DNA of 63,740 bases, the filler included, from Octopus bimaculoides (Eukaryota), in the NCBI RefSeq assembly GCF_001194135.2. It is 6 parts of 5 records of this genome, joined end to end, with 100 filler letters (N's around TTAATTAATTAA, not from the genome) between each part and the next. Parts side by side here need not be neighbours in the genome. Positions count along the whole stretch, not along the records: positions 16,016 to 39,086 come from NC_068983.1; 5 more parts are not named here. The stretch is one strand, 5' to 3'. Below the pieces are notes generated by a model that did not search any database, was not told where the DNA came from, and worked only from the letters and a program-made list of their open reading frames with translations. This document shows, in pieces, positions 1-63,740 of this stretch (position 1 is the stretch's first letter; each line of letters begins with the position of its first letter). The translations under genes were made by a program, and so were the position numbers.

Positions 1-210
1 TATATATATATATATATATGTATATATATAGACACAGATATGGATGAGTATTTGTTTATGAAAGCATGTGTGTGTGTGTAAAACTAGAATCGCATATAAA
101 AGTATACTGGGATATATATATGGTTTACGCACATATGTTTACATGCATCATAACATATATGCAATGGTATACACATACATATACATACATACACATATAT
201 ACTTGCACAA

Positions 211-251
<41 letters not shown>

Positions 252-651
252 TGGAGATGTTATTACAAAAGGTCAGGATAAATAATGTGATGTCAATTAA
301 GGTGTACGAATGTATGAATATATAATTATATGCATTAGATATAGTGTGTATATATAACGGACATATATAACGTACCCCCAGACACCTCTTTCGATGTCTC
401 CACAATACTCTATCTGTATCTCTTATTGCACATACAGACATAGACACACACACACGTAGGCACGCTCATAGACTTAGACCCTTACACGTATAGGTACCTA
501 TACAAATACATATATATAAATCAAGGCTAATGCACACTTTTATGCGCACCAGTAATTAGCTGGAATTCTATGGCCCTCACACGGACACACACACAAACGC
601 ATATATATATATATGCGTTTGTGTGTGTGTCTATGTATGAGTAAATGGACA

Positions 652-686
<35 letters not shown>

Positions 687-1078
687 NNNNNNNNNNNNNN
701 NNNNNNNNNNNNNNNNNNNNNNNNNNNNNNNNNNNNNNNNNNNNNNNNNNNNNNNNNNNNNNNNNNNNNNNNNNNNNNNNNNNNNNNNNNNNNNNNNNNN
801 NNNNNNNNNNNNNNNNNNNNNNNNNNNNNNNNNNNNNNNNNNNNNNNNNNNNNNNNNNNNNNNNNNNNNNNNNNNNNNNNNNNNNNNNNNNNNNNNNNNN
901 NNNNNNNNNNNNNNNNNNNNNNNNNNNNNNNNNNNNNNNNNNNNNNNNNNNNNNNNNNNNNNNNNNNNNNNNNNNNNNNNNNNNNNNNNNNNNNNNNNNN
1001 NNNNNNNNNNNNNNNNNNNNNNNNNNNNNNNNNNNNNNNNNNNNNNNNNNNNNNNNNNNNNNNNNNNNNNNNNNNNNN

Positions 1079-1127
<49 letters not shown>

Positions 1128-1145
1128 GAGAGAGAGAGAGTGAGT
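1..1145. repeat. (TA)n/(CA)n/(GA)n microsatellite tract with gap
   Basis: Direct inspection. Confidence 0.95.
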
Positions 1146-1535
1146 GAGTCTAGCAGAGAGGAAAGAGAAATTGAAGGCAAATGAGAGACATCAGCGCCAA
1201 GAGAAAGCCTGAATGCTAACCTTTAGTTCCTACACGTAAAACAGTTCATTGACGAGGGCAGATATGTAGTAACAACAAAACTACGATTTAATTTTCCTTG
1301 GCTACTTTAGTTAAGCGAAAATGGAAATTGATGGTGTCTGTCTTCAGAAAACATTGACACATGCGCACTCTCGTACGGATGATACGGATATATGTGCGTA
1401 CAGAGAAATACGTATGCATTCAATTGTACGCGAATACTGACATAGAAATTATGTGTGATATCTGATACGAACGCATACATATCTATACACAGACACTCTC
1501 ACGCTCAAACACATATAGATATTCCTCCATATACG

Positions 1536-1575
<40 letters not shown>

Positions 1576-1916
1576 TACGTCTGTTTCTGATCATGTGTAT
1601 TTATGTATACTTATGGATATAGATATATATACATATGTAGAAAGATATATTTATATATGTATATACATATATATATACACATATGTATATATGTGTATAT
1701 GTACATATGTACTCTCAGGTATGTGGGTATAAAGAGCTACACACTAGCATAGATACACACGCAGATATATGCCTGCACGGACTTATATAATATACAGCAA
1801 TATACACATGTTTCGAAATTATTAAACAAAAGTGATTTCGTTTCAGTCCCACCTAAAACTGCATAACGTTTCATAACACAGATAAAGAGAGAGAGAGAGC
1901 GAAGGAGGAAGGGTGG

Positions 1917-1951
<35 letters not shown>

Positions 1952-2715
1952 TTCTCCATTTGTAATTATTGATTAAATATTCGTACCTTATAAAACGTCT
2001 TGCTTTCATAACACATGATACTTTACGTGTATGTCAGAACATCTATATTTCATTTGTTAGCTGAATTGTAACACGTAAAGAATCGTTACTGTTTCTAGAA
2101 TCTGGTATTTTCAAGTAAAATACATAGATAAACACGTACAGTGGATGACTGCTATTCAACTCATCCATTTGATACGCAACGCTTGCGAACGTGGAAATGA
2201 TGTTGCAGTAAGCAATTTCAATATCCTATGCAATATTTGGTCATTTTACTTCTAACAATTGCCCATATTATTGAAACATCGAGCATTGCTACGCTTGCAT
2301 TTTGCTGATTTTACTTTAAGGATCGGTGAATAAAGTGCTCCAATTCTTCATTTCTACAGTTGTGGGCTAAAGTTTGTAGTTATGCTATGCCTACACTTCT
2401 CAGGATCCCGTTGATGTCTTTGTATTAGTGAATTAACATCTGTGTTGGAGAACATAATGTTTAGTTTTGTTTGACAAAACTTTAGCTGACATACATGACT
2501 GGAGACCATCTGAATACTGGAAACGAATTATAAGGATGATGATGATTCATGTCGGGTATCAAAAGTCTGACATTAATGACTGCTGCTCAATGCTTTGTGA
2601 ACACTTCAGACGCTGTAAGATGTGATATGGATATCGTGCATAATGAAAACTAACTGTAACGGTCCGCGCCTGTGTCTCCGTTGAGGATGACATCACGATG
2701 CCCAACCTCTCAGAA

Positions 2716-2990
2716 CGGGACATTACACTCAGTTCAGAAGCCTATGTGAAGCTGCTCAAAACCGTGGCCAAACTCTGGCTGGAGAGGGTGGCTGTTAGTT
2801 GCAGCAGGATTCGGCTCCTAGTTATATGTGAGGAAAGACACAGAAGTGGTTATCGGAAAAATTTTACTACTTCAGTAGCCCTAGTTTTTCGGCCTCCTAA
2901 TTCGTCCCAATTATAAGCCAATGGATTACGATGTACTGGGGCATAGAGGGGAAAGATACAAACTGATCTATCAGCAATACCAACACCGAA
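2716..2990 (+). mobile_element. Tc1/mariner (DD37D/maT-like) transposase C-terminal relic
   Basis: SEAYVKLLKTVAKLWLERVA, QQDSAP, KTQKWLSEKFY, PPNS, PMDY.VWG across frameshifts. Confidence 0.75.
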
Positions 2991-3032
2991 CAGGTGGCTA
3001 AAGTCAAGAATACTGCAATGAGGAGCAAACCC

Positions 3033-4380
3033 GATTGGTCTGAATGTCGATCTGCATTCGTGTTTTATCAGAACTCAGCAATGTCTCTCTTCAAATACAC
3101 ACAACTGCGCAAAATCAGTAGCTGAGACGTATTTATAAAAAAACATAAACACTATTATTGCCAAGCATAACAAAATTAGTGTAATGGAATAAGGTTAACC
3201 ACCAAGCATTAATACACTGAATATCAATAAATTATGGGTTATGAATACAGTTATATAAAACTGTGAGTCATATTGATATGCTTAATAAACAGATATTTAA
3301 TTTCGCCATGAAAGTAAGCTGTGTTTATACAGAAAAATATATTTATGTACATTAATATACTACGATGCACAGAATTTTAAGTGAATAAATTTGGTAGATT
3401 CGACTTAAGATCAAATCGACTAGACTTGCTTTTGTCTGTCATTAACGTTTCAACGGAAATAAGCAACCTTTGTGATCATAAAACTGCCCCAACTTTTCAA
3501 AATCAATCTTAGGGAGTGCAGGAATTCTCCGTACACGGAAACGAACTGTCTGGTTGTGCATGAAAATCGCGTAATTTTAACGGAAATACTTTGGTATAAT
3601 ATTTTGGCACAACGGCAGCAATTCTGAGGGAGGAGATAAATGGATTACATCACCACAAGTGCTCCACCAGTTCTTATTTTATCGACTCCGAAAAAATGAA
3701 CGTCAAAGTCGACCTCACCGGAATTTGAACTCAGAAGGTTAAGATGGATGAAGTGCTGCTGAGCTTTCATCCCGGCGTGTTAACGATTCTGCGAGCTGCC
3801 CGCCCTAAAGACTTAGGTACATTGAGATGAGAACCAAACCGACTTGCTTAGGTTTCGTGCTGTATTAATGTCTCATCAGAAATCATCATCTGCTGCGTTG
3901 AAAACTACCCAAGAGCCGATTGTCACTTACTGAAAAAACTAAAAGGTCACGTACACAGAAATATCTTACAAACTGTCTCGTTGTGTAGTCAGAACACACA
4001 GTGTTATGCAATATTGACTATCGGGGATTAGAATGACGGCCAAGCCGACTAGCTTTAGTTTCGTCACGCATTAAATTCTCGTCAGGAATCTACAAACTCT
4101 GCGCTGAAGAACTACACAGTTACGCAAAATCAGTCGATGAGACGCATTTATAAAAATATAAACAACATTTTTACAAAGGCATAACAAAATTAGCGTAATG
4201 GAACAAGGTTAACGATCGGGCATTAATGAGCACGATATCAATCAACGATGAGATATGAATACATTTATATAACACGGGGAGCTATATTGATATGTTTAAT
4301 AAACAGAGATTTAATTTCGCTGTGAAAGCAAGCCCCTGTGTTTATACATCACAATATATTCATTTATGTACATTAATATA
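3033..4380 (-). repeat. Decayed array of three hammerhead-core repeats; two carry a shared ~270-bp AT-rich module
   Basis: The minus-strand motif CTGANGA-16nt-GAAAC-8nt-GTC-GG occurs with identical spacing at 4047-4085, 3841-3879 and (more degraded) 3033-3071. About 3100-3360 and 4115-4380 are direct repeats at an offset of about 1015. Confidence 0.65.
3602..3805 (-). mobile_element. tRNA-derived SINE family A (~210 bp)
   Basis: Head GGCGG..AGCT.GCAGAATCGTTA, B-box GAGTTCAAATTCC, body GTCGACTT.G.CTTTCAT. Confidence 0.85.
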
Positions 4381-4706
4381 TTCTGCTGCATTGCCATTCA
4401 AGAATTTAGATAATCTCTTTACAGATTCATCCAAATAATTACCATTATTTGTATGAATGTTTCTGTCTGCTGAGTCCATAATGTGTATACACGAAGAATC
4501 CACTAATATCGATAAGAGGGATTGTTCTCCGCTTAATATAGTCATAATATACGGCTCCTACATAAGCAATCTGCATGTTATGTATATACGTATATATGTA
4601 TATACAGAGCGAAGAGGCGCTAATTCGATGCCGCAATGAATAAATGTAAATCTGAAACCATTCATTATACAATATGTTATACATACATATAAATACATAT
4701 AAATAC

Positions 4707-4755
<49 letters not shown>

Positions 4756-4868
4756 AATATGGATACAGATATATATACATATATACATATAAATACACAC
4801 ACACACACATATATATTTGTATAAATAAATATGCATATATATGTATATTACACGTATTTGTATATATG

Positions 4869-4899
<31 letters not shown>

Positions 4900-4924
4900 T
4901 CACATACATGTCTATCACATTATT

Positions 4925-5035
4925 ATTCGCATCGTGCTCAACATCCGGTGGCCTGTAGACAATCAGGGCGACATTAGTGTGTCGCATTACGAAGATCCTA
5001 GAATAAGTGTTTGTCCATCTACATAAGGAGTCGAA
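4925..5035 (-). mobile_element. Tiny APE endonuclease relic
   Basis: CDTL and LIVYRPPD in adjacent frames, in the same order as the fragment at 16017-16398. Confidence 0.4.
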
Positions 5036-5697
5036 TTCATGACCTTAAGATTTTCTCTCTCTATAGTCAGTCAACTCCTCCAAACGCTTTTACAGATACA
5101 TAAGCACATATATGCATACAAGCATGCGTTTATGCATACACACATGTACACATACATACATATACATACATGCGTAAATATATATATACATACATGTATA
5201 TTTCAAATAGAAACAAAGTACGGTTGAGTATGCGACAGCGTTCTTTTATATCAAGAGAATGCAGATTGTAGATATTACTTAAATAGTTGTATAATTGCAA
5301 ATTATTACTCATAGCAACCTCAATTAACATAAAGGCATACTTAAATAACTAGTGAACATCAGATTGCTAGTGGAAGGTAATTAGAGGGATCGAAGTTATC
5401 CAGTTACCTACATAGATTTATTCATAAGTCCAAGGGCATTGTTTCCCACGAAAAAGAACAAACACATTGAGATAGTTATATTGCAACTGAAAATATAGAT
5501 TTCATGTCCACGATCAACACCTATAGTTAAAGAACGTCCGTTTAAATTTTCTTTGCAAAGATTTTTTTCAAAGTTCGTACCAGCAGACAGAAACAAAATA
5601 CATTCGTTAACAGATATACAGTGTACTGTTACAAATATCTATCTATCTATCTATCTGTCTCTGTCTCTCTCACTCTTTATATATATATATATATATG

Positions 5698-5872
5698 TGG
5701 GCATCGGTACCATTTTCCTCTTTCTCCGTTCTTCCATTCTCCGAACTTTCCATCTTTCCGACGAAGGGGTACGCCCGAAACGTCATACACTCTCTCTTTC
5801 CTTTCCTGAGCGTCCAATAATACTATCCATATCACGTCCTCACTTTGTTTTTTTGTTATTGTTTTTTTGAAC
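5698..5872 (+). mobile_element. PLE pseudo-LTR-like repeat with a decayed minimal hammerhead (copy 1)
   Basis: CCGACGA-A-GGG(GTACG)CCC-GAAACGTC at 5758-5784. Flanks are shared with 48905-49112 (gaactttcc...gaaacgtcatac..ctctctctttcctttcc.gagcgtc.a.taa.actat...atcacgtcctcac). Confidence 0.6.
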
Positions 5873-5904
<32 letters not shown>

Positions 5905-6048
5905 ACTCACCCGTCGTTGGACGACGTTCGACAATTTCTTAGCGAATAGCCACGCAGACGATGTTCTGACAGTGGTCATATGTTTGTGTAGACATAAGCT
6001 CACTNNNNNNNNNNNNNNNNNNNNNNNNNNNNNNNNNNNNNNNNNNNN

Positions 6049-6060
6049 TTAATTAATTAA
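6049..6060. other. Artificial assembly spacer TTAATTAATTAA centred in a 100-bp N gap (also 15960-15971, 39131-39142, 49785-49796, 58907-58918)
   Basis: 44 N + 12-mer + 44 N at each site; the palindrome has stop codons in all six frames. Confidence 0.95.
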
Positions 6061-6649
6061 NNNNNNNNNNNNNNNNNNNNNNNNNNNNNNNNNNNNNNNN
6101 NNNNACGAACATTCCAACTTTTTCGGGTGTTAGTTAACGAGAACGACAAATAGTATTGTGCCCTACATACTTAAGATGGTAGAATGTAACGGGCTATTCC
6201 TTCTAGGATGTCGAGTGATCACGTAGAGGAGACTTCCTTTTGGGTTCGAGATAAAAAGAATCAAAATGTCTCGGCTTGCTTTGCTTTTGGATTTGCGTGC
6301 TGAGGTTGGATATGTTGCGCGTAATGCAGGGTGTATAAAACGGAGATAGCGTCCAGAGTTACGAATGGCGCGCGCGCGTATGTGTGTGTGGTGAGGTGGA
6401 GGTGGAGGCCTCCACTCAGCGAGTTTAGCTTCGAAAAAGTTTTAGAGATATGCTTTTAATCTGATTTTCATTCTATACATTGCAGTATGGGGAAATCCAG
6501 TTATCGAATTGCAAAAAAATGGTTATGAGATTTGGGACTCATGTTGCTATTGTAACTAGAGTAGAATATTAAGTGGAATGACAATATGTAAGAGTATTGG
6601 ATAGGGCACTGGCACGGTCAACAGGGTCATCAAGTCGTTTTGTTCTTGG

Positions 6650-6839
6650 GTAACACAAACAGACACACACAGTCAGACAGACAGACAGACACACACACAC
6701 ACAGACACAGATACAGACACAGATACAGACACAGACAGACAGACAGACAGGCAGACACACAGACACAGACACATACAGACACACACACAGACAGACATGC
6801 AGACACACAGACACAGACACAGACAGACAGACAGGCACA

Positions 6840-6930
<91 letters not shown>
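6650..6930. repeat. (CAGA)n/(CA)n microsatellite
   Basis: Direct inspection. Confidence 0.95.
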
Positions 6931-6931
<1 letters not shown>

Positions 6932-7583
6932 ATGCGTCTATCTTTCAACCTGTCTGTCTTTTTTGTTTGTTGTGCTTTAGTTAATTAAATCTCTTGGCTC
7001 ATGTAGCACCCTTTTATAGACTTCGTCGTCAAATAGTAAAATAGAATTGCCGAAATCGTTAGAGAGTTGGATAGAAAGCCTCACAGAATTTCGTCTTCCA
7101 CTTTCTATGGCTCTGAAGTCAAACGTTGCTGATGTCAACACAAGCCTTTCATCTTCTTGGGGCTGATAATAAGTACTAATAACAGTTCGGTAGATTATAA
7201 GAAAGTTGGATTGGATACCTTGCGGTAATTGTTTCGGTTCCTTGCGTTTTGTGCTGAAATCCCACAGTAGCTTACTTGAACGGTATTTACTTATTTCGTC
7301 GCTCTGTTTGGCACGCTTATCTGGCACCTCGAATACCTCTAGCGGAGTCCACCCTGCTGCAAGCACTTCAATTTCTGTAGCCCTGTGATTGTCCACTTTA
7401 GAAAAGGAGCAGAATATCTCTATACTGGTATAAATTGCTTCGATAACATTACTCCCAGTTAGTTTTGTTACAAGGTGCCTTCCTTGCTCTTATATTTTTT
7501 TTTAGACTTTCTCTCTCATTTCTATTTTCATCTCATCATTCTTCTGCAGCATTTCTTGTTGCTTGTACTTAAAGTTAAAAACA

Positions 7584-8017
7584 ATTATTATTATTATTGT
7601 TCAGTAGTTTTATTTTTATAACGTGCTTTCACTTCACTACCGAGCGCAGCTCTGCGTGCCTTGGGTATGTGCTGTGGTTTGCTGTGATGCTCTTATGGTT
7701 ACTGTATTGAAAGTGTTTTGCGTAGGATGTGTGCAATGCCCAGTAGTGCAATTTTCNNNNNNNNNNTATGGTTACTGTATTGAAAGTGTTTTGCGTAGGA
7801 TGTGTGCAATGCCCAGTAGTGCAATTTTCTGTATGTTATATATATTTGTAAGTCCTGGTGTTTTTGTTATGTATTTCTCTGAATATTTTTTTATTATACC
7901 TAAGGTGCCCACTATGATAGGAATTGTTTCTGTTTTTAGATTCCGCGTTCGAGTTACCACTATTTCCAGGTCTTTGTATTTTGAAAGTTTCGCCATTTCT
8001 TTTAGGGAAACGTTGTC

Positions 8018-8019
<2 letters not shown>
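7584..8019 (-). mobile_element. 5'-truncated R4/Dong copy flanked by (TAA)n on both sides
   Basis: MAKLSKYKDLEIVVTR...LRKTLSIQ* with the same 3' UTR as 59199-59295. (ATT)n tail at 7584-7598 and (ATT)n immediately beyond the 5' end at 8018. Confidence 0.9.
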
Positions 8020-8269
<250 letters not shown>

Positions 8270-8795
8270 ACCTTGATTTCTGGTCTTTTTCCTGTGCTAA
8301 AAGCAATTGACAGGATCGGTAAATAGCTGATCTGATTTCGAATCTTTCCGCAAACGATTTTGCCTTACATTCTTCCGTGGATCGATAAAATAGGTATTGA
8401 AACCAGCCAAGTCCTAGAATCTATGCAATCTTTAAATGATTGGCATTGTTCATACTTCAACAATCATCGCTGTTGTTGTTACTGTTGTTTTAGTTTTATG
8501 GTTTCTTTATGATGATATTACCCTACTTTAACTTGAGTCTTGCACATAAAAATACCTCCCCTACCTTCTGTAACATACATTAAATCCCTTTCAAATGAAA
8601 TATACCCCTGCAATATGCCTATTTTAAAATTCAATTCGAATGACGTGCTAACAAGCTGCTAGCGACAAGCTATAAAACCCGATGCATTTTATTGCTCGCG
8701 CACGCACCTAATGCATGTCTGTAACGGAAGAGAAATGTGTTGTCTTCAGTAAAATAATGGAAAGGGTCCAAGAAAGGTGGAAGGAAAGAGTGTGA

Positions 8796-8847
<52 letters not shown>

Positions 8848-8899
8848 AAAGAAAGAGAGGGAAAAAGAGATAGACGGGAAGTAACACAGAAAACGGTGG

Positions 8900-8933
<34 letters not shown>

Positions 8934-10726
8934 GGTGGTGGTGGTGGTAGTGGTGGATGATGAATGTTGTGGCATTATGGAAGTAAGCGCGGCGGGTGGC
9001 TTTCAAGGCAATAAATCGTCATCAAATATTTAACTGCAAGCATGAAAGGCCAGAAAGGGAGTGAAAACGGGGTCGACATGTATATGTTATTTTTATGGTG
9101 TGATGTTGTGGAGTAATGCTGGGACTCGATTGGAGGTAGTTAGATAGGGGAAGTGGAAGTAGTAGTTATGGGTAGTGGGTGATTGACTGGCTGGTGGATA
9201 CTAATGAGAGGTGGTCATGGACAGAGTGGAAGTTGTTTGATAAAACGGAACATGGTGCTCTTTGCAGTAGAATGAGAAAACAAACAGTATTGGTGGCGGT
9301 TCTAGTGTAGCAGCAGTGTGGAAATTACGGTAGTAGAGGTGATAGGCGATAGTGGTGATGATAAGGAAGAATCCGACGGAGAAGTGGCGAGTTTGATGAT
9401 AGTAGTTACGATGATGATGGTGATGCTGGTGGTTGTGATATTCGCGTTGTTGACGATGATGATGATGATGGTGGTGGTGAGATGGGAGTGGCGATGGTGG
9501 TGTTGGTGATGAAGATGATGGTGGTATAGTGGGCTTGATGTTGTTGCTGTTGGCTACTGATGGTAGAAGTAATTTTTCACTGTTGTTTAATCCTATGTCA
9601 ATCCTGATCAAGTAGAACTACGATCAAAGGCGTCCCAGTCACGTGTCTTCTTTGTATGTCTAGGACTATTACTGCACAAAATATCTTTCTTTTTCAGGAT
9701 GGTAGAGTGCGATTTGTGAGAGAGTTGGTTACTGTGAATATGAATCAATGTTTCCGCCTATTGATGGAGAAATTAGTGCATCAATAGATACGTTCTACGT
9801 CTAGTCACTACAGAGTAGGTTTGTACTTGACATCGATAAAATCGTCGCGATTACGTAGTCGTTAATACATTGTCCAGAACTGTTCTGCTCTCCGTTTGCT
9901 CTAAAGAAGAGCATACATTTTAAAAATTCTTTTTACTTCCATCAAAAATATTGGCAAGGAATTGGCAGAACGTCGGAAAAAATGCTTTGCTCTATTTCTT
10001 CGGGTTCTCTATTTTCTGAGTTTAAATCTTGCCGCGGTCGTCAGCATTGCTTTTCATCTCACCAGGGTCTATAAAATAAAGCCCTAGCCTCGTACTGTGT
10101 TCGATGTTACCGACTAATACTTCGCCTAAAAACTGCTGGCCCTGTACCTGTATTAGAAGCCATTATTATTTTTTAAAAATATAGCAACAATAGCTATCTT
10201 TAAGTACGAAAATATCGCTTTTCAATAAAGTTCCCTTGATTTTCAATACACTTAACCCGTCATTGTAGAAACTTCTTTATGTGCTTTCCACAGAGAGACG
10301 AGCACTGTATGCACCGTGACAAATAGATGGCCTCTTAAAGTATTTTTGACTAGAACTAGCAGGTGGTATTGCCAAGAAGTAAAGCCAGGATTATATGAAA
10401 GGCGCTTCAATACTTTAAATTTCATTTTCTGGAAGATTTCCACAGTGAGTAACAGTTTGGGGACAGTATTTATTGCAGATAAATAACGAGTCATTCTAAT
10501 AGTCTGTCAGATGTCATCGCAGAGGCTCCCACTCTTTTTAAAGGTGTGGTTAAATTTGAATGTGCCTCTATTGACAGGCAAGGTTTACTTTATCGATCCA
10601 CCAAAACAGTTACTCAGATTATCTTCACCAATGGCCAGAATTGCTCCGCAGTCATCGTCTTTCATATACTCCACTAACGATCTGTAGAATACGACAGTCA
10701 GCTTTCTGCCGACAAGTAATAATGGT

Positions 10727-10923
10727 TTCAAATTTTGGCAAAAGGCTAGCAATTTCAGGAGAAGGGGTAAGTCGATTACATCGACTCCAGTGTTCAACTG
10801 GTACTTATTTTATCGACCTCGAAAAGATGAAAGGCAAAGTCGACCTCGGCGGAATTTGAACTCAGAACGTAGCGACGGGCTAAGTATTTTGTCCGGCGTG
10901 CTAACGATTCTGTCAGCTCACCG
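10727..10923 (-). mobile_element. SINE family A
   Basis: Near-consensus copy. Confidence 0.9.
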
Positions 10924-11444
10924 AGGGGCACAGCACAAGGACAACAATTTGTGTGGGGATTTACATAAAGAATGGAGAGAAAGAAATGGGAAAGACGGTG
11001 AAATGCGATAAAAGTATACATAGTATGTGATAATATGATTATTGCAGTTCTCCCGATACAGGAGAAGCTCCAACTAGAGCTAATCAAGAAAGCCTACAAA
11101 TTCAAGGTTACCTTAATTAGCAAAGGCACGAGCTCTTTCTCGTGCTCTCCAATCTACATGTACCTATCCAGAGCAGGTCCGTTCTCTTTAATAATTTCTT
11201 CCAAAGTCATCCATCTTTTCACAATTCACTGGGAGACAGTACCTTCCCCTTCATCCACACTCTCCTTTCCAAGTGGGACTTAAAAATGTCGATGCTAGGT
11301 TGAACGAAGAGGAAAGTGTCCTTCCTTAATCCTTTAAGCCTCGTCCATCACACAACCTTATTTGTCATAGACAGAGGAACACGGCGTACCCTGCCTGTTA
11401 AAGGTGGGTGGTGGAGCGATCCTAATAGTTGTTAATGAATTAAG

Positions 11445-11830
11445 CACACATCCGGCAATTTCAAGGGGAGAGGGCTAGCCCTTTAAATTGATCCCAATAC
11501 TGCGTTGGTTCTTTACTTTATCGACCCTACAGAGATGTAAGGTGAAGTTGATCTCGGTGGGATGATCAGCAAAAATACTGCCAGGCATTTTGTTCGATAC
11601 AATCGACTCTACTCATCCATCATTCTTTAATTCTATTTTAGGTACAAGGTCCGGCAATTTGGGGTGCTAACCGATTAAGTCCAGTACTTCAATAGTACTC
11701 TATTTTTCGAGCCAGGAGGTTGAAAAGCAGAGTTATGTGAGCATGATTTGAACTTACGGCGTAAAGACCTGTAAGTAACTACTGTAAGGTATTGTCCGAT
11801 GTTTTAGTGATTCTGCTAGTCCACCACCAC
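11445..11830 (-). mobile_element. Two tandem degraded SINE family A copies (about 11445-11615 and 11633-11830)
   Basis: Recognisable ttatcgac/gatttgaact/gattctgc motifs, in order, twice. Confidence 0.6.
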
Positions 11831-12379
11831 CAATAATAATAAATGCAACTATGCTAGAAGTGATCATGACTAAAACCCCAACAACTCCACACATCAATCA
11901 AAACCACCTTGGAAAATGCGAGCAGTCAGAAAAGAGAGTTAAATACTAAGTGTTATAAGAATTTAAAGAAAGAAATCAATATAGTCCGAAGTAAAGGAAG
12001 GAAAAAATACTAAATAGTTGAAATATGGCTCTTCACTCATATGGGAATTGTCAAAAACAGAGTAGTAGACATTGTAGCCAATGGAACAAGCAGACAAGAA
12101 TAGCTCGCTCCAGCATTTGTTCATTTGCAGATTAATCTCAACCAGCATGAAGGAAGACTATACCCATTGCGTGATTACTGTATTGACTTGCTAGAAATAG
12201 CAGCAAACTGCGGTTAAATCGCTTTGAGGAAACACCCGTCAGTTTGAAATGAAAAGAGAGAAAAGAGATGGGAAGGATACATTTATAATGTAGTCCTGGA
12301 ACACTACGTTTGAAAGCTAAAGGAGTGGTTGGTCATGGTTTGAACGCTTTTGATCATAATATTATGGAGTGCCTTTAAT

Positions 12380-12522
12380 GTTATTAAGAATTGTATAAAA
12401 ATTGTTAAAATATTTTGTGTATATATTGTAGAAGTATAACCAGTTTTATGGCAAATAAATTTAAATGACAAAATCTTATATGGATCTCTAAGCGCCATAT
12501 GGACCCCGGTTGGGAACCACTG
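12380..12522. mobile_element. hAT-Charlie end fragment
   Basis: GGACCCCGGTTGGGAACCACTG followed by GTCTAGAC (Charlie NTCTAGAN target). The other end is not seen. Confidence 0.6.
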
Positions 12523-13604
12523 GTCTAGACACTCATTTGTTCATTAAACACAAGGGTATCAGAAGAAAATGGTTACAACTTGGCTGTAATCTTCCAGTAC
12601 AGTGGTTCATTTTGTGTAGCAGTGGTAGAAACGACTCAATGAGGAAGTGTCTACATAGTCGCTTGAACTGCAAGAACCAGAAAAGAAATTCCTTTCAAAT
12701 TGCACACTGCTGGCTTGGGAAAAGAGATATCAGATTGTAAAATGTAGTTCAATATACCTCAAGAAGGACAAGGGTGGTCATAGCTACAGTTGCTTTGATG
12801 GTAGATCTACAAATGAAGATTTACTTAAAGTTTTAAGAACCCCAACAAAAACAAAAACAAAACAACAAAAGCAATAACATGAAGTACATTATCGAAATCA
12901 AAGCAAAATGCAAGCGACTGCCGTGAAGTTGAAATATATAGTTATGTACTTTCAGTTACAATTGACAACTTCTGGCCGACACACATACTGTCATGCACAG
13001 ACGTACAATTTTTAAATGCACCTCCACATGTACATACATATACATGTGGTAGTTCAACATACACAATTCTATATTTGTGTGATATTCAAAAGATAATCGA
13101 TTAACGTACAAAACATGTACGCGTTTGCGTGTATGAAAACATATATGCACACATATAAACAGAGACATTAATGTGTGTCTGAATATAACAATTTGTACGT
13201 TTGCGTGTCTATTTGACAGAAATAAAGAAAAAACAAAAACAGAAAATGAAATGCAAATTCATTAAGAAAGATCAATATGTTGCTTATGAGTCCGGTGTGT
13301 GTATGTGTTCGCGCGTGCATATGTTCGCAAGCACACACACACACACACACACACATGCACGCATGCATGAATATGTATGTAGGTATATATTTATATAAAC
13401 ACCCACACACACTCATGCAACTGACAATATCATTGCACAGACACACAGACGTACCCACGAATATATACACGCGAACAAATACACTGATCCTCCATCGCTT
13501 GGGCTTCGGTTGTTAGTTTTTCAGATTTTCGGTCGACTGAACGCCTGCACATTGTATTTAGCATCTGTTCAGAAGACGTGTAACTTTAAGAAGCACACTC
13601 CATT

Positions 13605-13760
13605 TGACGGGCTTTCGCACAACTTCCGTCTAACCAATTTCAGTGACATGAATCCAGTCGACCCAAAGCTATTGTAGAGCACATGTGTACAAGAAACCAT
13701 GCAGTTTGAAAGAATTATGATCTCAGGATTGCATAGAGAACTTCTTTACATCTCATCCGT
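13605..13760 (-). mobile_element. SINE family B degraded 5' half
   Basis: Weak match to the family B head and body. Confidence 0.5.
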
Positions 13761-13795
13761 ATTTTGTTGCACAAGTATACGCGTTTTCATATATG

Positions 13796-14230
13796 TATCT
13801 TTTATCTTTTGTTTCAGTTATTAGACTACGGCCATATTGGGGAACCGCCTTGAAGAATTTTAGTCGATACAATTGACCTCAGAACTTTGCTTTTAAGCCT
13901 GGTAATTATTCTATCGATCATTTTTGTTGAACCGCAAAAAAGATCGATAGAATAAGTACCAGGCTTAACGTAAACAAACCAGTACCGGTTGTCAAACGGT
14001 GGTGGTAGTGGTGGGACAAACACAAACACAAAGACACACACACAAACACATAAGCACACACAAACACACATACGACGGGTTTCTTTCAGTTTCCCTTTAC
14101 CAAATCAACTCACAAGGCTTTAGTCGGCCCGAGGCTATAGTAGAAGACACTTGCTTAAGGTGTCACGCAGTAAGACTGAAACCAAAACTATGTGTCTGGG
14201 AAGCAAGCTTCTTACCACACAGCCACGCCG
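13796..14230 (-). mobile_element. tRNA-derived SINE family B (~430 bp, internal (GT)n), full length
   Basis: Head GGCGTGGCTGTGTGGTAAGAAGCTTGCTTCC, body CTATAGCCTCGGGCCGAC..AAGCCTTGTGAGT, tail GACTGAAAC..AAAGATAAAAGA pattern. Confidence 0.9.
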
Positions 14231-14331
14231 TATATAATTTACAAAAATCGGTTTATCGACAGAAAAATATTCTAATGGACGACTGCCTCTAACTTAACAA
14301 TCGATACAAACATTACCTTTGAGCGACATTA

Positions 14332-14700
14332 CCTGTCTCTGTTCTTGAAGATGGTAATAATACTTGCATTTCTGCTATCAGCTGTCAGCTCTTCATGCGC
14401 CCATATCAGCAAAACCAATGTATTCAGTTTTGATGCCAGTTCTTCATACTCAATGTTATATATCTCATACAAAATCAACTGGACTCAGGTGCCGTATTGA
14501 CATTAAGAGAACGAATTATATTTTGACCTGTGCAACATTAGCCAATGCAACGGAATTGTTCCTTATTGGGCTTTTTGCATGGTGCCCAGAGATCTTTCCT
14601 TGACTGCACAGCCATAATGAAGCAAATTTAGTTGGTTGTTGCTAGAGCCTTGTTCTTTTTGTTCACTTTGAACCATCTTTAGATCTGTATCGATGCTAGA
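14332..14700 (-). mobile_element. RTE-clade LINE RT N-terminal relic
   Basis: 14466 to 14332 translates EIYNIEYEELASKLNTLVLLIWAHEELTADSRNASIITIFKNRDR, matching the RTE pattern IW..EE.P.D.RDA.I.TIFK.KGDR. Confidence 0.7.
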
Positions 14701-15839
14701 TCTGTTGTTATTGGAACATAGTCTGCTTTAGTCATTCTAAAAAAAATAAAAACCTTTTGTGTCACGTATACCAGTCAGTTACTGAATTTCAAGTACTTTC
14801 GTTTCTTAACGTTTGTTCCTCATTACACGTTTTAGTATTTGAGTTATACCCTTATCTTGACGGCATGCTTTCCTTTTGTGCTCATTATTTTTCTTATTTT
14901 GGTGGGAATGAAAAGCTCTATGTTTGTCGACAGGTACTTGATTAAATTGTGGTTCTCGACAAACCAGACTTGATATTTTTGTTATGAGGCTCAAGAACTG
15001 ACAAGCTGCAGAAACGTCTGCTTTTAGAGCACGTCATCTATTTTCAACAATTCACAATATTCTATATTGATTGATAAAAAATTATCATTTAGGTTCTAAT
15101 AAAGTTTCTCTTCCATTTTTTGGATTCAGATGGCATTGATTCTGTAGTCGATCGACTATGGAGCGAATTGGATTGCTGTAATAAGCGGCGATCGGTTCAG
15201 CACCTGCCAGGTCCTATACTAGCGAGTGTAATGTGCACATCTTTGTGATGCGGGCACGGACGATGGTATAGATTTATATAGAAATGCTTGGAACACAGAT
15301 GATACCACGAACCCTTATCGCAACGTTGTATCGTGATTATTAGACTATATTCCTCAAAATTAGGGTCGGAATATCATTTGAGTTAACCTTTCCGTCCTCC
15401 TTCTAACTGTAGTATTTCGTAGATTGAAATCGTTTACTGACTTTGGCAATGAATTCGTTCAACAAGAAAATTGTGTCTTCTTTTGACAGGAAAGAGAGAA
15501 AGACGGGGAGACAAATAAGGAAAGAGAAAAGAATAGGGAAATGGTGAGCGGGAGAGAAGAGGTAAAACGAACCTTCAGCGCAAGTGTATATATTAGAGAA
15601 AGGGCACACCTAATCTAAGAAAGGAATCGAAGGAGTGGAGCAGTGGCAAATCAGAGCGAAATAGAAAAACAGGTAAGGCGTAATGAAAGAAAGAAAATCG
15701 AAATACGAGATCTGTATAGTGAAAGAATAAAAGCGAAGAAACTTATTTCACGATCCTAACGAGCTTCGAAAAGCAAACGTCAGAAAAATCCATTAAGCTG
15801 TAAGACGCATTTGGAAATTGCCAATATGTGCCACGCGCA

Positions 15840-15915
<76 letters not shown>

Positions 15916-16016
15916 NNNNNNNNNNNNNNNNNNNNNNNNNNNNNNNNNNNNNNNNNNNNTTAATTAATTAANNNNNNNNNNNNNNNNNNNNNNNNNNNNN
16001 NNNNNNNNNNNNNNNC

Positions 16017-16398
16017 TATTTTTGTAAGGCAGTCTTCAAACTTGCCTACATGATTTGGAGCATCTGGAGGGCGATATGTAGCACATATAACTACATTGAG
16101 TTGTCTTATATGTACAATTAGTGTGTCACATACTGAATTTGAGTGTGACAAAAGGACCTGGGGTGTGAGGTCTTCGCAGATGTACATAGCAAACCTCACC
16201 ATGACTCCTTTCTTTTCTGTTAGTCCGTAATACAACATACTGTGGTATGTGTATTTCTGCATTTCCTATATCTGGTTTCAGGTGTGTTTCCGTAAGTGCT
16301 ATGCATAAGGCTTGATTGCAAGCAACAAGGTCTCTCAAGAAAGGGATTTTTGTCCTGTTACTAAGTGATAACAGTCCTTTGATGTTCAGTAAGAGCAT
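16017..16398 (-). mobile_element. APE-type endonuclease fragment of a CR1/L2/Jockey-group LINE
   Basis: LLNIKGL...IALTETHLKPDI..AEIHIP.Y...R..RKERSHG, then after a frameshift MYICED...CDTL...ICATYRPPD. Confidence 0.85.
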
Positions 16399-16639
16399 CG
16401 ATGTGATCTTTGTGTTGTTGCCAGTGGTGCAGCAGTGATTATATTATTTGGGTTTTCTCCTTCAGCACAGCGCCAGGCTCTCAAAAACAATGCCAATTCC
16501 ATGCTTCTCCAGGTTCTGGACATTTTTGTGTTTAATTTATTAATTTATCTATCTATCTATCTATTTATTTATTTATTATTATTTTTTAATTTTAACAGTG
16601 TGATGGAGGGTAGTGAAGAAATAGAGAAAGAAAGTGTCT

Positions 16640-17700
16640 ATATTTAGAGAGATTGAGTGGCTGAGAGAAGAGAGGAAGAGAGAGAGAGAATGTTCGTGTC
16701 TATTTGCGAGGGAGAGAGAGAGAGAGAGAAGAAAGACGTTGTGATAGAGAGAAGTGAAAAGACACAGAGAGAGGGGGGTATGTATTTATGATAAAGGTTG
16801 AGGGTCTGAGAGAAGAAAGACTGTGTTAGAGAGAAGAAATAGAGAAGAGAGAGAAAGATTGTGTCAGGAGAAAAGTAAAGAGAAAGAGAGAGTGTGTGTG
16901 TCTATGTATTTATAGTGATGAAATAGAGAGAAGAAAGAATAGTGGAAGAGAGATTAAGGGTCTGAGAGAAGAATTATGGGATGATGGAATGAAGTAAAAA
17001 GATAGAGAGAGAGTGTATCTACGTATTTAGAGAGAAACAATAGAGAAAGGGGAAAAAGACGGTATGATGGAGAAGAGAGCGAGAGAGAGAAGTTATACAA
17101 ACTCNNNNNNNNNNNNNNNNNNNNNNNNNNNNNNNNNNNNNNNNNNNNNNNNNNNNNNNNNNNNNNNNNNNNNNNNNNNNNNNNNNNNNNNNNNNNNNNN
17201 NNNNTGAGAGAGTAAGAGTGTAGAGAGTAAGAGTGAGAGAGAGGGAAAGAGAGAGAGGGAAAGAGAGAGAGGGAAAGAGAGTGAGAGTGTAAGGGTGAGA
17301 GAGTAAGAGTGTAGAGAGTAAGAGTGTAGAGAGGGGGAGTACGAGAGAAGAGAGTGAGAGAGAGTAAGAGAGAGGAGAGAAAGAGTAGGGGTGAAGAGGA
17401 GTGGGAGTGAAGAGAAGTAGGAGTGAGGTGGAGAGAAGTGGGAAGAGAAGCAGGAGTGAAGAGAAGTAGGGATGAAGAGAAGTAGGAAGAGAAGTAGGAG
17501 TGAATAGAAGTAGGAGGGAAGAGAGGTGAAGAGACATACAAAGAAGTAGGAGTCAGAGCAGGAGGGGAGGTGGGGGAGATATGGGTGGTAGGAGGGAGGG
17601 TGGAGGAGAGAGGCAGGAGGAGAGGGTTAGATGAAGAAGAGAGGAGAGGGGAGTTGAGCCCATGTGGCGCAAAGGAGTGAAGAGAGAAGATTAATCCCTG
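16640..17700. repeat. Purine-rich (GA) low-complexity tract
   Basis: Direct inspection. Confidence 0.9.
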
Positions 17701-18424
17701 NNNNNNNNNNNNNNNNNNNNNNNNNNNNNNNNNNNNNNNNNNNNNNNNNNNNNNNNNNNNNNNNNNNNNNNNNNNNNNNNNNNNNNNNNNNNNNNNNNNN
17801 NNNNNNNNNNNNNNNNNNNNNNNNNNNNNNNNNNNNNNNNNNNNNNNNNNNNNNNNNNNNNNNNNNNNNNNNNNNNNNNNNNNNNNNNNNNNNNNNNNNN
17901 NNNNNNNNNNNNNNNNNNNNNNNNNNNNNNNNNNNNNNNNNNNNNNNNNNNNNNNNNNNNNNNNNNNNNNNNNNNNNNNNNNNNNNNNNNNNNNNNNNNN
18001 NNNNNNNNNNNNNNNNNNNNNNNNNNNNNNNNNNNNNNNNNNNNNNNNNNNNNNNNNNNNNNNNNNNNNNNNNNNNNNNNNNNNNNNNNNNNNNNNNNNN
18101 NNNNNNNNNNNNNNNNNNNNNNNNNNNNNNNNNNNNNNNNNNNNNNNNNNNNNNNNNNNNNNNNNNNNNNNNNNNNNNNNNNNNNNNNNNNNNNNNNNNN
18201 NNNNNNNNNNNNNNNNNNNNNNNNNNNNNNNNNNNNNNNNNNNNNNNNNNNNNNNNNNNNNNNNNNNNNNNNNNNNNNNNNNNNNNNNNNNNNNNNNNNN
18301 NNNNNNNNNNNNNNNNNNNNNNNNNNNNNNNNNNNNNNNNNNNNNNNNNNNNNNNNNNNNNNNNNNNNNNNNNNNNNNNNNNNNNNNNNNNNNNNNNNNN
18401 NNNNNNNNNNNNNNNNNNNNNNNN

Positions 18425-19085
18425 GGAGGGGTAGGGTGGTGGGATGGTAGGTGAGGGGAAAAGGGAGGCGGGAAATGGCAGGGCGGGTTCGGGGAGAGCG
18501 AGCAGATGCACGGTCCACAGAACGTGCTCTGGCAAGGGCGGTGTGGATGGTGGTGGGTGGATATCCACGCAGGCTAAAGTGGTGAGCCATGAGTTGAGAC
18601 AGAGTCTCAAAGTCATGGCTGTCACTACAAAGTCTGCGTAGACGGAGGAATTAGGAATAGGGGATGGAAAGCTTTGTGTGTCTAGGGTGGGAGTAGGAGA
18701 AGTTGAGATAGGAGTGTGAGTCTGTGTGTTTGTAGTGGATGGAGGTGCTAAGGGCGGAGTGGAGGATGCTGACCGAAATGTCAAGAAAGGGGACAGAGGT
18801 GTCAGAGANNNNNNNNNNGGAGTGGAGGATGCTGACCGAAATGTCAAGAAAGGGGACAGAGGTGTCAGAGATAGTACAGGAGAAGTGGAGGGCAGGATGG
18901 AAAGATTGAACGAAAGAGAGGAACGAGTCAAGATGTTCACGGGAGAGTGAGGTGACAGATACAGTCGTCGATATACCGACCGTATAGTTCGGGAGGACCA
19001 GTGAAACTGGAGAATATTTGGGCCTCAACATAACCAACGAACAGGTTCGCGTAGTTGGGGCCCATTCTTGTCCCCATGGCCACTC
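18425..19085 (-). mobile_element. Penelope-like element reverse transcriptase fragment (5'-truncated, frameshifted)
   Basis: Across frames: VAMGTRMGPNYANLFVGYVEAQIFSSFTGPPELYGRYIDDCI (YIDD at 18964-18975), then SFHPALHFSCTISDTSVPFLDISV, IHYKHTDSHSYLNFSYSHP and LRGYP..TIHTALARA. These are PLE RT motifs 5-7 and the thumb. Confidence 0.9.
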
Positions 19086-19494
19086 AAGTATATACGTATT
19101 TGCATCGGGACATTTTTCGCATCGAAGATCGGTGATTGTCTTACGCTGAGGATGGGTAAATACCCAGAAACTCGAGTCTGTGCGTATCACAGATCAAGAT
19201 GGGAAGGATGACTTCCCGTTGCAAATACAGACGGGACACAGATGTGTGTCAATAGCCAGCTAGAGGAGATGTTCTCCTGGGGCTAAAAGCAACAGTAACA
19301 TCCACCCTTAGGGTTCAGCCGCATTTAAGTGGCAAATATACATCACGTTGTCGTGCAGTTACTGTTAATACCTCATTCAGAGATTTAACATTGCTTGGTT
19401 TCACTTTTTCGAGATCAGTGAATATTTTCACTGGAAAAAGTATATACGTATTTGCATCAAGACATTTTTCGCATCGAAGATCGGTGATTGTCTT
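19086..19494 (+). mobile_element. Hammerhead-containing 352-nt tandem unit (retrozyme-like / PLE pseudo-LTR)
   Basis: 19086-19142 recurs at 19438-19494 (offset 352, 2 substitutions). The second copy runs into the N gap just before the position of its ribozyme core. The unit is dense in hairpins. Confidence 0.7.
19127..19195 (+). ncRNA. Minimal type-I hammerhead ribozyme
   Basis: CTGAGGA core at 19146-19152. Stem II TGGGT/ACCCA with AAAT loop (19153-19166). GAAA at 19167-19170. Stem III AC-TCGA-GT with a palindromic loop. GUC cleavage triplet at 19176-19178. Proximal stem I TACG/TGTG, and distal stem I GATCGGTGAT (19127-19136) / ATCACAGATC (19186-19195) with 9 of 10 pairs. Confidence 0.85.
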
Positions 19495-20150
19495 NNNNNN
19501 NNNNNNNNNNNNNNNNNNNNNNNNNNNNNNNNNNNNNNNNNNNNNNNNNNNNNNNNNNNNNNNNNNNNNNNNNNNNNNNNNNNNNNNNNNNNNNNNNNNN
19601 NNNNNNNNNNNNNNNNNNNNNNNNNNNNNNNNNNNNNNNNNNNNNNNNNNNNNNNNNNNNNNNNNNNNNNNNNNNNNNNNNNNNNNNNNNNNNNNNNNNN
19701 NNNNNNNNNNNNNNNNNNNNNNNNNNNNNNNNNNNNNNNNNNNNNNNNNNNNNNNNNNNNNNNNNNNNNNNNNNNNNNNNNNNNNNNNNNNNNNNNNNNN
19801 NNNNNNNNNNNNNNNNNNNNNNNNNNNNNNNNNNNNNNNNNNNNNNNNNNNNNNNNNNNNNNNNNNNNNNNNNNNNNNNNNNNNNNNNNNNNNNNNNNNN
19901 NNNNNNNNNNNNNNNNNNNNNNNNNNNNNNNNNNNNNNNNNNNNNNNNNNNNNNNNNNNNNNNNNNNNNNNNNNNNNNNNNNNNNNNNNNNNNNNNNNNN
20001 NNNNNNNNNNNNNNNNNNNNNNNNNNNNNNNNNNNNNNNNNNNNNNNNNNNNNNNNNNNNNNNNNNNNNNNNNNNNNNNNNNNNNNNNNNNNNNNNNNNN
20101 NNNNNNNNNNNNNNNNNNNNNNNNNNNNNNNNNNNNNNNNNNNNNNNNNN

Positions 20151-20192
<42 letters not shown>

Positions 20193-22165
20193 TCTATTGT
20201 TGACAGATTTGTATCTGCGATACTTCAAAAAGATAGAGCCAAAAAAATTAAGGTTATTGGAGAACGATTTTATTCTACAGGAAATCATTATGTATTTTGT
20301 GTAGAATATTTCAGTGAATTAGAATAGTTCCCTGTTGTTATCCTTTTCCATTTGATTTCGCTATTTTTACGTTGATTTTCAGCATTTCGATACAAGTTTG
20401 CACACATACAAATCCGCGTGCGTACTATACCCACATAATCCTAAACCCTTTTATAATAATGGTGAAAAAGAAAACGAGGGGAATAGCGCAGAAGCATAAC
20501 CCGTGGTCGCTCAACCTGCTAGTGATAGTAGCCAAATATCAGAACACACCCGCGTTCCTAGAAAAGACACTTTAGATGTTGAAGACCTCGCTATTTATCT
20601 TGATTAAAATACATGGTTAATTTTGAAATATTCTTTGATTGTAGCCTTGTTTGAGATCTGTCTAAATAACTGTCAGTCTCCGAGTAAGTAACTAATATAG
20701 TCACCACGAACCAGCGAATGAGTGTCTTATTGGTCGTTTGACATGCTTGCAATCGCAGTCTCATTTCCTTCAAATCACGTTCCGCTGTCCTATAAAGGGA
20801 AGGGCACACTAGATGACGTTGTCATGGATGTCTTCCACAATTGACGGAATAAAGCTGGAATAGCTTTGGTCATAGGTCTACAACCACCATTTCGAGCAAG
20901 CAAAACAGCCTTTAAGTCAGCGCTTGACAAGCACAAGATAGAAGTTAAATTCCCCTGAAACAACACCTTACCATCTTAAGAAAGGAAGGATTCACAGAAT
21001 AGTGTACTTCTGGAAACACTGGAATAAGGATGGGACGGTTGTTTATGGCTAGAACACATTAACCATAGCATTACTTACTCAAAGCTGGCCTGTCCTTAAA
21101 CAACGACAGCAATATTTCAGTAAACACCAAAAAAATAAGGGATGATAAATACTTGTGAAAAGGAATGTATTAAGTTTCAAACAGAATCTTTCATTAGAGA
21201 ACCATTTCCTCTGATACAAAGAGAATGAACATAAACTTTTGTATCGACTCTTATACATATACAACGCCACAAAGAAAGCTGAAGTAGATATTTGAGAATA
21301 CCAATTCTCCAGTGATAGACTATATATGTATGTTATTTTAATGATCTCTCAGTGTGGTGTGAGTCCGTAAATGTATAAGAAAATAACAGAACGGCTTACT
21401 CAATTCATGTCCGATACATTCTATATGGATAGCAAAGAACTGAAAGGGTAAGCCGACCACGACTTGATTTTGAGTCAGAGTAAAAAAATATACTATAAAT
21501 ACATTCAATCTGTCACTTGAAAAATATGTCAATTTTAGTGGAAATAGGTTATAGGAAAATGTTTGAACGTCTTATTTTTGTTTACACTATTTTATTGAGC
21601 GAGTCGACAAAATGGAAGGAAAGCGGCGTAATAAAAACTGGGAGCAGCAGTAATGAGGAATGTAAAAATTTCACACATAAAAAATATACAATTATCAGAT
21701 TATTTAAAAAGGAAAAAAAAAAAAACTTTCAGCAATTTTTATTTTAAAGAATAAAAATAAAAGGTCTAGTTTGCAAAATTATGAAGAAGTAATATTAATT
21801 CAATCATGTTTTGGTTTGTCATATTGTTTTCTTTCAAAATATTGAAAGAAAACAAAACAAGACATCAAAGAAACTCCTAAACTAGAAGATCGAAAAAGAT
21901 AGAAAGTAATAATGGCTACTATGGGAGTTAGGACGAAATACTGAAAACGTTAATAAATAGTTTATCTATACGGATAGACAGCCAACGTATGTAGCAGACT
22001 TGTTTACAAAAGATATTTCATAAGAATAATCCATGCTACTGATGATAATCAAGAAAAAATTGCTAACTGTTTTACTGAAACTTACATAGACTATGTAAGT
22101 AGGAAACCATATTTGTTAAAGGGAGGTGAAAAAAAAAATGTTTCAATTTAATTGTTCATGTGTGC

Positions 22166-22200
<35 letters not shown>

Positions 22201-23124
22201 ACTAATTGCTGTATACAACAAATATTGATTTCTTACTTAGGTGAGGGCCTTGAATTTTGTAGGGAAGTGGATAAATTATTAAGACGTTTGTAATATTTTT
22301 CAAGGGCATTAGCGACGAAGCGAAATGAAATGACTACAACTCTATACTCTTTTCATGATGAGCGTTTCTGGGCATTGTTTTGCGGTAAATCAGGACTATA
22401 ACACACAAAAAAAGAATTCCTTACATTGAAAGTGATTATGAAAATATTCTAACAAAATTATTTAAGTTATATTTATATTTAACCATTTGTTAGAAGGAAA
22501 GCTAGTCTTCCAATCACTGATTGCTGCATGAAGACAAGTTTTACAAAATCATTAACCTATAACACGCTGAATAAAAATGATTGCTTAAAGAATAAAAGCT
22601 TGAATGGGGTATGAGTTCACGAACCGGTTTCGATTCCCGGATGCAACCATTTTAAATTATGTCGCTAAGACGACATAAACGTGACACACATACCCCATTT
22701 TTTTTACTAATGATTGTCAACCATAAACTGAAGGCAAATACGGATACATTACCAGACGTACCATAGAGATATAATTAAAGTAACATACGAACCAGTGTTG
22801 TATTTGATGAGGAAACCAAGTACTGAACTAAATACCATAAAATAGTGTCTAACTGCTATCTAGTGTTTATAAAATATCCCACCGCCTTCAACATTCCATG
22901 ATAATGGTTTCTATATTACGTTTTAATCAAACAGTTAAATGCGTTGGAAAGAAAACGATATGAACTCACAACTCAGGAATCTAATACAATCGTTATCGCG
23001 TCTTAATTAGATTGAGACAAAATAAACACAACACAGTTGTCAGGATAAACAAAATAAAACAGAGGATGTAGAGGGCTAATTAAACTCAAAACATGTAATT
23101 GTTCATATTAGCTATTATTAATTA

Positions 23125-24720
<1,596 letters not shown>

Positions 24721-25752
24721 CTTCCCAGTTTTTCCTCTCCACTTCCTCCTATGCTTTCTCAGGGTTCCCAATTTCTCTTCCCTCTCTTGTTTAGTTCAGC
24801 TTTTCACCTCCTACTCCGTTTCAAGCGTTCTCTTCCTCCTTGCACCCTCGTTTGTATCTTCCACCCCTTCCAGTTTCGTTCTCTGCACTTTCTTTGCCTC
24901 TGCCCTCAGATTCGCCTGCTTCATATTTATCTCCCTTGTCTCGTTGCACCCATGACCTATTCATTTACTTCTTACCAGTTCCATCTCCTCCCACTACCCT
25001 TATTCTCGCTTGATGTTCTCCTTTTACCTATATTTCTTCTTCCTCTTGTTCACCACTCACCTATTTTCACTTCCCTTTTATAACTTTCTTTCTGTTTCTA
25101 TTTATTTCAGCTCCTATTTCTATTTTTTCTTTTACTCAATACCTTCGTTTCAGTTTATCCATCTTTATCTCACCTTGCCCCTCCTTTTCAACTGTCATTT
25201 TACTAGTGCTTCTTCCCGTTACATTACACCAGTGTTCATAAAAGAGAGAAATGCAAATAACGTGCGCTGAAGACTTTCACTTCTTTCTCCTGTCCAGTTT
25301 TCTACAATTTCTTTTATTGTCACTTTTTTTTTTATCTCATCATATATTTCTATTTCTCATCTTTGTCTCTTGAATTAATGTTTTCATTACATAAGTATAT
25401 CTTATCTGTATCTATATCTTTCTCAATGTGTATTACAGCCCACCAACTTGTCAGGCAACGCAAAGCTATCAGCTTGCGGATCTGCTGACCTACACATGTG
25501 CGAAATAATAGTAGCAGCAAAGAGGGAGGGGGGGGAGGAAGAATCGGTTATTAGTGATCCGTGGGTAGCAAAACATACGGAGTGAAAAGCAGAGCTGGTA
25601 TAAGCCTAATTAAGATAGCTTATTCAAAATTGAATACCAGGAAGCATACGTTTATGTATGTATGTATCTAAATATATATATATAATCATAATATGACAGC
25701 AAAAGAATGAATGAGACTTCGATATTATGTAAATAGAGGAATTTATCTATAA

Positions 25753-25846
25753 TATATGTGACAATTAGTTGGTTGCCATAATAAAATTCAGAATTCCGCC
25801 CCGACATCCGAAACTCTGAGTTTTATTATGCCAACCGACTAATTGT

Positions 25847-25854
<8 letters not shown>
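25753..25854. repeat. 102-nt near-perfect inverted repeat
   Basis: 43-bp arms with 2 mismatches and 2 G-T pairs; 16-nt C-rich loop. Confidence 0.9.
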
Positions 25855-25885
<31 letters not shown>

Positions 25886-26834
25886 GTATATGTGTGCATG
25901 TTTGTATGTGTGTTCACTCATGAAAAGGAATAAAACTGGAGTTCGAACAATACAGAGAGAAACTAAAATCGAAAAAAGTGCAAGTGAAATTACCAAGTAT
26001 TTTGTGCAAAGGAACATTAGTAAAACAAAAATATGTAGAAAAATGACTGAGAATGAGATAGATAAAGGGAGGTTACTGGAGAGAGAGAGAGCGAAAGACG
26101 ATAGGAGGAGGAATTATAGAACCATCGTCACAATCGCGTTTCAGAACATTTACTGTGAAATGAGGGTAATGAAAAAGTTGAAGTTAGAGGAAGATATCAG
26201 AAAGAAGGAAAGGGTCAGTAAGTACAGTAGTACCAAATGTTTTTAGTAACAAAACGGAGAAAACTATCTGTATTAATGATAGTGATAAAATTCTCAAAGT
26301 GCCTTCTATGCGAAGAACATTTCGTTATGTACGATAAAACGAAAATAATTCCTAATCAGCTGAAATTTTAGGTACGTAAATTATTCCAAAGAGAGAAAAA
26401 GGTGTGAACTAACCAAATTTCAACTGACCAGAATTAGAGCTAAGTAGGAGGTGAACAAGTAAATCTGTCTTTGCAGCTGTAGGGACAACTCTGAATATGT
26501 TTCGGTCTTATCTTAGTATAGCAGAGTCTACTCCCAAGACTCTGGAACACTAGACATTAAGGCGATCCAATAAAACTGAAATTAGTCATTCTGAGATTTT
26601 GGCCTAACTAGAAGGTTATCCTTCACTAAGAAGGTCTAATATTTCCTCAGTAAAGCATAGCATGATACATGATCAGATTTATCAAAGCCGCGAAAGATAT
26701 AACCTCACTTCTGTTACAGAAATTTCGAGAGTAATCTCCCTTCCTTCTAAGAAGCTTTTTTTGTTTTGTTTTTTTTGCTTGCGTAAGATTAATTACAGTT
26801 GCAGGCTAGCTATTGATTCAGAAGTTCTCTTTGC

Positions 26835-27013
26835 AATCACGTAGTTTCGAATTCAGTCCAACTTCACGACACCTTAGGCAATGCCTTCTACCCATAGAAT
26901 AAATACCGGGTTTAAGAAAAGATAAGTACTGGGAATAATTTGTTCGACTAAATCCTTGAAGACGGTGCCCCAGCATGGCCGCAGTCAAATGACTGAAACC
27001 AGTAAAAGATAAA
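26835..27013 (+). mobile_element. SINE family B with a central deletion
   Basis: Head (ttcagtcc..cttcacgacaccttaggcaa) joined directly to the 3' part (atagaataa...ggtgccccagcatggccgcagtcaaatgactgaaac). Confidence 0.8.
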
Positions 27014-27183
27014 TACTAATGTTTGTACTTCTCATTACAGTTATAATTTCAATTGATTAGAAAATATTTTCAGCTCAGCACATTAAGTATGATATCCTGC
27101 TCTATTTGTTTTTCATGCTGAAATGTCCCACAGGGATTATTTTAATTTTCTTATTCAATAAATTATTTACATTCAAATATATA

Positions 27184-27259
<76 letters not shown>

Positions 27260-27260
27260 T

Positions 27261-27514
27261 GAAGGTGCATGGCTTAGTGGTTAGGGCATTCAGCTCATGA
27301 TTGTAAGGTTGTGAGTTCAATTCCCGGTGTCATGTTATGTCCTTGACCAAGACACTTTATTTCACATTTTTCCAAGCCCACTCAGCTGGAAAAAATGAGT
27401 AGTGCTTGTATTTCAAAAGGGCCAGCTTTGTCACACTCTGTATCATGCTGAATTTCCCTAAGAACTTTAAGATTACACGTATCTGTGGAATGCTCAGTTG
27501 CTTGCTCATTAATT
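27261..27514 (+). mobile_element. SINE with a distinct head and central domain but the family C 3' region
   Basis: Central gtccttgaccaagacactttatttcac...cactcagctgg, then aagggccagctttgtcacactctgt...ctgtggaatgctcag shared with family C. Confidence 0.8.
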
Positions 27515-27904
27515 NNNNNNNNNNNNNNNNNNNNNNNNNNNNNNNNNNNNNNNNNNNNNNNNNNNNNNNNNNNNNNNNNNNNNNNNNNNNNNNNNNNNNN
27601 NNNNNNNNNNNNNNNNNNNNNNNNNNNNNNNNNNNNNNNNNNNNNNNNNNNNNNNNNNNNNNNNNNNNNNNNNNNNNNNNNNNNNNNNNNNNNNNNNNNN
27701 NNNNNNNNNNNNNNNNNNNATATATATATATATATATATAATTAATTATTTGTAGGATTCATTTGAATCAAAGTATTTTAATAATAGGACACCAAGTCAG
27801 GTCAAGATCACCATATCCATGTATATATCATATATGAACACACATATATCAATGGATATACAGACATGTCTTCTAACACTCAGGGAGGCTTTTTTTTTTT
27901 GTCT

Positions 27905-28880
27905 TGAAAGTTACTTGGTGATGTAAAAAGGCACTTAGTACACTTTGTAAAGTGATTGGTGTTAGGAAGGGTATCCAGGGAAAGTCATGCCAAGATAGAC
28001 ATTGGAACTTGACACTAATGTCTACTGTTTTGGCCCTTGTCAAACCAGCCAACCCATGCTACCATGGAATACAAACATTAAATGATGATGACGTCCACCA
28101 TGGCAAAACTGAGTTCTGAAAACACTGTATATAATGTACTCTCCACTCACATGTTACATTGATTCACCGCCTCCAATGTACTGAACTACCTCTCATCATG
28201 CACTATGCCTACCTCTCCTCTCTACTCCTGTGGCCTAACCTGACCTTGTCAGCTTTCTTGTCATCCTCACCCTGTCAACTGTATCATTAATATTCTTCTG
28301 TTCTCCCCCTCCACCTACTCTCTCCTGCATCCCTACTCTCTCCAAGTCATGACTCATTGATCATCACTCTTCAACTTTACCCAACTTTTTTTTACAGTTA
28401 CAAGCTGCTTTTTTATTCCTTTAGTTTCTGCTCTATTTACAATCTTGCAATAATCCCACCCACCCATATACTTATTTTGTGCCTTGAGGGACCACCTTGA
28501 CATCTCATCTATCTCTTCACAGCTCCTACTGATAATTTTTTTCCCCCCTTCCTTACTAAATGTGAGTAACCATGCAGCTCTTCTACATGCTCTGCTTCTA
28601 CCCTTCTCTCATACTCTAACCCCTCATCCCCCAGCATAAAACCAGACCATTCTTCTCTCAGCCTTGTGAGCTGCATGGCAACATCAGCAGTGCTAGTGAC
28701 ACAAAAAAGTACCCAGTACACATGTAAAATAGTTGGCATTAGGAAGGGCATTCAGTTGTAGAAACCATACCAAAACAGACATTAGAGCACAATGCACCAT
28801 GGGCCCAAGGACTGCATCATACTCCAATGTCTGTCCAACTCATGTCAGTATGAAACATAGATGTTAATGGTTAATGATGA
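27905..28880 (+). mobile_element. Two copies of a retroposon 3' end terminating in (GAT)n (about 27905-28092 and 28690-28880)
   Basis: Both contain ..ttaggaaggg.at.cag..., ccaac.catg..a..atg.aa and end in aatgatgat. LINE clade not determined. Confidence 0.6.
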
Positions 28881-29754
28881 TAATCACATACATGCATGTA
28901 TACTTCAACAAGTGTCAAAGTGCATACACAAAGCAGATAACATATTTTATCGATACTTTATAAATTGCCTACCTGTCATGGTCTGACATAGAACAAAAAA
29001 AGTTAAATAAAGGCTCCTATTGTAAAAATTGCCTGGCAACGACAGGATATGCAGCTGTTATGTATGTATGTATGTATGGATGGATGGATGGATATATATA
29101 TATATATATATATACACTCACACACACAGAAATCCAATTATTCCCAAGGTATTTGGCACCAACAGGAAATAGTGAAGTGGAACTGTTTTTAAGTTGTAGG
29201 ATAACAAGATAACCTTTCTTAAGGTGTGCCCCAGTATGGCTACTGTCTCATGACTGAAACAAGTAAAAGATAAACGATCATTGATGAAGGGAATGGAATG
29301 ATGTAAAATTTCAAATTTCTTATGAGTGTAACATATTTCAGAATTTCTCTTTTTGTTTCCATTAGTGGAAATATATTTAATCTGTTTCAGAATAACCTAA
29401 TCAGCATTTTTTGCCAATTCTGGGGTAATGAAAGCTTTCCATTGCAGAAAATTAGATATGAATTTCGATGGAATGAAGGGAAACTAATTTTTTTTTTTTT
29501 AATTGATTCTTTGTAACCTTAGGAAACATTAGTACCTCTGATGGTTTGTTTAGCAATTCATGATAAGCTTGATTATCGTCATACGACTGATAAAATATAA
29601 AAGATATAAATATAAAAAATTAAAAAATGAAATCAATGTTATGAGTGTAATATATATCAAAAATCATCAGTTTTCATGTAATTGGAGATATTATTTGTTA
29701 GTAATCCCTCAGAATTTAAAGAAATTTCAAGATTTTTAAAAGCAAGTGGAAGAA

Positions 29755-29946
29755 TATTGTGTTATTGACTGAGCTTCAGCTCAGTCAATAACACAATAAC
29801 TTGGTTTGGGTCAGATTTAGGATTAGGATTAGTACTCCTTTGCCTAAAGCTTCTGGAAATTATCAAAAAAAAATTTGTTAAAATGTGACAAAAATTTAAT
29901 AAAATATAACATTTTTAATGCTCATAGTGTACGATGAGCATTAAAA
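29755..29946. repeat. Two perfect palindromic hairpins (29755-29798, 29913-29946)
   Basis: 20-bp arms with TTCA loop; 13-bp arms with an 8-nt loop. Confidence 0.9.
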
Positions 29947-30239
29947 TTTTGCATTTTTGATTGATTCACATATACATTTCAAATTCTCTAAATATAGAAA
30001 TAATTTTAATCTAACATGGAGAATAACATTGTCTGGAATGTCAGAATACCAGTTTTGGTCCAAGAAGTCTTTCAATCTAAAATATTTATTTATATTAATG
30101 GAATATGTTAAAATTTCAAATGTTTGTGAATGTTGCTAGAAATTGTTTTCACCTGAAACATTGCATATTATCTACAATAATGAATGTTTGAATGAGAAAA
30201 GTTTTGATAATTCTCAAAACATTTGCACTGACAATCATG

Positions 30240-31110
30240 TCAAGCAAAGATTCTGAAATGTCGCTCTCTATAAACAAATTGTAGTTGAATATTAGCATCA
30301 GTTATGGAAATGAAGCTTGGGAAATTTTGTACAAAAAGAGAAAGATACAGCAGATTCAGTGTGTCTTGGGTGAGAAGAAAAGTAATAGAGATAGAAGTGA
30401 GAATCAGTAGGTTTGAAGTGGATAGAGGTAGATAGGTGGACATTGTTTATGGTGATGGAGATATAGGAGAAAACTAACAGAAGTATCGGATATGTGGATG
30501 TAAATTCTAAGGCAGAGTGAAAGGCTTTAGCAAAAGAGATAACATTGATGAGCTGTTATCTGGTAAGTGTAGTCATGCCAACATAATCATCAATATAATG
30601 ACCATACAGCTTTTGGATGGGACCAGTGAAACGAGCAAAGGTTTGCTTTTCAATGTGGCCTTCAAAGAGGTTGGCATCATTGGGATTCATCCTAGGTTCC
30701 AAAGCAACAGCACTAACTTGTTTATAAAATCCTCCAGAGAAAGAAAAGCTATTAAAGATTAAGACGGTCTCAGTTAGGTGAGGAGTGTAGTTTTACTGGT
30801 TTCAGGGTTTACAAAGGGTTTAAGGGCTAGTAAGCCATTGTTATACGAGATGACAATGTACAATGGTTTGATGTCTGTGGTGAAAAGGTGTTTGGATTCT
30901 CCACACAGAAAAGAAAACAGGTCGAAAAGACATGGTTGGTGTCTTTAATGTGGATAAGACAGTGACAAGAAGTGATAATAGTTTGTCAAGGTATGACGAT
31001 AGACATAATGTGGGACAGTTACAAATGGAAATGATAGCGCAGTAGGGATTTCCAGCACATGAATTTTGGGAATAAAGTAAATAGTGAAGTTTCAAGATGT
31101 GTGTGTAACT
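30240..31110 (-). mobile_element. Decayed Penelope-like RT, related to the 18.4-19.1 kb fragment
   Basis: Across frames: PKIH..GNP, IISICNCPTLCLSSYLDKLLSLLV, RMNPNDANLFEGHIEKQTFARFTGPIQKLYGHYIDD (YIDD at 30586-30597), FHSALEF, LSTSIHFKPTDSH. Many stops and frameshifts. Confidence 0.85.
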
Positions 31111-31138
31111 GGATATAATATTAGATTATGTCTCTTTA

Positions 31139-31190
<52 letters not shown>

Positions 31191-32287
31191 TATATATCAA
31201 AAGGATGTGTTATAATACTATTCCACAGCCATACCAACAACCCAACATACCTCTATCATCAGCTGCCCCACAGATATCATTATGGTTTCAACAACTGGGC
31301 AGTACCATTCAATCCAGCGGTGTCAACAGCACTAAAATATGTGTTCTTTAGGAACAAACAAACCAAAGAAACCACAACTTTCAAATACATTTGCCCTGTG
31401 TACAACCATATCAATAAATAAATTCTATAAGTAAATTACACCACTCCTATATACATCACTAAACAGTGACAACTCTATTAAGTCATACAAAAATTATATT
31501 CCCTACCATCTTCTGTAGTGTAATATAAAAGTAAAAGCTTAATAACCACATATATATATCATTCAACTACAGTAGTAGTTGAATAATATTCTTAAGGCTG
31601 CAATTTACTCACACACAGCATCTTTCAGAGCTTGTCACTAAGTCAGTTCTTAACCAAATACAAAACCGTTAACATTTTTGAAAAGGACTGGTTCCTAGCT
31701 GCATTTTGGCATAAAAAATTGAGATTTAGTCCAGTAGAAAAAAGTTTACATCAAAATTTGTAGCAATGTTATAGGAGAGTAAGCAATGCCACCAATCAAG
31801 TTTAGATCTAAATAATTTTTTTTTTATTTTAAAAGCAAAATATATTTATCTTAGCTTCAGTGATAGAAGAAAGCATGAAGAATTTCATAGTTTTGATCCC
31901 ATGCAACAAAAATTTGTATCAAAAAAGTTGTGAGATAAAATATCATGAAAAAAATCTAAGTAAGGCAAAAAATTGGATTTAAGTATAATTAACTCTTTTA
32001 TTTTAAAAACAAACTATATTTTAATCAAGCTTAAATGATAGAGTTCAATTCAAGGAATTTCAAGGTATCAATCTCTTGCAATGAAATTTTAAAAGAAAAA
32101 AGTTATGAGTGATTGTTTCTTAAATTTGAGGGTGATAATATAGTTCTATACTTTTTTATGAATATAGTTCTAGGAGACCATCAGTGAGGTAAGGCAAAAA
32201 TTATCAATGACACCAATAATTGACACATTTGACACATTATTAATTAGCATAATAGCATAGCCTGGAAAAAAACATGGATTACGGGGT

Positions 32288-33340
32288 AAAATGTGAGCAA
32301 GAGAAATAATATTCTTAAGATTATAAATCTGGAAAAGTACAGGACAAGTTATTACACTTGGAAAAGTTCAGGACAATTTATTACATCTGGTAAAGTACAG
32401 AATAAGAAAATTTTTATTAAAATATTGCAGCTTAGGATAAAATTTGAATATTAAAAATTATTTGATTTTAATTTACAAAGTAACATTATAATTAAAAAAG
32501 GTACCATCATTTTGTTAAAATATTGATTTCTTTATTGCCCACAGGGGACTAAACATAGAGGGGACAAACAAAGGGATTAAGTCAATTACATCAACCCCAG
32601 TACATAACTGGTACTTATTTAATCGACCCTGAAAGGATTAAAGACAAAGTCGACCTTGGCAGAATTTGAACTTAGAACGTAACGGCAGACGAAATACTGC
32701 TAAGCATTTCGCCCGGTGTACTAACAATTCTACCAGCTCGCCACCCTACTTAAAATATTGACACACTAGAATACTTAAAAAATGAGAGCCAGAAGTACCA
32801 ATATAGTTAAAGTTTTATGCAAGGTAGAATAGTATATATGGGAGGCAAATTCATTATGTAAAAAATAGGTTTGTTCAAGACTAAAAATGTGAAGACTTAG
32901 GCAATAGCGCAAACAAATTTTACTGCGGATTTGTTGTTATAGGTAGATTTTACTGTAATATATAGCTAACTTTTTTATTATTCTATTTATTATGTACTAC
33001 TATTATTTTTTATAATCTATTTTCAAATTTCTAATTATTAATTAATAATTTTAAAAAATGAATTTTTTTAAAGTGTGAAAAATATTTTAGATTTAATTTT
33101 TTATTTTTAATAGAAGTAACAAATTATAACAAATAGAAGTAATAACTTATAATAAAATTTTTAGTTTTAATAAAAGCTAATATTTTCTAAATCCAAATAT
33201 TTTATTTGAAATTTTACCCTTAGCTGCAATATTTTTAGTAAAACTTTTCTTGTGCTGTACTTTATCAGATGTAATAACTTATCCTGAAATTTTCCAGATT
33301 TATAATCTTAAGAATATTATTTCTCTTGTCCACATTTTTT
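32288..33340. mobile_element. AT-rich foldback / long-TIR element, interrupted by a SINE
   Basis: About 32288-32470 and 33185-33340 are inverted repeats, including a perfect 39-bp match (32298-32336 vs 33290-33328). The left arm has a tandemly repeated ~28-bp unit. Confidence 0.7.
32528..32745 (-). mobile_element. SINE family A variant with a different 3' tail
   Basis: Family A head and body; tail TTTGTCCCCTCTATGTTTAGTCCCCTGTGGGCAATAAAGAAA. Confidence 0.9.
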
Positions 33341-34959
33341 CATGTAATATATATATATAAGAGTTGAATTTGACCTTATACAGAAATGTATACATAGGTA
33401 ATAAACTTTAATATATATGGATTTAGCATCAAAGCTCTTATTTAAATTTTTTGATATATAACCAAGGAGATCGATTCATAAGGAGTTTACTATAGACCTT
33501 TGTGGACGAATTTTTGATATTTTGGTAATGATTACATGTTTTATCTTACCAATACATTTGGTAGATATNNNNNNNNNNNNNNNNNNNNNNNNNNNNNNNN
33601 NNNNNNNNNNNNNNNNNNNNNNNNNNNNNNNNNNNNNNNNNNNNNNNNNNNNNNNNNNNNNNNNNNNNNNNNNNNNNNNNNNNNNNNNNNNNNNNNNNNN
33701 NNNNNNNNNNNNNNNNNNNNNNNNNNNNNNNNNNNNNNNNNNNNNNNNNNNNNNNNNNNNNNNNNNNNNNNNNNNNNNNNNNNNNNNNNNNNNNNNNNNN
33801 NNNNNNNNNNNNNNNNNNNNNNNNNNNNNNNNNNNNNNNNNNNNNNNNNNNNNNNNNNNNNNNNNNNNNNNNNNNNNNNNNNNNNNNNNNNNNNNNNNNN
33901 NNNNNNNNNNNNNNNNNNNNNNNNNNNNNNNNNNNNNNNNNNNNNNNNNNNNNNNNNNNNNNNNNNNNNNNNNNNNNNNNNNNNNNNNNNNNNNNNNNNN
34001 NNNNNNNNNNNNNNNNNNNNNNNNNNNNNNNNNNNNNNNNNNNNNNNNNNNNNNNNNNNNNNNNNNNNNNNNNNNNNNNNNNNNNNNNNNNNNNNNNNNN
34101 NNNNNNNNNNNNNNNNNNNNNNNNNNNNNNNNNNNNNNNNNNNNNNNNNNNNNNNNNNNNNNNNNNNNNNNNNNNNNNNNNNNNNNNNNNNNNNNNNNNN
34201 NNNNNNNNNNNNNNNNNNNNNNNNNNNNNNNNNNNNNNNNNNNNNNNNNNNNNNNNNNNNNNNNNNNNNNNNNNNNNNNNNNNNNNNNNNNNNNNNNNNN
34301 NNNNNNNNNNNNNNNNNNNNNNNNNNNNNNNNNNNNNNNNNNNNNNNNNNNNNNNNNNNNNNNNNNNNNNNNNNNNNNNNNNNNNNNNNNNNNNNNNNNN
34401 NNNNNNNNNNNNNNNNNNNNNNNNNNNNNNNNNNNNNNNNNNNNNNNNNNNNNNNNNNNNNNNNNNNNNNNNNNNNNNNNNNNNNNNNNNNNNNNNNNNN
34501 NNNNNNNNNNNNNNNNNNNNNNNNNNNNNNNNNNNNNNNNACTACCTCCAAAAAAAATTTTGTATATTCAGAATCTACATGACATAACACATTCGTAAAC
34601 AATTTCATTAAAAATTATCCATTTTTCTGAAAGTTATGATCATCCAAAGTCGGGGTGGGGTAGAAATCTGTAGTTTTGCCTTTGAATCAAACACAAGGAG
34701 ATTTCAGTTCAAGTAAATTTTTTTCATCAATTTCTTCAAAAAGATTTCAGTATAAACTTTCGGAAAATATGTTCAAAAAGAAACAAAAAATGTTCAGTGA
34801 ATCTTTTCAGCTGCAAAAGGCTTTGTATCAATGATGGAAGTTTTTTCTTACCTTTTTGCTGAACTCACAAACTGACTGGTGGGAATAAAATGACCTGTTA
34901 ATTTTCATCTCTATTCATATGTATACATGTGTGTGAGTATGTGTGTGTTACCAGTACCA

Positions 34960-34996
<37 letters not shown>

Positions 34997-35639
34997 GCCT
35001 CTTTCTCTTCCTTCACTGACACTACTCCTTACTTCCACTCCGTTTCAACCCATTTCACACTGTTCTATTCTTTCATCCTCCACTATTGCCAGAGATAAAA
35101 GAGTCAAATACTCTTAGACACACCCGCACACATAAGTCTGTCTCCAGTTTATTTCTTCATAGGGAATTAAGATGGCATTGCTTTCAGTACTGACCAGTTC
35201 TATACTACATACACACACACACACATGTTTGTAATTACCTACATGTTTTCAAATACCACTAAATTGAAGGAAATAATCTATTCCCTCTTTAGTGACATCA
35301 GATCTTATGAATAAGATGAAAATGACCTGTTGTCTCTAAAGTGTCCAAAATTTGATAAAATTGTCCACAGAAAGGATGTAAAGAATTTTTTTTTTTAATA
35401 ACTCATTCTCAAATTTCTCCCTTTCTCTATTGGTATACTAATTATTGCATACAAAAGGTATAAAAATTCAGCATAACCCATCACCAAAATTTTACCATGA
35501 CCTACCCGTGGGGCATGCACCCACATTGGGAATCGTGGCAGTAAAGTATGAATGTATGTTTTACATTAATGTAAAGACAAATATCAGAAGGTAATATTCT
35601 TTCACTAATAAACATAACAATTTATCGCTTGATGGTAAA

Positions 35640-38600
35640 TCACACATGTGGTAGTAGAAAGCATGTCACAAGGTAATTAAGTGTTCAAGTCAACACAGAG
35701 TAGTGTGAGACATACAGAGGTAACAACAATAAAAAAAAAACCTAATTTTTTCTCTTCCAAAATACATAAGCGAGTTTGACTCAGATGATAGGCTATAGAA
35801 ATGGTGACATCTACAATTTCATTACCAATTATAGATTGGTCAAATGAGAATAAATGTGAAGCTTACAATGAATGGATCAACTTTATGAATTTCTGCTTCT
35901 TTATTAAGAGAATAGAAGAAAAACTTAAACACAATAATATCTTGTTTAGCACAGGACCAAAGGGTCCTGTGCAAAGGGTTAATGAAAGATGCCAACATTA
36001 CAACTGAATAGAAAGAATCTTTGAGAAATGTATTTAAAATTTTGATGTCCATTTGATACAGAAGCCAAACAAATGGGTTAAATGGTTAGAATTTTCATCA
36101 GTGCAATAAAATGAAAACTCAGTCAATGAATATTTAAATGAAAGATGTAACTTTGCCATAAACAAGGATGAAAGAATCCTTGAACAAACAATAAAAGGAT
36201 TAAAGTGGGCAAATGTAAAAAGAAGCATCATAAACAATACCTCCACCTTTGCTAAGGCAGAGGTAATAAACCAAATCTTATGTCAGAGGTAGCTATTAAA
36301 AGCATAAGGACATGTTTTGAAGTATCAATGGAAAATACTAATCAATGTGGAAGATGTGGGAAAGCTCACAGAAAAAGAAAAGACTGTTATGCATTTAACA
36401 GAGAATGCAGAAAATGCCATAGATACCATTTTGAAAAATGTTACCATACAAAAGCAACTATATACCAAAATAGTCCACACAGAACAAAGCCCATACAGAA
36501 CCAGAAACTTACCTCATGTGGAACCAGAAAACAAAGCCTGTACAGGTATAGTAAACAAAATATAGATAAGACAAATGTGGATGCCACTTACAAGTCATAA
36601 TATGATTCAGACCAGGAGGAAGAAAATGTATCTATACACTGTAGAAAATAAAGAAGACAAAAGTCTCAATATCAGTGAGCGCAGGGAAATATTTGCTATC
36701 ATAGATTGTAAAAATTCCTATGAAAGTAAATACAAAATAAAAATGAAAATACACACTGGAGCCAATGGAAATATACTACCACCCAGGCTATACAAGCAGA
36801 TGTACCCCCAAAAGATTTGTAAAGCTGCTGGAAAGCCAACAAGTCTCGGAAGATACCACAATATGGTTCAGTAGCCCTTAGCCTTAGACACAAAAATTCC
36901 AACACTATACAAGCCAAATTTTTCGTGTGCAACAATGTTAGGCCTAAGACCTTGTAAAACGTTGGGCCTGGTGCGAATCAACTGTAGTATAACATCAGAT
37001 ACAAGAAAACAACTGCAAAGCATAGAAGACATCAAAAGTGAATACCCTGACATATTTAAATGTATGGAAATTTTCCAGGGAAACAAAAAGTACACATTGT
37101 TGAAAATGCAGCACCAGTGGTACAACCTCCAAAAAAGTATCCAATATACTTGAAAGATTAATTAAAGAAAGAATTGGATAAAATGGAAGACATTGGCGTG
37201 ATCACAAAAGTAAATGAATCAGCAGACCGGATGAATGCAATTTCATGTAGCAGGAAGAAAAATGGTGGGTTATTTATATGTTTAGAGCTAAAACCATTGA
37301 ATAAATGCATTAAAAGAACTTAACCACAAAACCCCAACCCTTGAGAAAATTTCCCGCAAACCAGCAAGTGCTAAATATTTCACAAAATTAGATGCAAAAC
37401 ATGGGTACTGGGCAATACATCTTGATAGGAATCAAGTCTGCTTACATGTTTCCATATACCATTTGGAAAATACAGATAGTTATGGTGTCCATTTGGGTCC
37501 AAGGTGTCTCAGAACATTTTTCAGTGAAAAATGGACCAAATACAGGAGCCATTGGTATATCTGATGAAATTTGCATATATGGCAAAACAATTGAAGAACA
37601 TAATAAGAACTTGAGGACAATAGATAGAGCCAGAAGATATGGTAAGTGCAAAGTGAGACAAAACAGATAAAATTTTATGGTCTTATGTGGAATGAAAATG
37701 GCTCTCACTGAGATCCAGATAAATGTGATTCAATCAAAACAAAACCTACACCTACAAACCTTGAGGAACTTCAGAAATTTCAAGATACAATCCAGTATCT
37801 AAACTCCTTCATACCAGAACTCAGTTCTAGAACAGCTCTACTGTGTTAACTACTCAAGAAAGATACTGAATGGCAATTGAATGACACATGAAAAAGCTTT
37901 TCAAAAATTGAAAGACTGTGTTTATGAAAACATTTGCCTTACTTATTTCAGGCCTAATGCAAAGACAGTGATCCAGATAGATTCTAGCATGTTAAGGCCT
38001 AGATGCAACACTGATCAATGATGGAAAAATTGTTGCATTTGCTAGTAAAAGTCTGACTGATGCTAAGTCAAGATATACAAATACAGAAAGAGAGCTACTT
38101 GCAGTCATGAAAAATTTCACACGTATGTGTACAAAGAAGAGCTTCAAATTTAATCCAACCACAGATCATTGGAAAACATACAGAACAAAAACATTGCACC
38201 TCAAGGGAGCAAAGAATGCTGTTAAGGCTACAACTGGTATGATGCTCAAATCATATAAAAACCAGGTAAAGAAATGAGAGTTCCAGACTATTTATCAAGA
38301 ATACAGCCAACAAGGGAAAGAAATTAAATTAGATCTTACCATACATGCTGTTGATATATCAGTACAGAACCAAATAAGCTACAGAAGAAGACAAAGAACT
38401 GAAAATTCTAAAACAAATAATAACTGGATGGCCAGGGGCTGTGAAAGACATACCAAAAAGTATAAGAAACTGCTAGCCATTGAAAGACTACTTATCAGGT
38501 GAGTGCATAGTCATTCGAAAAAACACGCAAAACACAGTTTTTCAGAGAATCCATGACGCACATCATGGAATTGAAAAGTGTCAGCTCAACGCAAGGAATA

Positions 38601-38880
38601 GTTTTTATTGGAGAGACATAAACAAAGTCATCAAAAGAACTAGAACAATCATGTGAAATATGCAATGGGCATCAGAGAAGAAATACCAAAGAAACAATGA
38701 TGATAGAAGAACACTCAACAAGACCATTCCAAAATATTGCAGCTGACACTTTTTACTTCAATGGTCAACAATTCTTACTTCTTGCCAATCAATACAGCAA
38801 ACTGTCTTTTGTCAAGACTATGAGGAACATCAATAACTGAAGCTACATTGAAAAATTGATTTCAGTAAGTTTGTCTTAGA
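35640..38880 (+). mobile_element. Dead Ty3/Gypsy (Mag-like) LTR retrotransposon internal region
   Basis: Gag with CGRCGKAH...C and C..C..H knuckles. Protease KIHTGA (catalytic D changed to H). RT motifs FTKLDAKHGYW and GISDEICIYG. RNase H motif IVAFASKSLT. Integrase zinc finger (H...HGIEKC...C..C) and start of the core domain. Heavily frameshifted. No paired LTRs identified. Confidence 0.9.
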
Positions 38881-39049
38881 GTGGGATAAAAATTTAGGCT
38901 TCTACTAAGCAGAGCTCATTCAGCATTTCAGTAGGTCTCTGAGAATGGTGTAAAGCAGCATGGAAGAAGTGGGATGATGGCAGATGAGCAGGCAAATTCT
39001 CTTGGTTGTTTGTGTGACTAAAATGTCCAAAAGTTTGCTGCTGTGGTGC

Positions 39050-39086
<37 letters not shown>

Positions 39087-42000
39087 NNNNNNNNNNNNNN
39101 NNNNNNNNNNNNNNNNNNNNNNNNNNNNNNTTAATTAATTAANNNNNNNNNNNNNNNNNNNNNNNNNNNNNNNNNNNNNNNNNNNNGTTTACGTGCGGTG
39201 TGTATATGTATATATATATACATATATATATGAGTTATGCGTAAGCGACTTCAAGTTTCATATTCGGATAGTGCGGAGTAGTCGGATAGATTTCTATAAC
39301 GTGCCGTGTGAGGTCCTGTAAACGTTCAGGCTCGTATGACATGCCTATTCCAAGTAAAAGAAAAAAAAAAAAAACAGAAAAGAAAATGACAAAAAGAAAT
39401 GAGAAGAATATGTTAAGAAACCTTTTAAAGGAAAGAAGGTTTTCAGGTTGAGTCCATTTGACGCCTTATATGAAAACTATTCTCAATATTGAGAGTTTGC
39501 GCATAAAAATCTATGCCTAATGTTGTGTGGTCGATTGGGAGCGGGGAGGGTAAAATGCTTTAAACTGTGTGTCAAATTTGGTGAGGGAGCGTCTTCTAAT
39601 TCAATAACAGAACTTTTTCATGATGCAAACACCTCGTACAAATCTATGGTTCCGAGTTTAGAAGGTCAGTGAACTTCGATCTACTGAACATACATACTTA
39701 TTAAACAACCTTCAAAATGAAAGTTGATAGGTTTGAATGAATGTACTAACACACATATGGATGCAAGTATGTATGCATGTATAACTGTATGAGTGTATGT
39801 ATGTATATATGTATATGTTTGCATGTATGTATGTATGTAATTACGCATGCGTGTAAGTATGTATATATATATATATATATATATATTCATGATTGTGTAA
39901 TGTATATATACGTGTATGTATGCATGTATTACATCTGTTGATGATATACATTGTAAAAGGATATAAACTTCGATGATAAAATCGAAGCTGTTTATTTGGG
40001 AAATAATCCTCTGAGATATTTGTTCTGCAGCTAGTTATATAATCTCCTTTGCCACCCTCACCATCAGGCGTGCAATGAACCTGTAATTGGCTCGCTGGGA
40101 AACTATTCAAGAATACCGACATAAAAAAAAGTTAAATAAATCATAGAGAAGTTACAGAAGTATATTTTGAAATTCGTCGACTTCTCACCATTTCCTATCA
40201 TTGTGAAGTTTATTTTACAATTCTAAATGTCATCACTCTGTAGTTATACATTAACTCTGTCTAAAGGGAGCTGTATTCTAACATTCAATTCTAAATATCG
40301 TGTACGTCGTCGTCGCTTGGGAAATGAATCTGCTACAATAGAATAAGAGTTCAAAGGTTCAAACATTTATTGACATTTTTAGAAAACAATAAAACACCAA
40401 GCAATTTTATGTGTCAATCTGATGAATGACTTTTCAATCTAGTGAAACAGAGTGGTAACGTTTTTTATGACAGTTCCTTATGGGGATTTGTATGTTTTCT
40501 GTTGAAAATGAACGAACTATAAATGAAAGAGATTTAGAATGAAAATATGTGGTTTTACATCCGCCCACTCATTTCAACGAAAGATAATTTAATTAAATAT
40601 ATTCAACTGAGCAAAAACATTTTCATTGAAGCAGAGAAAGTAATAATATAAAGGCAGACACAGGATCAGCAGTAATTCTAGCAGAAACAACAGCAGCAAT
40701 ATTAGCAGTAGCAGTAACATCATCAGCAGCAAGTGGCAGCGGCAAAAGCAGCAGTAACACAAACAGTATGAGCAGCAGCATCAGTAGCGATCAAAACATC
40801 AGCAACGTGAAATAAAAGACGAAGAGAAATGAGTGAAAGCCATAGCAATTAATCAAGGTAAATTTCCTCATAATATATTCATAAAGTTTGAGCTGAGAGA
40901 GGGCAAAAACACAAAACTAAAAGTCTGACAGTTGTTTGACAAAAACTATGCCCTGCATGCCGGGGGAAAATACTAGATTTTACAGGATCGATTCAATCGA
41001 CAAAAGCATTGCCCTAAAAACACATATGTGATCTCATAAGAAATCAGTACAGCCACAGGACATGAAGAGCCCCATAAAACACCGACTCACACACACACAA
41101 GATAGACTTACTAGTAATTTACTCCACGACCTGGTTTCAATATACGTTTGACGTCAATGCACTTGACTTACTTTGGAAATGCCCTTTAGACATGCATGAC
41201 TCTCAATAAAATCTATTTCACTTCCATCACATATGAGTTGCATTGCATCTATATCACGTACACACACACACACACGCCTGCGCACGCATAATATATATAT
41301 ATGTATGCATGTATGTGTGTATGTATGTATGTATGCACGCATTATGTATCTATGTATGTAAGTATGTATGAGCATAATCGTATACGGTTGAAGCAAATAT
41401 TGTGTAAGTCCTCTGTTTTGCACTCTTTTGGCAAATCAAATGTTATTGTAAGATCAAGGTGGACATTATGAGTGGGAAGAGAATCTATTGCAAAAGAGAA
41501 AGCAGCTAGTTACATGATCACTGGAACGTGACTGCATGTCTGGAATTCCTTTGTACATTTGCTACAATTGTGACTATGATGTAAATATATCAATAAATAA
41601 ACAAAGTGAATGCCATGAATGTGTTTTATGAAACAATAAGAGATCAACAGAATGTGTGGATTTCAAAACATAACTGTTTGGTTAGTCATGCATCAAGCAT
41701 AGTTTAAAAGAACTGAGCGATCTGATTCCTAACTGGAAGGTAGCTATCATGTAAATATCATTAATATTTTGATGTCTAATTCATGAACTCAAATTTACCA
41801 AACAATATCAAAAGAAAGTTGATGAAATCAGTAGAATAATAGTAGAAAGTGAAAAAGATGTCTGGAAAAAAGAAAGGAAGAAAGAAAAAGGAAATAGCAG
41901 GTAGTTCCGTTTGGTGGATGGTATTTGATCAAAGGACTGCGTAAATAAGATTATCCTAGGGTTATATAAAAAAAAAAACAGAATAAAAAGCAATGAAAAC

Positions 42001-42162
42001 AAGAAATATATGACATTTCACCAAGGAGTGAAGAGTTTCGTCGAAGATGCACATTGGGCTTCATCTTTGAGTGCTTTAACCCATCCTTTTTCGAATCACG
42101 TCACACAGAACAAAACGATAAAAATATTCAGCATATCATAAGTTTTTTAAAAGTAGTATTAT

Positions 42163-42348
42163 ATTGCTTTCAAGTTTTGGCACAAGGCCAGCAATTTCGG
42201 AAGAGAAGTAAGGGTAATTCGATCGCATCAACCCCATGCTCAATTGATACTTATTTTATCGACTCCGAAAGGATGAAAAGCTAAGTCGATCTCAGCGGAC
42301 TTTTAAAACTCAGATCGTAAAGACGGACGATTCTGCCAGCTCACCGCC
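42163..42348 (-). mobile_element. SINE family A with an internal deletion
   Basis: Family motifs present; about 35 nt missing in the tRNA-like head. Confidence 0.8.
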
Positions 42349-43255
42349 TTAAAGTAGTATTATATCAAAAAGCGAGTTTTTAAATTGCTTTAAGGTAGAG
42401 ATGGTCATAAGCATTGCACTTTGCTGCAAAAGAATACACACACACCAGCGAAATACATTAAAACATTCCAGTTTTTGTAAATACCGAGGTGATTTATTAC
42501 TAGTCTCAAAAACTCGCAGCGTTACTACAAGTGTCATTTGACTACAAAGACTAAAGCTAGTAAATATATTCACTTCTGTTGCTTTGGAACAACTGTGAAA
42601 AGATGTAGGTTAAATGGATTCTAGTGTAATAATGCTACTTATTACAGATTATTGTTGATGTTTAACCGTATGTCAGCTCGGACTAAACAAAATATGTAAT
42701 TAAAGACACACAAGCCATAACAATCTGGCCTTATTTTCAGACAGCGAAAGAGGACTACAGCGAGCGGCAGAAAAACCTTCCATATTTTGCACAGTCACCA
42801 GGGAAATTTGAGAGATGGTGATGGTATCTTCATGTAGCTAACATTTTATTTTTCTCAGTTAGCATTGTGCGTTTGCTGTTGAAACAGTTATTAAAAATGT
42901 TGAACCTAAGTATTTTTCTCCATATCCTCTATATTTAATATGCCATTTCGTCTTGTATTATTTTAGATTGTAAATTAAGTTATTTCTAGCAATTTGTGCT
43001 ATTACGTAGATGCTCCATATTCAACGTAATCGGGTTTGTAATGGGCTGAAAGTAACAATGTAAGGTAATTAACTCGCCACTGTACCATTTCTTCCAACGC
43101 ATCGTTCTTTAAAAAAAATGTGAGATGGCTCCGGTTGTTCAAGGATCGATCCATCACTGGACGCAGATGAAGTGATGGTGATATATAAATAAAACTACGT
43201 CTACCTTATTAACACTTCCAAAAGAAACTGAAACCAGCAGGTGACATTCAGAAGA

Positions 43256-43420
43256 GTAGGTGTGACTGTGTGACTAAGCAGTTCGCTTTGAATATAATTA
43301 GTTTCTGGTTACAATCCACTAAAGGGCACTTTGGATAAGTGTCTTTATTTTAACCATAGGTCGACTAAAATCTTATGAATGAAAATTGGTAGATGGAAAC
43401 TGTGAAAAAACTTGTTTGAT
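43256..43420 (+). mobile_element. SINE family B degraded 5' half
   Basis: gtgtgactgtgtgactaag...ggtagatggaaactgtg. Confidence 0.65.
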
Positions 43421-44492
43421 AGAATATTTCTGTTCCTGAGGAGCAGACTTAATCTGTTGAACGCGACCCTTAACTGCGTTTAGCAGAGTCCACTGAGTTG
43501 CAAGGATTCGAGTCAGGTTTTAGATTTGAAAAGCGTGTTGGTTACTGCTCTTCCTCTTAAAGCCATTATAAAAAAAGAAAACAACGAACCTTGAAGTCAG
43601 TAGAAGTCAATGTTATAGTGTTATGATCTATTCCGATCTTTTCATTAAATTTACGTAAATGCTTTCATAAATATTAGAGTCTTTAGAGTTGGTACTTAAC
43701 TCCAGTTTCCCAGAGGTTAAATCAAAATGAGTTTAATCCACTTGTCAGAAGAAACGTTGAAGGTACGTATTCCACAAATTGAGAGTTGTCTGGGTCCTGA
43801 ATACATTCGGTAGAAGTGGTCAGTGAGCAAATCAGAATGTAAATGAATATTTACTCCAAGAACACAGAACATACTTCTAGATTCGTTAAATGCATAAGAG
43901 ATAAATATAACTCCTATTTTTTCTTCGACCCTATTACCTTTATCTCTGGTCCTTGGAGCTGGCTAATCTCATAACACCTTAACTCAAGCCCACGTCATTG
44001 ATTCACTTATATCTCCCATTATCACACATATTATATCCGCTGTAGGTCTCTACACGAACAATTTTTCTAGCCCTTACATTCCAGAATAGAACGCTTTCTT
44101 TCTGGAAATAACTCCATATCCATGTTTTTTATTTATTTAGTCGTCAACGTACAATTTTTCAAAAGCAACACCAACTACATTGCACTCTCACGAGTTTCGG
44201 AAGTTAATATGTACAGCGTCCTTCCTCTAGGATAAATCATAAAAGCAAAAACGCCGGTCAATTTTCTGTATCCACAGCTAAATAAAATTGTCCATATTCT
44301 TTGAAAACTTGTTAAATAAGTTACAAAGTTCAGAACTAAAATGTCGTCTAAATGCCTTTCAAAACACTTTCAGTGGTTTTGAACGTAAGACCCATGATGC
44401 TACTAGTCTAAAGTCGTATCTATTCTGTTTTGTTTCTCCGATAACTAAATACTTGACTCACGCATTCGTTGTTTGTAAAGCAGTAAATATTA

Positions 44493-44996
44493 CAGGATGA
44501 CTCCAAAAAAGCAGAAGCCATAAAAATTTTATTAAATCCTACAATTCGGTCTGTGTACGATCATTCCCTTTGCATAAAAGTCATGTTCTTTTCAAAATAT
44601 GCTCCAAATGTCCTCCGCCATGTCCTGATACCACGTTTAGAGATTGCTACCCATGCTATGCACTTTGTTGAGTGGACGACCTCTGAAACACTTTATCCGG
44701 TGCGGATGTACCCCAATAAACATTATTTTTACAGTTTACATGTCCTGATAGCAAAAAGTGCGCTTCGTCAGAGAACCAAATATGATCCAAGAAGTCTGGA
44801 TTGTCTTCGATTGTCTCACAAAACCATTCATACATGGTAAGGCATTTTCCATGTCTGCCTTTGTAAGTTTTTGTTTTATTTAGATCTGGTAAGGATACAA
44901 ATGTAGATCTGGTTTAAGAAGAAAAAAAAAAGAAGAATTAAAATTAGCAGTTTTATTCAAAGATTTGTGGGTTCTGGTTTTGGAGGGGTCACCCTG
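44493..44996 (-). mobile_element. Internally deleted Tc1/mariner element (DD41D/rosa-like) with both TIRs
   Basis: TA at 44491-92 and 44997-98. Imperfect TIRs CAGGATGACTCCAAAAAAGCAGAAGCC and CAGGGTGACCCCTCCAAAACCAGAACC. Internal IWFSDEAHFLLSGHVNCKNNVYWG, WVAISKRGI and C-terminal GGHLEHIL. Confidence 0.85.
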
Positions 44997-45439
44997 TATA
45001 ACAGCAGCGAAATCTCGCTGAGTGAACGAAATCTAGTTGTTGATAAGGTTTTCTCAATGTCACAGTTTTGGTTAAACGACCGACTACATATAAAACTGCA
45101 TATAAAACTCGTTAATTTCATCTTCAAGTATCTATCGATATATATCGATCTGTGGCCAATGCAAATAATATACAACGAGAACACATCTAAGTACATTGGT
45201 AGAATGAATGTGTGGTGCAGTAGGAAAAAATGTCTACATAAATTATCTGACTTGCTGTTTAACCCTAGGTTTAGCCTCAGATTCAGCAGACGTAGGGTGA
45301 AAAGTGGCTTCAGTCGTAACCTTAACCCATCTACTCAAGGACTGCATTGTCGAATGTGTCCTTCCCTAACTAAGGCACGAAGGGGTGCTATGAGCGATAT
45401 TTGGCTGGTATATCTAGTAGTTCAATGGGTACGTAAAGG

Positions 45440-45860
45440 AATATTCATTGGCTCGAAATGATCTAAGATGTTGTTTAACCCCGAGTAAGTTCCGATCGGA
45501 CAAACCTAAGACAAAAGCTTTCCAGCAGTGACCATTCCGTCTTGTGTGTAGACCGTGTGTCTATGTACTGTGTACTTCCTTATACAAGACAGTCGTGCGT
45601 GATTCGATAGAGAGATAGAGATGTAGCTGTTATTTCTAGTAGTTGATCGATTACACTGACACAAGTTTGTTGGTTAGCTTTGATTATGCAGACATATCAT
45701 TAAAGGCATTCCAACCGTAACCATCCAGTATTTCTCTCATATGTAGTTAACCCCGAAATACGTTTTTCCGTGTGTTCTTTTCATACATGGCAGGTGAAAT
45801 TTGAGGGAGATTTATCTGCTATTTCTAGCAGGTCTAATGACACATAGAAGCTTTTTATGT
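45440..45860 (+). repeat. Dispersed repeat family with motifs aaaggcattcca.c.gt.accat and gctgctatttctagcaggtc
   Basis: Degenerate copies also at about 6170-6240 (+), 9610-9645 (+), 12180-12215 (-), 20495-20545 (-), 20940-21070 (-) and 54725-54770 (-). Confidence 0.5.
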
Positions 45861-45989
45861 TTTAGTAATGTAAGGAGAAGTAGAATGACAGAGATACACT
45901 CAGATAATTAAGGTCATTGGATCAAAATATTATGTGGTGCATAATATATCGGATTAGAGCTAGACTGAGCAATTAATCGAGCCTTGTGT

Positions 45990-46368
45990 GTTGGCACTCC
46001 GTCGCTTACGACGTCGAGGGTTCCAGTTGATCCGATCAACGGAACAACCTGCTCGTGAAATTAACGTGCAAGTGGCTGAGCACTCCACAGGCACGTGTAC
46101 CCTTAACGTAGTTCTCGGGGATATTCAGCGTGACTCAGTGTGACAAGACTGACCCTTTGAATTACAGGTACAACAGAAACAGGAAGTAAGAGTGAGAGAA
46201 AGTTGTGGTGAAAGAGTACAGCAGGGTTCGCCACCATCCCCTGCCGGAGCCTCGTGGAGCTTTAGGCGTTTTCGCTCAATAAACACTCACAGTGCCCAGT
46301 CTGGGAATCGAAACCGCGATCTTATGACCGCAAGTTCGCTGCTCTAACCACTGGGCCATTGCGCCTCC
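45990..46368 (-). mobile_element. tRNA-derived SINE family C (~380 bp), full length
   Basis: Head GGAGGCGCAATGGCCCAGTGGTTAGAGCAGCG with A-box and B-box GGTTTCGATTCCC; tail GACGTCGTAAGCGACGGAGTGCCAAC. Confidence 0.92.
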
Positions 46369-47027
46369 ATTCAAGCCTATAAAAGGACGGAAATAGCAAA
46401 AGTTAAAATCTGGCACAGCAGCGAGTATTACATTGGTACAATGATGGGTGTGTACTTAAAGAAGTTCATATGATATCAGGTTTGGTTCCACTGCGCAGAA
46501 ATTCGCTACCCATTTCCTCCAATCAAATCAAACCATCTCAGTAAAACTGGCGAGAAGAATTAACTGTACTTATTCTTCAACAGTGTAAATAATCCGTTGA
46601 ATGGATTATCACTCAATCTCGGGTGCCTTTAAGAAGGTTCACTCTGTTAGAAACCATTCAAAGCAGGACTTTGGGCTGGAGTTAATCTTAAGAGTCATAG
46701 TTTCGCTTTTTTCTTTCTCGCCACCAGTTTCAGAACTTATGAAACAACAAAAACAAATAAAGGGATAAAAGAAAAAATATTATAGGTGACACCGTTTCTC
46801 GTCTGATTAAGGCATATTTCGTTATTGCTTGGAAACAATATAGAAGACCAGATAAAGGTTAAGGATATCCCAGTTTTATGAGAGCCCTATTGCTTTTCTC
46901 ACCGCATGGTTGTCTCTCTACGCTCACCTTGCTTGCCTTCATCGGCCGGAGTATAATAAAACAACAGAGGAATGCCGTTATTAGGAGTGGTCAGGAAGGT
47001 AAAAGAGGTGGATGAAATACTGTAACT

Positions 47028-47324
47028 CAGGGGTTTTCAAACTTTTTGACTTGCGGACCCCTTTATATTTCAGGCTTTACCCTAGGGACCCCCTTATAAA
47101 CGCTTATGAAATTTATGCATAAATAGTTGCTTAAAATAACATATATTTTTACATTTGTTTATTTAACAGTATTTAACAAATAGGTTTATTGTCAATTAAA
47201 AGATTTCGATTAAAAACCATATATAAAATCAAATTGCCCATAAAAAGTATTTGCTGTTCACGGACCCCCTGTCTTGTCCTTGCGGACCCCCTGTGGTCCG
47301 CGGACCACAGTTTGAAAACCACTG
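47028..47324. mobile_element. hAT-Charlie MITE (297 bp)
   Basis: TIRs CAGGGGTTTTCAAACT / AGTTTGAAAACCACTG (15 of 16). 8-bp TSD CTGTAACT / TTGTAACT with central TA. Subterminal GGACCCC repeats. Confidence 0.92.
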
Positions 47325-47988
47325 TTGTAACTCACTAAATTAAGGGAAGCTAAAGGAAGTCAAGAGAAGGTAAGATGCCTGAGATACACCAGCACATTAA
47401 TGGACCACGCAGAGCTATTTGCTGCCCAGAGGAATCTATGTTGCTTGTCTCACTGTGTTCTTCTCTTTACCCACTTTTCAATTACCTAAACAGTTTAAGA
47501 ATAATAAACTAACCGTCTGCGGTAAAAAAAATTGTTGATTGTTAGTCGTATGGTCTTTTTGAGCCGTCCCAATGTGAGAGCGGTTGCGTGTTTAGACAAT
47601 GGTCACACTAAAACTTTAATACAATTTTCAAATAATGTCTTAACTCGCATCCGTTATATTTACAAATGCATACCCAATAAATCAATAGAACGGTGTTCCT
47701 CGAACATAACTATTATGTGTAAGTGAAAATAGAGAATCCGAACGAGGGAGTGAGAGGGAGAGAGAGAGAGAGGGAGGGAGGAAATTACTTGGACGTAGAT
47801 AGATATATGAAATAAATTAAACAACTCACAATACATGAAATTATAATACAGATGGAAATTTCAGGAATCTGTAAAATGGAGATAAGCAAAATGTTTTAAG
47901 GTAAAACAAGGTCGATACGTGGAGCAGAGAAAAAGAAAAACAAACCACAATACGATCATGTATGTGTGTATGTGTGTGTGTATGTGTG

Positions 47989-48037
<49 letters not shown>

Positions 48038-48059
48038 GTGTGTGGGGGGGGGAGCGAGA

Positions 48060-48350
48060 GAGACGCAATAGTGCAGTGGTTAGGGCAGCGAACTCACGAT
48101 CGTAGGATCTCAGTTTCGATTCCCAGACCGGACGTTGTAATTGTTTGTTGAGCGGGAACACCTAATGCTCCACGAGGCTCCGGCATGCAGTGGTAGCGAA
48201 CCCTGCTGCATTCTTTCACCACAACTTTCTCTCACTCTTTCTTCCTGTTTCTGCTGTTCCTGTATTTCGAAGGGCCAGCCTTGACACACTCTGTGTCACG
48301 TTGAATCTCCCCGAGAACTACGTTAAGGGTACACGAGTCTGTGGAGTGCT
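48060..48350 (+). mobile_element. SINE family C (runs into a gap)
   Basis: Collinear with the reverse complement of 45990-46368. Confidence 0.9.
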
Positions 48351-48904
48351 CNNNNNNNNNNNNNNNNNNNNNNNNNNNNNNNNNNNNNNNNNNNNNNNNN
48401 NNNNNNNNNNNNNNNNNNNNNNNNNNNNNNNNNNNNNNNNNNNNNNNNNNNNNNNNNNNNNNNNNNNNNNNNNNNNNNNNNNNNNNNNNNNNNNNNNNNN
48501 NNNNNNNNNNNNNNNNNNNNNNNNNNNNNNNNNNNNNNNNNNNNNNNNNNNNNNNNNNNNNNNNNNNNNNNNTATATATATTGTTATTTACACCACCTGT
48601 CCTCGTCTGTTGTTATTATTTGTATATTCTCCCATATATATATATATCTTTAGGTGTGTTGATGCAAACAGAAAAATAGAACTCAAAAATATGGGCATAT
48701 GCATATTTTTATTAATATTTATCAAAAGTAACAGAAAGTGCCAACACACGAAACTCTCGGACCTTGAGTCACTCTGTTAATTCTACTAAATATTAACACA
48801 CACACACACGCACGCACACAAACACACACACACATACATACATACATATATATATTCTTAGAAAGAACTTTTCCTCCACCACCTACCCTTCCGGTCCTTC
48901 CACA

Positions 48905-49112
48905 ATGTAACCTCGTGGACATCGGTGGCGAATTTTTCTTCCTCCGTTTTTCCCTTCTTTGAACTTTCCTTGTTTTCGACAAAGAGCTCCGGTCGAAACG
49001 TCATACTCTCTCTCTCTTTCCTTTCCCGAGCGTCTAGTAACACTATTTGTATCACGTCCTCACGTTGTTGTTTTTTTGTTATTGCTCTTTGTCTTTTTCC
49101 TTTTTTTGAACC
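48905..49112 (+). mobile_element. PLE pseudo-LTR-like repeat with a decayed minimal hammerhead (copy 2)
   Basis: TCGACAA-A-GAGCTCCGGTC-GAAACGTC at 48976-49002. Homologous to 5698-5872. Confidence 0.6.
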
Positions 49113-49134
49113 TATATATATATAAATAAATAGA

Positions 49135-49342
49135 GCGGCGAGCTGGTAGAATCGTTAGCACGCCGGGCGGAATGCTTAGCAGTATTTCGTCTGCCGCAAA
49201 GCTCTGAGCTTAAATTCCACCGAGGTCGACTTCGCCTTTCATCCTTTCGGCGTCCATAAATTAAGTACCATTGAAACACTGGAGTCGATGAAACCGATTA
49301 TCCCCCTTCCTCAAATTTCAGGCCCTGTGACTATAGTGGAAC
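49135..49342 (+). mobile_element. SINE family A
   Basis: GCGGCGAGCTGGTAGAATCGTTAGCACGCCGGG... Confidence 0.9.
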
Positions 49343-50807
49343 CGCCATATATATATATATATTCGCATGTGAGTGTGCGTAAATATGCATGTGTGTATGG
49401 GCGCCCATATAGACACATCAATACTATGCTTTTATATAAGTGTAAATCCCAGACCTTAACCGTCACTTCAATAGTTAATGGATTGTATTAGAGAATAGTT
49501 TAAGCAGTCATAAACGTTTGTCATTTTTGACAATCTTACAAGGGACCTTAATAAACATTTACGTCTTAGGAGTATATTTAATAAATTTCATATATATATA
49601 TATATACCAAAAAAATTTTATAACATTTTTCTGACATAATTTAAATATATACTTTAACCATGTAACACAAGCCTTCTGTAGTTTTTTCACTCTTATTATC
49701 TTTTATACATCCAACCACGTGCTTTCACATACCAACTTTCNNNNNNNNNNNNNNNNNNNNNNNNNNNNNNNNNNNNNNNNNNNNTTAATTAATTAANNNN
49801 NNNNNNNNNNNNNNNNNNNNNNNNNNNNNNNNNNNNNNNNTATATATATATACATACATGTTTATGTTTGTGTACATACATTATATATACACAGAAACAT
49901 ACACAAATACACACATATATATATATGTATATATGTATATATATATACACACACATGTATAAAAATATATGTAAATTTACACACATATGTATTGCTATAT
50001 GTGTATGTGTGTGTGTGTATGTTTATGTATGTGTGTGTGTATACATATGCATATGCATATACATTAATGCACACACATTTGAATATATGTGTATATATGC
50101 ATACATACCTAAATATGCGTATACTTGTATGGATGTGCATTTATATCTATCTATATATAAATATATATGTGAAAGTGTGTCTGTGTGTCTGTGTATGTGT
50201 GTGTACTCTAACGCATATGTATACATACAAGTTCGTGTGTGATATATTCATGTGCGTGCACAGCAAAATACACTTTTCTAGTATAGCATATCACATGACC
50301 ACAGTTAACCAATCGTTAATTAAACGTTCAAACCAGAAAAAGAAACAAGTAAATATCTTGAAAATGAAATTTAAAAGAAAAACAGAAGCAGAAATCATAA
50401 AACAACGAAACAAAAAACTTTGTTCCATAACTGGAAAACAAAGTTGGAATATTTTTACACGGAAGACGATTTTTTGCACCCACCGGATAACTTTACTTCA
50501 AAGTGATTCACCATATAGATTGATATCATATCAGTGTTCGTCGGTCTTTTCATTTTCATGTATTTTCCTCAGAGTTTTGTTTTTCGTAGCTGTAGGAATG
50601 TGAGATCTAGGATTGGGTTAGTGACTTTAACCTTCTCTTTGTGTATCTAGTTTTGCCTTTATCGATGACACATCAGTGTATGTGCAAGATAATTCAATTG
50701 AAGTTGCTTTCTGTTTTACAGTATGTAGCCAATATAATTGTGAAGATATGACATGTACTTAGAAAGATGAATACATATATATATATATACATATATATAT
50801 ACATGAT

Positions 50808-50839
<32 letters not shown>

Positions 50840-51204
50840 TATATNNNNNNNNNNNNNNNNNNNNNNNNNNNNNNNNNNNNNNNNNNNNNNNNNNNNNNNN
50901 NNNNNNNNNNNNNNNNNNNNNNNNNNNNNNNNNNNNNNNNNNNNNNNNNNNNNNNNNNNNNNNNNNNNNNNNNNNNNNNNNNNNNNNNNNNNNNNNNNNN
51001 NNNNNNNNNNNNNNNNNNNNNNNNNNNNNNNNNNNNNNNNNNNNNNNNNNNNNNNNNNNNNNNNNNNNNNNNNNNNNNNNNNNNNNNNNNNNNNNNNNNN
51101 NNNNNNNTATATACCTATATATATGCATATTCATACACACATATATATAAATATATGTATGTGTATATATATGCATATATATAAGTGTGTATATATACAT
51201 ATAC

Positions 51205-51254
<50 letters not shown>

Positions 51255-51507
51255 GGTGTGATGAATAGAATAATGTAAAATGGTTCTGTTGCAAGACACT
51301 GTAGAAATAAATGTACGTAGGCTTGTCTATGTAGCATACATATGCATACATGCATATATGCATATTTATAAATGTATATATATATATATGCATACACAAA
51401 CATACAGGCACATATATACGCGCACACTCGCACGTACATACGCAAAGACCCACATTCATATATATTTGTCATATGTACGTACATGTAAATGTTATATATA
51501 TATATAG

Positions 51508-51720
51508 GGTGACGAGCTGGCAGAAACGTTAGCATACCGGTCGAAATGCTTAGTGGTATTTCGTCTGTCTTCATGTTCTGAGTTCAAGTTCCGCCGAGGT
51601 CAACTTTACATTTCATCCTTTCGGGGTCGATGAATTAAGTACCAGTTGCGTAATGGAGTCGATCTAATCGACTGGCCTCTCCCCTAAAATTTTGGGCCTT
51701 GTGCCTAGAGTGGAAAAGAT
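51508..51720 (+). mobile_element. SINE family A
   Basis: Full-length, near consensus. Confidence 0.9.
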
Positions 51721-51919
51721 ATATATATATATATATCCGTGCATATGCAGATATATGAGAGTTTATATTTAAATGCATCTATGTGCATATTTGTGTTTAG
51801 GTGTGTGTGTGTACGCGTGCGTGTCCTACGAAGCACACCTAAATTCGCCTAAGCGATAACGACAAATGGCTGGCAAAAAAATATGCCTAATAAAAAAAAC
51901 ACTAACAGCAACAACAAAA

Positions 51920-52129
51920 GTGACTAGCTGATTACATTGTCCTCTCCTCCTCCCTCCGAAATAGAATTTCACTGGTGCTCGATTTATCGATCTCGAAAGG
52001 ATGAAAGGCAAAATCGACTTCGGCGGAATTTGAAATCCGAACGTATGGACGGACGAAATGGCGCTAAGCATTTTTCCAGTCTTGCTAATGATCCTGCCAG
52101 CTTGATCCCCCAACAACAACAACAACAAC

Positions 52130-52192
<63 letters not shown>

Positions 52193-52390
52193 CCCTCCTA
52201 CAAAAGGCATAAAGCCTGAAATTTTGTTGCAGCAGGTTGGTCAACTCTATCGAGGCCAGTGAGTATCTGATACTTATTTCATTGTTCTCGAATGGATGAA
52301 AGGCAAACTTGACCTGCGAGGAAGTTGAACTCAGAACGTAAGGACGGCGTGCTAAAAGATTCTGCCAACTCACTGTCTAAGCATCCTCCG
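51920..52390 (-). mobile_element. Two SINE family A copies (about 51920-52110 and 52200-52390) separated by (CAA)n(TAA)n
   Basis: GGATGAAAGGCAAA..CGAC...GAA.TTGAA motifs twice. Confidence 0.8.
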
Positions 52391-52444
52391 CCTTTGTGGC
52401 AAAAGAAATGGTAGAAGAAGAAGAAGAAGAAGAAGAAGAAGAAG

Positions 52445-52479
<35 letters not shown>

Positions 52480-52586
52480 GAACAACAACAACAACAACAA
52501 AGTAAAGGAAAAGGAGGAGGAATAAGTAGAAGTAAAATAGGAGAGTAGTAACAGTGGCGTTTTTAAAAATAGTAATAAAAATAACA

Positions 52587-52625
<39 letters not shown>

Positions 52626-52626
52626 T

Positions 52627-52678
<52 letters not shown>

Positions 52679-52850
52679 GATTGTGATGATGATGATGACG
52701 GTGATGATGATGATGATGATGATGAAGGTGATAATATTATAACTAGTAATAATAATAGGAGGACGAGGAGTGGGGGAGGAGAAGAATGTCGATGACGATG
52801 ACGATATTGATGATGACGAGAACGACGACGACGACGATGTCGACAATGAA
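52110..52850. repeat. Compound trinucleotide tracts (CAA, TAA, GAA, GAT, GAC)
   Basis: Direct inspection. Confidence 0.9.
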
Positions 52851-53221
52851 AGGGACAAAAAAAAAATCTGTATATCATGACTGGCAAAGATGCCATTTTG
52901 AAGAAATATATTCTAAATGATTTGATATTTTCGATAAACGACGGTATTTTTGTAGAAAACGTTCAAAGATGGCGGAAATAATATTAAGTAAGACGTGACG
53001 TATTGTTTTGCCTTTATTTCTGAGATTCTTGAATATTTGCCTTGTTTTTATTTCTGTTTTCTAGCTCTATCTACTTCACTTTAGTCTATCACTTATTAAC
53101 ACTTACCGCCTGCAGCTTAAGATGCGCGTGTACGTACAGGCACACATGCGCTCAATCCATATATATACATACATATATATATATATATACACACATATAA
53201 ACGCATATATATATGTATATA

Positions 53222-53266
<45 letters not shown>

Positions 53267-63740: not shown

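What the first reader, a model, noticed from the sequence alone, without database searches (positions are those of the whole stretch)
19086..19494. Retrozyme-like system: a 352-nt structured, hammerhead-bearing unit in tandem, predicted to release a small circular RNA
Seen: the 57 nt just upstream of the hammerhead (19086-19142) recur 352 nt later (19438-19494) with 2 substitutions. The second copy enters the N gap about 3 nt before where its CUGAGGA core should start. The intervening unit is packed with hairpins: GGGAAG/CTTCCC 19201-19217, GACACA/TGTGTC 19235-19250, AGGAGA/TCTCCT 19264-19278, CAGTGAA/TTCACTG 19416-19433, plus a multibranch domain. Established: non-LTR retrozymes and PLE pseudo-LTRs are tandem monomers of a few hundred nt delimited by minimal type-I hammerheads; cleavage at consecutive ribozymes frees a monomer that can circularise. 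Inference: cleavage after 19178 and at about 19530 (in the gap) would give a 352-nt monomer, reconstructable as 19179-19437 + 19086-19178. I do not know of such a unit being characterised in cephalopods, but could not search.
Basis: partly seen in the sequence, partly recalled or inferred. Interest (0 to 1): 0.9.

Follow-up and report, generated by a model that had tools for sequence, protein, structure and literature searches.

The report
Hammerhead-ribozyme tandem repeat beside a Penelope element
A 352-base repeat carrying a self-cutting hammerhead RNA motif sits head-to-head against a broken Penelope-like retrotransposon; it looks like an ordinary animal "retrozyme", a kind already described in mussels, corals and salamanders, and is not a new kind of system.

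Summary
A 57-nt direct repeat (55/57, period 352) lies inside one gap-free contig. All four hairpins are present. A complete type-I hammerhead core sits at 19146-19178, with GUC cleavage after 19178. A structural descriptor finds it once in the piece and in 1 of 3000 simulated pieces. Rfam's Hammerhead_1 model gives only 11.6 bits (cut-off 34), though every modelled pair and core base is satisfied. The reconstructed 352-nt circle has 43% GC and folds far better than shuffles (z -7.4).

This head-to-head layout is typical of Penelope-like insertions.

The ribozyme is the canonical metazoan type: 4-bp helix II, UAAAUA loop, and 2-bp helix III inside the 8-nt palindrome ACUCGAGU. It is not the minimal Penelope type. 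Size, GC and self-pairing match published metazoan non-LTR retrozymes (mussel units are 350-390 bp).

Unproven: the second ribozyme (inside the 656-N gap), genome-wide copy number, transcription and circles. No other copy was found anywhere, and the organism could not be identified.

Verdict: probable new member of a known kind, of modest interest. The junction with the Penelope-like element is the most interesting detail.

The parts
19086..19437 (+). First visible 352-nt repeat unit. It is cut at its 5' side by the junction with the Penelope-like element, has 43% GC and no ORF with database relatives.
19438..19494 (+). First 57 nt of the next unit (55/57 identical). It ends at the contig end.
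19146..19178 (+). Type-I hammerhead core: CUGAGGA, helix II UGGG/CCCA with loop UAAAUA, GAAA, short helix III, GUC. Predicted cleavage is between 19178 and 19179.
19170..19177 (+). ACUCGAGU, a perfect 8-nt palindrome that contains helix III and loop 3. It allows two ribozymes to form a joint 8-bp helix III, the dimeric hammerhead.
   Evidence: principle from PMC4209133
19096..19145 (+). 5' strand of helix I and of its long extension. It pairs with 19179-19228.
19179..19228 (+). 3' strand of helix I and of its long extension. The ribozyme therefore sits at the tip of a hairpin of about 45 bp.
19495..20150 (.). Assembly gap of 656 N, predicted to hold the second hammerhead (cleavage near 19530) and the 3' end of the array. 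The span 19086-20150 is 1065 nt, or 3.03 units, if the gap size is right.
   Evidence: arithmetic; gap sizes are estimates
18425..19085 (-). Penelope-like element reverse transcriptase, from the YIDD motif to the ...TYHP region. It is 5'-truncated exactly at 19085 and dead: a frameshift near 18945 and an in-frame stop in IPYS*FLRLRR. It continues into the gap 17701-18424.
18809..18818 (.). 10-N gap inside the reverse transcriptase, flanked by identical 53-mers (18756-18808 and 18819-18871). This is an unmerged contig overlap, not biology.
   Evidence: (D16)
20151..20189 (.). (TA)n microsatellite directly after the gap, the likely flank or target of the insertion.

Best explanation
The segment from 19086 into the gap is a short tandem array, probably about three units, of a 352-nt non-autonomous, hammerhead-bearing retroelement of the metazoan non-LTR retrozyme kind. 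It is joined head-to-head to a dead, 5'-truncated Penelope-like element (PLE) on the other strand.

Shown here: the repeat, a complete hammerhead core with all helices, the extreme self-complementarity of the unit, and the sharp junction with the PLE.

Inferred from the published life cycle of such elements:
1. The array is transcribed as an oligomer.
2. Helix III is only 2 bp under a palindromic loop, so two neighbouring ribozymes pair through ACUCGAGU into a double hammerhead.
3. Each ribozyme cuts after its GUC (19178, and about 19530 in the gap).
4. [quoted passage not shown]
5. A PLE reverse transcriptase/GIY-YIG endonuclease copies this RNA into new tandem cDNA insertions.
For: Repeat: 55/57 identity, period 352, within one contig. 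Hammerhead: a structural descriptor gives 1 hit in the piece against 1 in 3000 simulated pieces. It is the only hit on either strand even with a relaxed descriptor. Rfam's Hammerhead_1 is the only family aligned to it. The alignment shows every core base conserved, no non-standard pair, and the same 4-bp helix II plus 6-nt (C/U)AAAUA loop as the family consensus. The 8-nt palindrome gives dimer capacity. The circular monomer folds at -118.7 kcal/mol against -81.7 +/- 5.0 for shuffles (z -7.4, 0 of 200 shuffles as good), with 65% of bases paired. The minus strand gives z -5.6. GC is 43%. The longest stop-free stretch in a trimer is 81 codons, with no relatives in 5.8 billion or 1.8 billion proteins. 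The PLE identity of the neighbour rests on 1089 homologues. One is a 70%-identical relative whose reverse transcriptase is followed by a GIY-YIG domain (PF01541, above cut-off). That relative shows the same head-to-head inverted arrangement (494-nt arms, 100% complementary). It carries a different, minimal hammerhead 96 nt after its ORF. Literature: metazoan retrozymes are tandem units of 150-450 bp, low in GC, highly self-paired and carry canonical type-I hammerheads; mussel units are 350-390 bp; PLEs are the candidate mobilisers (PMC7229834; bioRxiv 10.64898/2026.07.22.740005).
Against: Only 1.16 units are seen, and the second ribozyme is hypothetical. There is no other copy in the 23-kb piece, in JGI metagenomes, GTDB genomes or IMG/VR. 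However, none of these collections is expected to hold this animal genome. Rfam's score is 11.6 bits against a cut-off of 34, with no hit at gathering threshold. The 10.1-11.1 pair is U-A rather than the highly conserved G-C. The active fold of the 69-nt ribozyme domain is predicted at -9.6 kcal/mol against -21.8 for a competing fold in which CUGAG pairs with CUCGAG. There are no expression data. The assembly is short-read and full of gaps (six gaps in 23 kb), so the junction could be a mis-join between two repeat families.
Confidence: 0.6

Rival explanations
1. The plus-strand segment is not a separate element. It is the PLE family's own terminal region (pseudo-LTR or 3' UTR): the inverted twin arm of the minus-strand copy, with an internal or partial tandem duplication. 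The hammerhead would then be a PLE hammerhead that processes PLE transcripts, and no 352-nt circle is made.
For: An inverted 5'-truncated copy next to a pseudo-LTR that carries a hammerhead is the textbook PLE layout (PMC8557442, fig. 2). I saw it in the relative L003. The true 3' end of the window's PLE is hidden in the gap 17701-18424, so identity with the unit cannot be excluded. The 2026 preprint finds retrozymes and pseudo-LTRs to be homologous, so the line between the two is thin.
Against: A 352-nt period does not fit a PLE tandem, whose period is about 3 kb. The ribozyme is the canonical type (helix II 4 bp, helix III present). It is not the minimal PLE type seen in the relative L003 (unpaired base after A9, no loop 3). 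The unit shares no similarity with the L003/L004 3' regions or with 17600-17700, where the minus-strand copy should end. In L003 the element ends about 95 nt after its hammerhead. Here the sequence runs on for 259 nt and then restarts.
Confidence: 0.2
2. A dead relic: an old, partly duplicated fragment of a hammerhead-bearing repeat. It is not a full array, its ribozyme no longer works, and it is neither transcribed nor circularised.
For: The neighbouring PLE is dead, with a frameshift and a stop. The 10.1-11.1 pair is non-consensus, the Rfam score is sub-threshold and a competing inactive fold is predicted. The two differences in copy 2 (GG to AA) break two G-C pairs of the long stem if the partner strand is unchanged, a cost of 9 kcal/mol.
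Against: All invariant core bases and all helices are intact, which is unlikely after long neutral decay. Folding stability is extreme (z -7.4). The copies are 96.5% identical. A contig that breaks inside the second copy is what a longer tandem array does to a short-read assembler.
Confidence: 0.13
3. Artefact or chance: the repeat or the PLE/unit junction is an assembly error, and the hammerhead-like motif is a coincidence in a structured satellite.
For: The assembly demonstrably contains an overlap artefact 280 nt away (D16) and six gaps. The sequence-only pattern occurs by chance in 15% of shuffles.
Against: Both repeat copies lie in one N-free contig and differ at two positions, so they are not an unmerged overlap. 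The sequence before copy 2 does not match the sequence before copy 1, so it is not an allelic duplication of the junction. The structural descriptor gives 1 in 3000 by chance, before counting that it sits beside a PLE and inside a tandem repeat.
Confidence: 0.05

Closest known systems
Metazoan non-LTR retrozymes (Cervera & de la Pena 2020, PMC7229834), especially the Mytilus galloprovincialis units of 350-390 bp
   Same: A tandem unit of a few hundred nt (352) with one type-I hammerhead per unit, GC below 45%, no ORF, LTR, PBS or PPT, a highly self-paired monomer, and co-occurrence with PLEs.
   Different: Helix III is as short as in the amphibian retrozymes, which need dimers. Most invertebrate retrozyme ribozymes are reported to cleave efficiently alone. 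The 10.1-11.1 pair is U-A. Copy number, transcription and circles are unknown here. The array is directly fused to an inverted PLE fragment.
Newt/salamander satellite 2 and axolotl retrozymes, and the Schistosoma Sm-alpha hammerhead (the Rfam RF00163 consensus)
   Same: A monomer of about 330-350 nt, helix III of 1-2 bp capped by a palindromic loop so that the ribozyme works as a double hammerhead, and helix II of 4 bp with a (C/U)AAAUA loop, as in the Rfam consensus GUCC-CAAAUA-GGAC.
   Different: All four helix II pairs differ in sequence. There is no detectable sequence homology outside the core. Rfam's score is far below threshold.
Minimal hammerheads in the pseudo-LTRs of Penelope-like elements (Cervera & de la Pena 2014, PMC4209133)
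   Same: Physical association with a PLE, type-I topology, and palindromic 15.2-16.2 positions.
   Different: PLE minimal hammerheads have a 6-8 bp helix II, an unpaired base after A9 and little or no helix III. They lie in the same orientation about 100 nt after the PLE ORF, as in L003. The window's motif has none of these traits and lies on the opposite strand to the PLE.

Membership tests
Hammerhead ribozyme, type I (Rfam RF00163) | Score at or above Rfam's gathering threshold (34 bits) | tested here: not met
   No hit at gathering threshold. 11.6 bits, E 3.4, when only 76 nt were searched.
Hammerhead ribozyme, type I (structural definition) | Invariant core C3 U4 G5 A6 N7 G8 A9 ... G12 A13 A14, an A15.1-U16.1 pair, H17 at the cleavage site, three helices, and helix I open (type I) | tested here: met
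   All core bases are present, with GUC at the cleavage site. Helix II is 4 bp (5-6 bp if the U-A and A-U in the loop also pair), helix III is 2 bp, and helix I is 4 bp plus an internal loop plus 10 bp. The chance rate of the descriptor is 1 in 3000 pieces.
Hammerhead ribozyme, type I (structural definition) | Conserved G10.1-C11.1 pair | tested here: not met
   The pair is U-A (19153/19166). PMC4209133 calls G10.1-C11.1 highly conserved. The effect on activity was not tested.
Hammerhead ribozyme | Self-cleavage at the predicted site | not testable with these tools
   This needs in vitro transcription of monomeric and dimeric constructs.
Metazoan non-LTR retrozyme | Head-to-tail tandem repeats of 150-450 bp, each with a type-I hammerhead | tested here: inconclusive
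   The period of 352 is confirmed, but only 1.16 units and one ribozyme are visible. The rest is in a 656-N gap.
Metazoan non-LTR retrozyme | Low GC (below 45-50%) and no LTR, PBS, PPT or coding capacity | tested here: met
   GC is 0.43. The longest open stretch is 81 codons, without homologues. There are no terminal repeats other than the tandem repeat itself.
Metazoan non-LTR retrozyme | Monomer RNA is highly self-paired | tested here: met
   The circular fold gives z -7.4 and 65% paired bases. The ribozyme sits at the tip of a stem of about 45 bp.
Metazoan non-LTR retrozyme | Many dispersed genomic copies, with target-site duplications | not testable with these tools
   The source genome is not in any searchable collection. 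Both outer ends of the insertion lie in gaps.
Metazoan non-LTR retrozyme | Expression as linear and circular RNA of unit length | not testable with these tools
   No transcriptome data are available.
Metazoan non-LTR retrozyme | Co-existence with autonomous Penelope-like elements | tested here: met
   There are two PLE reverse transcriptase fragments in the piece, 18425-19085 (-) and about 30337-31085 (-). Both look dead, and no intact PLE is seen.
Penelope-like element pseudo-LTR with minimal hammerhead | Hammerhead in the terminal repeat of a PLE, in the same orientation as the ORF, minimal architecture (long helix II, no helix III), repeat period equal to element length | tested here: not met
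   The motif is on the opposite strand to the PLE, has canonical architecture and a period of 352 nt. The related PLE in L003 shows the expected minimal form.

The most novel reading that the evidence does not exclude
The sharp head-to-head junction at 19085/19086 is the scar of one integration event. In that event the Penelope-like machinery primed cDNA synthesis on both strands of its target. It copied a PLE mRNA for the left arm and a multimeric or circular retrozyme RNA for the right arm, and the two 5'-truncated cDNAs were joined in the middle. Such chimeric insertions would be direct structural evidence that PLEs mobilise animal retrozymes. Until now that link has been inferred only from co-occurrence and pseudo-LTR homology.
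Probability: 0.2. Interest if true: 0.6.

Novelty: new member of a known kind. Interest (0 to 1): 0.3.

Why it matters
If confirmed, it adds one more lineage to the animals that carry hammerhead retrozymes. It would be an invertebrate example with the amphibian-style, dimer-dependent helix III. That extends a known catalogue and is not a discovery. The potentially useful part is the junction. If genome-wide analysis showed recurrent PLE|retrozyme head-to-head chimeras, the open question of which enzyme mobilises animal retrozymes would become testable from sequence alone.

Tried and rejected
- Rfam at gathering threshold over the whole piece gave nothing. Rfam at E up to 10 over 18840-19494 gave only two chance matches, SNORD75 and TCL6.
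- I looked for further copies of the unit in five ways, all empty: BLASTN within the piece; exact-pattern scans of JGI metagenomes, GTDB genomes and IMG/VR; and two protein searches using the unit's longest stop-free translations as bait for ORF-called copies. These collections are mostly microbial. The negatives say little about copy number in the source animal.
- Loci around four PLE homologues (L001-L004) come from other organisms and do not contain the unit. They were useful only for PLE architecture.
- I tried to identify the organism by exact look-up of three window ORFs and by a search with an endonuclease-like LINE fragment. All were empty, so 'cephalopod' remains unverified.
- Pfam on my spliced 198-aa reverse transcriptase fragment returned nothing. 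The PLE assignment therefore rests on homologues and on the GIY-YIG domain of the relative in L003.
- I considered that the array had inserted into a PLE. This is rejected because no PLE sequence follows the gap.
- I considered that the PLE had inserted into an array. This is rejected, as far as visible sequence shows, because no unit sequence lies left of the PLE.
- I considered an allelic mis-join. This is rejected because the sequences upstream of the two copies differ.
- An energy evaluation of the double hammerhead was not possible, because the structure is not nested in a two-strand representation.

Full report
**What is in the sequence**

The 57-nt stretch 19086-19142 recurs at 19438-19494 with 55 of 57 identical bases and a spacing of 352 nt (family D15, E 1.9e-22). 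The two differences are adjacent: GG at 19107-19108 against AA. Both copies lie in one stretch free of N. The second copy stops at the edge of a 656-N gap (19495-20150), three bases before its CUGAGGA box would begin.

This differs from a real assembly artefact 280 nt to the left. There, two identical 53-mers flank a 10-N gap (18756-18808 and 18819-18871, D16), which is an unmerged contig overlap. The sequence upstream of copy 2 (...CACTGGAAA) does not resemble the sequence upstream of copy 1 (...CATGGCCACTC). The repeat is therefore not an allelic duplicate of one junction. It is what the start of the next unit of a tandem array looks like. Three of them appear in the predicted fold.

**The ribozyme**

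Positions 19146-19178 read:
- CUGAGGA
- UGGG-UAAAUA-CCCA (helix II and loop 2)
- GAAA
- C-UCGA-G (helix III and loop 3)
- UC

Every invariant hammerhead base is present. The 15.1-16.1 pair is A-U, the cleavage triplet is GUC, and cleavage would fall between 19178 and 19179.

Helix I has three parts: four proximal pairs (19142-19145 with 19179-19182), an asymmetric internal loop, and a 10-bp distal stem (19127-19136 with 19186-19195). It continues as a nearly unbroken stem of about 45 bp between 19096-19139 and 19182-19228.

The statistics depend on how much structure is required. The plain sequence pattern is weak evidence, since 15 of 100 shuffles of the window contain one. A descriptor that also demands the three helices hits once in the real piece and in 1 of 3000 simulated pieces of the same size and dinucleotide make-up. 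With a relaxed descriptor that would also catch minimal hammerheads, this remains the only hit on either strand.

Rfam does not call it. There is nothing at gathering threshold. Hammerhead_1 scores 11.6 bits against a cut-off of 34 when only 76 nt are searched. Even so, that alignment is informative. All core positions match and no modelled pair is non-standard. Helix II plus loop 2 has the same 4-bp plus 6-nt layout as the consensus: GUCC-CAAAUA-GGAC against UGGG-UAAAUA-CCCA. All four pairs are changed on both sides, and the AAAUA loop is kept.

There are two cautions:
- The 10.1-11.1 pair is U-A. PMC4209133 describes G-C there as highly conserved.
- The nearest-neighbour fold of the 69-nt domain prefers an inactive pairing of CUGAG with CUCGAG, at -21.8 against -9.6 kcal/mol for the active secondary structure.

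Helix III is only two pairs under a UCGA loop, and ACUCGAGU (19170-19177) is a perfect 8-nt palindrome. This is the architecture that PMC4209133 describes for canonical metazoan type-I hammerheads. Such ribozymes are poor as single motifs and active when two copies form a joint helix III.

**The unit as an RNA**

The monomer that two cleavages would release (19179-19437 plus 19086-19178) is 352 nt with 43% GC. Folded as a circle it gives -118.7 kcal/mol against -81.7 +/- 5.0 for 200 dinucleotide shuffles (z -7.4, no shuffle as good), with 65% of bases paired. The complementary strand also folds unusually well (z -5.6).

It has no coding capacity of note. The longest stop-free stretch in a trimer is 81 codons. 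Neither that translation nor a 64-codon one has any relative in the protein collections.

The minus strand from 19085 down to 18425 encodes the C-terminal half of a reverse transcriptase...AMGTRMGPNYANLFVGYVE...YIDD...FLDI...HYKHTDSHSYL...IPYS*FLRLRRLCSD...RGYP...TYHP. It has more than a thousand homologues. One is an ENA contig (L002) with 76% nucleotide identity, whose alignment stops exactly at window position 19085 while the L002 gene continues upstream.

A relative with 70% amino-acid identity (L003) has the reverse transcriptase followed by a GIY-YIG nuclease domain above Pfam's cut-off. That domain order is the defining architecture of endonuclease-positive Penelope-like elements (PLEs).

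The window copy is therefore a PLE that is 5'-truncated at 19085. It is also dead, with a frameshift near 18945 and an in-frame stop. Its 3' part disappears into the gap 17701-18424.

No PLE sequence follows the 19495-20150 gap, and no unit sequence lies left of the PLE. Neither element is simply inserted into the other.

The layout is an inverted 5'-truncated PLE copy abutting a hammerhead-bearing repeat on the other strand. This is the complex insertion structure described for PLEs (PMC8557442, fig. 2). I found the same geometry in L003, with 494-nt arms that are 100% complementary and meet head-to-head. L003 also has a minimal hammerhead (CUGACGA-A-GGGC...GCUC-GAAACGUC) 96 nt after the ORF stop on each arm.

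**Retrozyme or the PLE's own terminus?**

Three observations favour a separate, non-autonomous element:
- The period is 352 nt, not the roughly 3 kb of a PLE tandem.
- The ribozyme is of the canonical type: 4-bp helix II, helix III present, and no unpaired base after A9. Both PLE hammerheads of the relative are of the minimal type. This split between canonical hammerheads in retrozymes and minimal ones in PLEs is the one drawn in PMC7229834.
- The unit shares no similarity with the 3' regions of the related PLEs, or with 17600-17700 where the window's PLE should end.

The window PLE's true 3' UTR is hidden in a gap, so the rival cannot be excluded. I give it about 0.2. A 2026 preprint (10.64898/2026.07.22.740005) argues that animal retrozymes derive from PLE pseudo-LTRs, so the two readings are biologically close.

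**Comparison with what is known**

PMC7229834 defines metazoan non-LTR retrozymes by these features:
- tandem units of 150-450 bp, each with a type-I hammerhead
- low GC
- no LTR, PBS or PPT
- transcription into highly self-paired circular RNAs of about 170-400 nt, closed most likely by a tRNA ligase
- co-existence with PLEs, which are proposed as the mobilisers

In the mussel the units are 350-390 bp, and the circles reach up to about 1% of total RNA. The paper reports such repeats 'from molluscs to arthropods'.

The window's unit meets every feature I could test: size, GC, lack of coding, self-pairing, hammerhead type and a PLE neighbour. It is untested on copy number, second ribozyme, expression and circularity. 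Its short helix III resembles the amphibian elements, which need dimers, more than the efficient invertebrate ones.

I found no paper that mentions hammerhead retrozymes in cephalopods. However, I could not confirm that the window is cephalopod.

**Mechanism**

Shown: the repeat, the motif, the fold and the junction.

Inferred from the published life cycle:
1. An oligomeric transcript forms double hammerheads through the ACUCGAGU palindrome.
2. It cuts after each GUC.
3. The 352-nt monomer is ligated into a circle.
4. A PLE enzyme copies the circle, or the oligomer, into tandem cDNA at a new site.

If the gap size is right, the span 19086-20150 is 1065 nt, or 3.03 units. A (TA)n tract follows at once. 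This fits a three-unit insertion next to a microsatellite, but gap sizes are estimates.

**Most novel reading not excluded**

The head-to-head junction may be the product of one integration in which the two arms were templated by different RNAs: a PLE mRNA and a retrozyme RNA. That would be direct evidence for mobilisation by PLEs. One locus in a fragmented short-read assembly cannot carry that claim. Shared target preference, or a mis-join between two repeat families, would explain it as well.

**Verdict**

This is most likely a new member of a known kind, with confidence about 0.6.

Noticed in passing
window 18756-18871: Identical 53-mers flank a 10-N gap inside the PLE reverse transcriptase. 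This is an unmerged contig overlap. With it the peptide ...SDTSVPFLDISVSILHS is read twice, so one copy should be removed before translation.
   Followed up: yes
window about 30337-31085 (-): A second, more diverged Penelope-like reverse transcriptase fragment (44-52% aa identity to the relatives over about 145 aa, plus N-terminal pieces). No hammerhead was found near it.
   Followed up: partly
window 36280-39000 (+): A decayed LTR-retrotransposon gag-pol with many stops. It has a CCHC-like knuckle in the 106-aa ORF at 36280-36600 (no Pfam hit) and an integrase zinc-binding domain (PF17921, E 4e-10) at about 38426-38660.
   Followed up: partly
window 16016-16400 (-): An endonuclease-like stretch (...CIALTETHLKPD...) that looks like the N-terminus of a LINE AP-endonuclease, cut by the piece's edge. 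It has no Pfam hit and no homologue in the protein collection, so the call rests on my reading only.
   Followed up: partly
window 16600-17700: A long purine-rich (GA/GAAGAGAAGTAGGAGT-like) minisatellite left of the PLE. The related PLE in L003 also ends next to a 10-bp minisatellite (L003 11770-12370). This is consistent with the reported PLE bias for simple repeats.
   Followed up: no
L003 9406-9899 / 11160-11653 and L003 11559 (+), 9500 (-); L004 11559: The related PLE in an unidentified ENA assembly shows 100% identical inverted arms, which suggests a recent insertion. It has a minimal hammerhead CUGACGA-A-GGGCUAACGCUC-GAAACGUC 96 nt after the GIY-YIG ORF.
   Followed up: partly
window 32278-32376 / 33250-33348: A 99-nt inverted repeat, 85% complementary, with arms 873 nt apart. 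It could be the terminal inverted repeats of a small DNA transposon.
   Followed up: no
window 26965-27013 / 29226-29274: A 49-nt direct repeat (86%), GTGCCCCAGCATGGCCGCAGTC...ACTGAAAC..GTAAAAGATAAA, at two sites 2.3 kb apart. It is probably a dispersed short interspersed repeat.
   Followed up: no
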